DNA of 63,446 bases, the filler included, from Thermoplasmatota archaeon (lineage in GTDB: Archaea > Thermoplasmatota > E2 > JACPAO01 > JAHFTW01): NCBI GenBank assembly GCA_041623215.1. It is 5 parts of 5 records of this genome, joined end to end, with 100 filler letters (N's around TTAATTAATTAA, not from the genome) between each part and the next. Parts side by side here need not be neighbours in the genome. Positions count along the whole stretch, not along the records: positions 51,814 to 63,446 come from JBFJXH010000052.1; 4 more parts are not named here. One strand, 5' to 3'. The position numbers were made by a program, and so were the translations under genes. Positions 1 through 63,446 of the stretch are shown here, one piece after another. How positions within the stretch are numbered: the stretch's first letter is position 1; every line of letters begins with the position of its first letter. The notes under the pieces were generated by a model. The model made no database searches and was not told the origin of the DNA. It saw only the letters and a list, made by a program, of their open reading frames with translations.

Positions 1-430
1 CATCCGAGTTCTTGAAGCCGCTGAAGGTAAAGCCGTCCACGACGACGCTGTCCGCCACAATGGCCATGATTTTGTTCTTCTCGTCCGGCTTGGCGGGACC
101 CACGAGGATGGCCTCGGAGGCAGCGTCGCTTGCACTTCGCAGCGAACCCGCGGAGGGCCTCGGGTCAACACCCATTTGGGGACCTACGAGCGCAACCGAT
201 TCATCCACTAGCAGCGTGTCAGTCAGGACGTAGGTTCCGGGGCGCACTTCAATGGTCCAACCGGGTGCTGCCGCGTCAATGGCAGCCTGAAGGTCAGTGT
301 AGTTGCAGCCCGACATGACGGTGGGACAAACCACCGCATCAGGCGCCGCTTGGCCGTTCAGGCCGGGGGCGATGGTAAACGCGAGCAGAAGCGCCGCGCT
401 GGCGATGACGAGACGTCGAAGGTTTAGCAT
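1..430 (-). CDS. Secreted right-handed parallel beta-helix (pectin lyase/NosD-like) protein, N-terminal part, runs off the window edge
   Basis: Absent from the ORF track. Manual translation from ATG at 430 gives a signal peptide (MLNLRRLVIASAALLLAFTIAPG), then YTDLQAAIDAAAPGWTIEVRPGTY and VVVDGFTFSG, which are typical of beta-helix N-termini. Confidence 0.8.
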   Translation of the reverse strand, partial: MLNLRRLVIASAALLLAFTIAPGLNGQAAPDAVVCPTVMSGCNYTDLQAAIDAAAPGWTIEVRPGTYVLTDTLLVDESVALVGPQMGVDPRPSAGSLRSASDAASEAILVGPAKPDEKNKIMAIVADSVVVDGFTFSGFKNSD

Positions 431-616
431 ATAGACTACCTACCGCGTTTTCGAGCCATGCTGCCCGTCTTAATCTTTTTGAACTGTAAAAGAGGCGGCG
501 CAGGGCCCACTGCCAAGACGCCAGGCGACGCCTGGAAGCAGGTACACGGCCTACCCGCCACGGCACTTTCACTCACCCGGTGCATCTTGCTATGCCTACC
601 AGGTCCATGGACCGGC

Positions 617-874
617 ATGGCCCGCACTACGCTAACCACCGGCGCTTGCCCCGTCTGCAACGAATCCGTCGCCCGCACGGTCACCCTGCACCACGGTCTC
701 CAGCGAGAAACCTTCCACTGCCAACAGCATGGCTCACTGACCTACGGAGCCCATGACGTACCCTTGGCCGCCTTGTCCGCTGCCCGCACCACTACCTACG
801 GGAGCCCCGGTGCGCCAGCCATCCTCTCAAGCGCCGAAACCTACGGCCACCTTGGCCTTGACTGGGTCCAATAA
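617..874 (+). CDS. Small putative zinc-ribbon protein
   Basis: MARTTLTTGACPVCNES...FHCQQHG has CxxC and CxxH pairs. Start chosen at ATG 617 inside ORF 458..874. Confidence 0.55.
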   Translation: MARTTLTTGACPVCNESVARTVTLHHGLQRETFHCQQHGSLTYGAHDVPLAALSAARTTTYGSPGAPAILSSAETYGHLGLDWVQ

Positions 875-906
875 GCCTTAACAGGAAGTCTTGACCCAAA
901 GCACTC

Positions 907-2079
907 GTGACCCACCCTCTAGGCGGTCTTCCGCGCCTACCAACCGCGCAACGTTACGCGGGCAGTCAACATACGGGCGTTCTGCCCACCGGCTGCATGC
1001 AATGCCGCGAAGGTGCCAAGCTCGTGCTGTTTGTCACTGGGCTTTGCGACAAGGAGTGCTTCTACTGCCCTGTGAGTCGCGACCGCATGTACCGCGACGT
1101 GGTCTTCGCCAACGAACGGGCAGTGCCCATCGGCGACTGGGATGCCATTACGGAAGAGGCCCGCCTCATCGATGCCAAGGGGGCAGGCATTACCGGCGGC
1201 GACCCCATGGTGGTGCCGCAGCGCGTAGTGGACTTGTGCACACAACTCAAGGCCACGTTTGGCCCACAATTCCATCTACATCTCTACACCAGTTGTTCCT
1301 TCGACATAGCATGGATTGCCAAACTGAAAGAGGCAGGCCTTGATGAGATTCGCTTCCACCCGGAAGTGGACGAGTATAGTGCTATGGCCGATTCTTGGCA
1401 CGACGAAGCCATTCGGGAAGCCATCCGCGTCGGCCTCACCACCCTCTGTGAGGTCCCTTGCGTGCCCGATGCAGGCGACGATTTACTGGCCCTGGCCCGC
1501 TATTTGGAGTCGGTTGGCGCCCATGGCCTGAACATGAATGAGCTGGAGTTCAGCCCACCCAACATGAAGGCACTCCAAGGCCGCGGCTACGTCACCGCCG
1601 ACGATGAGTCCCAATGCGTCGCGGGCAGCCGGGACACCGCCGAAGCAGTCCTCTCGGCTTGGAAGAGTCACCGCCGCGACACGGGGAGCAGCTTCGCCGT
1701 CCATTTTTGTTCCTCCCCCTACAAGGACGCGATTCAACTCACACAGCGTTTCCGGCGCCGAGCCGGCAACACAGCTCGGCCGTTCGAAGAGCAGACGGAA
1801 GAGGGCACCCTGGTCTTCGGCGTGCTCGTGCCCCAGGACGGTTTGCCGGGCGAATTGGCAGAGCGCCTGCGTTCTGACTACGAAGTGCCGGCCGAGTGGT
1901 TAACCGTCGTTGAAGGCCACGTGGAGCTTGCACCTTGGGTCGCCGAGGAGCTCGCCGAGGCGGGCCAGCTGCGGGACCTTGGCGCGTCTGGCTGGATTTC
2001 GGAAGTTCACCCCACGGCGGTTCGCGTTGAAGTGGAACGGACGCCACTGGGCCATGGAATGCCCGGCGCAGCGGCCTGA
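907..2079 (+). CDS. Radical SAM protein (archaeal COG2108-like, function unknown)
   Basis: GCMQCREGAKLVLFVTGLCDKECFYCPVS (CxxxCxxC), GITGGDP, LDEIRFHP, NMNELEFS. Confidence 0.9.
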   Translation: MTHPLGGLPRLPTAQRYAGSQHTGVLPTGCMQCREGAKLVLFVTGLCDKECFYCPVSRDRMYRDVVFANERAVPIGDWDAITEEARLIDAKGAGITGGDPMVVPQRVVDLCTQLKATFGPQFHLHLYTSCSFDIAWIAKLKEAGLDEIRFHPEVDEYSAMADSWHDEAIREAIRVGLTTLCEVPCVPDAGDDLLALARYLESVGAHGLNMNELEFSPPNMKALQGRGYVTADDESQCVAGSRDTAEAVLSAWKSHRRDTGSSFAVHFCSSPYKDAIQLTQRFRRRAGNTARPFEEQTEEGTLVFGVLVPQDGLPGELAERLRSDYEVPAEWLTVVEGHVELAPWVAEELAEAGQLRDLGASGWISEVHPTAVRVEVERTPLGHGMPGAAA

Positions 2080-2125
2080 AGCCGGCACAAAAGGAAGGGG
2101 AAGGGGAGAAGGGATTCGGAGGCGT

Positions 2126-2890
2126 TTATGCTTCCGGTTCGTAGAAGATGACCTGCATGTTCTTGAGGCCGTCGTTGGTCACTTCCCAGAAGTAGCCCTC
2201 GAACATGGCATCGAACACGGAGACATCGGTTTCATCAGCCTGAATGACACCGTCTTGGTCGAAGTCACCGGTGGCGCGGAAGATGTCGCTGACGTCGATC
2301 TTGTCCGGGCTGCCGGTCTTGCGGTTGGCGTGAATGGTGCCGGTCCAGTAGAAGCATTCTACGAGGTTGCCCTCTTCATCGAGGCACTCGTCCTTGACGA
2401 TGCCATCGAAGTCAGCGCAGGCACCGGGCTTGCCGAGCATGCGCACGGCGACCTTCATGTCGGCGGTGCCCACGGGGACCTGAATGGTAGCGCCGTCGCG
2501 GTCGGTGGCGTCGCGGTCCAACATGGCAAAGCCATCGTTTTCGGCATCCGTGACGAAGTAGATGCGCTCCTTGTCATCAAGGACCGTGTAGAAGGGGTCG
2601 CTGCTGCCAGACTCGTAGCTGGGGTCGCTTTCGCAGACGAAGGGCTCGCCGTTGGACTTACCCTTGTTTTCCGAGTGGAGGCTGATGAACATCGAGCGAC
2701 CATTGCTGTCGTCGCCGGAGCCCTGGTAGTCGTTAGGGCGTCCGATGACGTTGAACTTGTAGAGGTGTTTGCCGACGCCGTTTTGTTCGTCGGGGCTGGG
2801 CTTTCCGGCCATGGCTCCACTGGGCATGCTGGCAACAACCAGACCGAGCACCACGAGGCCAATGGCGACTTTCGTCGTTTTGCTGATCAT
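2126..2890 (-). CDS. Secreted acidic hypothetical protein
   Basis: N-terminal signal peptide, strongly GC3-biased codons, followed by a pyrimidine tract. Confidence 0.75.
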   Translation of the reverse strand: MISKTTKVAIGLVVLGLVVASMPSGAMAGKPSPDEQNGVGKHLYKFNVIGRPNDYQGSGDDSNGRSMFISLHSENKGKSNGEPFVCESDPSYESGSSDPFYTVLDDKERIYFVTDAENDGFAMLDRDATDRDGATIQVPVGTADMKVAVRMLGKPGACADFDGIVKDECLDEEGNLVECFYWTGTIHANRKTGSPDKIDVSDIFRATGDFDQDGVIQADETDVSVFDAMFEGYFWEVTNDGLKNMQVIFYEPEA

Positions 2891-3043
2891 AACGATCGGA
2901 TTCGACGAGAAACCGACCCTACTTGAGTGGCACGGATTGGCCTAGCGGCCAGACCCCAGGAGACAACGGCCGCCGGGACCGCGTGCAGCCTGCCACCGCT
3001 TGGCGCCCCTTATGTGCCGGACCCGACTGCCCGGCGCGTCGCC

Positions 3044-4600
3044 ATGGTCCGCGCCATTGTTACCGATCCGCTTGCTCCCGAAGGCCTCGCATTGATTGAG
3101 GCGGCGGGCCATGACGTGGCCACGTTCCCAGAACCAGACGCGGCTCGGCAGGCCGGAGCCCTTGCGGACGCAGAATTGTGGGTGGTGCGAAGCGGCACGA
3201 CGGTCACGGCCGCCGACCTAGACGCCGCTTCCCAGCTGCGAGCCATCGCCCGAGCCGGCGTCGGGGTGGACAACGTTGACTTGGAGGCCGCCACCGCCCG
3301 CGGCGTCGCCGTCTTCAATGCGCCCACAGGCAACATCACCAGCGCCGCCGAGCAAGCATGGGCCCTCATGCTGAGTGCGGCGCGACGAACGCCGGAGGGC
3401 GACGCTGCCATGAAGCAGGAGGATTGGGCACGCAAGCGCCTCAAAGGCGTCGAGCTCGCCGGCAAGACACTCTTCGTGGTTGGGCTTGGACGCATCGGAC
3501 GCATGATGGCCGCCCGCGCGCAAGCCTTCGAGATGACAGTGACCGGCTACGACCCCTTCGTAACCCCAGAGGCCGCGCGGGGCTTTGGGGTCGAATGGTT
3601 GGAAATCGACGACGCCTTGCCGCAAGCAGACGTGGTCAGCCTGCACACGCCTCTGCTGCCCCATACACGCCACACGTTGGACGAGCGCCGCCTGGCCCTG
3701 GTCAAGAAAGGAGCGATTATCGTAAACGCCGCCCGCGGCGGCCTCATCGACGAAGAGGCCCTGCTGGCATCGCTCGAATCGGGGCACGTCCACGCAGCGG
3801 GCATCGACGTCTGGGAAGAGGAGCCTCCGACCGATTGGCGCCTTGCCAAGCATGCCCGAGTTGTGGCAGCCCCGCATCTGGGTGCCTCTACCTCCGAGGC
3901 TCAAGTCAAGGCGGCTACGCAGGCGGTCGGCCGCGCCCTCGATTTCCTGGCATCCGGGGACGCCGGCCTAGCCGTCAATGCGCAAGCCAGCCTCGATGGG
4001 GCAGCCAAGCCGTGGGCCTTGCTGGCCGAGCGCCTGTCCGGCTTTGCGACGCAGTGCTTGCCCCAGACGATGGACCGCCTGACGGTTGCCACCACGGAAG
4101 GGCTTCCCCAGGAGGCCATCTGCACGCATGCCTTGGTTGGGGCCGTACGGGCCACGACCGATGATGCGGTGAATGCCATCAATGCGCCCAGCATGGCCAA
4201 GCAGCGTGGTTGGTCCGTCGCCACGCAAAACCTGCCGGAAGACTCCCCCGGCTTTATTCGCATCACCGCCGAAGGAGGCGGCCATAGTGTGACCCTGGAG
4301 GGCACCCACACGCCCCATTATGGTTCGCGCGTCACAAGCCTCGACAATTACGATGTGGAATTCCGGCCGCAGGGCCGCTTCCTCATGACGCGCCACAGGG
4401 ACGTGCCGGGCGTTTTGGCACGCCTGCTAGCACCCCTGGCAGGCGCCGGCGTCAATGTCGCCAATGTCTCACTCGCGCGGCATCAATCCGATGGGTCAGC
4501 GGTGGCCGTTATTCGGGTAGATGGCGGCATTCCCCGGGAAGCTCGAGATGGCCTTCGTGGCTTGGATGATGTCTTCGAAGCGCACCGGATTCGGCTGTAA
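3044..4600 (+). CDS. serA: D-3-phosphoglycerate dehydrogenase with C-terminal ACT domain
   Basis: RAGVGVDNVD, GLGRIG, VNAARGGLIDE, PHLGAST and ACT motif HRDVPGVL. Start trimmed to MVRAIVTDP. Confidence 0.93.
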   Translation: MVRAIVTDPLAPEGLALIEAAGHDVATFPEPDAARQAGALADAELWVVRSGTTVTAADLDAASQLRAIARAGVGVDNVDLEAATARGVAVFNAPTGNITSAAEQAWALMLSAARRTPEGDAAMKQEDWARKRLKGVELAGKTLFVVGLGRIGRMMAARAQAFEMTVTGYDPFVTPEAARGFGVEWLEIDDALPQADVVSLHTPLLPHTRHTLDERRLALVKKGAIIVNAARGGLIDEEALLASLESGHVHAAGIDVWEEEPPTDWRLAKHARVVAAPHLGASTSEAQVKAATQAVGRALDFLASGDAGLAVNAQASLDGAAKPWALLAERLSGFATQCLPQTMDRLTVATTEGLPQEAICTHALVGAVRATTDDAVNAINAPSMAKQRGWSVATQNLPEDSPGFIRITAEGGGHSVTLEGTHTPHYGSRVTSLDNYDVEFRPQGRFLMTRHRDVPGVLARLLAPLAGAGVNVANVSLARHQSDGSAVAVIRVDGGIPREARDGLRGLDDVFEAHRIRL

Positions 4601-4614
4601 ACACGAGGGCCGGG

Positions 4615-5397
4615 CTAGCCCGTCAGGTGGGCGAACAGGTCATAGAAGGGGCCGCGCGCATCCTGACCGCCATCAACCGGCACCACGATGCCGGTGACGT
4701 AGCTGGCGGCTGAACTCGACAAAAAGAGGCACGCGTTGCCAATCTCATCCACTGTGCCGTGCCGGCCTAAGGGAACCGATGCATCCACAGCATCGCCAAG
4801 GCCAAAGTCTTCCGCCAGGCGCTTCATGCCCTCCGTGCCGCCAATGGGTCCGGGGCTTACGGCGTTGACGCGGACCTGGGGAGCCCATTCGACCGCCAGG
4901 CTTTTTGTCAAGTTCAGCACGCCCGCTTTGGCTGCGCCGGAGTGGCTCACCATGGGGGCGCCCGTCCATGCATAGCCAGCCAAGATGTTGACGACGTCCC
5001 CGGGTTTTCCCGATTCCAACATGCGTAGCCCGATGGACCGACTTGTGTTGGCAGTGCCGTTGAGAACAATGTCAATGACCGATTCCCAGGCGTTGGCACT
5101 CATGCCGGCAAAGGGCGTTGGAAAGTTGCCCGCGGCACAGTTGACGAGTGTGTCCACGCCGCCGGCTTCGAACGCTGCCTTGGCTGCCGCTTCCACGGCG
5201 TCCTTGTCGCGCACATCCATCACGTGGTAGCTCGTGCCGGCCGCGCCAGCCGCATCCAGTTTCGCGCATGCCGCCTGCAGGCGCTCCTCGTTACGACTGG
5301 CGATGGTGACGTGAGCCCCGTGCCGCGCGTAGGCTGTGGCAATGCCAAAGCCAATGCCCGTGGCCCCTCCGGTGACAAAAACGCGGCGATTGGCCAT
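4615..5397 (-). CDS. SDR oxidoreductase, 2,4-dienoyl-CoA reductase-like
   Basis: TGGATGIG, NCAAGNF, HSGAAKAGV, VPVDGG. An alternative GTG start lies at 5442. Confidence 0.88.
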   Translation of the reverse strand: MANRRVFVTGGATGIGFGIATAYARHGAHVTIASRNEERLQAACAKLDAAGAAGTSYHVMDVRDKDAVEAAAKAAFEAGGVDTLVNCAAGNFPTPFAGMSANAWESVIDIVLNGTANTSRSIGLRMLESGKPGDVVNILAGYAWTGAPMVSHSGAAKAGVLNLTKSLAVEWAPQVRVNAVSPGPIGGTEGMKRLAEDFGLGDAVDASVPLGRHGTVDEIGNACLFLSSSAASYVTGIVVPVDGGQDARGPFYDLFAHLTG

Positions 5398-5573
5398 GGC
5401 GTCGGGGCGAAACGGTGAGGTGTCAGGTTGTTGCTCAGTCACAAGCTGGCAGGACGGTGCGCCCGGATAAGAGCCCCGGCCCAAACCAGGCCGCAGGCAA
5501 GGACGAATACCAGTGTCAGCGCAGGCAGACGCACGAATGCGAGCCACGACCGCCGGCCAATGGGGTTTTTGAA

Positions 5574-6899
5574 GTGCCCACCATCCGGCTCTTGTTGTCC
5601 GAACTCAACCCGGCCCAACACCGCTTGTTGGAACGCCACATTGAACGCGCCATCGAAACCCTCGAGGAAGCGGACCGCCTTCTGAAAGGAGCCGTCGCAT
5701 CAGAAGTGGCAGCCTGCATTCGGGAGATCAGGGCCGTTACCAGCAAGGTCCAGAAGCAGGAGGCGCCCACCGTCGCCTTCGCGCTCGGCCAAGTGCCGGA
5801 GCATGTGGTGCCCTACCTGGAAGATCCCTTCGCGCAGGGCCTAGCCTTCAATCTATTCTGTGACCGCAAAGGACTCAGCCACACGCGCGGCGGCAAGCAG
5901 TGGACGGGCGGGACCGTTGCCGTCTCGGCACGCAACTTGCCATTTCTGCCGCCCATTTTCCACGACTTGTGGCACGAGGGGCTGGTGGAGAAGACGCGCC
6001 TTGTGGCCATCGGTAACCGCAACCTAACGCCCGACGGCTACGAGGAGGTGGCCGACTGGATTCGCGAGCGGCGCAAGGAAGACCTAGACCAGTTGCTCCT
6101 GAAGATACCGGTCCAGTACCTCGCTACCGGTCGCCGCGGGCCCACGCAGGCGCTTGATGCCGCCAAAGAGCATGGCTGGATGGAGCGCTTTGCCACCGTC
6201 GATGTCCCTGAAGACCTGGTCCGCGAGGCGGAAGCCCACCATGAAGAGGACGGCGACGATTACGAAATCACGCCGGCCGAGGCTGCCATGCAGGACCTAC
6301 GAGCCGGTGTGGGCGGCGTCCCCGTGGATGAGGCCGTCATGGAAGTGCTGGAGCAATCGCCGCAGCCCTCGGCCCTGGTGGAGAAGTTCCTGACGGGGCA
6401 CCGCGCCAGCAATGACGCCGAACCCTCTAGCATCAGCAAGACCCTCTTCTTTGCCCACGCCGGGCCCATGCAGCGGTTGGTGGCCGACGACAAGTTGTTG
6501 CTGCGCCACTTTCGTCAAGTAAAGACGCAAAAGCGTGGACAACTCTTCTACAACCTGCTGGAAGTTCTGGAGGAGGCCATTCTGGAGCGCCAGCACTTGG
6601 CGAACCCGGACGAGCGATGCGTCCGCGAGGAGCAGGGGGCGGAGTCGGTGCGCGAGGCGATTCACACGCTGAACAAGGACCCTAATCGCCACCTCGTCAT
6701 TCCAGAGGAATGGCTAGGCGAGGTCACCAGGCGACACCTGTACTTTGGCAGCCGGACACGGAAGGAAGGCGCCGCCTACAAGTGGTTCCGCAAGCTTCCC
6801 GGTGGCTACTTCCTTGGCTCCTTCAAGACGGAGGAAGAGCGGGCCGAGAAGGAAGCCCGCAAAGCGGCCAAGGCTGCCGCTGCGGCAGACGCCGCCTAG
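5574..6899 (+). CDS. Hypothetical cytoplasmic protein
   Basis: Long ORF with coding-like composition and no recognised motif. The GTG start at 5574 is uncertain. Confidence 0.7.
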   Translation: MPTIRLLLSELNPAQHRLLERHIERAIETLEEADRLLKGAVASEVAACIREIRAVTSKVQKQEAPTVAFALGQVPEHVVPYLEDPFAQGLAFNLFCDRKGLSHTRGGKQWTGGTVAVSARNLPFLPPIFHDLWHEGLVEKTRLVAIGNRNLTPDGYEEVADWIRERRKEDLDQLLLKIPVQYLATGRRGPTQALDAAKEHGWMERFATVDVPEDLVREAEAHHEEDGDDYEITPAEAAMQDLRAGVGGVPVDEAVMEVLEQSPQPSALVEKFLTGHRASNDAEPSSISKTLFFAHAGPMQRLVADDKLLLRHFRQVKTQKRGQLFYNLLEVLEEAILERQHLANPDERCVREEQGAESVREAIHTLNKDPNRHLVIPEEWLGEVTRRHLYFGSRTRKEGAAYKWFRKLPGGYFLGSFKTEEERAEKEARKAAKAAAAADAA

Positions 6900-6971
6900 C
6901 CTAGGCTTTGGCCCCGCCAAACCATGCGGTGGTGCGGGCCACCGGCCCTGCGTTGGTGAAGCGCGGTGAGC

Positions 6972-7967
6972 CTACGACGAGGGCAGGAACGGATTTACGT
7001 CGCCCGCCACGAAGGACCACCCCTCAGGTGCGGGCAAGTAGTAGAACACCGAGACGAACAGTTCGAAGTCCTGCTCCAGCGTCACGGCCACCGTGTCCAC
7101 GTCGAAGTCGCCGCCCGCCCACGTGAACGTGCTGAACGTGGTCTCGTGGTCAATGGTTTGATTCACGACCGTTTCGTTGTCGCCGTCCACTTGGAGTCGG
7201 ATTGGGCTGTAGCCCTCTGGCTCGCGCGCCAGCTCGAGGCCACCGCACACAGGGTCACAGCTCCAGTTGAGTGCCACGCGGGTGTCAAAACTGCCCTGTG
7301 TGCCAGCACTGACTTCGGTAGTAGGCTCCCACACTTGCTCAACAACGATGGTTCGGAAGAAGTCACCATCCACGGTGAAGTCCACCTGGACGGCACTGTT
7401 ATCCTGCTTCAGGATGCGTTCCCCCGGGAAGACGGGGTTGTCCACACACGGTAGAACCGTCGTGAGGTCACAGGTTTGTCGGGGACTGCCAACTCCTTCG
7501 CCACACTCTTCGGACTTGATGACAATGACGTTGATTGAACAACTGATGAAACCGTTGAACTTGTCCGTTAGCATGTACGGTTCCTCAAGGATGACGCGGA
7601 CCAGTTGGAACTTGAGAAGTTCCGGACGCTCCACGCCGGCCTCCACCACCGTCGGCTGGACGGCACTGTCGTAGAGTGGGTGCGAAGCTTCAACCTCGTA
7701 GGCCGCTGGCGCTAGGCCGCTAATGACGAAGGCACCAGTTGCATCAGTCTCCGCAGTCTTTTGCGTACCAATAACAGAAATCAAAGCCCCCGCAATGGGG
7801 CGAATGGAATCATCCACGACCACGCCGCGAATGCCGCCGGTGGACGAGGTTACATCCACCTCCCCTACGTCTGAACCGTCATCAACGACCGCAGGGCCGT
7901 CGTCCGTGCAACCGGCGAGAAACGTGCCAAGTAGTAGGAAGGCAACAAGGGCAATTCTGGCGTGCAT
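6972..7967 (-). CDS. Lipoprotein with carboxypeptidase-regulatory-like (prealbumin-fold) domain
   Basis: Lipobox FLAGC, then GGIRGVVVDDSIRPIAGALISV...TDATGAFVISGLAPAAYEVEAS. Confidence 0.8.
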   Translation of the reverse strand: MHARIALVAFLLLGTFLAGCTDDGPAVVDDGSDVGEVDVTSSTGGIRGVVVDDSIRPIAGALISVIGTQKTAETDATGAFVISGLAPAAYEVEASHPLYDSAVQPTVVEAGVERPELLKFQLVRVILEEPYMLTDKFNGFISCSINVIVIKSEECGEGVGSPRQTCDLTTVLPCVDNPVFPGERILKQDNSAVQVDFTVDGDFFRTIVVEQVWEPTTEVSAGTQGSFDTRVALNWSCDPVCGGLELAREPEGYSPIRLQVDGDNETVVNQTIDHETTFSTFTWAGGDFDVDTVAVTLEQDFELFVSVFYYLPAPEGWSFVAGDVNPFLPSS

Positions 7968-8092
7968 ACGTGTTGACTAGTATCGGCCCTTATGAGTGCT
8001 TGCGGCGACGCCTCGAGGATTGCGGCCGCAGGCCATCTACGGATGCCCGCCAAATACCCCGCAATGAAGGTCGTGACGACTCACCCGGGTCC

Positions 8093-8118
8093 AAAGGAAG
8101 AAAGAAGGGAAAAGGGAG
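8093..8118 (-). terminator. Pyrimidine-rich putative terminator after rpoN
   Basis: Minus strand reads CTCCCTTTTCCCTTCTTTCTTCCTTT immediately after the operon's last stop codon. Confidence 0.5.
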
Positions 8119-8129
8119 CGTCGCCGAGG

Positions 8130-8321
8130 TTACTCGTACGGCGACGCGTCGACGATGAGGTCCTTGTGGGCCAGCACCATGCGGCGGCAGCAGAAGCGCT
8201 CGAGGCCACTGGCGTCGAGGGCTTCTTTGCCTTCTTTGCCTTCGGCGATGGCCGCCTGGTAGTCTTCCCAGGCGCTGCCGACGACGCGACCACAAGTGAA
8301 GCAACGGACAGGAATGATCAC
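8130..8321 (-). CDS. rpoN: DNA-directed RNA polymerase subunit N (Rpo10)
   Basis: (M)[13 protein letters not shown]...RFCCRRM, directly downstream of rps9. Confidence 0.95.
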
Positions 8322-8325
8322 GAGA

Positions 8326-8730
8326 TCACCTGTACGACTTCTGGCGCTTCTTGCGGGCACCACGGCCGAGGGGTTTCTTGGACTCCTTGACACGGGTGTC
8401 GTTGACAAGCAACGTGCGGTCGTAGGCAAGGTATTGCGCCTTCAGCTCGTCGTCGTTGGTGTACTCCACGATGCCACGGGCAATCGCCGTGCGAACGGCG
8501 TCGGCTTGACCCATGACACCGCCGCCTTGGACGGTGACCTTGATGTCGAGCTTGGCAGCCTTCTTGCCGGCAATGAACAGGGGCTCCTCCATCTTGAGGC
8601 GGGCCAGTTCGCTGCCGTAAACGGCGAGGGGGACCTTGTTGACGCGGACGCGGCCTTCGCCGCGCATGACGGCGGCACGAGCCACGGCGGTCTTGCGCTT
8701 TCCACTTGTGTTGATGACCTTCTTCGCCAT
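8326..8730 (-). CDS. rps9: 30S ribosomal protein S9 (uS9)
   Basis: [32 protein letters not shown]. Confidence 0.97.
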
Positions 8731-8732
8731 GG

Positions 8733-9275
8733 TTATTCCTCCTCCTCATTCGCGGCTGCCGCTGCGGGGGCGGCTTCCGTTGCGGCCGGCGCTGCCTTCG
8801 CGGCGGCGGGGCGTGCGTCGCGGTCTCGCGGGGTGCGGGCCGGGTGCTGCGTCACGGTGACGGGGCGGCCGAGCCGGCTGGAGAGTTCGGCGACGGTCAT
8901 GAAGACGCGGGGGTCGCGCTGGGCGTCCGCCACGACTTGCGTGGATTCGTTGGCCAATTCCTTGGGAACGCCAATGTGGGCTTGGATGCGCCGGTAGGCG
9001 TCGCGGCCGCGAGGCGTTTGGTACTTCAGCATCCCGCGCACGGTGCGCTTGACGATGAGGTGGGGCTCACGGGGGAAGAACGGACCCTTACGCATGGTGC
9101 CCACGGTGCGCTTGAACTCGTAGCGCTCCTGGATGGCCTTCTTGCTGCTGCCGGAAAGGATGGCCTTCTCGGCGTTCACGATGTGCACGGTTTCCCCGTC
9201 CAAGGCACGCTTGGCGACGTTGGTGGCCAGGCGGCCGAGAATGTGGCCGCTGGCGTCAATCACGGTGGTGGTCAT
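8733..9275 (-). CDS. rpl13: 50S ribosomal protein L13 (uL13) with Ala-rich/acidic C-terminal extension
   Basis: [38 protein letters not shown]. Confidence 0.95.
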
Positions 9276-9280
9276 TTGGT

Positions 9281-9652
9281 TCACCCGAGAATCCTGCACT
9301 TCTCACCCTTCGGGAAGGCGTTGGCGCCTTCGCTCATGGTGAGGACTTTGCCACCGGCGGCCTCAATTTTGGCGCGCGCGGTGGAACTGGCGTTGTAGCA
9401 GACGACGGTCACGGCGCGGCCGATGTCGCCGGCCCCGAGCAACTTGCCGGGGATGAGCGCATTTTCGCCGTCGCGAACGTGTTCGTCTACCTTGCTGACG
9501 TTTACCTGTGCCCAGTTGCGAGATGGCTTTGCTAGGCGCAAAGCGACATCTCGCCAGATGGGGGCCTCATTGTCACGACCGGCGTTGGCGAGGTCGTTGA
9601 TGAGGCCGACGAGCACAGGATTCGACTTGTTGTCGATTCCTTTCAGTGCCAT
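9281..9652 (-). CDS. rpl18e: 50S ribosomal protein L18e (eL18)
   Basis: KSNPVL, APIWRDVA, VNVSK, IPGKLLGAG, AKIEAAGGK. Confidence 0.95.
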   Translation of the reverse strand: MALKGIDNKSNPVLVGLINDLANAGRDNEAPIWRDVALRLAKPSRNWAQVNVSKVDEHVRDGENALIPGKLLGAGDIGRAVTVVCYNASSTARAKIEAAGGKVLTMSEGANAFPKGEKCRILG

Positions 9653-9735
9653 ATGTCTGACTCCTTCGATATCGCGTCCCTGGGAGGGGACTTGGCGGCC
9701 GACTTGCATCGCCTATAAGACTGATTGGGTCGTTT

Positions 9736-12324
9736 CTAGGGGTTGGCGCGTGGCAAGGGCGCCGGACCGGTCAGGTCGCCCGCCGCTGCATCGGCATCCG
9801 CGTCGGCAAGCGCGCCAGGGCGATCTGGCTCGGGTGGCGTGGTCAGAGGCAGTTCCACGTGGAACGTGCAGCCGTGCCCGTGCCCTTCACTACGAACTTC
9901 AATGGATCCGCCGTGGGCAGTCACAATGCCGCGGCTGATGTAAAGTCCCAAGCCGGTGCCGGTGGGCGCATCGGGGTCACTTGCATCATGCACCTGGCTA
10001 AACGGCTTGAAGAGACGCGCGATCTGCTCTGCGGTCAGGCCCGGACCCTGGTCAACCACGTCCAGCGTTGCAACGCCATCGCCTTCTGACACTACAATTT
10101 GAATGGCGGAGCCCTGCGGGCTGAACTTGATACCGTTGCTGACCAAATTGTACAGCACCTGGCTGATTCGGTTGGGATCAGCTTGCATCATGAGTCGGTT
10201 TGGCCCGGCCAGGTCAAGCTGAATTTTGCGCTGGGCAGCTTGTGCCTCGAAGGACTCGATGGCTTCCCTCGTCACTCGTGCCAGGTCCATGGTTTCCGGC
10301 ACAATCCGCAGGCGGCCAGCTTCTAGGCGGGCAACATCAAGAATGTCTCCAACCAGCCGGGCGAGCCGCTTCACGTTACGGTCGAGGATGTCGGCGGCGC
10401 GGCGCTGCCGTTCGTTGAGGTCGCCCAGCAGGCCACTCGTCAGCAGGTGCAGTTGCAGCTGGATGGGGGTAATGGGGGTGTTTAATTCGTGGCTGGTGGC
10501 GTTGAGAAGCCGGGTTCGAAACGCGTCCACCTCCTTGAGCTTCTCCACTTCCAGCAAGCGCTCGAAGGCCAAGCGTTCTGACTCTTCCGCTTGCTTGCGA
10601 TTGGTGATGTCACGTATGGCCGCCACGACGAGGCGCCCTTCCGGGTCGTCAATCGGGCTCAGGCTAATCTCAACGGGAAACTCACTGCCGTCCTTTCGCG
10701 TGGCCTTGAGATCCAGGCCGGACCCCATCGGCCTGGCATGTGGGTCTTGCGTGTAGGTGTGGCGGTGCCCGCGATGCTTCGCGTGTAACGTCTTGGGAAT
10801 CAGCGTTTCGACGGGCAGGCCCTGCAATTCGCCGGCGGTATAACCAAAGAGGTCGTGGACGCGCGGATTGCAGTGGACAATGATTCCCTGCTGGTCCACA
10901 ATCACCATGGCATCCGGAGCCGACTCGAGGACAGCTTCGAAGCGTCGCTCCTGACTGGCTTGGTCTGTGGTGTCAATCATGACGCCAAAGAATACGAGGG
11001 GGCGGCCGTCTTCGTCGTCCTCGGTGGCACCAAATGTCCGGACATCGCGGACTTGGCCGTTGGGCCAGCATACGCGGTGGTCAAGGACAAAGGGTTCGCC
11101 CTCCTCCACGCAAGCTTGCAAGGCTTTGGCCACCGCCGGCCGGTCCTCTTCGTGCACCGGGGCCATAAGATTGCGCTCTGACGGCCGCGAATTCTTGGCG
11201 TCAAGACCCAAGATGGTGTACAGGCTGGCGCTCCAGGTTTCACGACCTTCTATGAGGTCTCGTTCCCAGCTTCCCATGCGCGCCAGGTCCTGTGCCTTCT
11301 CAAGTTGCCTGCGCGTGCGGCGCATGGTGGCTTGCGCCCGATCTCGGGCTGCCATTTGGGTGCGTAAGTCCTCGACGACGCCGGCTAGGGCTTTGGTGCG
11401 TTCCTCCACGGTTCGCTCCAGCAGAGCGGCCGTCACGCGCCGTTCGTAGGCGGCAGTTCCAAGGCTGATGGTCGAGACTGCTGCCGCCGCCAGATACGTT
11501 TGGAGTAGCAACAGCCCCTGGTCCAGGGAATGCCCCGCAAAAGGACCTAGGCCATTGAAGGTGGCAGCAATCGACACAACGGATAGCGCGAGCAGACTGG
11601 CCGTGGCGGCTCGCCGATCCATCCATTGGCCGATTGCTACCAGAATCGGAATGACTAGGAATGCTACGGGGAAGGCCTGTGACCCAAAACCGCCAGGGCC
11701 GGCAAAAACGAGCCAGGCTACAACGACCGTCGCCGTTACGGCCAACAGCATGGCCGGCCAGGCAATTGGATGCGATCGGCCCGTAATCCACGTCACCAAA
11801 AGGGGCGTGAAAAGCAGCGCCCCCGTCGCATCCCCCCACCACCAATGTAGCCACAAGCGCGGCACGGCGTCGGCGCCGGCTATGCCCCACACGGCCAGCG
11901 ACCCCACGCCCACTGTCGCACTCACCAAGCTCGCCACGACCGCGCCGCCAAGCACGAAGCGAAGGTAGGCATCCCCTGTTTTGAAAGCGTCAATGCCACG
12001 GGCGAACCTTTCTGTTAGCCACGTGCCGGTTACGGCCGCCAACGTATTGCCGGCGGCAATGGTCAGGCTTGCGCCAGCACCCGCGCCGGATACGAGATTG
12101 GCGAAGAAGGCACCCACTGCGATGGCAGGCCAATAGGGGCGACCCCACAGCAGGAGCGCTGCAATGGCTAGACCCATCGGCGGCCAAACCGGACTCACCT
12201 GGGCATGCACGGTGGCAAAGAGGGCGAGGCTGGCGACGGCCAAGACGAAGTAGGCCGCGGCCACCATTGCCGCTCTAGCCAGGAAGCGCCAATTGGACGG
12301 GCGTCGGACCACCAAATCCATCAT
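9736..12324 (-). CDS. Sensor histidine kinase, MASE1-PAS-PAS-HisKA-HATPase
   Basis: MASE1 motifs (SPVWPPMG, GNTL, WWWGDATG), two PAS domains (GSWERD..VHEEDR; ESAPDAM..RKDGSEFPVEISLSP), H-box SHELNTP, N-box NLVSNGIKF, G-boxes DQGPG and GTGLGL. Confidence 0.93.
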   Translation of the reverse strand: MMDLVVRRPSNWRFLARAAMVAAAYFVLAVASLALFATVHAQVSPVWPPMGLAIAALLLWGRPYWPAIAVGAFFANLVSGAGAGASLTIAAGNTLAAVTGTWLTERFARGIDAFKTGDAYLRFVLGGAVVASLVSATVGVGSLAVWGIAGADAVPRLWLHWWWGDATGALLFTPLLVTWITGRSHPIAWPAMLLAVTATVVVAWLVFAGPGGFGSQAFPVAFLVIPILVAIGQWMDRRAATASLLALSVVSIAATFNGLGPFAGHSLDQGLLLLQTYLAAAAVSTISLGTAAYERRVTAALLERTVEERTKALAGVVEDLRTQMAARDRAQATMRRTRRQLEKAQDLARMGSWERDLIEGRETWSASLYTILGLDAKNSRPSERNLMAPVHEEDRPAVAKALQACVEEGEPFVLDHRVCWPNGQVRDVRTFGATEDDEDGRPLVFFGVMIDTTDQASQERRFEAVLESAPDAMVIVDQQGIIVHCNPRVHDLFGYTAGELQGLPVETLIPKTLHAKHRGHRHTYTQDPHARPMGSGLDLKATRKDGSEFPVEISLSPIDDPEGRLVVAAIRDITNRKQAEESERLAFERLLEVEKLKEVDAFRTRLLNATSHELNTPITPIQLQLHLLTSGLLGDLNERQRRAADILDRNVKRLARLVGDILDVARLEAGRLRIVPETMDLARVTREAIESFEAQAAQRKIQLDLAGPNRLMMQADPNRISQVLYNLVSNGIKFSPQGSAIQIVVSEGDGVATLDVVDQGPGLTAEQIARLFKPFSQVHDASDPDAPTGTGLGLYISRGIVTAHGGSIEVRSEGHGHGCTFHVELPLTTPPEPDRPGALADADADAAAGDLTGPAPLPRANP

Positions 12325-13106
12325 CCATCGGACCTCGTTGGTTTAGCGCGCGCTTCCACCGACTTGACGTGAAACGTTTCGCGAATCCAGCGAGGAGGAC
12401 GGTAGGCAACCAGGACGGTCGTGGCAGCAGCCAGTGCGATGAAGCGGCTTGCAATCTGCCACCAATCTTGGTCGCCAAGTGTCGAGAAAGACGCCACCAA
12501 GGAACTGCTGAACCAGAAGATAATGCTCCAACTGACAAGGGCCACACGGTAGCGACTGGTGCGGTCATCGACGCGGAAAAAGAGCGTGAAGTACGCCAAG
12601 GCGCCCACGATTTGGGGCCCAATCAATAGGAGGATTACGATGGCGAACAACAGGGACCCAGCCGTGTCAGTTGCATAGTCGATGCTTACTTGCCAACGCT
12701 CCACAAGGACCCCGACTGGGTCGCCTGCGAGGATGAAGTCGGCCAGCAGTCCGAAGTACACGAGGTAGAAAATGGTCAGCGGCACCCAGAGGCTCCGGCG
12801 CCCTGTGAACAGGTAGCCCAAGTAATACAGGAGGCCACCTAAGGCAATGCAAATCAGGAGCAGATTGACGAATGTGGTTGCAAGCCAAAGGCGCAGCGAG
12901 GTGTAACCGGCCGCCGCAGTCAAGGTTAGCCCAGCACCAATCAGTGTGGACGCCGCCAGGCCCCACCACCAGGCGACGAATCCGGCGTTGGGCAGCTCCT
13001 CATCGTCGTTGACCACGCGGTTTCGCACGACGGCACCCACCACGAAGTACAGCATCGCACTGGCGACCGCGAAGGCTGCGGACGCGGCCAGGGTCGCCGA
13101 GCTCAT
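12321..13106 (-). CDS. Stand-alone ~7-TM membrane protein (sensor-like)
   Basis: About seven hydrophobic segments. ATGA overlap with the kinase and TGATG overlap with the upstream KaiC-like gene. Confidence 0.8.
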   Translation of the reverse strand: MSSATLAASAAFAVASAMLYFVVGAVVRNRVVNDDEELPNAGFVAWWWGLAASTLIGAGLTLTAAAGYTSLRLWLATTFVNLLLICIALGGLLYYLGYLFTGRRSLWVPLTIFYLVYFGLLADFILAGDPVGVLVERWQVSIDYATDTAGSLLFAIVILLLIGPQIVGALAYFTLFFRVDDRTSRYRVALVSWSIIFWFSSSLVASFSTLGDQDWWQIASRFIALAAATTVLVAYRPPRWIRETFHVKSVEARAKPTRSDG

Positions 13107-13370
13107 CAGATGAGCCTCCGGGCACGTTTTTCGATGCTGGAATGCCGCGCGCTGCCGCTGCTGATGCCCTCCACGCCCTCGAAGGTGCCGTGAACGGAGA
13201 ACCCGCCTTCATCTAGCGTCAGACGACGGTACGACCGGTCGTGAGAACCGCCACGAAACTTCAGGATGTTGACCGCCTTTTCGAGGCTGGCATCCAGTTC
13301 CACGTACCGGAGCAAAATCACAGCATCGACCAGAAACTCCAGGCCATACTCGCTGATGTGGACCGCCGGG
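13106..13370 (-). CDS. KaiC/RAD55-family ATPase, C-terminal fragment (contig edge)
   Basis: EYGLEFLVDAVILLRYVELDASLEKAVNILKFRGGSHD...GVEGISSG matches the KaiC-type C-terminus. Confidence 0.85.
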
Positions 13371-13470
13371 NNNNNNNNNNNNNNNNNNNNNNNNNNNNNN
13401 NNNNNNNNNNNNNNTTAATTAATTAANNNNNNNNNNNNNNNNNNNNNNNNNNNNNNNNNNNNNNNNNNNN
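13371..13470. other. Artificial contig linker (N-TTAATTAATTAA-N)
   Basis: N runs flank a spacer with stops in all six frames. The same structure occurs four times in the window. Confidence 0.98.
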
Positions 13471-13639
13471 CGCTGTGCGCAACATCGCCAAGGGCGGCCT
13501 TGCTGGCAGCCACAAGAGCACCAAGCCGGCTGCTCACTGCCTCGCCGATGAAATCCTGAAAGCCTCCAAGGGCGACGCCCAGTCGTTCGCGGTGGGCAAG
13601 AAGGACGAACTTGAGCGTGTCGCCAAGTCGGCCCGTTAA
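13471..13639 (+). CDS. rps7: 30S ribosomal protein S7 (uS7), C-terminal fragment
   Basis: Absent from the ORF track. Manual translation gives AVRNIAKG...[33 protein letters not shown], the archaeal/eukaryotic uS7 ending. Confidence 0.95.
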
Positions 13640-13654
13640 GGCGGCGCCCACACA

Positions 13655-13681
13655 CCTTCCTTTTCCCCTTCCCCTCCCTTT
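13655..13681 (+). terminator. Pyrimidine-rich putative terminator after rps7
   Basis: CCTTCCTTTTCCCCTTCCCCTCCCTTT about 15 nt after the stop codon. Confidence 0.5.
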
Positions 13682-13711
13682 GCAACGTGGCGCTTTCGCG
13701 TCACGGTCAGC

Positions 13712-15202
13712 CTAGTACCTGTTACGGAAACTGAACAGGGCCGCGGCCGAACCCACCAGCGCAATTGTGCCAACGATGAACCACGTATCGGGGATTCCGC
13801 CCTCGTCCGCCTGGGGACGCGCACCCACCGGCACTCGTTCCGCCGTGGCCGCCTCCAACCCAGTTTCATCTACGATTGTCAAGGTCACGACAAAGCGACC
13901 TGGCCCCGCATAGAGGTGGTGCGGGTTACGTTCCCGGGATTCGGCGCCGTCCCCAAACGCCCATCGGAATTGCTCAATCACGGTATCGTCAGTAGCGAAC
14001 GAGGCGTCCTGGAATCGGACCAGCAGTGGCTCGTCCGTATCCCGCTCATAGGAAAAGCGGGCCGTCAGATATTCGACCGTGGTGGCGTTGCTGAATACGC
14101 GTTCCTGACTGGCCCCGGAGCCCCCTTGGCTGCCTCCGCCATTGGATCCGGTGCCGCCGTTGTCGCCGCGGGCCTCCCCGGGCTCATCCACGTCACCTCC
14201 TGCATCTTGGCTGGTGGTAGTGTGCTGGGCCCCGGTGATTCGATAGAGGTCGTCGCTCGGATTGATTCCATCAGTGCCGCCAAGCAGCGTAGCTCCTGCT
14301 TCATCGTCCCAGTAGCCCACCATGGCCGCGCGCGCTGCGGGCAGCCGCAAGCCCGTGTCCACAACTCGTGCGGCATCGGCCTCGAAGCGAATGACGTCCC
14401 GGAGTGCTCCGGCGGAAAAGCCTCCCACGACGAGGATATCATCCCCCGTCCAGACCGCCGTGGCGTCTTGGCGCGGCGACGGCAATCGCACATCCAGGAC
14501 GGTGACGACGTCAAACAGCGGATCGTAGCGCAGGATGGCATCGCTGGCCCCTTGGGGCGTCGATCCACCAAACATGTAGGCCACGCCAGTTGCGTGGTCC
14601 CACGCCGCCGCTGCGCGCCAGCGTGCCTCGGGCAAGTCTGCACGAGCCTGGTACAAGTCCCCGGTGAGCGGGTCGTAGCGGTAGATGCGTTGGTGGCTGG
14701 CGGCTCCATCGTCCCCTCCCAGAATCAGAACCTCGTCTCCCGTCCACACAACACTGGCATGGCTAATTGCGGCACCGGGAATAATGTCCGCCACGACCAC
14801 TTCATCCAGCACAGGGTCGTAGCGCAGCAGTGCCCGTCCGCGCGAGTCTCCTTCGAAGCCGCCGACGAGGTACGCCTTGCCGTCGGCCCACGTGGCGCCT
14901 GCAGCCGTCAGCCCGCCAGGCAATATTGCTTGCATGCGCGTGAAGGAGCCGGCCGCAGGATCATAGCGGTAAATGGTGTCGAGGCGCGTGCCTGACTCGG
15001 TGACCCCGCCAAAGAGGTACGCAACTTCCCCTGTCCATGCCAAGGCCATGCCATGCGCGGGAACGGGCAGACTCGCCTTCGCTGTGGTAACCGCATCCAC
15101 ACTCGCGGCGGCCGGCACCGCGATGAGAAGCGCACACGCGACCACGGCCACCAACGCAGGCCACGGCACGCGGGCGCGGCGGCCGGTCGGCAAGCGTTCC
15201 AT
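13712..15202 (-). CDS. Surface Kelch-repeat beta-propeller + PKD domain protein with C-terminal membrane anchor
   Basis: Signal peptide, about six Kelch repeats (YLFGG..IYRYDP), Gly/Ser linker, PKD motif (FRWAFGDG..NPHHLYAGPGRFVVTLTIVD), C-terminal TM helix. An alternative start lies at 15232. Confidence 0.88.
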   Translation of the reverse strand: MERLPTGRRARVPWPALVAVVACALLIAVPAAASVDAVTTAKASLPVPAHGMALAWTGEVAYLFGGVTESGTRLDTIYRYDPAAGSFTRMQAILPGGLTAAGATWADGKAYLVGGFEGDSRGRALLRYDPVLDEVVVADIIPGAAISHASVVWTGDEVLILGGDDGAASHQRIYRYDPLTGDLYQARADLPEARWRAAAAWDHATGVAYMFGGSTPQGASDAILRYDPLFDVVTVLDVRLPSPRQDATAVWTGDDILVVGGFSAGALRDVIRFEADAARVVDTGLRLPAARAAMVGYWDDEAGATLLGGTDGINPSDDLYRITGAQHTTTSQDAGGDVDEPGEARGDNGGTGSNGGGSQGGSGASQERVFSNATTVEYLTARFSYERDTDEPLLVRFQDASFATDDTVIEQFRWAFGDGAESRERNPHHLYAGPGRFVVTLTIVDETGLEAATAERVPVGARPQADEGGIPDTWFIVGTIALVGSAAALFSFRNRY

Positions 15203-15385
15203 CGAGTCCAGCGTGGGCGTAGCGGCTCGCACAGGGGGGCACCACCGCGCCGCTTGATACCCTTTGTTGGTTGCATGCCGCGCCGTCCGTCAGGAGGCGA
15301 GGTCCCAACCCTTTTATCGGGCCGCAGGTCCGCCCAACCAACCGCCCAGGCCACAAGGCTGGGCATGAATCACCTGGTGACAGCC

Positions 15386-17587
15386 ATGGGCCGTAAGGAA
15401 GACAACATCAAGAAGGCGACCACGATCATGCACGATCTGGACGCCATCCGCAACATCGCCATCGCCGCGCACATCGACCACGGCAAGACCACCTTCAGTG
15501 ACAACCTGTTGGCCGGTGCCGGCATGATGAGCGAAGATCTGGCCGGCGATCAGCGCGCCTTGGACTTCGACGAAGAAGAACAAGCGCGTGGCATCACCAT
15601 CAACTCGGCCAGTGCCTCCATGGTGCACAAGTTCGGTGACAAGGATTACCTCGTCAACCTCATCGACACCCCCGGCCACGTTGACTTTGGTGGCGACGTA
15701 ACCCGTGCCATGCGCGCCGTTGACGGCTGCATCATCCTCGTGTGCGCCGTCGAAGGCCCCATGCCCCAAACGGAGACCGTGGTCCGCCAAGCCCTGCGTG
15801 AAAAGGTAAAGCCGACGTTGTTCATCAACAAGGTGGACCGGCTCATCAACGAGCTCAAGGTTACCCCCGAGCAGATGCAGGAGCGGTTCGTCAAGCACAT
15901 CAACAAGGTGAACAACCTCATCAACAAGAACCTCCCGCCCGAATTCAAGGGCAAGTGGGGTGTCCGCATTGAGGACGGCACCGTCATGTTCGGCAGTGCC
16001 TACCACAACTGGGGCATGAGCGTCCCCTACATGCAGAAGAGTGGCATGAACTTCGGCCGCATCTTCGAATTGTGCAACGCCAACGACGAAAAGGCGCTCG
16101 CGAAGGAGTGCCCCATCGCCGAAGTGGTTCTCGACACGGTGGTTCGCTCACTGCCGTCGCCGAAGGTCGCCCAGGATTACCGGATTCGCCACATCTGGCA
16201 CGGCGACCACGAATCGTCCATGGGTAAGGCCATGATTGCCGCCGACGCAAAGGCGCCGGCCACGTTCATGGTGACCAAGATTATGATTGACCCCCACGCT
16301 GGTGAAATCGCCGTGGGTCGTTTGTTCAGCGGCAACCTGGAGCGCGGCAGGGAATTGTTCATCGCCGGCACCAAGACCAAGAACCGTGTCCAGCAAGTGG
16401 GCGTGATGATTGGCAGCGACCGGATTGCGGTCGACAATATCAGCGCCGGCAACATTGCAGCCGTCACCGGCCTGCGCGATGCCATGGCCGGTATGACACT
16501 CACCGAAGACCAGGAAATGGACCCCTTCGAGCGCATCATCCACGTCAGCGACCCCGTCGTGACCGTGGCCGTGGAAGCCAAGCACATGAAGGACCTGCCC
16601 AAGCTGGTCGATGTCCTTCGCAGCGTTTCCAAGGGTGACCCCAGTCTCCAGGTGAACATCAACCAGGAGACCGGCGAGAACCTGATGAGTGGTATGGGCG
16701 AACTCCACTTGGAAATCATCCAGCACCGCATTGAGCGCGACTACAATCTCGAGATCGTGGTTGGCCAGCCCATTGTGGTGTACCGTGAAACCGTGAAAGG
16801 CCCCAGCCCCAGCGCGTTCGAGGGCAAGTCACCCAACCGCCACAACCGCTTCTACATCACAGCCGAACCGTTGCCCGAGGACGTCGTCAAGGCGTTGCAC
16901 GACAACGAGATTCCCCAGGACGCCAAGAAGTTCAGCAAGGAAGTTGAGCAAGCGCTGGTCCACAACCATGGCTGGGAGAAGGACATCGCGAAGAAGGTCA
17001 AGTGCATTGACGGCACCAACATGATTGTTGACACCACCAAGGGTATCCAATACCTGCACGAGACCTTTGAGCTGATTAACGAAGCCTTCCGCGAGGCTGT
17101 TAAGGCTGGCCCCCAGGCCGGCGAACCGGTTCAGGGCGTCCTCTACAAGATGCACGACGCCAAGCTGCACGAGGACGCCGTCCACCGTGGCCCGGCGCAA
17201 GTCATCCCCGCCGTTCGCAACGCCATCTACGGCGCCATGACGGAAGCAGGCCCCGTCCTCATTGAACCCATGCAAAAGGCCGTCGTCACCGTCCCCGATG
17301 ACGTGATGGGTGCGGCCACGCGCGAGTTCCAGTCACGCCGTGGCACCATTGAAGACATGAGCAACGAAGGCGACTCGACCACCATCGAAGCCAAGACGCC
17401 CGTGGCCGAAATGTTCGGCTTCGCTGGCGCCATTCGCTCTGCGACCGGTGGCCGTGCCATCTGGAGCACCGAGAACATTGGCTTCGAAACGTTGGACTTC
17501 CAATTGCAAGATGGTGTAACGCGCCAGATTCGCGAGCGCAAGGGCCTCAAGCCCGAACCCTACCCCGCCTCCTACTACGGCGACTAA
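15386..17587 (+). CDS. fusA: Elongation factor 2 (aEF-2)
   Basis: AHIDHGKTT, RGITI, DTPGHVDF, NKVD and diphthamide loop HEDAVHRGPAQ. Start trimmed to MGRKEDN. Confidence 0.97.
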   Translation: MGRKEDNIKKATTIMHDLDAIRNIAIAAHIDHGKTTFSDNLLAGAGMMSEDLAGDQRALDFDEEEQARGITINSASASMVHKFGDKDYLVNLIDTPGHVDFGGDVTRAMRAVDGCIILVCAVEGPMPQTETVVRQALREKVKPTLFINKVDRLINELKVTPEQMQERFVKHINKVNNLINKNLPPEFKGKWGVRIEDGTVMFGSAYHNWGMSVPYMQKSGMNFGRIFELCNANDEKALAKECPIAEVVLDTVVRSLPSPKVAQDYRIRHIWHGDHESSMGKAMIAADAKAPATFMVTKIMIDPHAGEIAVGRLFSGNLERGRELFIAGTKTKNRVQQVGVMIGSDRIAVDNISAGNIAAVTGLRDAMAGMTLTEDQEMDPFERIIHVSDPVVTVAVEAKHMKDLPKLVDVLRSVSKGDPSLQVNINQETGENLMSGMGELHLEIIQHRIERDYNLEIVVGQPIVVYRETVKGPSPSAFEGKSPNRHNRFYITAEPLPEDVVKALHDNEIPQDAKKFSKEVEQALVHNHGWEKDIAKKVKCIDGTNMIVDTTKGIQYLHETFELINEAFREAVKAGPQAGEPVQGVLYKMHDAKLHEDAVHRGPAQVIPAVRNAIYGAMTEAGPVLIEPMQKAVVTVPDDVMGAATREFQSRRGTIEDMSNEGDSTTIEAKTPVAEMFGFAGAIRSATGGRAIWSTENIGFETLDFQLQDGVTRQIRERKGLKPEPYPASYYGD

Positions 17588-17637
17588 GGGTTGCGCGCAA
17601 TCCGCCTCGGTTAGGCCCTCGCCCAGAGCGGCCATTG

Positions 17638-17660
17638 TCCCTTTTCCCTTCCCCCTTTTT
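17638..17660 (+). terminator. Pyrimidine-rich putative terminator after EF-2
   Basis: TCCCTTTTCCCTTCCCCCTTTTT downstream of the stop codon. Confidence 0.5.
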
Positions 17661-17713
17661 GCACCTGGTCCCTTCCGTTTGCCGGTTAAACCGGTCCAAG
17701 GCGAGTAGCAAGC

Positions 17714-18322
17714 GTGACGGAGGCAGCGGTGCGACCGACAGGCCTAGCAGGCCTGGACCGCCGAATCGGCGGCGGCTTCGCCCCGGGCACCGTCCACCTT
17801 TTGGTTGCGGCACCGATGAACGCCGTAGAGGCGCTGTGTCTTCAGGCGGCCAAGGCGTTCGAGCGTTCGAAATTGTTCATCGCCGGCCCACACCTCGGGG
17901 ACCTCGAGGAAGCCACGGCTCAATGGGACCACGTCTCGGTACGGGAGCGCGACCCGCGAAAACCGCTGCCGCGCCTGGAAGCAAACACGCGCCATATCAT
18001 CTGGTCGCTGACGCCGTTCATCGAGGCACAGGGTAAGCAGGCCATCCTGCCGCAACTTGCCCAATTGCGAACGCAAGCTCGCAAGAACGGTTCGGATGTC
18101 CTCGTCGTGGTTGAGAAGGACGCGCTGGACTCGGCCATCATGGGCTGCCTGGCCTCCTGGGCCGACGGCGTTATGGAGCTCGGCTTTGACCGCCAAGGGT
18201 TTGGCCTGTACCCGTTCCTGCAAATCAACAAGATGCGGGGCGTGCCAGGCTCAGCCTGTATGATTCTTTTCAAGGAAACCGACGAAGGCCTGTTCTTCGA
18301 ATCTACGCGGCGGGTGGTGTAG
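17714..18322 (+). CDS. KaiC/RAD55-like protein with degenerate Walker A/B motifs (putative pseudo-ATPase)
   Basis: PTGLAGLDRRIGGGFAPG, WADGVMEL and LQINKMRG are KaiC-like, but the P-loop position reads AAPMNAVE. Confidence 0.8.
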   Translation: MTEAAVRPTGLAGLDRRIGGGFAPGTVHLLVAAPMNAVEALCLQAAKAFERSKLFIAGPHLGDLEEATAQWDHVSVRERDPRKPLPRLEANTRHIIWSLTPFIEAQGKQAILPQLAQLRTQARKNGSDVLVVVEKDALDSAIMGCLASWADGVMELGFDRQGFGLYPFLQINKMRGVPGSACMILFKETDEGLFFESTRRVV

Positions 18323-18324
18323 CG

Positions 18325-19425
18325 TTGGCTCGCATGGCTACTAGAACGCGTGCCAAGCAAGTGACTTCCGGACGGCCTCGTCGGGCAACGGCGTGGTCCA
18401 ATGATGACGGCGTGAGCCCCGTGGTTGGATCCATTCTCATCCTGGCACTCACGGTGGTGGGCATGGGCGCCATTCTGTTCTGGGGGATGCCAGCGGTACA
18501 GGACGCCCAGCAGAGGGCGACCCAGGACGGCATGGAGGAGACGCTCAAGGACTTACGACAGCGGACCCTTGTCCTGGGTGTGCCCGATGCGGCTCAGGTC
18601 CCGGTCGTCCGCGTAGCCGAAGGCTCGCTTGCCACCAGCGACGGCGACCATTGGCTGGTTTCGGCCAATCATGACGCCACCAACCCGGACTGTGAGTTTC
18701 GGCTGACCAATTGGGACGACGGCGACGCCTCCTTTACCCTTGACTTGACTGCGTGCCGGACACCGACCACTGGCATTGGTTGCACTACGTGTCTGGTGGT
18801 GTCGGAGGTGGCCGGGGGCGTCTTGACAGACGGGGGAGCTACGTTGACAGGCAGCACGGTGACCGTCACTTCACCGATGGCCGGCAAGGATTGGTACGTG
18901 CGAATGTTCCAGGGCACAACTACCTACGCGCAGGCGTGGATTGTGCAATCCGGCGACATTTCTTGGACCGGCGACGGCCGCAGTAGCCGCTTGACCGGCG
19001 GAGCCATCTATTCACAGCAGGACGATGTTGTCTATCTCTTGCAGCACCCGCCCGTCCAGGAGAATGCGTTCGGGACCGGCGACTACCTGCTTCGCTTGCC
19101 CACGACCAGCGGTAGTGATTCTACCACATCAGGGTCGGACATTCAGTTTTACCTCGGCCTGTCGGGAATTCACGCGCGCATCGATGACCCGACCTATACG
19201 CTGCGCTACCAGGCAAGTGGCTCGCTCGCCGAGTCGTGGTGCAATGCGTGGCTGCTTCGAAACCAGCAAGTCGCAGGCACTCCGTATGTTGCCGATGACG
19301 GCTGCGATGCAGCCGAACCGTCAGTTCGCTACCGCCTCGTGGACCCCCCCAGCGGCAACCCGGGAGCGGCGGTCTTCAATTTGGAGGTGTTACAGATTGA
19401 TGTCCAAACTGAACTTATTCTCTAG
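18325..19425 (+). CDS. Large type IV pilin-like protein (class III signal peptide)
   Basis: DDG|VSPVVGSILILALTVVGMGAILFWG prepilin motif followed by a beta-rich ectodomain with Cys pairs. Confidence 0.85.
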   Translation: MARMATRTRAKQVTSGRPRRATAWSNDDGVSPVVGSILILALTVVGMGAILFWGMPAVQDAQQRATQDGMEETLKDLRQRTLVLGVPDAAQVPVVRVAEGSLATSDGDHWLVSANHDATNPDCEFRLTNWDDGDASFTLDLTACRTPTTGIGCTTCLVVSEVAGGVLTDGGATLTGSTVTVTSPMAGKDWYVRMFQGTTTYAQAWIVQSGDISWTGDGRSSRLTGGAIYSQQDDVVYLLQHPPVQENAFGTGDYLLRLPTTSGSDSTTSGSDIQFYLGLSGIHARIDDPTYTLRYQASGSLAESWCNAWLLRNQQVAGTPYVADDGCDAAEPSVRYRLVDPPSGNPGAAVFNLEVLQIDVQTELIL

Positions 19426-19957
19426 CGGCCGACCACCGAGGCGGCATCACCCCAAGGCGGGGTGCCCCGACGCCGCCAAGGATCCAGGGCGCTCCGGCCT
19501 CGCCGCCGACGATCAGGCGGTCCAGGAGGTGGTTGGCTTCCTCCTTGCGTTTGGCATTACTTCGCTGCTGGTTGCCGGTTCGCTCTTGTCCATCGAAGGT
19601 GCCCATCAAAATGCACGCGAGCGGGCGCAGGCCAGCGAAGCGGACGCACTGGCACATCGAATAGCTCGCGAAATGCTGACCATGGCAGACCTAGGCTCGA
19701 ATTACCCCACCGGCACAGCGAGCAAGCTGCTACAACTGCCCAATCAGCTTGCCGGCGCATCCTATACGATTCATTTGGAGGCCGCACCGGACCAGGTGCG
19801 GGTCTCCCCCACCACCATCGATGAAGAAGGCGTCGGCCGACTTCTTGGCGTGTCGGCCAGCGTCCCGATTTGTCCAGGGCAGGTCCTGGGCGGAGACCTG
19901 ACCGTCGCCTACGGTGTTGGACCCGGACCGACCACGCCTTGCATCTACATCTCATGA
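19400..19957 (+). CDS. Pilin-like protein
   Basis: DDQA|VQEVVGFLLAFGITSLLVAG and LQLPNQLAGASYTIHL, typical of archaeal minor pilins. Start at ATG 19400. Confidence 0.75.
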   Translation: MSKLNLFSSGRPPRRHHPKAGCPDAAKDPGRSGLAADDQAVQEVVGFLLAFGITSLLVAGSLLSIEGAHQNARERAQASEADALAHRIAREMLTMADLGSNYPTGTASKLLQLPNQLAGASYTIHLEAAPDQVRVSPTTIDEEGVGRLLGVSASVPICPGQVLGGDLTVAYGVGPGPTTPCIYIS

Positions 19958-22278
19958 CTCCAAGCAACGACGACTCTGCACTCCCTGCGGCGCGCGACGA
20001 CCCCCGCAGCGACGACGACGCATCCGACGCCCGTGCCAACCACGCCAATGAAGGACGTGGCGTAACGGTGCCAGCCGACGCATCGCCAAGTGAAGCGGAG
20101 CCAGCCACGCATGAGAAAGGTGGCACCGAAGCAGCGCCGGCGGAAACGAGGCCGCCTCGACCCGTCAAGGGAGTCAAGGAGGCAACCGGTCACGATGCCG
20201 CGGCCAAGAAGGCAATGGCACACAAGGCCCTCAGTCGAGCGTCGCTGCTGCTGCCGGAGCGCGACGCAGAAGCTGACAAGCGACCGGCAGGGCTCGTCGT
20301 TGAGGAGGCCCGCCGGGCTCGTTTGCTGGTCGAGCGGCGCGCTCAGCGGGATGAGGATCTTGCTGCAGTGGGCAGAGACGACGAGGCGCGCCAGCAACTG
20401 GAAGCAGCCTGGGCCCAGGAGGACGCCCAAGCCGAGTCGTTGGAACTTGGTGAAGGCCTGAAGGAAGTGGAAGTCTACAGCATCCAGGAGCCGTTCAGCT
20501 ACGTCCAGATTCTCTTTGACCGCGCCCAAAACGAGATGCGTTACCGCGTCATCGAGCCAATGCTGAGCGCCGAAGAGCAACTGCTGCTGGAGTTCATCGA
20601 GAGCACCATTGTGGATGTCCTGGACGTAAGCCCCGCCGACCTTGAACAAGACAACTTGGAGGGCCATCTGGAGAGCCTCTTCGACGAAGTGGTGCACGAT
20701 TACAGCATCATGTTTACGCCGGAGCCTGCTGAAACGGCCGAGCTGGTCTTGGCCACGTTTGCGGATGGCCCAGAAGCCGATGACGAGTCCGCGAGCCAAC
20801 CAGGCCCCGACGCCTCCGAAACCTCCAGCCCCGCGGCGCCGACCGCGAAGGAGACCGGGGACGAAAATCTGTCGCGAAAGGCGCGGCGCCTCCAGGCCAA
20901 GGCGGCCAAGGAAGCCGAGCGCAGTCGAGCCAAGGCGGCCAAGAAGGAGAATGCCAAAGGGAAGCGCCGCAGCGCCAAGACCAAGGCTCAAGCCGGCAAG
21001 GCCATTCTGGCGCAAGCCACTGACGCAACGGATGTGGAGGTGCGGCGCGAACTCGTACGCCAAAGACTCCTGTACTATGTCAAGCGGGACTTTCTTGGGG
21101 AGGGCCCCATTGATGCCCTGATGAAGGACGACATGATTGAGGACGTTTCTTGCGACGGACCTCACCAACCCCTCTTCGTCTACCACCGCAAGCACGAGTC
21201 GATGCAAACGACCGTCCAGTTTCGGAATCACGCCCACCTTGACGGCTTCGTTATTCGCTTAGCGCAGCGAAGCGGCAAACATGTCAGCATCGCCGAGCCC
21301 ATCATTGATGCCACCATGACCGACGGTAGCCGGCTCCAGGCAACGTACGGGCGCGAGGTTTCCAGCTTCGGCTCGACGTTCACCATTCGTAAATTCCGCG
21401 AGACGCCACTGTCGCCCATTGATTTGGTTCGCTACGGTACCATGGATAGTCGTGTCCTGTCGTATGTGTGGATGGTCATTGAAAACCGCGCAAGCGGCAT
21501 GTTTGCGGGCGGCACGGCAAGTGGCAAGACCACGGCGCTCAACGCATGCACCCTGTTTATTCCACCTAGCATGAAGATTGTCAGCATCGAAGATACTCGC
21601 GAAATCCAGCTACCGCAGCCTAACTGGATTGCTGGCATTACCCGAGGTGGCTTTGGACCGCGTGACGCAGGGGGCCGTCAGGCCGGTGAAATCGACATGT
21701 TCCAACTTCTTCGGAATGCCCTGCGGCAACGCCCGGAGTACATCTTGGTTGGTGAGGTTCGTGGTGCCGAGGCGTACAACCTTTTCCAAGCCATGGCGAC
21801 GGGGCACGCCGCCTACGGTACCCTGCACGCCGATTCGGTTGATGCAGCGATACATCGGCTTGAGTCGGACCCCATCAATATTCCGCGGCCGCTTCTCGAG
21901 GCGCTTGACCTCATTTGCGTCCAGGTGCTGACGCGGGTGGGCGCCCTGCGGGTCCGGAGAACCAAGAGTGTGACGGAAATCGTGGGCCTCGACCCGAACA
22001 CCAAGGAGATTCTCACCAACGAGGTCTTCCGGTGGGACCCCGGCGAGGATTCCTTCGTGTTCACCGGGACATCCTACAACTTGCAACGCATCGCCCTAGA
22101 AACGGGCACAGATACCGAATCCGTGATGCAAGAATGGGAACGCCGAACCGAGATTATCAATTATCTTCTGCGCCACAAGATGCATGGATACGCGGACGTC
22201 GCGAAGGTCGTCCAGGCATACTACAAGAGGCCGGATGCAACGTTTGCCCTCATCGAGGAGGACCGGCCGTGGGCCTAA
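19954..22278 (+). CDS. Type II/IV secretion ATPase (PilB/ArlI/TadA family)
   Basis: IEDVSCDG, FTIRKF, GGTASGKTT, SIEDTRE, LRQRPEYILVGEVRG, ATGHAAYGTLHA. Confidence 0.95.
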   Translation: MTPSNDDSALPAARDDPRSDDDASDARANHANEGRGVTVPADASPSEAEPATHEKGGTEAAPAETRPPRPVKGVKEATGHDAAAKKAMAHKALSRASLLLPERDAEADKRPAGLVVEEARRARLLVERRAQRDEDLAAVGRDDEARQQLEAAWAQEDAQAESLELGEGLKEVEVYSIQEPFSYVQILFDRAQNEMRYRVIEPMLSAEEQLLLEFIESTIVDVLDVSPADLEQDNLEGHLESLFDEVVHDYSIMFTPEPAETAELVLATFADGPEADDESASQPGPDASETSSPAAPTAKETGDENLSRKARRLQAKAAKEAERSRAKAAKKENAKGKRRSAKTKAQAGKAILAQATDATDVEVRRELVRQRLLYYVKRDFLGEGPIDALMKDDMIEDVSCDGPHQPLFVYHRKHESMQTTVQFRNHAHLDGFVIRLAQRSGKHVSIAEPIIDATMTDGSRLQATYGREVSSFGSTFTIRKFRETPLSPIDLVRYGTMDSRVLSYVWMVIENRASGMFAGGTASGKTTALNACTLFIPPSMKIVSIEDTREIQLPQPNWIAGITRGGFGPRDAGGRQAGEIDMFQLLRNALRQRPEYILVGEVRGAEAYNLFQAMATGHAAYGTLHADSVDAAIHRLESDPINIPRPLLEALDLICVQVLTRVGALRVRRTKSVTEIVGLDPNTKEILTNEVFRWDPGEDSFVFTGTSYNLQRIALETGTDTESVMQEWERRTEIINYLLRHKMHGYADVAKVVQAYYKRPDATFALIEEDRPWA

Positions 22279-23138
22279 CCGGCGTGCAGCGCATGAGCCA
22301 CCGATTCCTCGGGGAGCGTGCAAGACACCAGCGTAGTTTGGCCGACCTTGCCCACGACCTGCGGCGGGCGCGCATCCCCATGCGTGCCGAAGCGTACCTC
22401 GCCTCCACTTGGACCAAAAGTGCTCTTGGAGCGGGATTTGGCCTGTTACTTGGCCTTGGCGTGGCGGCTGCCTTGCAGGTAAGGACCGGACCCATGCCCG
22501 TTCTCTACGCGGTTGCACCCCTTGTGGCCGCGATGTCGTGGCTGCTCACCTACCTGCTGGTGCAATCCGCCCCCAAGACGTTGGCCAAGAAGCGGGCGCG
22601 GGACATTGACCGACGCCTTCCATATGCCGTTCACTACATGGCCACGATGACCAGCGCCGGCGTTGTGCCACAGGATGTCTTTGGCTCGCTGGCACGTCAG
22701 GACATCTATGGTGAAGTGGCCAAGGAAGCCGCCACGCTCCACGCCGACATGGCCCTGCATGGCAAGGATGTCTTGCAGGCCTTACACCGGGCCGTTGAGC
22801 GTAGCCCAAGCATCCGGTTTCGTGATTTGCTCCAGGGCATCATTTCCACGGTGACAAGCGGGGGCGACTTGACTCGCTATTTGCGGCAGAAAGCGGATCG
22901 GTTCCAGTTTGAGCACCGAGTGGACCAACGCAGCCTGATTGAAACCATGGGCATCATGGCCGAGGCGTATGTGACCGTGGCCGTGGCCGGGCCTCTGTTC
23001 TTGCTCGTCATCATGGTCATCATGGTGCTGATGGGTAGCGGGCAAGTGTTTCAATTGGCCCTCGTCATCTATTTTCTGCTGCCGGTGCTGAGCGGTGGCT
23101 TCGCGTTCCTGCTAAAGTCAATGGTTCCGGAGGCGTGA
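22269..23138 (+). CDS. Pilus platform protein (TadC/PilC, T2SSF domain) 1
   Basis: RARDIDRRLPYAVHYMATMTSAG, YGEVAKEA, SPSIRFRDLLQG, AEAYVTVAVAGPLF. Confidence 0.9.
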   Translation: MGLTGVQRMSHRFLGERARHQRSLADLAHDLRRARIPMRAEAYLASTWTKSALGAGFGLLLGLGVAAALQVRTGPMPVLYAVAPLVAAMSWLLTYLLVQSAPKTLAKKRARDIDRRLPYAVHYMATMTSAGVVPQDVFGSLARQDIYGEVAKEAATLHADMALHGKDVLQALHRAVERSPSIRFRDLLQGIISTVTSGGDLTRYLRQKADRFQFEHRVDQRSLIETMGIMAEAYVTVAVAGPLFLLVIMVIMVLMGSGQVFQLALVIYFLLPVLSGGFAFLLKSMVPEA

Positions 23139-23139
23139 C

Positions 23140-24999
23140 GTGCAGGCGCTTCGCTTCGTTGTCCACGGCGCCGTCGCGGCGGGCCTCGTTGCGGCGCTTG
23201 CCGTCATGGGCGGCTCGCTTGGCTATGGTCTTACCAGCGTGCCGGCTCAAACCCAGGCCCTGGCGGCCACCGTCCTGCTGCTTGCCGTAGCCAACGGCAT
23301 CTTCCTGCGGGTTGATTGGCGCGCGTTGCAAGGTCATGCCACAACCAAGGCATTGGCCCGCGGCGGCATGATGGGGTGGATTGGCACGGTGAGCGTGCTG
23401 CTCCTGGTGCTGGCGGTTCTTCTCGTCGTCGTGGAGTTACTGGCATTGCTGGTATTCGTGGGCGCCTGGATGCCCCAGGGTCAGGCGGGCGCAACGTTTG
23501 CCGAACGCTTTCCCCTCATCCTTGCCGCAGTCCTGCTATCGAACTCCCTGCTCTTGGTGCTACGGCAACAGGTCCCCCCGGATGCGGAAGACCGCGCTGA
23601 AGGCCGCCGGGCGCTGGCGGTTGTCGTCTTGTCATCACTGGGCGCGGTGGCGGTCCTGGCCGGGGTCGCTTGGAGCACTGGAACACCACAGCAGGCGGGG
23701 TTGCTGGCGGCCATTGCCCCTCGACAAGCGGTTTACATCGTCAGCTTAGGGGCAGTCCTCGAGTTCCTCTCTGTGCGCCTGCGCCTGCGCTTACCAAGCG
23801 TCACCGGTATGGTTCGCACCGCCATCGGCGAAGTGCGACGAGGCGATGAGCAAATGCGTACGGAAACCCGCCAGGCGGCGATGCGGGCCTACGCGGGTGG
23901 CTTAATCTTCGTCGCCCTCAGCATGGCTGCAGCCGGCGCGCTCATCAGCGGGCGCCTCGGCGGCTCAGCAGGCACCACCACACTGCTGCCCATCATTATC
24001 CTCTACGGCGTGGCCGCAGCTGGCATGTTAGCCTGGATCCTGATTCGTACGTTGCAGGCGCAGGCGCTTGGCGATCGGGACCGCGACGAGGAAGACCCAC
24101 TGCAGGGACTTGTTGGCAAGAAGCCGGCGAGCCCCCAGGAAGTGGCCCGTCTCGCGGTGTACGGCATTACGGCCTTCGGCGCGTTGGTATGTGCAATCCT
24201 TGCAGCGCTAAGTTTCCTCGAGCGAATGCCGTGGTCGTCAACGTATGGCACCGATTGGACCATCGGTGCGCTCCTGCTTGGCGCTGGCCCCTACGGCTGG
24301 TTCTTCCTGCAGGATGCCCGGAGGGCAAGTAGTTTAGACGAACGTTTCCCGGAATTTCTGCGCGACATCGCTGAGTCAGCACGAGCCGGCATGACGCTGC
24401 CGCGCGCCCTGGTGACGGCGGCGGGCGGCGACTACGGCGAATTGAACCCTGACATTCAACGCATGGCCTCGCAAGTGGAATGGGGCGTGCCTTTTTCCGA
24501 AGCTATGGAAGGCTTCCGTCAACGCACCAAGACGCCACTCATCAACCGGACAGTAGCCTTGGTTTTGCAAGCTGAGAGGAGCGGCGGCAACGTCGTTGAC
24601 AGCCTGACGACCGCCAGCGAGGACGCCAGAGCGATTCAGGCGATTACAGAGGAACGCAATGCCCAGATGGGGTTGTACAACATGGTCGTCTACATCGCCT
24701 TCTTCGTGTTCCTTGGCGTTGTCATGGTCCTTCTTGCACAGTTTCTGCCCGCCTTTGCGGAAGCGGTGGCCGGAACGGAGGGCGCCCAAGTGTCGGGCGG
24801 CTTCCAATTGAAGGCCTTCGATCAGGACCTGCTGATTCAGCTGTTCTTCCACGCAGCCATCATCCAAGCAATTGGTGGTGGCATCGTGGGCGGCGTTTTG
24901 TCACGTGGCGAACCTCGCCTCGGCATCCCGCACGCCGCCGTCATGATGGTTGCAGGCTGGATTGCTTTCCGCGTGTTGTGGGAGGTGATTCTCGCCTGA
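23140..24999 (+). CDS. Pilus platform protein (TadC/PilC) 2 with long multi-TM N-terminal extension
   Basis: C-terminal LDERFPEFLRDIAESARAGMTL..YGEL..VEWGVPF..ERSGG, preceded by about 400 aa of multi-TM sequence. Confidence 0.88.
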   Translation: MQALRFVVHGAVAAGLVAALAVMGGSLGYGLTSVPAQTQALAATVLLLAVANGIFLRVDWRALQGHATTKALARGGMMGWIGTVSVLLLVLAVLLVVVELLALLVFVGAWMPQGQAGATFAERFPLILAAVLLSNSLLLVLRQQVPPDAEDRAEGRRALAVVVLSSLGAVAVLAGVAWSTGTPQQAGLLAAIAPRQAVYIVSLGAVLEFLSVRLRLRLPSVTGMVRTAIGEVRRGDEQMRTETRQAAMRAYAGGLIFVALSMAAAGALISGRLGGSAGTTTLLPIIILYGVAAAGMLAWILIRTLQAQALGDRDRDEEDPLQGLVGKKPASPQEVARLAVYGITAFGALVCAILAALSFLERMPWSSTYGTDWTIGALLLGAGPYGWFFLQDARRASSLDERFPEFLRDIAESARAGMTLPRALVTAAGGDYGELNPDIQRMASQVEWGVPFSEAMEGFRQRTKTPLINRTVALVLQAERSGGNVVDSLTTASEDARAIQAITEERNAQMGLYNMVVYIAFFVFLGVVMVLLAQFLPAFAEAVAGTEGAQVSGGFQLKAFDQDLLIQLFFHAAIIQAIGGGIVGGVLSRGEPRLGIPHAAVMMVAGWIAFRVLWEVILA

Positions 25000-25730
25000 G
25001 CTCTGACTGGCCCGCACGCGGACCCGGTCCGCCCAGCGACGATGAAGCGGGCTTCATGTCTGTGCTGGAGGCCGTCTTGGCCGCGCTTCTGGTGACCACC
25101 GGCTTGGCGATTCTGCTCGTGACCAGCCACGCGCCGCCGCCCGACGCAGGCGTCAGCACCGACTTGTCACACTTCGCCAATGATATTCTCATTTCCCTTG
25201 CCAATCGGCCCAGCGAGGACCCGGCCCATCCCGACTGGCTGACCCAGCAAGTGAACAGTTCCCTCGACGGAACCGCACCCGCCTTGGAGGCCTTTCTCAA
25301 TGAAGCGGTGCCACCCGGGGCGCGTTATCAACTACGAATCAGCAACGGCGTCGAGCCCCTTCGCCTGCTGCCAGGTGGCGCTGGAGCCAAACCGCCCTTA
25401 GCGGGCCAGGCCGCCACGGTGCTCGTAACGCCAGCTTGGAATGCACACAGCGGCCCGGCCACGGCGGAGCTGTTGCCCGGCGAAGACTACGACACCACCC
25501 TCATTCTGTGCGTAAGCAGTCCGGCGGGCACAACGGCACGCCCCGACGGCGACGACTGGCTGACCCATTGGACCAGCGGGGCACCGCGCGATGCGCCCTT
25601 CGGGTTGTGGGCACTCTACACGCTGCCCACCTGCACAGGGCCAGCAACCATCGTCCAAGTGGTTCCGCGCGCCGGCGACACGGACGCCATCCCGTATGCC
25701 CTTCAACTGGTGGTGTGGCAAGGTGCCTGA
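24978..25730 (+). CDS. Pilin-like protein
   Basis: DDEAG|FMSVLEAVLAALLVTTGLAILLV class III-like signal and C-terminal YALQLVVW. Start uncertain. Confidence 0.75.
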   Translation: MGGDSRLSSDWPARGPGPPSDDEAGFMSVLEAVLAALLVTTGLAILLVTSHAPPPDAGVSTDLSHFANDILISLANRPSEDPAHPDWLTQQVNSSLDGTAPALEAFLNEAVPPGARYQLRISNGVEPLRLLPGGAGAKPPLAGQAATVLVTPAWNAHSGPATAELLPGEDYDTTLILCVSSPAGTTARPDGDDWLTHWTSGAPRDAPFGLWALYTLPTCTGPATIVQVVPRAGDTDAIPYALQLVVWQGA

Positions 25731-26169
25731 CCAAATCCGGTCGCGAGGCGACGAGGGGGGCCAAATGGTGCTGCTCGCTGCCGTGGTTCTCCTGTTGGGA
25801 TTTGCCGCACTCACCGTGCTGGATGTGCGCCTGAGCCGAGTCCCGGGCGATCTCGACCCGAGTCGCCGCGCCGAATTCGACCCGCGCGGCCTGGAGGCAG
25901 GGTTGTCCAACCTGGCATGGCGCCTCAACGCAACCCACAATGTGACCACGGCGCCATTCGACGCCGCCATGGACGACGCGCTCGAGCAGGTCGAAGACTT
26001 GTCCCGGCAACAAGGAAAACCGATGCGCGTGACTTGGTCCAAGACGTGTGTTCAGGTGGGTGCCGACCAAGACCAAGTGGTGTCATACAGTGTTACTTGG
26101 ACCGACGGGGAGACGCTCTTATCGGTCCCACTTAGCACCACCATCCGCATTCCCCAAACACCCTGCTAG
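25723..26169 (+). CDS. Pilin-like protein
   Basis: RGDEGG|QMVLLAAVVLLLGFAAL (G|Q-type prepilin motif). The GTG start overlaps the previous gene. Confidence 0.72.
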   Translation: MPDQIRSRGDEGGQMVLLAAVVLLLGFAALTVLDVRLSRVPGDLDPSRRAEFDPRGLEAGLSNLAWRLNATHNVTTAPFDAAMDDALEQVEDLSRQQGKPMRVTWSKTCVQVGADQDQVVSYSVTWTDGETLLSVPLSTTIRIPQTPC

Positions 26170-26276
26170 GCCAAGGGACCTCGGGGCAACGGGGCCTCGG
26201 CAACAAGTCCCAAAGCCAATAAGGCCCGGCCGACCCGCGGGCAAGCTCCATGTGCAAGGAGAACCAAGTTTTCCCG

Positions 26277-26601
26277 ATGGCGTTCCGGGCTCACGATGTA
26301 GCGAGCGGCCAAGTGGTCGCGTTCATCGTCAGCGCAGCCATGTTAACCGGAATCGTCGGGGGCGTCCTGTACGTTAGTCAACAGACGGGCAAGGATGACG
26401 GCGACGTGGCCTCAGCGAACACGGGGTTAGACGCCGAGGGCATTGCCGAAGCGCTTGTGGCTAGCCCGGGCGTTGGTTGGGACGTCGGCGCCGACTCTGT
26501 GACTCGTTTTGGACTACGCAATGCTAGCACGGACGGTTTGGAAGTCGCGCACCTGGACCGCCTGCGCGGTGCCGGCCTGGCGGCATCAACCAACGGCCTG
26601 C
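26277..26601 (+). CDS. Pilin-like protein, N-terminal fragment (contig edge)
   Basis: DVASG|QVVAFIVSAAMLTGIVGGVLYV, then LVASPGVGW..FGL. Confidence 0.65.
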
Positions 26602-26701
26602 NNNNNNNNNNNNNNNNNNNNNNNNNNNNNNNNNNNNNNNNNNNNTTAATTAATTAANNNNNNNNNNNNNNNNNNNNNNNNNNNNNNNNNNNNNNNNNNN
26701 N
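26602..26701. other. Artificial contig linker
   Basis: N-TTAATTAATTAA-N. Confidence 0.98.
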
Positions 26702-29700
26702 GGCGCCAAATCAAATCCGTCCAAGACGCCGTCGTCATCGGTATCGGGGTCAATTGGATTGAGGTCGCCGACGTTGAACCGGCCCCAGGGGCTGCGGTCT
26801 TCGGCACCGTCGGGAAGGCCGTCATTGTCGCTGTCTGTGTCGACCATGGCCATGGCCCCGTCATGGTCTGGATCCAATGTGAATTTATCGACGCCAAAAC
26901 CTTCCAATCCGTCGGGAACCCCGTCATTGTCTGAGTCCCCGTCGTCAAAGTTGAAGCGGCCGTCACCATCTGTATCCACATTCCAGTCCACTTCGGCGGC
27001 GTCCGGGACGCCGTCGCGGTCGCAATCTGCAAAGACGGTGCAGCGTGGCGTGCCCAGCACGGCAAACTCCAGTTGGTCGTCTAGACCATCGCCGTCACTG
27101 TCTGGCCGCGTCGGATCGCTTTCGAGTCCTGACGGATCAACGGCGCCATCTGCATTGGTGTCTTCCCCCGGAGCAAACGCCGATATCGTTGGCCCGTCAT
27201 TGAGGCCATCCCCATCGGAGTCTCTGACATGCGGATCGGTCGTGGAAGCCGGGTGGACATCGCGCTGCTGGCACGTTGCGGAGGTCCCCGCCTGAGGAGG
27301 GACCGCTTGTCGTGTGACGCCTAGTTCCAGCCCGTCGCCTAGGCCGTCACCGTCATAGTCGCAGTCTGTGGGGTCCAATCCAAGCTGAACTTCGCGGCCA
27401 TCCAGCAATCCGTCGCCATCCGAATCCGGGTTGATGGGGCTCGTGGGACCAAATCCAGAATAGGCGGTTTGGGCTTGGGGGGTTGAGGCGGTGGTCGTAG
27501 AAATTAGCGATGGTCCTTCAGGCTGCGATTCGGTGCCAGGGAACCGTAATTCAATTCCATATGGACCAATGAGGAATACGCCATCGCTACTACGCGCATA
27601 ACTGGTGCCGTGAGCATCGCGGTAGAGCGTCCCTGGTTGCAGCTGGTCGCGCAGGCTGCGAGATTCCAGAACCTCGGAAAAGGCGGCACCCGGATACGGA
27701 ATGTTCCACGCCATGGTGCTCGTAGCGCTCGATTGCTGCATTTGGCCGCAACCGACCTCCACGGCGTGCTGCCATTCTTCGAGATCGCTGAGGCCATCGA
27801 AATCTGTGTCTTCACGGGCGGGGTTCGTGGCCTCGAACGCTTCTCCTGCTCCAGTCATGCCGACTTCTTCGCCATCGAGGAGACCATCTCCATCCACGTC
27901 GGCCACCGTCAGGCGACTGGTGCCGTCACGTTGCTGCCATCGTTGGCCCCAGTAAGCGGCTTCAGGGCCGTCACGCATTCCGTCACAGTCAGTGTCTGGA
28001 TTATCAAAGTCGGTCCCGTATTCCCACTCCCTGCCATTCGTGAGACCATCCCCGTCATAGTCCCCGTTCGAGTCTGCCAAGGCAACTTCTTGGAAGTCAC
28101 TTGTGCCGTCGTCATCGGTGTCCCACTTGTTCGGGTCATATTGTCCGCGGTGCCTGACCAATTCGTCCCAGTCACTCAACCGGTCGCCATCGGAATCTGC
28201 GAGGTCTGGCCGTGTGGCAGTCGTACGGAACTCCTCGCGGTCGCTGAGGCCGTCGTTGTCTGAATCGGCGTCAAGGAGCCCTGATCCGAATGTGTCCCCG
28301 TCGTGGTTGAGCGTCCAATTGGCCGACGCCCCATAGCGGGATGCAAGATCTTGCCACGCTTCCATTTCGTCGCCATCCTGCATGCCGTCCCCGTCCGAGT
28401 CAGCAATTGTAGGGCTGGTGCCAAGAAGATGGAATTCGTGGCCATCCAGCAAACGGTCGCCATCTGAGTCACCAACCGTAGGCATGGATCCGGCCTCGAA
28501 TTCCTTGGCGTTGCTTAGGCCATCGTCGTCTGCATCAAGATCTCCATCGCTGGCATTTGTAGGGTCGAAGAAGTAGTCAATTTCCCAGCCATCCGGCATG
28601 CCATCGAAGTCGGAGTCCGCTCGGTCCGGTCGCGTGCTGGCACGGAACTCTGCGCCGTTAGCAAGGCCATCATTGTCGAGATCTAACGAGTCATCCACCA
28701 AGTTTGGTTGGGTTCCATAGGCCACCTCCCATGCATCGGGCAGGCTGTCGCCGTCGGAATCAGAGTTGAGCGGATTCGTGTAGGTTTGCTGCACCTCACG
28801 TCCGTCCGTGAGCCCGTCCCCATCGGAGTCTGGATTCAAGGGGTCGGTGCCGTAGTCATTGAATTCGGCACCGTCATCCAATTTGTCGTTGTCGCTGTCG
28901 CGTTGCAGCGGATCCGTTCCCAGATGATGGGCTTCGTCGCCGTCGCTAATGCCGTCGCCATCTGAGTCGCCTGCGGCAAAGTCAGTACGCCAGTGGTGAG
29001 CTTCGTCGCCGTCGGTCAGCCCATCTCCATCCGAGTCGGCGTCCCTTGGGGCGGGGAGGCCGTCTTGGTCAATGTCCGAAGACTCGGTCGAGCCAACGTG
29101 TTCCCAATAGAGTGCCTCGACCATGTCTGTGAGGCCATCTTGGTCGCTATCCCCCTCGTAAGGAATGGTTCCGAAGTCGCGTTCACCGGGGCGGCCGCCT
29201 TCGTTGGGGTCGAACCATGAACAGGCTGGTGCACCGCCCCCATCGCAAAGGCCGTCGCCATCGGTATCTGCCACGTACGGCAACGTCCGGGCCGATGCCT
29301 CTTGCGTCCAATTCAACCCATCGTAGTCAACGTCCAGGTTGACCGAGGATGCGTCGAGAGGCGACGTAGGATCTGAACCGGCGTAGACCTCATAGCCATC
29401 ATCGAGGCCATCCAAATCGCTGTCTCGGACGCTAGGATTTGTACCGCCATGCCACGGACCATCTGTGGTTTCATTCCAGGACAACGGGCGCGCGTACTGG
29501 TATTCTGCTAAGTTAGTAAACCGGACCTCAGGATGTCCATCAAGGTCCTGGTCAAAGGAGTCGAGATCGGCGTCCTCGCCAGCATCTGCCTCATCGGTAG
29601 GCGCGAGTCCGTGCGTAACCTCGAATGAGTCCGGCATGCCATCACGGTCAGAATCCCAATGCAGCGGGTCGGTGCCGTGCGAGTGGACTTCCTCACCGTC

Positions 29701-31074
29701 TAGAAGGAAATCCGAGTCGCTACTGGCGTCCGTAGGGTCTGTGCGGTGCAGGAATTCATCCAGGTTGGATAGGCCATCCATGTCGCGGTCATGTCGTGCG
29801 TCCTGAGGATCACCGGGGCTTAGGCCATAGGTTGCCTCCCATTCGTCGGGCATACCGTCGCCGTCTGCGTCGAGGTCATTGGCGCTCACGAGACCGTCGC
29901 CATCGAGGTCCTGGTCCCAGGATGGCTCGTCGCCGTCCAAGATGGAGTCGCCGTCCGTGTCCTTGGCGCCGGGCGACACCTGGCCGCCGGAGCGGGTCAA
30001 CTCTTCGCCATCGAGCAAGCCGTCGCCGTCGCTGTCTGCATCTCGGATGTTGGGAATACCGTCTCCATCAAGGTCATCCAAGTGGCCATCGGGGCCGAGT
30101 AAATCCTGCCAAAAGGCGTACTCCGTATTGTCGTCGAGACCGTCACCTGTCCCTGGACGGCGTAGATCGGCTTCGTTCTCGAGGGCCGTGGTCGACCGAG
30201 GTGAAGGACACGACAAGGCATCGCTAATACAATCACTGTCCCGGTATTCTGGGAAGGTGTCACTATGAAAGAATTCGAAGCCATCGTGGAGACCATCGTT
30301 GTCGCTGTCCAATTCATGGATATTCCAAATGCCGTCTTTGTCAGTGTCGCGCACGCGGTCTGAATCGAAAGGAGCGTAGCCTGGTGCCCGCGCGTCGTCG
30401 TTGGTTGGATCATTCCAATAGCGCACCTCGTCGCCATCTTGCCAAAGGTCGCCGCCCACGCCGGTCGCGGGATCTGACTCGTAGTCCTTGCAATGGTGTG
30501 CTTCAGCCATGCCGGCGGGCAATGGGATGGCTTCCGAGACCGGCAGGCAGATCGGGATGAGTTGCCACCGGAATTCGTCCAGATTGGTCAATCCATCATC
30601 GTCCAAGTCGCCCGCTGCCTCGATGACCTCCCCGGACCAGCGCTGCCAATTTTCGTGCCATCGGTCGCCCATCCCGTCTGCGTTTTCATCTGCCGCACCG
30701 ATGCGCTGCATCACCACATCGCGGTCATCGTCGAGGGGAGGAGATGCCAGTTTCTTGATGCAAGTTGGTTTGGCCGGGTCCACGCCGTGGGCCGCAAGCA
30801 GGGCGGTGCCTTCTTGTGGCGCGCCTCGCGGCAATTGCCACGCTTCAATGCCAAAAAGCGGCGGCAACTCTTGATTCTCGTGCAGAATTTCCCCCTCGGG
30901 CGAGATGTAGAGATCCTGCATGAACCACGTCCACCAGTTGTCATTGGGGATGCACAATCCGTCGCTGGTCAGTTCTTCGCCTACCGCGATGCTGGGTTGG
31001 ATGGGTGAAAAGGAGAAGGTCAGCATCGAGCATGCCAAGGCGAACACCAGAGCGCGTGAAGGACTCATGCCCAC
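26702..31074 (-). CDS. Giant secreted Ca-binding repeat protein (TSP3-like DxDxDG repeats), 3'-truncated at the contig edge
   Basis: Signal peptide, then about 40-45 DxDxDG-type motifs by eye, many in GTDP..DSDGDGLxDGxE units. More than 1450 aa with no stop before the gap. Confidence 0.9.
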
Positions 31075-31161
31075 GACATACGTGGGTGATTCCTAACCCC
31101 CCATGAACGGCCCCTGGCCTGTGCAAACTCATGCACCGGCTTGCCCGACGGCGCTGTTAGA

Positions 31162-33186
31162 CTACCGCTGCCTGGTGCGCCGAAGGACGCTGCCGAGCAG
31201 GATTACAGCACCGGCAACAACCAGGTTAACGCCAGGACTTTCCACATGGGCGGCTTCATCAAGCGTGTCCCCGCCCGCTTGCTCGTCCACCGTCACGACG
31301 ACGCGCTGGAGGGCCGTTGCAATGGGCTTGGTTCCTTGTGCTTGCAGCATCAGATCGGCCTGCTGGGTGGCATCGGCGGGCGGTGACACGGTTAGCACAA
31401 TGGTGGCGGTTTCATGCGGTTCCACGGTGAGCTTCGTTGGCGCCAGGGTGGCCCACTGGGAGCCGGTGCCAGAGACGGACAATTCGAATGTATCCGCCTC
31501 GTTTTGGTGATTTGCTAGTTCGACTTCGATGGCGAGGCTCTTGCCCGGAGCGACCGCCATCTCGGGTGTTCGCACGGAGAGGTCAATCAAGCCGCCAAAG
31601 ACATCGTCCACCGGGTCGGCGTAGTCGCGAAGAGGCAATTTGGCAAACGCTCCTGGCTCAATCACGGGCACGTCGACGGTCGTGAAGGTTCCCGGCCCAG
31701 CGTTGTAGGTGCTGATTTCCAGAAACAGTTGCGACCCGTGGACATACGGCAAACGGCCGGCATCGGAAGTTAGCACCAAGTCCCCCTGAAGCCGCAGGGA
31801 ATCGCCCGGCGACAAATCCACCGGGGCGGTAGTGGCCAGCAGTGCCAATTCGGTGACGTCGAAATCCCAGTACGGATTTTCTCCCCCGTCCTGCGCAGGC
31901 GTCAGGTACAACAGGCGGGCGTCGGCCGTGGCTGACAGCAGTCCCGCAGGGGCAGTAATGGTGGCATCCAGAAGCCCGGTCCCGTCAGTAAAATCGAGAC
32001 CCATGCCGAGACCCGGTTGCAAGGGCAAACGCCACTGATACTTGGTGTCGTCACCGGTATTCCACAGGTAGGCGCGAAGTGGCTCGCCGTCGTCCAAGGG
32101 ATCCACATCAATGGCATTCATCCAGATGTCCTGGCCAAACGTGGCGCCAACCGCCGACATGGCTGCAGCCGGCGTTTCATCCGCGTGGTTCGCGTGAAGC
32201 CAAACCGTGTCGTGGTGGCCGCCCGGTTGCGCAACCTCAGGGTAGTGAATGCCCACATCCAGGCGACCGGTGCCGCCCGGGCCCGCCAATTCGACGCGAA
32301 CGGTCTCCGTAGCACCGTGACGATGCCCGAACGTGGTTGAAATCACCACTGGCGCTGTAACAACTTCGCCGGCTGCGAGGTGAAGTTTCTCCATCGGCAA
32401 CCGGACGGACCAGGTGTTGGGTCCACCCGACGCTGACAGCGTGTATGTGCCAGCCTGCCCAGCCACCGCTGATAGCTCGTAAACAAACGTCGTCGCTTCT
32501 CCATTACTCATGCGCATGGGGGCTTGCGAACCCAGACGGACCGAGCCACTTTGTTCCAACCCGGTGAGCATTGTGTAGCTCACGCCGCCGTCATCCGGCA
32601 TCCGGTCCATGAGGTGAACGGGCGACGAAATCTCCTGGCCGGGCAAGTGAATGTCGAGGGAAGTCCATCGCGATTCGCTGACGACGTACATTTCATCGAG
32701 GGTTTCCCCAAGACCTGGTGACGCGCCTTGGCTATCCCGAATCAGGGCCCGCGGCAGCAGCACGGTGACCCCGTTACCCGACAGCTTAGCTTCGAGGTCC
32801 TGCAGTTGGCGCCACTCTTTCCCGTCCACGCTGTGATGCAATTCAGCATACGTGTAACGGCCGTCAATCAAGGCATAGCGCGCCGATTCGATTCTGTAGT
32901 AGGAATCTCCGTAGACCCAGTTGATGTGCATGATGGCGTTTTCAGGAAAGGCGCTGGCCTCGCCGCCGAATTCCACTTCGAAGGTTAATTGGTCCGTTGT
33001 TTCGCCCAGCGTTGCCCCGACCAAGTCCAGCGCAGCGAGGCCTGGCACCGGAGCCGCTTGTCCTTGCCCCACGGCGACCACATCGTCGGCGGGGTCGGAA
33101 ACGAACTCGCCTTGTTGCCCCGTGACGCCAGGGACGAGCAGGGCGCAAACGAAGGTGAAAGTTGCTAGCCACGCGACGTGATTCAT
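31162..33186 (-). CDS. Secreted Ig-like multi-domain surface protein with PGF-CTERM-like anchor
   Basis: Signal peptide, DPADD motif, COG1470/NEW3-like module (VEPHETATIVLTVSPP), C-terminal ESPG + TM + RRTRQR. Confidence 0.78.
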   Translation of the reverse strand: MNHVAWLATFTFVCALLVPGVTGQQGEFVSDPADDVVAVGQGQAAPVPGLAALDLVGATLGETTDQLTFEVEFGGEASAFPENAIMHINWVYGDSYYRIESARYALIDGRYTYAELHHSVDGKEWRQLQDLEAKLSGNGVTVLLPRALIRDSQGASPGLGETLDEMYVVSESRWTSLDIHLPGQEISSPVHLMDRMPDDGGVSYTMLTGLEQSGSVRLGSQAPMRMSNGEATTFVYELSAVAGQAGTYTLSASGGPNTWSVRLPMEKLHLAAGEVVTAPVVISTTFGHRHGATETVRVELAGPGGTGRLDVGIHYPEVAQPGGHHDTVWLHANHADETPAAAMSAVGATFGQDIWMNAIDVDPLDDGEPLRAYLWNTGDDTKYQWRLPLQPGLGMGLDFTDGTGLLDATITAPAGLLSATADARLLYLTPAQDGGENPYWDFDVTELALLATTAPVDLSPGDSLRLQGDLVLTSDAGRLPYVHGSQLFLEISTYNAGPGTFTTVDVPVIEPGAFAKLPLRDYADPVDDVFGGLIDLSVRTPEMAVAPGKSLAIEVELANHQNEADTFELSVSGTGSQWATLAPTKLTVEPHETATIVLTVSPPADATQQADLMLQAQGTKPIATALQRVVVTVDEQAGGDTLDEAAHVESPGVNLVVAGAVILLGSVLRRTRQR

Positions 33187-33267
33187 GGTTCCAACGCGGT
33201 GGAGGCCTTTTCATGCATTTTGGTGCTGATGACGGTTCTCGGCTTACCGCTTCGGGGGCGTCAAGCG

Positions 33268-34758
33268 TTACAAACGATTCAACTGCCGAGCCACAACGCT
33301 GTCCAACCGTTGCAGAAATGCCTGTTCGTCTTTAGTGGGAATGGTGGCCCCTGCGGCCCCCTTGTGGCCGCCGCCCACGCCCCCGACACCGGATGCCGCC
33401 TCGCGCATCGCCGTGGCTAAGTCAATGCCGGCATCCTGCAAGGCCTGAGGCGCACGGCCGGAGACCTTGGTGTGCCCAGCATCAGCGTAGGCGAGGCCGA
33501 CGAGGGCCAAGTCACCCCGCACATGGGCCCCGCCGCCAAGCGCCATGCCGCAGGCAATGCCCACAACTGTGTCTTTCACGTCCCGCTCCAGGTGCACCCA
33601 TTGGATGCCTTGCAGGTTGGTCATTTCGTGGCGCGCAAACGCTTGCATGGCCCCCACGAGATGGCGACGGTGGCCGCTAAGAAGCTCCAACGCTTCCTGG
33701 TAGCTCGCTTTTCGGTCGCCCGCCGCGACCGCCAAGCCGACTTCCGGCTTGCCATAACGCGCTGTGCTGTTGAGAAGCGTAGCAAACGCTTGGGCCTCCC
33801 GCACCGGTGATTGCGGTTCTTCGTTGGGAAACAGGATGACTTGGCGCCACAACCGGCCCACGTCGTCGGGGCTCCAACCAACGTCCAGCGCATGGTCCAC
33901 CACCGCCGAGCGGAAGCGGTACTTCTCCGCCTCGTTCAGGCTGTTCCACGTGCGAACCTTTCCCTCCGGCGTTGTCCACGGGATGGCAAGATCCGTTGCC
34001 AAGGACTCTGCGACACGCCCGTCAGCTAGTCCTGGAATCGCGGGGTCGCAGAAGCGGAAGAAGGCGCCGAGGTCGCGTGTTTCGATGCCAAACCAAGCCA
34101 GGTCCACCAAGACGCTGACTTGGCCTTCCGCACGGGCGGCGGCCAAAAGCGCTGCATTACATCCATGCAATTCGCCGTCTCGTCTGTCTTGCAAATCGGC
34201 TGTAGCCCCCACCAAGGCCAGCGGGCGAAGGTCGTGATTGGCGGCGTCCATTGCCTCGGCGACGAGGTAAGCGCACCCGGCGCCACTGATGGAATCACCT
34301 GGCAAGTCATCAAGCAGCGGATTGACGTGCGGAAACGACTCTTCCGTTCCATCGCGGACTAATTCGTGGTGATCGCAAACGACCTTGTTGCCCGGCAAGC
34401 GCATGTAGGCGGTCGAGCCAAAGTCACACAACCAGAGAACAGGGTCAAGCGACGAGGACGCCGTCATGCGCTCATTGAGGCGCGCGATGTGGGCGTCGTC
34501 CAGGGACTTGCATGCCACAGTTTCAAAGGAGATACCGGCACGTGCCAGCGCCTCTGCCGCGACCGCTCCTGCCGACACGCCATCAGCGTCAATGTGATGC
34601 GCGACCACCACATGTGCGGCCGTGCCAACAAGCGCCGCCGCGGCCTTGGCACGTCGAGTCAAGCACCCCGGCACTGCGGCGAGCTCTGCCTCCGCATCCT
34701 CCGTAACCAATGACGCTGAAGTCGGGGCAGAGGGGCCATCCTGCACCTGGGCGGGCAC
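33268..34758 (-). CDS. DHH-family phosphoesterase, archaeal RecJ/GAN (Cdc45)-like
   Basis: HHIDADG, CDFG, DHHE, GATADLQD, KVSGR and DHHA1 motif GGGHKGAAGATI. Start uncertain. Confidence 0.9.
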   Translation of the reverse strand: MPAQVQDGPSAPTSASLVTEDAEAELAAVPGCLTRRAKAAAALVGTAAHVVVAHHIDADGVSAGAVAAEALARAGISFETVACKSLDDAHIARLNERMTASSSLDPVLWLCDFGSTAYMRLPGNKVVCDHHELVRDGTEESFPHVNPLLDDLPGDSISGAGCAYLVAEAMDAANHDLRPLALVGATADLQDRRDGELHGCNAALLAAARAEGQVSVLVDLAWFGIETRDLGAFFRFCDPAIPGLADGRVAESLATDLAIPWTTPEGKVRTWNSLNEAEKYRFRSAVVDHALDVGWSPDDVGRLWRQVILFPNEEPQSPVREAQAFATLLNSTARYGKPEVGLAVAAGDRKASYQEALELLSGHRRHLVGAMQAFARHEMTNLQGIQWVHLERDVKDTVVGIACGMALGGGAHVRGDLALVGLAYADAGHTKVSGRAPQALQDAGIDLATAMREAASGVGGVGGGHKGAAGATIPTKDEQAFLQRLDSVVARQLNRL

Positions 34759-34803
34759 AGGAAGGGCAACGCCGTTGCCATTTTACGTCCACGCCCCCCA
34801 TCA

Positions 34804-35682
34804 ATGAACGTGCAGCAAAACGCGTCCACAGCCCTCAAGGCGCTGATCTTCTGCTTACTGGTGAGTGCAGGGCTGTCGCTGCTACCCTCGGCATCAGGCC
34901 AACAAGAACAACTGGTGGCCGTTGACATCCAAGCCCCGTCGTCCATCCAAGTCGTTCGGGACGAGGCGGTACGATTCGAAGTGACCATCGTCAATCCAAC
35001 CTCGAACCCCAATCCGGCGGTCGTGCAAGTGGATGCCGTCAACGTCCCGCGCGGCTGGCAAACGACGTGGGACCCATCCACGTTGACGCTAGCGGGTGGC
35101 GAGCAGGCAACGGTTCTAGTCACCGTGATGGCGGGCTCCGACGCGACACCGGGACAGCACGCCTTCACGTTGGTCGCCGTGGCCACGCAAGGACAAGAGC
35201 CGCTGGTTGCCACGGCGGAGGACCGTGCCGATGTGAACGTGGTTCTCAGCGAAAGCGGCCTGGAGGCAATTCGCCACGATATTGGTGACACGGGCCTGCT
35301 GCTTCTTGCCGGCATCGCCGCGCTTGTTATCGCAATCCCGGCCGTCATGGCCTGGCGTCGCCGCGCCGGTGGCATCGAATTATCGGCGCCCGACGCCATC
35401 ATTGACCTTGGCGGAGGACAAACCGCTCTGGTCCCTGTGCACGTGCGAAACCGTAGCAGTCGCGATGACCAAGTGCACCTAGCGGTGAGTGGCCCCCCCA
35501 GCACTTGGACGGCGACCATCAATCGCGATGAATTGAACCTGCGAGGCAAACGGTCCGCCGCCATCGAACTAACGGTGAAGACCCCCAAGAACGCCAAGGG
35601 CCGCCACCATGTGGTGGTCGCCGCCAGCAGTCAAAATGCCACGCGCGACGCTGTGCTAGATCTCATCATTCAGATTCGCTGA
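34804..35682 (+). CDS. Membrane protein with two COG1470/NEW3-like Ig domains either side of a TM helix
   Basis: Signal peptide, NVPRGWQTT..TLAGGEQATV, TM + RRR, second module GPPSTWTAT. Confidence 0.75.
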   Translation: MNVQQNASTALKALIFCLLVSAGLSLLPSASGQQEQLVAVDIQAPSSIQVVRDEAVRFEVTIVNPTSNPNPAVVQVDAVNVPRGWQTTWDPSTLTLAGGEQATVLVTVMAGSDATPGQHAFTLVAVATQGQEPLVATAEDRADVNVVLSESGLEAIRHDIGDTGLLLLAGIAALVIAIPAVMAWRRRAGGIELSAPDAIIDLGGGQTALVPVHVRNRSSRDDQVHLAVSGPPSTWTATINRDELNLRGKRSAAIELTVKTPKNAKGRHHVVVAASSQNATRDAVLDLIIQIR

Positions 35683-35823
35683 AGCCTCCGGTCTTCAACC
35701 GCCGCACGGGGAATGCAAGAGCGGCTCCGCGTGGCAAGCCGCGTGCAGCATGGAATCTGCGGGGGCACAAGCTAGGGCTTGGCCCCCCGCCATGCTCAAA
35801 CCCTCAGCCCTGGTGGCCGACCC

Positions 35824-38676
35824 GTGGACCCGCAGCTTGCCGCCATGTTCGACCTGGCTTTTTTCCACGACAACGGCTTCTCTCGCCGCGACTGCAGCGA
35901 ATGTGGCAACGCGTTCTGGAGTCTCGACGCCGAGCGCGACAATTGCGGCGATTCCACCTGCACGGAGTACAGCTTCCTTGGCAAGCCGCTATCCTCCAAG
36001 ACGATGGACCTTGGGGCCATGCGGGAAGCCTTCCTAGCCTTCTGGGAAACCAAGGGGCACCGGTGCGTCCCCCGCAACCCTGTCGTGGCCCGATGGCGCG
36101 ACGACATTTACCTCAACATTGCCAGCATCGCCAACTATCAGCCACACGTCACATCCGGCGACTGCCCGCCGCCCGCCAACCCGCTCGTTGTGTCGCAGCC
36201 CTGTATTCGCCTCAACGACTTGGCCAATATCGGCCGCTCCGGCCGCCACTTTTCCTGCTTCGAAATGATGGGCCACCACGCCTTCAACGATGCCACGCGG
36301 CCAGCCGATGAAGGGTGGGGCGACCATTATTGGACCGAAGAATGCGTCGCCGGAGGGCATGAATTTCTGACCGACATTCTGGGGCTCGAACCGACCAGCC
36401 TTACGTACGTAGAATCAGAGTGGGCCGGAGGCGGCAACGCCGGTCCCTGCTTCGAGGTCTTCGCAGGTGGACTGGAAGTAGCCACCCTGGTCTTCATGTG
36501 CCTGGAAGAGGCCGAAGATGGCGAATTCGACATTAAGGGCGAAAGCTACCGGATGATGCCGCTTCGAATCATTGACACGGGATGGGGCCTTGAGCGCCTA
36601 GCATGGGCTAGTACCGGAACGCCAAGCGCCTACGAGACGGTGTTTCCAGACACCTTGTCGGACCTACGCCAACGGGCCACGGTTGCAATTGCCGACGACG
36701 AACGAGCGCGCAGCATCATTGCCATGCACGCCCGAGTCCAAGGAGTATTGAATCTCGATGTGGGCATGAAGCTCGACAAGCTCCGTGGCGAAGTGGTTGA
36801 ACGCTTGGCGGCCCACGACATTGAAACCACGGTGGCCGAACTCGAAGCAATCATGGGGCCCGTGGAGACCCTGTACGGCTTGGCGGACCACCTGCGATGT
36901 CTCTCTTTCATGGTGGGCGACGGCCTCGTTCCTGGCAACGTCAAGGCAGGCTATCTCATGCGCCTCATGTTCCGCCGCGCCTTCCGCTTCGCAAAGGACC
37001 TAGGCATCGAGGCGCCGCTATCGGAACTGCTTGCCGCCAACATGGAGCGCATGACCAAGGAATTCCCTGACTTTGCGGCAGCAATCCCCCGGGCAAAGGA
37101 AATGGCCGACCTTGAGGCCCAGCGCCACGATGAAAGTAAAGCACGCGGCCTGCGGCTCGTTGAGCGCGTCTTACAGAAGAGCAAATCAATGGACACGGAG
37201 CAATTGCTGGACCTCTACGACACCCACGGACTGGGCCCCCACACGGTCGCCGAGGCTGCCGCAGCACACGGTGTCACCATTGATGTCCCGGACGACTTTG
37301 ACATGCTCTTGGCAGAACGCCACAGCAAGGAAAAGAAGGCAAAAGTCGCGCGGATTATCCCCGACGAAATCCCGGCCACTCGGCTCACCTTCTACGAAGC
37401 CCAGGATGTCCAAGTCTTCGACGCGCTCGTGCAATGGGTAGGCGAAGTGGACGACCATCCTGCCTGCGTGCTCGATCAAACCGCGTTCTTCTGGGACACT
37501 GGCGGCCAGCCCGGCGACCAGGGCGTCCTGAAGACTGACGATGGCGAGGTCCGCGTCCTAGGAATGAAAAAGGACGGTGACCACGCCATCCACTTGCTCG
37601 AATCTCCCGTCGAACTAGGAAGCACCGTGGAAGGGGTGGTCGATTGGGAACTTCGGATGGACCATACCCGAAGCCACACGGCAACCCACATCATGAACCA
37701 AACGGTGCGGCGCGTGCTGGGGCCCCATTCTTGGCAAGCAGGGACGCAAAAGTACCGCGACTGTGCACGCGTTGACATGAGCCACTTCCGCCGCCCCAAC
37801 AGTGAGGAATTGGCAGAGATTGAACGTCTTGCCAATTGGGTGGTCTTGGCCGGAGCCCCCGTGACGCGAACGTGGTGGCAACGCACCGAAGCTGAGGCGC
37901 ACTATGGCTTCAGTTTGCTACAAGGGGGCATTCCCAAGGGCCGCGATGTTCGTGTCGTCGAAATTGGTGCCGTGCCGCGACCGCCGGCCGCTGGCAGCGG
38001 CCCCAACGAATACGATGCGTTTGACTGGGACGGGCCCTTTGACACCGAGTATTGCGGCGGTACCCATTGCGACGCGACGCACCAAGTAGGCCCCATCAAG
38101 TTGTGGCGAACGGAGCGCGTCCAAGATGGTGTTGAACGCTTCGAGTATTCCGCCGGGCTTCACGCGGCCAAGCGTTGGCAACAGGACGAAGCAACACTCC
38201 GCGCGGCCGCCGACGCTTTGAGCGTAGCCCCCGCCGAAGTCCCCGCTGCGGCGGCGCGTTTCTTTGCCGAATGGAAGGAGCGTGGCAAGCTGCTGGACGA
38301 AGTGCAGGGACAATTGGCTGAGCTCAAAGCGCAAGTTGCCGGCGATGCAGCCGAGCGAGTCAACGGCGTGCGCATTGTATCCCAAGACGACTTGCAACCC
38401 GGAGCGCTGCAAGAAACCGCCAAGAATCTCATCCAGGAAGGTAGCACCATTGCGCTTCTGGCTGCGCCGGCCGGGGACCAAGTACGACTCCTGTTTGCGC
38501 GCTCCAGCGACGTTGACGTGGACATGGGTTCCGTCCTGCGAGATGCCGCTGCACTCATGGGTGGCAAGGGCGGCGGACGGCCTGACTTCGCTCAAGGTGC
38601 CGGCGCCGCGCCGGACAAGCTGGGCGCAGCCCTAGCGGCCGCCGGGGATGCGGTGCGAGCCAGTCTGACCAAGTAG
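35824..38676 (+). CDS. alaS: Alanine--tRNA ligase (archaeal type)
   Basis: N-terminal CSEC..C..C, PVVARWRDD, IDTGWGLERL, editing domain HTATH and CGGTH, GKGGGRPDFAQG. Start 35824 (GTG) or 35845. Confidence 0.97.
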   Translation: MDPQLAAMFDLAFFHDNGFSRRDCSECGNAFWSLDAERDNCGDSTCTEYSFLGKPLSSKTMDLGAMREAFLAFWETKGHRCVPRNPVVARWRDDIYLNIASIANYQPHVTSGDCPPPANPLVVSQPCIRLNDLANIGRSGRHFSCFEMMGHHAFNDATRPADEGWGDHYWTEECVAGGHEFLTDILGLEPTSLTYVESEWAGGGNAGPCFEVFAGGLEVATLVFMCLEEAEDGEFDIKGESYRMMPLRIIDTGWGLERLAWASTGTPSAYETVFPDTLSDLRQRATVAIADDERARSIIAMHARVQGVLNLDVGMKLDKLRGEVVERLAAHDIETTVAELEAIMGPVETLYGLADHLRCLSFMVGDGLVPGNVKAGYLMRLMFRRAFRFAKDLGIEAPLSELLAANMERMTKEFPDFAAAIPRAKEMADLEAQRHDESKARGLRLVERVLQKSKSMDTEQLLDLYDTHGLGPHTVAEAAAAHGVTIDVPDDFDMLLAERHSKEKKAKVARIIPDEIPATRLTFYEAQDVQVFDALVQWVGEVDDHPACVLDQTAFFWDTGGQPGDQGVLKTDDGEVRVLGMKKDGDHAIHLLESPVELGSTVEGVVDWELRMDHTRSHTATHIMNQTVRRVLGPHSWQAGTQKYRDCARVDMSHFRRPNSEELAEIERLANWVVLAGAPVTRTWWQRTEAEAHYGFSLLQGGIPKGRDVRVVEIGAVPRPPAAGSGPNEYDAFDWDGPFDTEYCGGTHCDATHQVGPIKLWRTERVQDGVERFEYSAGLHAAKRWQQDEATLRAAADALSVAPAEVPAAAARFFAEWKERGKLLDEVQGQLAELKAQVAGDAAERVNGVRIVSQDDLQPGALQETAKNLIQEGSTIALLAAPAGDQVRLLFARSSDVDVDMGSVLRDAAALMGGKGGGRPDFAQGAGAAPDKLGAALAAAGDAVRASLTK

Positions 38677-38725
38677 GGCGCCAACGCCCGCTTGCCGAAA
38701 GGCAAGGTCCGCCACGAAGGTCGAC

Positions 38726-39130
38726 CTAAACGCTCGGTCGCCCGCCTTCCATCCACCCTGCGTCCGGCGGCGAGTCATCTTGCGCAAGGCGCATCCAATA
38801 ATTCCAGGAGCTGGGGCCGCTGCACCGGGCCGGGTAGAATTGGTCGTCCATGTACACACGGACGTCTTGTGGCGATAGGCCCTGTTGTTCGTAATGTGCC
38901 CGAAGCCGTTGCTCGGCCTGCGGCCAGCGCTCAAACGCTTCGCGCGGTCGGCCGGCCTGACTTTCGTCGTCGCCCACGAGCCACGCCGGCTCGTTGCATT
39001 GGACGCCTTTTTGCACCCACCAAACCCCCGACGAGGAGCCTTGTCCGCCGGCGCCCGCGTCATCCGTCGCGCAGCCGGCCAACAGGGATGTGGCAAGTAG
39101 GAGCAGGGGGAGCATCCAGGTCGTGCGCAT
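38726..39130 (-). CDS. Small hypothetical lipoprotein
   Basis: MRTTWMLPLLLLATSLLAGC lipobox, then QCNEPAW. Confidence 0.7.
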   Translation of the reverse strand: MRTTWMLPLLLLATSLLAGCATDDAGAGGQGSSSGVWWVQKGVQCNEPAWLVGDDESQAGRPREAFERWPQAEQRLRAHYEQQGLSPQDVRVYMDDQFYPARCSGPSSWNYWMRLAQDDSPPDAGWMEGGRPSV

Positions 39131-39215
39131 CGAGCGCCATGCGGCTAACGAATCCATAATCCTTGGCCCCCGCGTGACCTACCACAAGACGGGCGAATCA
39201 AGGACCGCTGGCTCT

Positions 39216-39341
39216 ATGAGGCGAGCACCAAATCCGCTGGGCAAGGGCCAATGTGCTGCCGTTAAGCCGGAAGGCAACAAGTGTCAAGCGTTTGCCAAGA
39301 GCGGCTCGAAGTATTGTGCAGCGCACCAAGGCTACCGACCC
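39216..39341 (+). CDS. Small C3H zinc-finger-like protein, N-terminal fragment (contig edge)
   Basis: QCAAVKPEGNKCQAFAKSGSKYCAAHQG (C-x9-C-x10-C-x2-H). Confidence 0.6.
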
Positions 39342-39441
39342 NNNNNNNNNNNNNNNNNNNNNNNNNNNNNNNNNNNNNNNNNNNNTTAATTAATTAANNN
39401 NNNNNNNNNNNNNNNNNNNNNNNNNNNNNNNNNNNNNNNNN
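39342..39441. other. Artificial contig linker
   Basis: N-TTAATTAATTAA-N. Confidence 0.98.
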
Positions 39442-39510
39442 CTACGGGATTCGAACCCGTGGTAGGCGGGTTAAAAGCCCGCTGCCCTGACCTAGCTAGG
39501 CTAAGGGCCC
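39442..39510 (-). tRNA. tRNA-Lys(UUU), 3' acceptor strand truncated by the contig end
   Basis: Minus strand: GGGCCCT-TA-GCCTAGCTAGGTCAGGGC-A-GCGGG CTTTTAA CCCGC-CTACC-ACGGG TTCGAAT CCCGT-AG. Anticodon TTT, no intron. Confidence 0.93.
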
Positions 39511-39649
39511 AAGGGGGGAGTGGCCGGCGACTTGGCAGTTGTTTTTGACGTTGCCGGGCGGTAGTGGCCTGCGTTGGCGTGCGCCGCCCCGGGGGTCGTG
39601 CCCCGTTGCGCACGGGATTGGCCTCCTGGCGGGCCCCGGCTGCAGCCTG

Positions 39650-41281
39650 TCACGGTCGCTCGAGTGGCCACGGTTCGGGCGCCGGCGCAGGTCGCGAAGG
39701 GTCGAAGCGCATGGTGTAGAGGCCGTAGTTGCCGTCGAAGGTAACCAGCGACCCGTCCGGCATGGCGACGACCTCCTCAATCGTCGGGGCCCAGCGGACG
39801 GGCTCCACGCTGCCCGGTAGGCTTGCGTTGGCAGGCAGGAAAACGCCGGTGCTTTCCAGGTTGTAGAAGGGCGGGGCGGCGTCGGGGAGGGCGTCCGGCG
39901 ACCGGGCCGCGTCCTTGATGGGGGACAAGTCAGCGGCCCAGATGCCGCCGTGGTAAAGGCTCATGAACAGGGTCTCTCCAACCACCGTGAAGTAATGGTT
40001 GCTCCAGGTGTAGCAGCCGCCGCCATCCCATTCAACATCGTGGGGGAGGGTCCACCCAGCCACAATGAAGGGGTCGGCGGGCACGGTCGTATCCAAGACC
40101 CAGACGATGCCCGTGGGGGTGTGCTCGGGGCGGTTGCAATACTCGGGCCCGATGACGGTGTAGTGGCGGTCGTTCCATAGCTCTGGCAGAGGGAAGGCGC
40201 CGTGAACCAGCGTGCCGGCGTCCGGCTCGTACCAACGGCCAACCTCAACGGGGGCCTCCGGGTCAGTAACGTCGAGGACAGTGAGGCCGCCACCGCCCCC
40301 CAAGTAAGCCAGCACTTGGCCCGTTCCAGGATGGGGTGCGATCCAGCCGTCGTGGCCACGTGGCCCGGTCACCGCGGCAAGAGGTCCTTCGCCGGGCGGT
40401 TTGTAGGTGGACAAGAGCCGCAGCTTCGCGCCAGCTGGCGTCTCGACAACTTCGTAGAAGAAGTACCCCGATGCGGTGGGGGTGACGCCGGTGGCCGTCG
40501 TAATCAGCAGCACGTCCCGGTCATCGTAGGCGTAGGGAAGCGCACTGTGCCCGAAGCCAAACAAGGGCTGGTTGTCAGTAATGGTGGGGTTCGATGGGTT
40601 GCTGATGTCCACGAGGATGATATTCATCGGGTAGGGCAGGGGGTCGTTAGCATCGGCGAGCACCGTGGTCTTCCCCGAGCACGCGTCGGTCCAAGTCAGC
40701 GTCGGCGTGCGGTCCTCGCTGGTGCTGGGCGAATTGGCTACGCCCGGCAGCGTCCAAGCGGTTGGATTCGGCGGCAGGTTGTCGGTGCCGGCGGACACCA
40801 GGACCACGTGCTTCCCGTCCGGCACAACGGTCGTGTCGTAGATGTAGGTGTGCTCCATGACGAATTCGCCCAGAATACTTGGTGCGCCGGGGTCGGTCAC
40901 GTCGGCAATGGCAAAGGCAACGTCGCTGCGACTTTCAATGGCCGCGATGCGGCGCCCGTCCCGCGTCTCCTGTGCGTCGCCGCACAGGTAGCCGCCCCCG
41001 GATTGTCCGCCGTAGTAGTCGCTCGACCATGGGACGAATCCTAGCACTTCGAAGTTCGGCGTCGTGAGGCCCTCGTGCTGGGCAGCGTCCGTATGGTCGT
41101 GCCCTTCGCCGAAGGCCAAGGCTCGCAAAGACCAACCTTGGTCGACGTCGGTGCCCGGCGCACCCTTGGCTGGGTCTTCACTGTCGATGCAACCGGTTAG
41201 CGCGACCGTCGCAAGCAGACCGAGAATCAACCACGTCGGAACATGGCTCGGGCGGAGGAGGCGGTGACGAGGGCCGTCCAT
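39650..41281 (-). CDS. LVIVD-repeat beta-propeller lipoprotein
   Basis: Lipobox LTGC, repeats IADVTDPGAP, LVDISNPSNP, VLDVTDPEAPVEVG, VLDTTVPADP, and SLYHGGIW. Confidence 0.85.
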   Translation of the reverse strand: MDGPRHRLLRPSHVPTWLILGLLATVALTGCIDSEDPAKGAPGTDVDQGWSLRALAFGEGHDHTDAAQHEGLTTPNFEVLGFVPWSSDYYGGQSGGGYLCGDAQETRDGRRIAAIESRSDVAFAIADVTDPGAPSILGEFVMEHTYIYDTTVVPDGKHVVLVSAGTDNLPPNPTAWTLPGVANSPSTSEDRTPTLTWTDACSGKTTVLADANDPLPYPMNIILVDISNPSNPTITDNQPLFGFGHSALPYAYDDRDVLLITTATGVTPTASGYFFYEVVETPAGAKLRLLSTYKPPGEGPLAAVTGPRGHDGWIAPHPGTGQVLAYLGGGGGLTVLDVTDPEAPVEVGRWYEPDAGTLVHGAFPLPELWNDRHYTVIGPEYCNRPEHTPTGIVWVLDTTVPADPFIVAGWTLPHDVEWDGGGCYTWSNHYFTVVGETLFMSLYHGGIWAADLSPIKDAARSPDALPDAAPPFYNLESTGVFLPANASLPGSVEPVRWAPTIEEVVAMPDGSLVTFDGNYGLYTMRFDPSRPAPAPEPWPLERP

Positions 41282-41365
41282 GGGTCCGCGATGGAAGCGC
41301 CTGCTTGAAGGCATCCCTGATGCGGTTGCCGCTTGGCTCATAGGTGGCGCCGGTGATAGCGCCAC

Positions 41366-41863
41366 ATGTCCGCGTACGCCCGCCTTAGCATGAACAGCCT
41401 CTTTGGCCGCGTTCCCGCCAAATGGTTCCGGATCGGCATGCGCTTTGTACCTCCCCTACGAAACACCGGGGTTCGCGTGACGTCCATAAGTGCTGATTGG
41501 CGGCGCTGGACACTGACGTTACCCCTGTCGATTCGGACCCGGAACTACGTTGGCACGCACTTTGGCGGAACGCTGTATTCTGCCATGGATCCCCATTACA
41601 TGATTGCCTGGATGCATATACTGGGGCCTGACTACGTGGTATGGGACAAGGCTGCGACCATCCGGTTCCTGCGCCCCGGTCGCGGAACGCTGCATGGAGA
41701 GCTTTGCATTGGCCAGGATGAGGTGGATGGCATTCGAGCCGCATGCCGGGAATCAGGCGACGGCAAGCATGACCATACGTTTCTGTGGCAATGGCTGGAC
41801 CGCGACGATGAGGTTGTGTGCGAAGTGGAGAAGGTCATCCACTTTCGGGAAGTGCGGCCGTAA
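41366..41863 (+). CDS. Hotdog-fold thioesterase-like protein (DUF4442)
   Basis: TRNYVGTHFGGTLYSAMDPHYM, VVWDKAATIRFLRPGRG. Confidence 0.88.
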   Translation: MSAYARLSMNSLFGRVPAKWFRIGMRFVPPLRNTGVRVTSISADWRRWTLTLPLSIRTRNYVGTHFGGTLYSAMDPHYMIAWMHILGPDYVVWDKAATIRFLRPGRGTLHGELCIGQDEVDGIRAACRESGDGKHDHTFLWQWLDRDDEVVCEVEKVIHFREVRP

Positions 41864-41899
41864 ATCCTGCCGTCCAGAATCGTCGCCAAACCGGGGCAA

Positions 41900-43378
41900 T
41901 TACATGTCGGCTGGCAGGTCGAAGGGGATGCCGCTTGGCGGCCCGACGGGCCCGTTGCCGCCTCGAAGCTCGGGCGTCGTGCTTGGTCGCTTGGCCAAGC
42001 GCCCGTCGATGCGAACCAGCATGGCACACAGGTCAAAGGCCGCATCCACCGCGTGCTCCACGATGGGCAAGGAGTCCATCACATGGGGCGCACCGGTTTT
42101 TTCGTCCAACGGGTCGGCGCCGGCGTTGGCAGCAAGGCAACGTGCTAAGTCTCCAAAGCCCGAGGCAATGGCCTCGATAATTAGTGGCGAGCGGCCAGGC
42201 GCGGCGGGGGCCGCCAGCTTGAGTCGGCGTTCCACCTCCCTTTGCCACGCTCCACCGCCGGGAAGACCGCGCCCGTCCAGCAGGATGTGGCTGGCCGACC
42301 GCAAGAGCCGCTCTGCGGTATCCTCAGCCAAGGCCCCATGGGATGCCGTCTGGGTTGGCAGCACCCAGGTGTCGGCGGCACCGGTCTCTCCGCGCACCAG
42401 CACCATGATGGCGTCGTCCCCGCTTCGAAGCCGCCGGACTTGAGCAGCTCGCCATGGCTCGATGCTGGCGCAGCCGGCGCCCGCAGGCGTAGCGCTTAGG
42501 AGGCCCGGGCATGCGGATGCGCCGGTGGCCATTTGCAATTGGTCGAAGCGAGATTTTCGCACATCCGTGGCCACGCTGACGCCTGCCTGAGCCAAGCGGC
42601 TCGCGAGCTCCTCGTCCATGCCCCCCCGGCAGACGATGAAGTCTATGCCAAGCTGGCGGACATGGTCAAGCCGCTCGCGGCGCCACGCCTCTTCGATGGC
42701 CGTCCCCGAGGTGCCCCCGGCCGTGAGGCGCATGGTTGCGGTCGGCCCGCCTCCTCGTAGCGTGGGTTGTTCGTCGCCCGTCACGAAAAGAACCCGTTCC
42801 ATGGAGGTCGCTGCCCCTGGGCCTTTCCCCCGGGTGACCTGTGCTGCCGGATGTTTGCATGGGAGTAAGGTGCCCGCCAACCACAGGGGTTGATGGACAG
42901 CGGCCGCCTGCAAATCGATGGCATCAAGGTCCAGAGCGCCGCCTCGAATCAGCCGGGGCAGCTGCTCGGCAAGGCTATGGGCGAGTGACTGGCCTTCGAG
43001 GCTCGCCACGCTGGCCAGCAGGGTGCTGGTGTCGGACGGTGTGGCCACGGCCTGCAGGAGGGTCAAGGTTTGTCGTCTTGCGAGCGCGATTCCGTCGAGT
43101 GCTGCTGCCGGATGGAACGAATGAAGGCGCATCATCCATCGCGCCGCCAGTAGAATGGCTGTCGTGCCGCCATCCCCACGAGCCGCCTGAACGCTGCGTG
43201 CCAGCGCCACGTACGGGCGGACGCCTCCCACGGACGCTTCGGCCTCGGCCAACGCGGCGGCCCCGCTTCCGGTCAAGACCCCGTTGGCATGTTTCCAGGC
43301 GCCATGGGGTCCATACGTGCCTGAGGCAAACTCCCACAACCAGTCAGCGACACGCTCCGCTTCATCTCGAAGGCCCAT
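41900..43378 (-). CDS. Highly divergent group II chaperonin (thermosome/TCP-1)-like protein
   Basis: Motifs colinear with thermosome: TYGPHG, GDGGTTAILLA, IVCRGGMDE..LAQAGV..ATGA, VLVRG, PGGGA, LAANAGADPLD, MLVRIDG. Confidence 0.85.
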   Translation of the reverse strand: MGLRDEAERVADWLWEFASGTYGPHGAWKHANGVLTGSGAAALAEAEASVGGVRPYVALARSVQAARGDGGTTAILLAARWMMRLHSFHPAAALDGIALARRQTLTLLQAVATPSDTSTLLASVASLEGQSLAHSLAEQLPRLIRGGALDLDAIDLQAAAVHQPLWLAGTLLPCKHPAAQVTRGKGPGAATSMERVLFVTGDEQPTLRGGGPTATMRLTAGGTSGTAIEEAWRRERLDHVRQLGIDFIVCRGGMDEELASRLAQAGVSVATDVRKSRFDQLQMATGASACPGLLSATPAGAGCASIEPWRAAQVRRLRSGDDAIMVLVRGETGAADTWVLPTQTASHGALAEDTAERLLRSASHILLDGRGLPGGGAWQREVERRLKLAAPAAPGRSPLIIEAIASGFGDLARCLAANAGADPLDEKTGAPHVMDSLPIVEHAVDAAFDLCAMLVRIDGRLAKRPSTTPELRGGNGPVGPPSGIPFDLPADM

Positions 43379-43446
43379 GACGTCGCCGTCGTGGGTGTTG
43401 CCGCGCTGAAGCAGGCCCTGCACGGGGCGGGGACCGCCGTGGCGGC

Positions 43447-45303
43447 TTAACTGAGGTGGACCCAGACGGCCTCACTCGGAACGACGACGCCGCTTGGCGC
43501 GACTGCGTTGGCAAACAGCATGTAATGGCCGGGCGGCGCAACGTGCGGTCCGGGCGGTAGTTCAATCTGAACGGCAGCACCGGGTCCGGAGGGCAACGCG
43601 TAGTTGACCGCAATGACGCGCTGGCTAGAGTCGAAGGCGTGCGTGGTGGCCCCCGGGCGGACTAAGACGAACCCATCCAGCGTCCAGCCGGCGGGGACAC
43701 TCACCCCGCCGATGCCCACCGATTGGCCATACTGGCCCGTGACGCGGGCATCGTCTTGGCCGGTGCCCCCAGACCCGATGCCGTCGATGACGGGGCGTTG
43801 CCCGCCGTCCTGGTGTAGGTAGGCGGGGCTGAAAATCTCGAAGCGTGTTTCCACCTCTTGTGGCTCGTACACAATCGGGGCGTCGGCGTCGCGTCCCTGT
43901 TCCGGGGGGACGGGCAAGGGCACATGGCCACCGACAAGCACGCGACCATCCGGAAGCAGGATGGCGGTGGAATGGTAGCCGCGTTCCACACTCATGGGGG
44001 CCATGACGGTCCATGTGTCGGTGGCGGGATCGTAGGTCTCGGCATTCAGAATCGGCGGGTCCTCTTGGCCGTGGACCACCACATTGTCGTACGCGGCGCC
44101 TCCGACTGCCAACACGCTGCCATCGGGAAGCAGCACGCCATTGTGGTGCCAGCGGCCGAAATTCATCGAGGACCTCATTTCATTGTGAACTGCAAGCGGC
44201 GTCCCGTCGGGCGCTCGCGTAACGTTGTCGTCGTCCAAGGCGGCCAACTCTGTGAAGGGAACCGCAGCGACCGAACGCTGCAAGGTGCCGCCGAAGGTCA
44301 GGAACTGCGGGGCGTAGTCATTGGTTGGGTCTAGCGGTAGCATGACGCTCGAAGCGTGCTGGCGGGCGCCAAAGACGCTCGGGCCCAGATGATTCCAGGT
44401 GCCATCGGCAGCCATCCATTGTTGGATGGACCAATCAGCTTCGCCGGGGTGTTCGCCGAACGGCCCCCACATGGTTCCCACGGTGTTGAAGAACAATTCA
44501 CCTTCCAAGGGGCCACCAGGCAGGTAGGTGAGGCGGGGGTACAACGGCAACGGCACGGGCCGGTCGTCCACGGGAGACCAGCTGCTGCCATCGAAGAGTT
44601 CGCTAACGCCACGTTGGGTGTGGGGCTGCGTCAGATTCGTAATCCCGCTGGCGGCCAAGGCATCGCCGTTAGGCGTTTCGATGAGGCTGGGATACCACCG
44701 GCCGTGCGTCATGTTAGCGACCGTTTCCCATGCACCTTCGCCGTTGGCGCCGGCCCCCGGCACGAAGATGCGGGCGTCGGTGCCCCCTTCCAGAGGCGTG
44801 ATGGCTGGCTGACCCGTTTGCGGGTCCTCCGTTAGAATGTGCCATTCGCTGCTACCTACGGCCAGAACGGTACCGTCGGCTAGGATGGTGTGCCCGGCGC
44901 AGAATAGGTCGTCGCCGGCGCCGCCGCTTTCACCCGGCGTCACGATGGTCATTGTAGCCAAGTCAAGAATTCTGGAATCTGCGCGGTGGGGAGTCACCGT
45001 GAAGAACGTCGCGTTGCCGTACGGCTCATTGTGGTCGTGGTCCTCGTGGCTTTCGTGGTGGACCGCTTCCACGCCGCTCCAATAGAGGACTTGGCCGGTG
45101 TGCAGAAGAGCCATGCTGACAGCCGGCTCCTGGCCGTCAAATGGCGAGCCCCATGAGCCGCAAACCGCGGCGTCGGTGCACGGCACGGTACGGGCCGCGA
45201 TGATGGCGTCCTCGACTATTTCTGACGGTTCGATGGCCACGGCAAAACCGGCCAATGTTAGGATGCTGAGAGCGACAAGCGCTGCGATGCCACGCGTTTC
45301 CAT
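43447..45303 (-). CDS. Secreted copper radical oxidase (galactose/glyoxal oxidase-like, Kelch + DUF1929)
   Basis: Signal peptide, LFCAGH, RWYPS, PLYPRL, RGYHSTAILLPDGRV, EIFSPAYL, ATTHAFDSSQR, APPGHYMLF. Confidence 0.92.
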   Translation of the reverse strand: METRGIAALVALSILTLAGFAVAIEPSEIVEDAIIAARTVPCTDAAVCGSWGSPFDGQEPAVSMALLHTGQVLYWSGVEAVHHESHEDHDHNEPYGNATFFTVTPHRADSRILDLATMTIVTPGESGGAGDDLFCAGHTILADGTVLAVGSSEWHILTEDPQTGQPAITPLEGGTDARIFVPGAGANGEGAWETVANMTHGRWYPSLIETPNGDALAASGITNLTQPHTQRGVSELFDGSSWSPVDDRPVPLPLYPRLTYLPGGPLEGELFFNTVGTMWGPFGEHPGEADWSIQQWMAADGTWNHLGPSVFGARQHASSVMLPLDPTNDYAPQFLTFGGTLQRSVAAVPFTELAALDDDNVTRAPDGTPLAVHNEMRSSMNFGRWHHNGVLLPDGSVLAVGGAAYDNVVVHGQEDPPILNAETYDPATDTWTVMAPMSVERGYHSTAILLPDGRVLVGGHVPLPVPPEQGRDADAPIVYEPQEVETRFEIFSPAYLHQDGGQRPVIDGIGSGGTGQDDARVTGQYGQSVGIGGVSVPAGWTLDGFVLVRPGATTHAFDSSQRVIAVNYALPSGPGAAVQIELPPGPHVAPPGHYMLFANAVAPSGVVVPSEAVWVHLS

Positions 45304-45419
45304 GATGCGACCTACCGAATTCACCATGGACGCACGCTTGATGACGGTTTTCCTCCGGGGCAACCTCGGGCAAAGTACCCGTAGCCGTGGCTGGCCGGTG
45401 CGACGTTCTGGTTTTCACC

Positions 45420-45986
45420 TCAACCCAGTGGTGCCGTCGCAAAGGCTGTGCCGAAGCGCTCGCACCATACACTGATGCCGGCGTAATCCATCGGGTCGAT
45501 GGCACTCGGTATACGGACATTGAACGAGCCTCGCTCGTTGATGCGGGGACTCGAATCAGCGTCCGTAATCACGGGGATTAGGTGCCCAGACTCCACCTTC
45601 GCTTTCGTTGTGCCTTCGCTTTCAATGAGGTACAGGTAGATGTCGGGCCCCGCCGTCATGTCCAGATCCTCGAAGCGCAGAAACCACCCGTCGCCAACTT
45701 GCAGCAAATAGACGCTGCCGCTGGCGGCGTGTCCCTTCTCGCCACGCATCGTTCCCGATGCATGGGCCATGGATGCGGTTGAACTTTCATTGCCGCCCGC
45801 CTGCGAACCGCCGTCGCGCGTGCCGTTGTCGCGGCCGTCATCACTAGGGGTCGAGGGCGGGGTCATTGTGCCTTCGGGCGGTCCTTCGTTGATGATGACC
45901 GCGTCGTCGGGCAGCAAGAAGGGCACGATGGCTGCGCTGGCGATTACAACGAGGGCACCAAGCCCAATCCACAAAACGAGGCGCAC
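45420..45986 (-). CDS. Membrane-anchored DM13-domain protein
   Basis: N-terminal TM, GHAASGSV..LRFEDL..GPDIYLYL..ISVWCERF..FATAPL. Confidence 0.9.
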   Translation of the reverse strand: MRLVLWIGLGALVVIASAAIVPFLLPDDAVIINEGPPEGTMTPPSTPSDDGRDNGTRDGGSQAGGNESSTASMAHASGTMRGEKGHAASGSVYLLQVGDGWFLRFEDLDMTAGPDIYLYLIESEGTTKAKVESGHLIPVITDADSSPRINERGSFNVRIPSAIDPMDYAGISVWCERFGTAFATAPLG

Positions 45987-46043
45987 GCAGCAAAGTTCTG
46001 GCGCCCGGCATTAGCTCTTGCGTTGTCCCCGATGGGCGGTCGG

Positions 46044-47693
46044 CTAGTCGTGACGGCCCTTGAACGACTCGCTCCAGAGAATCAAGACCAGCGCCCACGA
46101 CACCATCAGGGCCCCCGCGACGAAGATGTATCTGCCCGCGATATCCGGGTTACTGCCGGCATACACGATGCCCAGTCCGACGACCAAGCTTGCCATCATG
46201 ATGGTGAAGCTGGTCTTCAACACACCGCGCCCATGTGCCCGCTTGATACCTTCCAGCCCCGCCAGTTCAATGCGCGTGGACAGCTCGTTTCGCTCGACTT
46301 TGCGAACCAAGGTGTTCAGAGCGTGCGGGAAGGTTCGCCCGAACTTCAGCAACTCCCCAAAGGTCTCCTCCACAAGCTCCTTCTGTTTCTTGCTGCTGGC
46401 AATATTCTTCCAGACAAGTTGCCCCACAAAGGGTTCCAGGATGCTGACAATTTCGTAGTCGGGGTCGAGGTCCCGGCAAAAGCCGTCAAATTGGAACAAT
46501 GCGCGGGAGATGAGCATGAAATCGGGGGGCAGGAGCATGCGGTGCTCGCGAGCCAAATCCAGAATCATCTCCATGATGCGAGGGTCGGCGACGCTCACCT
46601 GCTCACGCTCGAAAAAGTCCAGGATTTTTTCCACATCATTCGTGAACCGCTTTTGGTCGACTTCACCGTAGACATCGCACAGGTCAACGATGCTTTCGGT
46701 GGTTTGCTCCACATCGCCCTTGGCAATTCCCGTAATCAGTCCAAGAATTGCCTTGGCCCTGCGCTCCGTAACCACGCCGACAGCGCCGAAGTCAAGGAAG
46801 CAGACTTCGTCGCTGCTCATGATCATCATGTTGCCCGGCGACGGGTCCGCGTGGAAGATGCGGTCCATGAAAATCTGGCGAGCCATGGCATGGGTGACAA
46901 TCTTGGCCACATTGCGCTTGTCGATGCCGTCCAATTCGGGAGCGTTGGCATTGCTGAATTTGATGCCGTCAATCCATTCCATGACCATGACGCGCCGGGC
47001 GCAAAGGTCGCGGTGCATGCCGGGAATCTTGACCGTAGAATCGTGGCGGAAATTGTGCGCCACGCGGAGCGTGTTCTTCACTTCGAACCGGTAGTCCAGC
47101 TCCCGGTCCATCATGTGTTTCAACTCCTCTAGGTGAGCTGTGGGTTGCCAGACCCGGCTGGCCGCGAAGGTTTTCTCGATGAAGGTGACCATTCCCCGCA
47201 GGATCTCGAAGTCGAGGTACATATCCTCGTCAATCCCCACATGCTGAACTTTGACCGCGACTGGCGTCCCATCCGGTAGTGTGGCGCGGTGGACTTGGCC
47301 GACGCTGGCGGAGGCCAACGCCTCCTTTTCGAAGGTGGCAAACAGGTCCTCTGGGTAGGCGCCTAGCTCGGCCTTGATGACCTCCCGCACCTCGGGGTAG
47401 GTCGATGGCTTGGTGCCGTCGTACAAGCGCTTGAACTCCTCGACATACGGGGCGGGGACCAGGTCGGGTCGAGTCGCCATAAGTTGGCCCAACTTGATGA
47501 ACGTCGGTCCGAGGTCTTCCAGAATGCGTCGAAGCCGCGCGGGCGGGCTGTCGCCATCCTTGCCGGGCGTGCCGGTGGTGTCGCCGCGAAGCATCGCGCG
47601 CAGCAAGCCCCAGAAGTCGTTGCGAAGCAGGATGTTCGTAATTTCGTTGAAGCGGGTGGTCTTCGACGGGCTTTTGGCGCGGGCCACGGCCAT
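46044..47693 (-). CDS. ABC1/UbiB/AarF-family atypical kinase
   Basis: LGPTFIKLGQ, ASASVGQVHRA, VAVKVQ, FHADPSPGN, LDFGAVG, two C-terminal TM helices. Confidence 0.93.
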   Translation of the reverse strand: MAVARAKSPSKTTRFNEITNILLRNDFWGLLRAMLRGDTTGTPGKDGDSPPARLRRILEDLGPTFIKLGQLMATRPDLVPAPYVEEFKRLYDGTKPSTYPEVREVIKAELGAYPEDLFATFEKEALASASVGQVHRATLPDGTPVAVKVQHVGIDEDMYLDFEILRGMVTFIEKTFAASRVWQPTAHLEELKHMMDRELDYRFEVKNTLRVAHNFRHDSTVKIPGMHRDLCARRVMVMEWIDGIKFSNANAPELDGIDKRNVAKIVTHAMARQIFMDRIFHADPSPGNMMIMSSDEVCFLDFGAVGVVTERRAKAILGLITGIAKGDVEQTTESIVDLCDVYGEVDQKRFTNDVEKILDFFEREQVSVADPRIMEMILDLAREHRMLLPPDFMLISRALFQFDGFCRDLDPDYEIVSILEPFVGQLVWKNIASSKKQKELVEETFGELLKFGRTFPHALNTLVRKVERNELSTRIELAGLEGIKRAHGRGVLKTSFTIMMASLVVGLGIVYAGSNPDIAGRYIFVAGALMVSWALVLILWSESFKGRHD

Positions 47694-47737
47694 ACTAGGG
47701 GGACGACGCCGGGGCGCTAAAACGTGGTGCCATGACG

Positions 47738-48502
47738 CTATCCAATGTAATGGAGGTCGCCGTCGCCGGGGGCGGGGCCTGGGCGCGCCGCCGAAAGGTC
47801 TTGCAATCGCCGGGTCACCGTGTCCAATTCTGCCGCTTTGGCATCGAGGTCGTCCAGGGGGAAGGACACATTCAGCAGGCGGCCAAGCGCCATCAAGACG
47901 GCGCGGGCGCTACGCGGGTCCACCAGGAACCCACTGGTTTCGCCCATCAGGCAGGCGCCGGTCATGCCGCGCAGTTGGGCCAGGCCCAACAAGAGACCCG
48001 ATGCGCCAATGATGCCACTGGCCTGGTCTTCCGGGAAGCGGATGTTGGCTTCCCGCAGGCGGTTCACCATGTCCGCGTCGGTGGCTGCTCCGAGCACTTC
48101 GGGGTCATCAACTGCGGTGCCTACTCCGAAGCCGCCGGTCGTGTACAGTTCACGGCATCCTTTCGCCTCGCATCGGTCCAAGACTTGTGTGGCCAGGTCG
48201 TATTGGCCCTGGGACGTCAACGGCTGAAAGTCGCCGGTGAGGAAGATGGCGTCGCGCTGGTCCACCACGCCGGTCGCGGTCCAGAGTTGGCAGCGGACAA
48301 GCCGGACAGTTCCGTCATCTTGTACGGTCACTTGCGGGGGCAAATCGCTGCCGACGATGTCGCACCACAGCGTTGCTCCAAGCGCGTCCACTAATTGTTG
48401 CACGGCGAGGCTCCCGACGTTGCCAATGCCGGGCAGGCCCTCAATGAGGACGGGCTGATTGAGTTCGGGGTTGCCGTACTCAAGGACCCGGAGGGACTCC
48501 AT
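47738..48502 (-). CDS. Proteasome assembly chaperone (PAC2) family protein
   Basis: LIEGLPGIGNVG, GDFQP, IIGASGLLLG, CLMGETSG..VDP, C-terminal YIG; conserved position after nop10. Confidence 0.92.
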   Translation of the reverse strand: MESLRVLEYGNPELNQPVLIEGLPGIGNVGSLAVQQLVDALGATLWCDIVGSDLPPQVTVQDDGTVRLVRCQLWTATGVVDQRDAIFLTGDFQPLTSQGQYDLATQVLDRCEAKGCRELYTTGGFGVGTAVDDPEVLGAATDADMVNRLREANIRFPEDQASGIIGASGLLLGLAQLRGMTGACLMGETSGFLVDPRSARAVLMALGRLLNVSFPLDDLDAKAAELDTVTRRLQDLSAARPGPAPGDGDLHYIG

Positions 48503-48727
48503 CTACGCCTCCGCTTGTGGTGGCGGGGCCGAGGGGGCGCTCTGATCGTCGCTTCGTTCGGCCTTGTCCAGGGCCTTGAGGCGTCGGCGGTACGAGCCGT
48601 AGGGGTCCTCCGGCGAGAACTTAGGAGGGCGGTTCGGGGCGACTTTGCCGCCGCAGTGTGGGCAGGCCTCGGTCTTGAGCGTGTATTCCTGGCACGCGTC
48701 ACAGAAATGCATGAGCACGCGGCTCAT
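48503..48727 (-). CDS. nop10: H/ACA RNP protein Nop10
   Basis: CDACQEYTLK..CPHCGG..PPKFSPEDPYGSYRR. Confidence 0.93.
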   Translation of the reverse strand: MSRVLMHFCDACQEYTLKTEACPHCGGKVAPNRPPKFSPEDPYGSYRRRLKALDKAERSDDQSAPSAPPPQAEA

Positions 48728-48729
48728 TC

Positions 48730-49524
48730 TTACGCCTCTAATTCGCGGTGGAACTGGCCAGTGCCGCCCGCTTTCTTGATGCTCGCCACGGCCCGGTCGG
48801 CGGCCTCTTTGAGTTGCTCCTCGGCAATCTTGAAGTCGGGCGCCTTGACGGTAAGTCGGTAATGGGGCGAGCCAAGGTAGGCTGCTTCAATTTCCACGTC
48901 GTCGTACGGGGACTTTTCGGCTTCCTTGAGGGCCTTGGCGACAAGCTTGACGCCCGAGGGGTCGCCGGATTGCACCGCAACGAAACCGTGAATCTCGACA
49001 AAGGTTGCCTGGATGTTGGCCTGGCTGAACTTGACAAATCCATCAATCCAGTCGCCTTCAATCTCTTCGTCCTTGAAGACGTCGGCGCCGTATTCGGCCG
49101 CCTCTTGGAAACCCTCGTACAGGGAGCCAAAGACCTCGATGACCTTGGAGCCGTGGTCCGCCAGCACTTCCTCCGCTGACTTGCCCAATTCCTCCGCGTA
49201 CATTTCCAGGAGTTTGTCGGCTTTTTGCTCGTTCTTCCATGCCTGGATGGTTTCGCGCCGTTGGTGGTCGTTGACCGCCTTCAAACTCAGGTCAATGTGG
49301 CCCTTGTCCTCGTTGACGGCGTGCACCTTGCAAACGACGCGCTGCTTTTCGCGAACATGGTCCCGGATGCGCTTGACCCAGCCGGGAGCAACTTCTCGAA
49401 TGTGGCAGAAGCCCTCCTTTTCGGGGTATTCTTCCAGGGTGACGAAGGCGCCGAAGTTTTGCACTTCACGTACGGTGCCGACGACGAGTTCGCCCTCTTC
49501 TGGGAATTCGCGGAGCTTGGCCAC
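48730..49524 (-). CDS. eif2a: Translation initiation factor aIF-2 alpha
   Basis: FPEEGELVVGTV, S1 domain, IDLSLK, WKNEQKA, YLGSPHYR. Confidence 0.95.
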   Translation of the reverse strand: MAKLREFPEEGELVVGTVREVQNFGAFVTLEEYPEKEGFCHIREVAPGWVKRIRDHVREKQRVVCKVHAVNEDKGHIDLSLKAVNDHQRRETIQAWKNEQKADKLLEMYAEELGKSAEEVLADHGSKVIEVFGSLYEGFQEAAEYGADVFKDEEIEGDWIDGFVKFSQANIQATFVEIHGFVAVQSGDPSGVKLVAKALKEAEKSPYDDVEIEAAYLGSPHYRLTVKAPDFKIAEEQLKEAADRAVASIKKAGGTGQFHRELEA

Positions 49525-49686
49525 GAGCGGGCCACTGGGGGGTCCGATTTAAGGGTGGGTGGAGGCGGGCTTGCCTAGAGCGCGCTAACTCTTGCGTTGG
49601 GTGGGGGCGCGGTTGCACGAGGGCCACAAGGGCCCGGGGAGTGCGCATCGAAACGAGAAGGAAAGGAGAAGGTGAAGCCGGAAGGC

Positions 49687-49854
49687 TTACTCGAGCGTCG
49701 CGACCACTTCGGCCTTCACCTGGGCACTGCCCGCGGTGGGTTCGGCGAGGGTCGTGCCGCACACTTGGCACTTCACGATGGAAGCGGCGCGGCTGAAGAC
49801 GATTTGCTCGTTGCTGCAATCGGCGCAGCGGACTTTCAGGAAAGCGTTGACCAT
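49687..49854 (-). CDS. rps27e: 30S ribosomal protein S27e
   Basis: FLKVRCADCSNEQIVF..CQVCGTTLAEPTAG. Start trimmed to MVNAF. Confidence 0.95.
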   Translation of the reverse strand: MVNAFLKVRCADCSNEQIVFSRAASIVKCQVCGTTLAEPTAGSAQVKAEVVATLE

Positions 49855-49859
49855 GTTGA

Positions 49860-50138
49860 TTACTCCGTCAGTTCGAACTTCCGCGCACGGATAGCAGCAG
49901 GCTGCTGGATGCGGGAACAGTCGCTGCATGTGTACTTCAGTACGACACGCTTGGTGGGCTTTTCGCGGCCTTCGGGCTTCGGACGAGGGAAACCGCGGTA
50001 ACCGGCGGTGACCCGACGGAAACGGCGTTGACCCCACTTCAGCTCGCTGGCGCGCTTTTTCTTTACACGGTCTACGGCCTGCGCCGTGTGCTTTTCGCAC
50101 TTGGGGCAGTAACGCTTGACACTTCGGGGTTTCTTCAT
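49860..50138 (-). CDS. rpl44e: 50S ribosomal protein L44e (eL42)
   Basis: YCPKCEKHT, WGQRRFRR, KPTKRVVLKYTCSDC. Confidence 0.96.
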   Translation of the reverse strand: MKKPRSVKRYCPKCEKHTAQAVDRVKKKRASELKWGQRRFRRVTAGYRGFPRPKPEGREKPTKRVVLKYTCSDCSRIQQPAAIRARKFELTE

Positions 50139-50244
50139 GCAGATACTCCTGCCTCGACACGTCGACGGGTCATAGCGATCCCGGGGCGCAAGGATATAGG
50201 GAGAGGCAAGCCGCCCGACTTGGAGGTCCTATATCACCGTAACG

Positions 50245-50760
50245 TCAGGGGAGAGATGAGAAGTCCTCGGGCACGTCACCGTCATAGAACACGGTGATGG
50301 CTAGGTCAAAGGGCTGGTCAACGGCGGCGTCTCCGAAGAGCCGAGCAACGTAGCTGCCTTGTTTGGCCAGGTCGCCGGAGGTGGCGGTATGGCGCACGCT
50401 CGTTTCACTTCCGGTCACTCCGCCACTGGGCACCTCGTCGTAGAAGGCGCCATCCTTCAGGACGGTGATGGACAAGTCTTGTTCGGGGTCGCGCCAGCGA
50501 AGCTCGTATAGCACTGCCGTCGCGTTCTTCCCAATCTTGTACTCCATGTCGCGGTCCTCGGCGGCGAACAAGGGTGTGATGCCGCCTGCGGCCAACCGTA
50601 GTGTACCGCTTCGCACGAAGGGCTCGCGCCCGGGGGTGGCGGCAGGGCCGGACTCCTCGTCATCGTCATCAACTGCCGGAGCGGCATCGGGCGTCGAGCC
50701 CAGGCACCCGGCCTGTGCCACGATTAGCATCAAAAGCAAGATGGGCCACGGAGACTGCAT
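50245..50760 (-). CDS. Hypothetical lipoprotein
   Basis: Lipobox AQAGC followed by a PPC-like beta domain (LRWRDPEQDLSITV). Confidence 0.7.
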   Translation of the reverse strand: MQSPWPILLLMLIVAQAGCLGSTPDAAPAVDDDDEESGPAATPGREPFVRSGTLRLAAGGITPLFAAEDRDMEYKIGKNATAVLYELRWRDPEQDLSITVLKDGAFYDEVPSGGVTGSETSVRHTATSGDLAKQGSYVARLFGDAAVDQPFDLAITVFYDGDVPEDFSSLP

Positions 50761-50900
50761 GCACATCCGAGTGCAGGTCACCTCTTGATAGTTGGCCCAA
50801 TCAGCGAAGGTAGAGGTCTGGAGGAAGAAGGAAAAGGGCCTGGCGGCAAACTATGAAGCACGGGGGGCCGCCAGGACTTGGTGTCAGGTGTCAGGGTTGA

Positions 50901-51347
50901 TTAGACCGTGGCCGTTTGCGGGCCGAGCTGCTCCAGGATGCCGGGCAGTCCGCCACCGCCGACGTCGGGGATGGAAATCTTGCTAATCTTTCCATTGTTC
51001 ACATGGAAATTGCACGTCTCGGCGGGCAGTTGGAACGTGTTGCCGTTGGAGACCGCGATGCCCAAGCCCTGCGCAGACAGATCCACGTCAGCAACTTGGC
51101 GGCCGGTGATGCGCACCGTAGACGTGACCGGGCTGGCACCCTCGGGGCCGCTTACCACGTTGAATTTCCAGTCTTCGATGCCATTGCCGAGTGCCGCCAT
51201 GACATCCAAGTAGGCCGTGCGGCCCAGCGGCTGCGGCGCGGCCTGGTGGTCGAAGATGAAATCATCGGCCAGCAGGTGGCTGAGGCGGTCGATGTCGCCG
51301 GCTTCGACGGCGGCAAAGTATTGTCGTACGGTGGTCTTGTCGTCCAT
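50901..51347 (-). CDS. SnoaL/NTF2-like protein
   Basis: VRQYFAAVEAGDIDRLSHLLADDFIF, with a GAGGAGG Shine-Dalgarno upstream of the ATG. Confidence 0.85.
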   Translation of the reverse strand: MDDKTTVRQYFAAVEAGDIDRLSHLLADDFIFDHQAAPQPLGRTAYLDVMAALGNGIEDWKFNVVSGPEGASPVTSTVRITGRQVADVDLSAQGLGIAVSNGNTFQLPAETCNFHVNNGKISKISIPDVGGGGLPGILEQLGPQTATV

Positions 51348-51713
51348 GTGTGTTCCTCCTCGTGGGTCCCGACTTGTGCCGGGAAATGGGGACAAGCACC
51401 TCACTCACATCATGCTTGTATTGTTGCAATCGAACGGACACGGGGAGCTGGTTCCACGGCTTGGCAGGATGCAATTGTTTTGCAATTGTCGCAATGAATT
51501 CTTGGCCGGTTTGCCTGGCGTGCCAAGCCGCGAAGCGGGTGCCAAGCGTGCCTGGAATGATTCGCGTGGATTGGGCCGAAGTGGCGGGTACAACAGGGGT
51601 ACGGGGCCTCAGCGACAAAAGAAAAGGGGGTGGGGCGGCCATGGCGCGTTGGCGCCCGTCATCGGCTGGCCGCCCCGATAGCGTGGGGCCGTTGTTCATT
51701 GCGTGCCGATGAC

Positions 51714-51813
51714 NNNNNNNNNNNNNNNNNNNNNNNNNNNNNNNNNNNNNNNNNNNNTTAATTAATTAANNNNNNNNNNNNNNNNNNNNNNNNNNNNNNN
51801 NNNNNNNNNNNNN
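51714..51813. other. Artificial contig linker
   Basis: N-TTAATTAATTAA-N. Confidence 0.98.
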
Positions 51814-51972
51814 GGACGCGGAGGCCGAGGCGGACGCGGCGTAACCTGGGGCGACCGAGACGACCGTGGCGGCAGAGGCGGACGCGGAGGCCGAGGAGGC
51901 CGCGGCGGAACCTGGGGCGACCGAGACGACCGTGGCGGCAGAGGCGGACGCGGAGGCCGAGGCGGACGCGGC
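51814..51972 (+). repeat. 66-bp coding tandem repeat (22 aa, TWGDRDD-[RGG]5)
   Basis: AACCTGGGGCGACCGAGACGACCGTGGCGGCAGAGGCGGACGCGGAGGCCGAGG recurs at 51843 and 51909. The contig breaks inside the array. Confidence 0.9.
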
Positions 51973-52104
51973 GATGGCGGGCACCGCCAGGACAAGCCGC
52001 GCGGGCCGGGCGCCTTCCGACGCGACAATCAGCCGGCACGACCTCCGGGACGGGGCAACAAGAAGCCACGCAGTTCTGATTCCAGCGAGGGAGGATCGAC
52101 ATGA
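51814..52104 (+). CDS. RGG/GAR-repeat C-terminal tail of a 5'-truncated gene (probably Nop5, inferred from synteny)
   Basis: The only plus frame open from the contig edge: GRGGRGGRGVTWGDRDDRGGRGGRGGRGGRGGTWGDRDDRGGRGGRGGRGGRGDGG...EGGST*. Its TGA overlaps the fibrillarin ATG (ATGA). Confidence 0.8.
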   Translation, partial: GRGGRGGRGVTWGDRDDRGGRGGRGGRGGRGGTWGDRDDRGGRGGRGGRGGRGDGGHRQDKPRGPGAFRRDNQPARPPGRGNKKPRSSDSSEGGST

Positions 52105-52769
52105 AGCCCACGGGCCTCAATGGCGTGTTCTTTGACCGCGGGTTGAAGTGGACCCTGAACCGTGTCCCGGGCCGCAAGATCTACGGCGAGTTGCTACGCC
52201 TGCGCGGCGACGACGAATATCGCGCGTGGAATCCGGGCCGTAGCAAGATGGGTGCGCTCTCGGAAGTCCACCGGTCCCCACCCTGGCCGGGGCCCAAGGA
52301 CTCTGTGCTGTACCTTGGAGCGTCCTCGGGCACAACGGTCAGCCACATCAGCGACATCACGGACGGCACCATTTTCGCTGTTGAATTCAGCCCCCGTTCC
52401 GCGCGAGACCTCTTGTGGAACATGGAGCCCCGGGACAATGTCGTTCCCATCTTGGCAGACGCTGGGGAACCAGCATCGTATGCGTCGTACCTCGCAGACC
52501 ATGTGGATATCCTCATCCAAGACGTGGCCCAGCGCCACCAGGTGGACATTTTCCTGCGCAACATCCCGTTCTTGCGCCCCGGCGGGCACGGCTTCCTCTT
52601 CGTCAAAGGCCGGAGCATTAGTGTCAGCGAGCCACTGCATTCCATTTTCGAAGCAGTCCGGAAGCGCCTCAAGGAGGCCGGCCTCGAAATCGTGGTGGAC
52701 GAAGATTTAGCCCCGTTCGAAGCCGACCATAGGGCAATCGTTGTCCGCCGCCCGGGTGGGCGCGCGTGA
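52101..52769 (+). CDS. flpA: Fibrillarin-like rRNA/tRNA 2'-O-methyltransferase
   Basis: IYGE, YRAWNPGRSK, VLYLGASSGTTVSHISDI, AVEFSPR, NVVPILADA, QDVAQ, LAPFEADH. Confidence 0.96.
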   Translation: MKPTGLNGVFFDRGLKWTLNRVPGRKIYGELLRLRGDDEYRAWNPGRSKMGALSEVHRSPPWPGPKDSVLYLGASSGTTVSHISDITDGTIFAVEFSPRSARDLLWNMEPRDNVVPILADAGEPASYASYLADHVDILIQDVAQRHQVDIFLRNIPFLRPGGHGFLFVKGRSISVSEPLHSIFEAVRKRLKEAGLEIVVDEDLAPFEADHRAIVVRRPGGRA

Positions 52770-53638
52770 CGGTAGTCGAACGCAACGACGAAAACGCCGA
52801 CAGTCACGCCGAGGTTGACGCAGAGTCCAACCATCCAAGGCCGGGGCACCTAGACGCAACCGGGCAAGTCGCCAGCCAGGCGCCAGCACCGGAGGCCAAC
52901 GGCAACCAAGCACCCTCCGACGATGGTGGTGAAGCGTCCCGCATTGCCGGTGAGCTACGCCGCCACATCGAGGACCTCGAGATGGAGCTGCGGCGCCTGC
53001 GCATTGTGCTCTACGCGGCCCTCCGCTTCCTGCTTCCAGCCTCGGCCTTGGGCGCCTTGCTGCTACTGGTCCTCATTCTGCACCCCAACACATACGCCAA
53101 TGTGTACGGCACCATGCTGGTCTTCGCCTTCACTCCAGCGGGCAAGTTTACTGCCAGTCTCGCCATCAGCCAAGGCCTTGGTGTGCTAGAGACCGTCTTT
53201 CTTCTCGGCAGCATTGACGTCATCGTGGGTTGGTTTCTCACCTGGAATTTTCCTGCACTCCACCGCGTGCCGCGCCTTGGCATGGGGCTTCGCCGCCTGG
53301 AAAAGGCTGGGCAGCGAGCGCTCATTGCACGGCCGTGGATTGCCCGGATGGCCTTCATGGGGCTCGTTTTGTTAGTGGCCGTTCCGTTCCAGGGTACGGG
53401 GGCGATTAGTGGCGCCATTGTGGGGCGGCTCATGGGCTTCGGTTCAGCCCGGACCGTCGCGGCCATTGCCATCGGAGGATACGGGGGCGTGGCCGCTGTG
53501 GCTGGCACCAGCCGAGGCATCAGCGCCTTGGCGGACCGACCCCTCATCCAAGCCCTCGTCATCGCGGCGGTCGTCATCGGCGTTGGTTTCTTGGCGTGGC
53601 TATGGCGTCGGGGCAACAAGGCAAGGGTATCCGCATGA
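52766..53638 (+). CDS. Small multi-drug export family (COG2426-like) membrane protein
   Basis: GLVLLVAVPFQGTGAISGAIVGRLMG motif and multiple TM helices. Confidence 0.8.
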   Translation: MTVVERNDENADSHAEVDAESNHPRPGHLDATGQVASQAPAPEANGNQAPSDDGGEASRIAGELRRHIEDLEMELRRLRIVLYAALRFLLPASALGALLLLVLILHPNTYANVYGTMLVFAFTPAGKFTASLAISQGLGVLETVFLLGSIDVIVGWFLTWNFPALHRVPRLGMGLRRLEKAGQRALIARPWIARMAFMGLVLLVAVPFQGTGAISGAIVGRLMGFGSARTVAAIAIGGYGGVAAVAGTSRGISALADRPLIQALVIAAVVIGVGFLAWLWRRGNKARVSA

Positions 53639-54618
53639 ATCATCAGGACACGTACCAGGGCAAGCGCATTGTCGTAACAGGCGGGGCCGGATTCATCGGC
53701 AGTCATGCCGTGGATGCTTTGGTGGCATCCGGGGCCCAAGTGACCGTCCTGGATGATCTTTCCACCGGCAAGAAAGAGTTCCTTTCCAATAGCATCGAGG
53801 CGGTTGAACTGGTGGTCGGCGACGTCCGCGACGAGGCGAAGCTCGATGCTTGCCTCGCCGGTGCGGATGCGGTTTGGCACTTGGCCGCTAATCCGGAAGT
53901 TCGCACTGGGGCAACCGACCCAAGTAGCCACTATGCCCTCAACGTGGATGCCACCTACCGCGTCTTGGAGGGCGTTCGACGCCACGACGTGCCCGCCCTG
54001 GGATTCACATCCACAAGCACGGTGTACGGACCGGCGGCAGTCATGCCCACGCCAGAGGACTACGGACCGCTGCTTCCAATCAGCATCTACGGTGGCGCCA
54101 AGCTAGCCTGCGAGGCCCTCGTGGCATCCTATGCGACGACCTTTGGGTTCAAGGCAAGCCTGTGGCGCTTTGCCAACGTGGTAGGTGCCAGAAGCAATCA
54201 TGGCGTGACGTTTGACTTCGTCCACAAGCTCTTGGCCGACGGGACCCGGCTCCAGATGCTGGGGGACGGAACGCAGTGCAAAAGTTACGTCAGCATCGAA
54301 GACACGGTCGCCGCAATGTTGCACAGTTTTGCCGTTCAGCGCGACCCCGTGGCACCGTGGAACATTGGTAGCGACGATGCGATTCCAGTGCGTGAAATCG
54401 CTGAGATTGTCGCCGAGGTCCTCCAGCTCCAACCCGTCATTGCCACCCAGGGCGGCACCGCCGATGGCGCCGGCTGGGTGGGTGACGTGAAGCACATGCG
54501 CCTCGATACCAGCAAGCTCCAGGCTACGGGCTGGAAGGCAAGCCATCCGTCGTCCGAGGCCATCCGGCGGACGGCCAGGGCCGTGCTATCCGAGGCCAGG
54601 TCCACCAGCACAGCATAG
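53635..54618 (+). CDS. NAD-dependent epimerase/dehydratase (UDP-glucose 4-epimerase-like)
   Basis: TGGAGFIGSH, HLAANP, STSTVYG, YGGAK, RFANVVG, GDGTQCKSY. Confidence 0.92.
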   Translation: MNHQDTYQGKRIVVTGGAGFIGSHAVDALVASGAQVTVLDDLSTGKKEFLSNSIEAVELVVGDVRDEAKLDACLAGADAVWHLAANPEVRTGATDPSSHYALNVDATYRVLEGVRRHDVPALGFTSTSTVYGPAAVMPTPEDYGPLLPISIYGGAKLACEALVASYATTFGFKASLWRFANVVGARSNHGVTFDFVHKLLADGTRLQMLGDGTQCKSYVSIEDTVAAMLHSFAVQRDPVAPWNIGSDDAIPVREIAEIVAEVLQLQPVIATQGGTADGAGWVGDVKHMRLDTSKLQATGWKASHPSSEAIRRTARAVLSEARSTSTA

Positions 54619-54727
54619 TCCCCCAGCACCCCTCGCGGGCGCCGGCCGGGTCATGCGGCTTCGTGTCACCCGACCAAAACCGTCATCAACCAGCCCCCGG
54701 GTCGAAGGAGACGTGGCAAGTTTGAGC

Positions 54728-56170
54728 ATGCGTCGCGTCCTGCCTGGAATCCTAGGTCTAGGCATCGCGATTCTGCTGGTGACCGGCGCGCTCGGCCAAC
54801 CAAATGCCGCCATTGAAGAGTCGTACGACTCCGACTGCTATTCGTGCCATTGGAATTGGTCGCCGGTGGCCATGAAGACCATGTACCGCATCCAACCGCC
54901 CTCCGTGACAGGCGACGTGGGCGGCGTCATGGATATTGTTGTCCAAGTCGATAACGCATGGATTGCGGAGCTGGTCCACTTCGAGCCAGTCCTTGATATC
55001 AGTCAAGCGCCGAGCCTTACCTTTCTGGATGGTCAGGACCCCCTCGTGGAATTGCTGGACGGCACCATCACGGTCAATCCGGCGACCCCCACAGCGCCGC
55101 AAGTTGGAGAGGTTCCCATTCACGTCGCGGGCAACACCACCGATTTGCTGCTACGGGTCACGCCAGTTCGCACCGGACCTACGGGGCCCGACATTACCGT
55201 CCTGGTTTTCCCGCCGGCTCACGACGAACCCGCCCTTACGGTCAACGACGCAGGCCGCGGCGCGGCAGAAACGGTCGCGGTGAGTGGTGCCGATGCCATT
55301 GCGAACCTTGGCCTTGGGGATTGGCGCATTGAAGTCCAGGCCCCGTTCGAGCCAGGCGTCCTAGCTGAGCCACGCTTCACCGTGGACCACCAGGCATACT
55401 ACAACTCAAGCGCCAGTGACCGCCAATTCCTGGTGCGCGACGCCGTCATTGCCGGTGGCGCGTCAACGCTGTTCACTTGGAGCGTGATGGCGGCGGCCGA
55501 GCCGTCGGCGGACGAAGTGGCGCTTGTTACCGTGAACGCCACCGCCTACTATGACCACTCCAGTCCAACCGACCCCGACTACGGCAATTTCACCAAAAGC
55601 ATCGAGGTCCCCGTCAAGTCTGGTGGGGCGGGCAAGGTCACCGTGGGAACGGCGGGAACGGCCGTGGACCCGGCGGCGGTCTTGAACGCGGGACCCAGCA
55701 TGGCCCGCATCAGCGAGGCCGTCGGCTACGCGACAGCATTCTTGCTCATCGGTAGCGTTTGGAGCGGGGGCCTGTTTGGCAAAGCGAGCCGCCGACAATT
55801 GAATCGCGTCTTCAGCTCGGCCCGCCGCCGGGTTGCCTTCCACAACTTCGTTTCATACGGGCTCACGGTTGCTGCGCTGGTGCACCTCATCTTGTTCATC
55901 ATCGAAACCAATTACGAGTGGACGCTGGGCATCATCTGGGGCGGAATTGCCTTCCTGGCGATGATTGGGCTGGGCGTGACGGGTGCAATGCAGGTGCCAA
56001 TGATTCGCCGCTGGAATTACCCCTCGTGGCGCTGGACCCACCTTGTCTTGGCCATTGCGAGCATTGTGTTCACCATTGTCCACCTCCTGCTGGACGGAAC
56101 CAATTTCGGCTTCGTCCAGGAAGCTATTGGCTACGAAGACCCCTTCCCAGACAAGGGCCAGCTTTCCTGA
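54728..56170 (+). CDS. Secreted CxxCH domain fused to a C-terminal ferric-reductase-like (di-heme b) TM domain
   Basis: Signal peptide, DCYSCH, PPC-like beta domain, four TM helices with two H-x13-H pairs (FHNFVSYGLTVAALVH; THLVLAIASIVFTIVH). Confidence 0.8.
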   Translation: MRRVLPGILGLGIAILLVTGALGQPNAAIEESYDSDCYSCHWNWSPVAMKTMYRIQPPSVTGDVGGVMDIVVQVDNAWIAELVHFEPVLDISQAPSLTFLDGQDPLVELLDGTITVNPATPTAPQVGEVPIHVAGNTTDLLLRVTPVRTGPTGPDITVLVFPPAHDEPALTVNDAGRGAAETVAVSGADAIANLGLGDWRIEVQAPFEPGVLAEPRFTVDHQAYYNSSASDRQFLVRDAVIAGGASTLFTWSVMAAAEPSADEVALVTVNATAYYDHSSPTDPDYGNFTKSIEVPVKSGGAGKVTVGTAGTAVDPAAVLNAGPSMARISEAVGYATAFLLIGSVWSGGLFGKASRRQLNRVFSSARRRVAFHNFVSYGLTVAALVHLILFIIETNYEWTLGIIWGGIAFLAMIGLGVTGAMQVPMIRRWNYPSWRWTHLVLAIASIVFTIVHLLLDGTNFGFVQEAIGYEDPFPDKGQLS

Positions 56171-56339
56171 TTCGGCCCAGCCAGCGCACCGCACCAGGCC
56201 CGGGTTGACGAGGCCTCAAGGCTCCACAACGGGCGCTTGTCGGGGGCCACGGCCAACACCCAGTTAGAAACCGCTCGCCCTCCCCCCGTTTGGGTAATGC
56301 ACCGACAAGCCCTAAATCGAGCGGCCATGGTGGAAGCTC

Positions 56340-57617
56340 ATGCGAACAGTGGCCCTTCTAACGGCCTTTCTCTTCTCGACTGTAGCCATGGCCGGATGCA
56401 TGGACCTGGGTGGCGGCGGCGGCAGCGACTACACTCCCCGAACACGGGAATTCATTTTTGTGGTCCCGGCCAGCACGAGTGATACCATCGAGTTATACAC
56501 GAAGAATGACGGCGAAATGATGAGCGTCGTCGCCCTAGGCTTCCAGGAGTCCGACCAAGAGCGATTGGAGGTGCCTAATCCCGAAATTCGAGCCATGGAA
56601 GGCGACACGGTCATTGTGCGCATCATCAACAACAATCCACTCATGCACACGTTCCACTGGCACGGGGGCCTCGTGGAATGGGAAATGGACGGCGTTCCTT
56701 ACCTGAACCAGATGCCCATCCACCAAGGCGAGGAATTCGAATATGTCTTTGAAAACGTCAAGGCGGGTACGTACTGGTACCATTGCCACGTAGATGTGGC
56801 CCATCACATTGACCTCGGCATGTACGGGGCCTTCATCGTGGAGGAGCGCGAGCCCCAGTACGAATACGACCGTGAATTCGTGCTCATGCTGGACGAATGG
56901 GACAATTGCCATGTGCACGGAAACAGGGACCCGGTGGATGGCAGCGAGCAGAGCGGCGAATTCAGCAACCGCGCCGAATGTCTCGAACGATTCCTCCAGG
57001 ACAATCTCGCTCAGAACCAAGCCTCGGCTGCGCCCAGAAACGCTCTATGTGCCCAGAATCCGCCTGAGCCACTGTATAGTCAGCTACAGTGTGATAGTCA
57101 CATGGCCCGCCCACCTCAGCAAACGGACCGTGAATGGTACCCCACAACCTTCCCTGTCTATGCGCCCATTTACAACACGTATCTCATCAACGGCAAGGCG
57201 TTCCCGGATACGGAAACGCTGCCTGTTCAGGAAGGAGAAGCGGTGCGTATTCGCCTCATCAACGTAGGCGAACAGATGCACAGCATGCACTTGCACGGCC
57301 ACAACTTCCTCGTGACCCACCGAGATGGCTATGCCCTGAACCAGGCGGCCTTCCGTGCCGACACCCTCGGCATCATGCCGGGAGAACGTTACGATTTGCT
57401 AGTGCGCGCCGATAATCCAGGCCTGTGGGCGTTCCACGACCACGTCGGCCTCAACGTCATGAATGATGACCACTCGCCCGGCGGCATGTTCACTTGCCTT
57501 GCTTACCAGGGCTTCCACGGCTTCGACGCGCTCAACAGCAATCGAGCCTTGGATTGCATTGACTACGCCCGGACCCAAATTCACGCCGGCCACGACCACG
57601 GCACCCGGAGGTACTGA
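56340..57617 (+). CDS. Two-domain multicopper oxidase lipoprotein (type C, T1 copper in domain 1)
   Basis: Lipobox MAGC. Domain 1 has HTFHWHG and YWYHCH..HHIDLGM; domain 2 has HSMHLHGH and WAFHDH (no T1 Cys). Confidence 0.9.
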   Translation: MRTVALLTAFLFSTVAMAGCMDLGGGGGSDYTPRTREFIFVVPASTSDTIELYTKNDGEMMSVVALGFQESDQERLEVPNPEIRAMEGDTVIVRIINNNPLMHTFHWHGGLVEWEMDGVPYLNQMPIHQGEEFEYVFENVKAGTYWYHCHVDVAHHIDLGMYGAFIVEEREPQYEYDREFVLMLDEWDNCHVHGNRDPVDGSEQSGEFSNRAECLERFLQDNLAQNQASAAPRNALCAQNPPEPLYSQLQCDSHMARPPQQTDREWYPTTFPVYAPIYNTYLINGKAFPDTETLPVQEGEAVRIRLINVGEQMHSMHLHGHNFLVTHRDGYALNQAAFRADTLGIMPGERYDLLVRADNPGLWAFHDHVGLNVMNDDHSPGGMFTCLAYQGFHGFDALNSNRALDCIDYARTQIHAGHDHGTRRY

Positions 57618-57766
57618 TGGCTGACTTGACGTGGGGCGACGTTGTCATTATCGGCATCGTGGCCACTGTAGGCTTCACGCTTCTCTCCTATTGGTTTAGT
57701 GGCGTCATGGACCGGCGGCGCTGGAGCCTCCAGGTGAAACGCGGCCAAACTAAGAAGCGGGACTGA
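57617..57766 (+). CDS. 49-aa single-TM microprotein coupled to the oxidase
   Basis: Absent from the ORF track. TGATG overlap; MADLTWGDVVIIGIVATVGFTLLSYWFSGVMDRRRWSLQVKRGQTKKRD*. Confidence 0.6.
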   Translation: MADLTWGDVVIIGIVATVGFTLLSYWFSGVMDRRRWSLQVKRGQTKKRD

Positions 57767-58361
57767 CGAGTTGAGCGACAGCCTCCACGGCTGCATCGGA
57801 GACTTGGTCTAGCCCCTGCTCGGTATCAAGGACCGTGAAATGCTCCGGGTCGGCTGTGGCCATTGCCTGGTAGGCCCGCTGGACTTTCGTCAGGAAGTCC
57901 GCCTTCTCATAGGGATCCGTGGTGCCGCGTCGCGCCGCCCGCTCGACGCACAGCTGCGGGTCGCCCAACAGGAGCACCACGTGGTCAGGTTCGGGGCACC
58001 AGCCGTCGTGCAGGGACGCGAGCCAAGCAGGAACATCGGGCAACGCGCCCTCAAGGGTGACCGATTGGTAGGCTAATGTCGAATGTACGAAGCGATCGCA
58101 GAGTACCACATCGCCGGCCGCCCTGCGAGCCGAGATTTCCGCCACATGCGCCGCGCGGTCGGCAACGAAGAGCAACGTGGTGGCAATGGGGTCCAAGGAT
58201 TCCTCGCGCGCCCGGCGCACCGCGGCCCCGTGCCAGGTGTCGGTTTCCTCTGCCGTTTCCCAAACGCCATGGCCAGCCTCCTGCAAGTGCTTGGCCACCC
58301 GCCCCATTACGGTTGACTTGCCGGTTCCGTCAATTCCCTCGAAGACGATGAAAGGAGCCAC
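57750..58361 (-). CDS. tmk: Thymidylate kinase
   Basis: FIVFEGIDGTGKST, LLFVADRAAH, LCDRFVHSTLAYQ, PDHVVLL. Confidence 0.95.
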   Translation of the reverse strand: MAPFIVFEGIDGTGKSTVMGRVAKHLQEAGHGVWETAEETDTWHGAAVRRAREESLDPIATTLLFVADRAAHVAEISARRAAGDVVLCDRFVHSTLAYQSVTLEGALPDVPAWLASLHDGWCPEPDHVVLLLGDPQLCVERAARRGTTDPYEKADFLTKVQRAYQAMATADPEHFTVLDTEQGLDQVSDAAVEAVAQLVSPAS

Positions 58362-58382
58362 GAGACGGCGAGTGCGGCGGCC

Positions 58383-58392
58383 CATTAAGAAC
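58383..58392. promoter_or_regulatory. Putative shared TATA element of the divergent tmk / MaoC promoter
   Basis: CATTAAGAAC is the only AT-rich patch in a 51-bp gap, about 25 nt from both start codons. Confidence 0.45.
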
Positions 58393-58412
58393 GCCAGCGT
58401 GCCTGCCACCCT

Positions 58413-58868
58413 GTGCCCGGCCGGACTTACGAGCAATTCCACGAAGGCGACACCATCTCTCACATGGGAGCTTTGTCCATCACCCAGGCGGACAATGAAG
58501 CATTCTGCCGGTTGACGCACAACGACCAACCCTTGCATTGGGACGCCGCGGTCGCCCAGCAAGCTGGATTTCGTGATGTGCTGGTAAACGGCTTGTACAC
58601 GTTTGCCGCCAGCGTCGGCTTAACGGTCCCCGACACGACCGAAGGCACGCTGATTGCGAACCTCGGCTACGAGGATGTTCGCCATCCGCACCCAGTCCAC
58701 CCAGGCGATGTCTTACGCGTCTCGACCACGGTTGCCAGCAAGCGCCCCAGCAGCAAGCCGGGCCGCGGCTTGGTGGTTTTGCAGCACACGGTGACGAACC
58801 AGGATGACATGGTGGTATGCGACTTCCGGCGCACCGTCCTAGTCCAATCGGGCGGTGCAGCCTCGTGA
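58413..58868 (+). CDS. MaoC-family dehydratase
   Basis: GRTYEQF, ITQADN..THNDQPLHWD, IANLGYEDVRHPHPVHPGD. Confidence 0.92.
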   Translation: MPGRTYEQFHEGDTISHMGALSITQADNEAFCRLTHNDQPLHWDAAVAQQAGFRDVLVNGLYTFAASVGLTVPDTTEGTLIANLGYEDVRHPHPVHPGDVLRVSTTVASKRPSSKPGRGLVVLQHTVTNQDDMVVCDFRRTVLVQSGGAAS

Positions 58869-59716
58869 GGATGCGCTCGGTTCTGTTCACGCCTGCACCA
58901 CGGATTGACCGCGTCGAGAAGGCTTGGCGGACGGGTGCAGCCGATGTCGTCGTAGCCGACCTGGAGGACGCGACCCCCCTGGCGGAGAAAGCGAACGCAC
59001 GAAGCGCATTGGCCGACCTGCTTCTTGGCCTACCCACGCACGAGGCCGCTACAATCCGCGCAGTTCGTATCAATCCATGGCCATCAGCGCTTGGCGAAGA
59101 TGATCTGGATGCCATCCTACCGGGCCATCCGGACCTCATTGTGGTGCCCAAGGCCGCCGACGCAGAGTCTGTCGCCGCGTTGGGAGCGCGCCTAGACGAC
59201 GCGGGCAGCGACGCCCGCATCTTGCTGCTATTGGAAACGGCCGAAGGTGTGCTTGCTGCCAGGGAATTAGCCGCAGCCAGCGACCGCGTCGCGGGTCTAG
59301 CTTTTGGCGCCGAAGACTTGGCTGCGGACGCGGGCATGCGACGTAGCCCATCCAATCAAGAGGTGTCCGTGCCTAGGTCCATGGTGGCACTTGCAGCGGC
59401 GGCAAACCGCATCGCTGCCATCGACATGATTACGGCCGACTTCCAGGATGCCGAGCGTTTCAGTCGCGAAGCAAGCGAAGCGCGGGATCTAGGCTACGCC
59501 GGAAAAATGTGCCTGCACCCCGCCCAGGTTTCGCTGGCCCACAAGGCGTTCATGCCAACGCCGGAGGAGATTGCCTGGGCCAAACAAGTGGTGCGGGCGG
59601 CCGAAAACGCCGGGGCGGGCGCCGGCGGCGTAACAGTCGTGGATGGCTCCATGATTGATGTGCCCCTCATCCAACAGGCCCGGCGCATTTTGACGGATGC
59701 GGCTTCTGACCTTTGA
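58865..59716 (+). CDS. CitE-like CoA-ester lyase (HpcH/HpaI family)
   Basis: RSVLFTP, DLEDA, VRIN, VPKA, LETAEG, FGAEDLAAD, GKMCLHPAQ, MIDVP. Confidence 0.92.
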   Translation: MRMRSVLFTPAPRIDRVEKAWRTGAADVVVADLEDATPLAEKANARSALADLLLGLPTHEAATIRAVRINPWPSALGEDDLDAILPGHPDLIVVPKAADAESVAALGARLDDAGSDARILLLLETAEGVLAARELAAASDRVAGLAFGAEDLAADAGMRRSPSNQEVSVPRSMVALAAAANRIAAIDMITADFQDAERFSREASEARDLGYAGKMCLHPAQVSLAHKAFMPTPEEIAWAKQVVRAAENAGAGAGGVTVVDGSMIDVPLIQQARRILTDAASDL

Positions 59717-59764
59717 AGGCCAAGGCGGGCAAGGACTACATGCAATGCACGGCCATGAACGAAT

Positions 59765-60865
59765 ATGGTCGAGTTGGCGAGGCCCCCTGCAGCCCTGCTG
59801 GTAGCGGCGCTAGCTGCCATGGCGCTGCCGATGGCTGGCTGCCTGGAGGACCCGCTGGGCATCCGTGGGCCATTGGGGGACGGACCCGATTCTTGGCCAG
59901 GGTTTGTGGGCGGCGGGCCGTGGCTCAATAGCGAGCCATTGTCCAAGGATGCGCTTCGCGGCCAAGTCGTCCTCGTGGACTTTTGGACCTACAGTTGCAT
60001 CAACTGCATCCGGACCCTTCCACATTTGGTGGCCTGGCACGAGGCCTACGCCGACCACGGGCTCGTCATGGTGGGCGTCCACTCGCCCGAGTTTGATTTT
60101 GAGCGCAACGTCACCAACGTGCTGCACGCCGCGGAAGAACACGGCCTTGAGTACCCCATCGTCCTCGACAATGACTACGCCATCTGGCGCGCATGGGAGA
60201 ATCGATTTTGGCCGCACAAATTCCTCGTAAGTGCTAGCGGCGAAGTTGTATGGGACCGCATCGGCGAAGGCGGCTACGTGGATACCGAACTGCGCCTGCG
60301 GCAGGAGTTGCGAGCCGCTGGCTACACGAACTTGCCGCCGGTTGTGGAGCCGCTGCCGGGCATGGCAGACGGGTCCCGAGCATCCGATGTCACGCATGAA
60401 ATCTACGTCGGCTACGGCCGACAGCCCGACGCCTTGGCAGACGTGGCGTACCGCCCGGACGAAGTGGTGGACCACGGGGACGGGACCACCCGTGCTGCTG
60501 CTCCGGAGCGTGACGCGCTCTATTTGGCTGGTCGCTGGCATCATGGACGGCAGGCGCTGACCACCGTTGCCAATGCTTCCATGGAGCTAACGTTCCGCGC
60601 GGGCGCAGCCAATGTGGTGTTGGCGGGGCCCAGCGGCGCGTGCCTTGACGTGGAAATCGACGGTCGGCCGGTGGCAGCGTCCTTGCGAGGTCCAAGCATT
60701 GATGTGGACGCGGACGGGCAAACGCAGATTTGCCTGCGTGGCAATGACGCCTACCACTTGTTTGCGGGGCCCGTGGCGCAGCACCACCTTCACCTCCGGC
60801 TACCGCCCGGCGTGAGCGTGTACGCCTTTGCTTTCGGCTCCTATGATGGCGGCGGACCGCCTTAG
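59765..60865 (+). CDS. DipZ-like thioredoxin lipoprotein (redoxin + C-terminal beta domain)
   Basis: Lipobox MAGC, WLNSEPL, DFWTYSCINC, GVHSPEF, NRFWP, IGEGGY, YAFAFG. Confidence 0.9.
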   Translation: MVELARPPAALLVAALAAMALPMAGCLEDPLGIRGPLGDGPDSWPGFVGGGPWLNSEPLSKDALRGQVVLVDFWTYSCINCIRTLPHLVAWHEAYADHGLVMVGVHSPEFDFERNVTNVLHAAEEHGLEYPIVLDNDYAIWRAWENRFWPHKFLVSASGEVVWDRIGEGGYVDTELRLRQELRAAGYTNLPPVVEPLPGMADGSRASDVTHEIYVGYGRQPDALADVAYRPDEVVDHGDGTTRAAAPERDALYLAGRWHHGRQALTTVANASMELTFRAGAANVVLAGPSGACLDVEIDGRPVAASLRGPSIDVDADGQTQICLRGNDAYHLFAGPVAQHHLHLRLPPGVSVYAFAFGSYDGGGPP

Positions 60866-60921
60866 GGCAAAGGGGCGACTGAGACGACAAACTTCAAGGC
60901 CCCCAACAATGCCGTCACCCC

Positions 60922-61974
60922 ATGAACAGGGTGCTATTACTGGCAGCCGTTATGCTAACGACCACGCTGGCCGGTTGCACCACGGACGACAACCCGGCCA
61001 CAGCGTTGGATGAGCCAGCGACTGCCACGGAAGCCTTGACCGTAGACTCCATGGCCAACGTGGGCGCACCCCAGTGGGCGGTGCGGGACTGGTTTGGCCA
61101 CCACTTCTTCTTCGGCCCCGACGACGATGAAGGCGTCCACGTAAACGTCATCGTGACCGAGGACCTTGGGAGCCAGTGGTTCTTGGCAACAGACAGCCCT
61201 GAGGTCGCCAAATGGGAGGCTGTCTTCGACCTGCCCATTACCGGCCCCCTGTCCAAGGCCGACCTTGCCACAACCGGATTCAGCGGACCCTGGGATTACT
61301 ACGACTTCCCCATGCGCGACGGCCATTCTTGGCAAGGAACCGTCTCTGGCGACTTTGTCGAAGCCGGCGAAGCGCTGACCTTTACGGCGACTCTCAACGA
61401 ACGCATCCAAACGCCCTACGGGCCCCGACCGGGCTTTGACATCGCAGGCGTCACCGGCGACGGCTTCACCCAAGTCATCACCGACTACGTGCCTGAGCTT
61501 GGCTGGTACACCAACTTCGAATTCTACGATCCCGAGGAGCCGGACGCGTACCAGTTCAAATCGATCAGCATGGGCTTCGGCAGCAACTGGACAGGGACGT
61601 ACTATGTGGACACCGCAACGGAATTGGTGCAGCACATTGACATCACGGCGGCCAATCCTGATGACCCCGCCGCGTCTTCGGTCTCGCCCTCGCCGCACGC
61701 CACCTTCACCGTATCGGAGGCAGCCAATTACATCACCGGATTCTACTTCGACTTCGCCTTCGCGGGCGCCCATGATACAGAAGTCATCGACCCCAACAAT
61801 GAGCGCCATCAATTCACGGTCACCGACACGGGCGCCGCGGGCGCCGGCACGGCGGACCTGATTGACCTGCCACTCGTCGCCGGTGAGTGGCGCATCGTCA
61901 GCGGCGGCGCCGGTGTCGCACACGGATCTGGCCTCCTCCTGTGGGAAGTGTTGGAGACGGCCGGCACCCTCTGA
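60922..61974 (+). CDS. Hypothetical acidic lipoprotein
   Basis: Lipobox LAGC; APQWAVRDWF and YDFPMRDGHSW beta-rich ectodomain. Confidence 0.75.
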   Translation: MNRVLLLAAVMLTTTLAGCTTDDNPATALDEPATATEALTVDSMANVGAPQWAVRDWFGHHFFFGPDDDEGVHVNVIVTEDLGSQWFLATDSPEVAKWEAVFDLPITGPLSKADLATTGFSGPWDYYDFPMRDGHSWQGTVSGDFVEAGEALTFTATLNERIQTPYGPRPGFDIAGVTGDGFTQVITDYVPELGWYTNFEFYDPEEPDAYQFKSISMGFGSNWTGTYYVDTATELVQHIDITAANPDDPAASSVSPSPHATFTVSEAANYITGFYFDFAFAGAHDTEVIDPNNERHQFTVTDTGAAGAGTADLIDLPLVAGEWRIVSGGAGVAHGSGLLLWEVLETAGTL

Positions 61975-61987
61975 ATGTGCGCCGTAA

Positions 61988-63446
61988 CTAGATGACGGTG
62001 CCGTGGCCTTTGGCAGGCAACGGGAGAACCTTGGACTCAAAGGCAGCCAGCCGGGCCACCACCTCACGGCGGAGGTCGCCGGGCGGCACGATGTGGTCAA
62101 CAATCAGGTCATTGGCGGTGACATGGATGTCAATGTCCTTGCGATATTCTTCACGAAGTTCTGCTTCGCGCTTGACGCGCTCATCCGAGTCCTCAATGGC
62201 AGCCAATTGGCGTGCATAGACGGCGTTGATGGCCGCCTCCGCACCCATGACGGCAATCTCCGCACCAGGCAGCGCGAGGGTAGCATCTGGTTCAAACGCC
62301 GGCCCGCACATGGCGTAAATGCCCGCACCATAGGCCTTACGCACAACGATGCAAAGCTTGGGCACCGTCGCCGTGCTCGTGGCGTAAATGAACTTCTTGC
62401 CACGCTTGAGAATGCCTTGCTTTTCTACGTCGGAACCCACCATGAAACCCGGTGTGTCGCATAGATACAAGAGGGGAATATTGTAGGCATCACACTTGGT
62501 GATGAATTCGGCAGCCTTGTCCGCCGAGTGGGGGAAGATGGCCCCGGCGCGGACTGCCGAATTGTTTGCCACGATGCCGACGACCCGGCCATCCACGCGC
62601 GCAAACGCGGTGATGAGTTCGGCCGCATGGTCTGCTTGCAGTTCCAAAAGGCTGTCCGCATCGATGATGTGGTCAATCACTTCGTGCATGTCAAACGCGG
62701 CATTGGGGTCTGCCGGGACCACGTCATCCAAGCCATCCACCGGCACAGCGGGGGGGCGTCCTTCGTACCGGGGAGGCAGCTCATGGCAATTGTCCGGCAG
62801 GTAGCCTAGGAGGCGCCAGGCTGCAATTGCTGCTTCTTCTTCGGAGTCAACGACAAGATGACAACTGCCCGACTCTGTCATATGGACATCCGCACCACCC
62901 AACTCTTGCATGTCAATCTGTTCGCCAGTTACCATTTCGACCATGCGGGGGCTGGCAATGCACAAGGCGCTCATGCCCCGCACCATGATGCTGAAGTCAC
63001 AGAAAATGGGCGTATAGGCGGCCCCAGCAACGCATGGCCCATACAGGACAGATACTTGCGGAATCTTGCCGCTTAAGATACTGTGATTGTAGAAATATTT
63101 GCCAATGCCACGGAGGTTGGCAAAGAAGCCAGCCTGGTCGGTAATCCGTGCGCCGCTGGAGTCGATGAGGTACAGGATGGGCTTCTGGGTGCGCAGGGCG
63201 CGCTCCTGCACCCGAAGGAATTTTTCGACCCCGCGCTCGGCCATGCTCCCCGCCTTGATGGTGTAATCATTGGCAATCACCCAGACCGTGCGGTCGCCCA
63301 GGGTACCAGTGCCGGTGACCATACCGTCGGCCGCCAGACCCTCGTCTGCCCGGAGATTGTTGGCAAAGAGGCCATCCTCGAAATCTAGTCCCTCGGTGAA
63401 AAACAGCTGCAGGCGGTCGCGCACGAAGCGCTTGCCGGGCCCTTCA
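61988..63446 (-). CDS. Acyl-CoA carboxylase carboxyltransferase (beta) subunit, 5' end outside the window
   Basis: ANDYTIKAGS, DSSGARI, GPCVAGAAY, ELGGADVH, DTPGFMVG, RKAYGAG, IAVMG. Confidence 0.95.
   Translation of the reverse strand, partial: EGPGKRFVRDRLQLFFTEGLDFEDGLFANNLRADEGLAADGMVTGTGTLGDRTVWVIANDYTIKAGSMAERGVEKFLRVQERALRTQKPILYLIDSSGARITDQAGFFANLRGIGKYFYNHSILSGKIPQVSVLYGPCVAGAAYTPIFCDFSIMVRGMSALCIASPRMVEMVTGEQIDMQELGGADVHMTESGSCHLVVDSEEEAAIAAWRLLGYLPDNCHELPPRYEGRPPAVPVDGLDDVVPADPNAAFDMHEVIDHIIDADSLLELQADHAAELITAFARVDGRVVGIVANNSAVRAGAIFPHSADKAAEFITKCDAYNIPLLYLCDTPGFMVGSDVEKQGILKRGKKFIYATSTATVPKLCIVVRKAYGAGIYAMCGPAFEPDATLALPGAEIAVMGAEAAINAVYARQLAAIEDSDERVKREAELREEYRKDIDIHVTANDLIVDHIVPPGDLRREVVARLAAFESKVLPLPAKGHGTVI

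Follow-up and report, generated by a model that had tools for sequence, protein, structure and literature searches.

An RGG-repeat array beside an archaeal fibrillarin gene, read as the C-terminal tail of Nop5 in a long-tailed family of Thermoplasmatota

The locus described here begins at position 51814 of the window (the whole stretch of 63,446 nucleotides of Thermoplasmatota DNA that was analysed), which is also base 1 of contig C52; positions 51714..51813 are an N spacer with linker between the unrelated contigs C49 and C52, and the DNA to the left of it does not continue into the locus. From 51814 a plus-strand frame stays open until the TGA at 52102-52104, and its translation runs GRGGRGGRGV, TWGDRDD(RGG)5 and TWGDRDD(RGG)4RG, followed by a 42-residue end piece. 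This stretch (51814..52104) encodes the last 96 amino acids and the stop of what we read as nop5; another contig, C124, carries the Nop core and first repeats of this gene at its end. The TGA overlaps the fibrillarin ATG at 52101 (ATGA), and a GGAGG Shine-Dalgarno-like site lies within nop5 at 52090-52094, an arrangement (52090..52104, plus strand) that suggests translational coupling. Fibrillarin (FlpA) occupies 52101..52769 on the same strand, with 222 residues and a normal N-terminus without a GAR extension; it scored 217 bits against a cut-off of 113 with NF003276, also passed PF01269, and had its closest matches mostly in Thermoplasmatota. Its stop overlaps (GTGA) a membrane-protein gene (PF06695; 52766..53638, plus strand), and nothing links the product of this downstream gene to the box C/D particle. 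The other two plus frames run into stops at 51842 and 52077. The original prediction had described the open frame, its ATGA overlap with fibrillarin and both of these stops, and the translation returned each of them.

At the DNA level, the repeats form a tandem array (51814..51973, plus strand) with a period of 66 bp, 2.4 copies of the unit TWGDRDD(RGG)5 on C52, a 94% match and a TRF score of 299, the highest among the 32 rows of the window. A further 3.3 copies occur on C124, in line with the earlier idea that the array might be longer than its contig. The encoded pieces are dense in RGG, with 11 in the 96 residues from C52 and 16 in the 88 residues from C124; glycine and arginine account for about 60-68%, and lysine occurs 3 times in the 184 residues of both tail pieces together. 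Beyond the array, the tail carries a family-conserved terminal motif (51994..52050, plus strand). Two-copy repeats of 70-71 bp were also seen at other contig ends of this genome (G000:C7:1-136, C143:1-142 and C151:4215-4354), and these are probably assembly breaks.

The sole PF01798 match of the genome lies on C124 (E 3.7e-49; 167 bits against a cut-off of 25.4), in the 5' part of nop5 (locus L001, 3-1163, minus strand). There, no stop interrupts the nop5 frame before the contig end, and the Nop domain is followed in frame by a short first repeat, two full units and part of a third; the ends of C124 and C52 stand in one frame whatever the number of 66-bp units. The NF011121 profile gave 246 bits, below its cut-off of 452, with a match spanning profile positions 121-372 of 417; the cut-off is missed because the Nop5 head is short. 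As calculated from the contig bounds, the gene holds 3-5 full units and a tail of 139-183 amino acids with 18-27 RGG. The same break was found in the relative G018, in which the Nop core and the tail end lie on two contigs. Additionally, four runs were considered, all marine metagenomes of one study that possibly includes the source sample. Run X2 has a Nop5 contig of 860 bases whose last part is repeat, and a fibrillarin contig of 955 bases that opens with repeat. Their depths were similar at 6.75 and 6.32, those of the Nop5 and fibrillarin contigs in run X1 were 7.92 and 6.91, and the repeat pieces were 2.0-2.4 times deeper, comparisons that give a rough hint only. A contig bridging the repeat was found in none of the four runs; consequently, the join rests on the shared repeat, the frame, the gene order in relatives and the depth.

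The nop5 gene is thus split by the assembler inside the 66-bp repeat. Judged from sequence, the RGG array almost certainly represents the C-terminal tail of the box C/D particle scaffold, Nop5. The original prediction had proposed a Nop5 tail with a Nop domain in the upstream frame, and both are borne out by the partner contig with PF01798, by the frame that runs into the same 66-bp repeat and by the X2 contigs. A DEAD-box or other upstream gene was also considered and rejected, as the partner contig is nop5 and the helicase-like RGG genes lie on other contigs with tracts that differ from the 66-bp unit. Other C/D partners are present in the genome, with fibrillarin adjacent to nop5 and an L7Ae-family match (E 1.6e-29). 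A scan for C/D guide RNAs gave 4 hits against 1-5 in five shuffles, which is not above chance. One candidate box C/D guide RNA (G000:C51:1409-1459, minus strand) has perfect C, D', C' and D boxes and is apparently intergenic; a target for it was not found within the assembly.

The array immediately precedes fibrillarin, with a shift of one frame between the two, and the original prediction had noted that a single frameshift would give the eukaryotic layout, with the RGG array on the fibrillarin N-terminus. This part of the prediction is not supported, since such a frameshift would fuse the whole of Nop5 to fibrillarin and would not yield a GAR-fibrillarin. No indel was present over 52070-52105 in any of the three runs whose contigs cover it (one study, possibly including the source sample), which speaks against a frameshift or indel at the junction. 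Furthermore, a nop5 stop with an overlapping or abutting separate fibrillarin start was found in 17/17 complete family loci, with a fusion in none, and the fibrillarin starts line up at Met1 over 23 sequences. With the array frame continuous with the Nop domain as well, it is exceedingly improbable that the array is a fibrillarin GAR domain cut off by a sequencing indel or joined by programmed frameshifting. In another family, f23, the Nop5 C-terminal domain and a fibrillarin without its N-terminal part share one open frame (L185:1495-2631, minus strand, genome G057), and the same junction sequence occurs at a contig start in G066 (L184:1-585); this frame is likely a natural Nop5-fibrillarin fusion.

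Across the phylum, 84 complete loci of 115 were used to measure tails, counted from 24 residues past a conserved motif, A-x-[RK]-x-D; left out were frames running off the locus end (G000, which is this genome, G003, G018 and G020), G065, the fusion L114, and the named records L031-L055, which are partly the same genes. All 17 complete genes of this genome's own family, f1, have tails of at least 65 amino acids (79-205, median 147; rich in G, R, P and K). Elsewhere in the phylum such tails were found in 2/67 loci, namely 2/30 with a GC content of at least 0.60 and 0/37 with a lower one, and the median tail is 13-30 amino acids. GC alone therefore does not explain the long tails, because GC-rich outsiders mostly lack them. 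A quick Nop-core tree separates f1 from the rest at one branch (SH-aLRT 99) and places the sister family f3 next to it (95); as the family members are kin, the 17/17 long tails count as one event. The tail sequences cannot be aligned within f1, and the 17 relatives carry 0-7 RGG per tail in differing repeats (GGKP, RGPPRD, RSFDG and others), so that the canonical RGG form sets this genome apart. The survey of Thermoplasmatota nop5-fibrillarin loci that had been suggested thus recovered long tails as a family trait and the canonical RGG pattern in this genome only. The RGG/Trp pattern emphasized originally is real here and was overstated, given these relatives and the RGG runs on other RNA-binding proteins. 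Two nop5 copies were observed among the contigs assigned to each of G022 (C15, C3) and G020 (C387, C131), and both G022 copies are long-tailed with the terminal motif.

Most family tails end in K-[RK]-x-P-G-A-F-R-x-D-N-x-P-A-x-P-P-G. A profile of this motif reached at least 15 bits in 48/60 family-like proteins (20/31 outside the training set), at most 19 residues from the C-terminus, and in 0/202 other Nop5 proteins and 0/620 shuffled tails. The motif is weak or missing in 12/60 family-like proteins, and the same-genus relative G001 had no match. This genome has one match only, and hits beyond the family, in 16 genomes, were all weak (E >= 0.007). The codons of the motif vary synonymously, which disfavours an RNA-level constraint as its origin.

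Synonymous variation is also found inside the repeat. The five RGG 9-mers in one unit have 8 differences from their consensus, all of them synonymous, with a simulated probability of 2e-4. The variation in Arg and Gly codons had originally been taken as a sign of selection on the peptide, and the variation itself is confirmed. The 66-bp units are, at the same time, 94-97% identical to one another at the DNA level, which implies that unit multiplication is recent, and this by itself gives no sign of selection.

Ten frames of the genome have at least 3 RGG within 20 amino acids; two are the Nop5 pieces, and the eight others include uS5 and Rrp41, identified by family matches. The uS5 protein (C8:8479-9444, L174) has an N-terminal extension with 10 RGG, and RGG/RGP extensions occur in 15/15 family loci: at least 2 RGG upstream of the core in 15/15 f1 loci and at most 1 in 15/15 other loci. 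Eukaryotic uS5 has an RGG N-terminus too. The exosome protein Rrp41 (C69:7245-8252, L145) ends in a 79-residue tail with 10 RGG; its distribution is patchy, with at least 3 RGG in 4/16 f1 loci and 0/14 others, and among the loci checked similar tails occur in genus g11 only. Five further tracts (G000:C6:20011-21825, C66:6569-7975, C103:416-4417, C20:11677-12333 and C39:9730-10632) lie on what we take, from visible motifs, to be two DEAD-box-like genes, one SF1-like helicase and two other genes, so that three of the RGG-bearing genes are presumably helicase-like. In the 88% complete genome, neither Gar1 (PF04410) nor the PRMT5 family (PF05185), which is one PRMT family among others, was found, and Cbf5 has no tail.

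These RG extensions are a habit of the lineage, and the Nop5 tail therefore need not be a particle-specific adaptation. Slippage in this high-GC lineage, with G/R/P tracts being added to the ends of many RNA-binding proteins, could have produced it as a near-neutral side effect that is tolerated; on this view nothing beyond the open frame and its coupling with fibrillarin would be maintained. Such a process would account for the near identity of the repeat units, for tails that range from 79 to 205 amino acids and cannot be aligned, and for the runs on uS5, helicase-like genes and, patchily, Rrp41. However, it does not readily explain why a long tail is kept in every complete family gene and mostly absent from equally GC-rich outsiders, or why the 9-mer variation is synonymous and the terminal motif is conserved at the protein level. 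Overall, we regard a neutral origin as fairly unlikely.

The long tail is accompanied by a short head. The median position of the conserved coiled-coil Trp is residue ~91 among the family-like proteins (n = 58), ~132 among the nearest outsiders (n = 55) and ~153 among distant representatives (n = 131); the N-terminal domain has ~55 amino acids against ~120 in known archaeal Nop5, the fibrillarin-docking head is ~40 amino acids shorter, and in the alignment the family head lacks an N-terminal hairpin segment. Residues 57-288 match 3id5_A (E 3.6e-52), covering the coiled coil and the Nop domain. An AF2 model of the full-length relative P0048 resembles 3pla_A (Z 25.4, rmsd 4.8, 285 aligned), with a core pLDDT mostly above 90, a head without strands and a tail pLDDT of 44-54. 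The tail is accordingly predicted to be disordered, as originally claimed. Three other Nop5 representatives (P0205, P0221 and P0263) nearly lack the N-terminal domain and have C-terminal low-complexity tails of 117-169 amino acids.

A short head and a conserved tail end raise the idea of a leash, in which the end motif would dock on fibrillarin or another assembly factor and offset the shrunken fibrillarin-binding head. The position of the coiled-coil Trp, the missing hairpin and the strandless model head fit this idea, and short head, long tail and motif occur together in one clade, next to a sister family with full head and short tails. Yet all three traits arose on one branch, so that their co-occurrence is a single observation, and the motif is absent or weak in a fifth of the family-like proteins. 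Moreover, according to the available text of PMC1865073, the Nop5 head shows little conservation among archaea, and its binding to fibrillarin depends mostly on shape, which means that a short head may suffice. The monomer model of P0048 did not show the motif folding back onto Nop5, and joint modelling of fibrillarin and the motif peptide (score 0.00) counts neither way. We therefore consider a leash very unlikely.

Long tails are not restricted to this family. Among 145 new Nop5 representatives, 135 were anchored and 23 had tails of at least 65 amino acids, one of them a family fragment, a number that is biased upward because the search profile included tail columns. Low-complexity R/G/K/D tails occur in Methanococcus maripaludis, a model archaeon (P0162, 111 amino acids) and in a Nitrosopumilaceae cluster (P0181, 91 amino acids), and the Thermoplasmatota representative P0141 has a tail of 180 amino acids with 8 RGG. 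Long basic tails in several archaeal lineages make the Nop5 end a recurrent site of low-complexity expansion. The P0141 tail is the same as that of L075 (G064, family f14), a separate R/G/F/E-repeat tail, where three relatives have tails of 41-53 amino acids; G064 was placed elsewhere than f1 in the Nop-core tree. In the two genomes of the sister family f3 that were covered, Nop5 has a full head and a short tail of 27 and 53 amino acids, and the fibrillarins of G026 and G028 (L177:1357-2115 and L178:1264-2127) have ~30 and ~64 extra N-terminal G/R/K/P-rich residues, as read in two genomes from inferred starts at a GGAGG-preceded ATGA overlap and with one RGG each.

The composition of the tail suggests another role, in which its main effect would be to make C/D particles condense at rRNA genes, in an RNA-dependent manner, into a small nucleolus-like body. 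The unit has a sticker-and-spacer make-up with 6 R, 3 D and 1 W, family tails hold up to 17 aromatic residues, and uS5, Rrp41 and the helicase-like proteins bear similar tracts. Nucleolus-like bodies containing Nop5 and fibrillarin are also reported for S. solfataricus in the available text of PMC9932318. Nevertheless, S. solfataricus Nop5 has no such long tail (412 amino acids in PDB 5jpq_S, presumed to be this protein from an identical alignment), Cbf5 of the present genome is tailless, unlike the yeast arrangement, and no imaging or biochemistry on the lineage was found in the literature searched. Condensation as the main role appears quite unlikely. A wider version is that proteins for building ribosomes and degrading RNA in this family (Nop5, uS5 and, in part of the family, Rrp41 and helicases) independently acquired GAR-like arms, which together with RNA would condense to form a nucleolus-like body, and that the nop5-fibrillarin junction illustrates how GAR domains can originate, with the tract on the Nop5 end in f1 and on the fibrillarin start in f3; we offer it as an unlikely, speculative extension.

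The reading that we favour, and find reasonably probable from the combined comparisons, is that the Nop5 tail would be a flexible arm that binds RNA and assists the particle in capturing pre-rRNA or guide RNA. A short basic archaeal tail, presumably ancestral, would have expanded once in the ancestor of f1. Its middle part may then have been turned over by slippage, with composition kept and sequence free, reaching the canonical RGG form in this genome. With Nop5 as a dimer, each particle would carry two arms, which may raise its residence on pre-rRNA. Such arms might do, by convergence, the job of the eukaryotic lysine-rich Nop56/58 tails and GAR domains.

Published work frames this reading in several ways. 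In yeast, the lysine-rich tails of Nop56/58 direct snoRNPs to pre-rRNA that is still being made, and efficient methylation and stress condensation depend on them, as described in the available sections of PMC11528048. Archaeal fibrillarin is described without a GAR domain in the accessible parts of PMC7194090 and PMC1865073, and published reviews, in their available text, present archaeal particles without such arms. An RG-rich HMM had no match in prokaryotic proteomes in the portion of PMC7608942 at hand, RG/GR tracts in bacteria are linked to RNA helicases in that of PMC11132505, and the available text of PMC11896706 contained nothing bearing on RG-rich tails. No description of RG-rich archaeal Nop5 tails was found in the literature searched, most subscription papers being outside its reach. 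Both this locus and the family around it run counter to the picture given in the reviews, so that the view of such regions as arising only with the nucleus needs qualifying. The tail is convergent and family-wide, and in this genome it reaches its most GAR-like extreme; it is neither a broken GAR-fibrillarin nor evidence of a nucleolus.

Compared with known systems, the protein shares with archaeal Nop5/aNOP56 (NF011121; PDB 3ID5, 3PLA, 3NMU, 2NNW and 1NT2) the coiled coil and Nop domain, the position of its gene directly upstream of fibrillarin and a basic C-terminal end, but differs in its tail of ~139-183 amino acids with 18-27 RGG, its terminal motif and its ~55-residue N-terminal domain. 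With the GAR domain of eukaryotic fibrillarin/Nop1 it has in common dense RGG with interspersed aromatics in a protein of the box C/D particle; however, it sits on the Nop5 C-terminus and not on the fibrillarin N-terminus, has Trp and Asp spacers, is lineage-limited and recent, and occurs in an 88% complete genome without a PRMT5-family match. It is the f3 fibrillarin extension that occupies the position of the eukaryotic GAR domain. Like the KKE/D tails of eukaryotic Nop56/Nop58, it is a basic C-terminal tail on a Nop scaffold, predicted here to be disordered, although it is rich in G, R and P (K in some relatives) and without lysine/glutamate doublets. The other archaeal long Nop5 tails (P0162, P0181 and P0141) have low-complexity R/G/K/D sequence at the same position; they lack the family terminal motif and mostly have a full-length head. 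Such Nop5 tails recur in several archaeal lineages and look convergent, not ancestral to the eukaryotic GAR domain; what the present family brings to this recurrent theme is a motif conserved at the tail end, together with a reduced fibrillarin-docking head.
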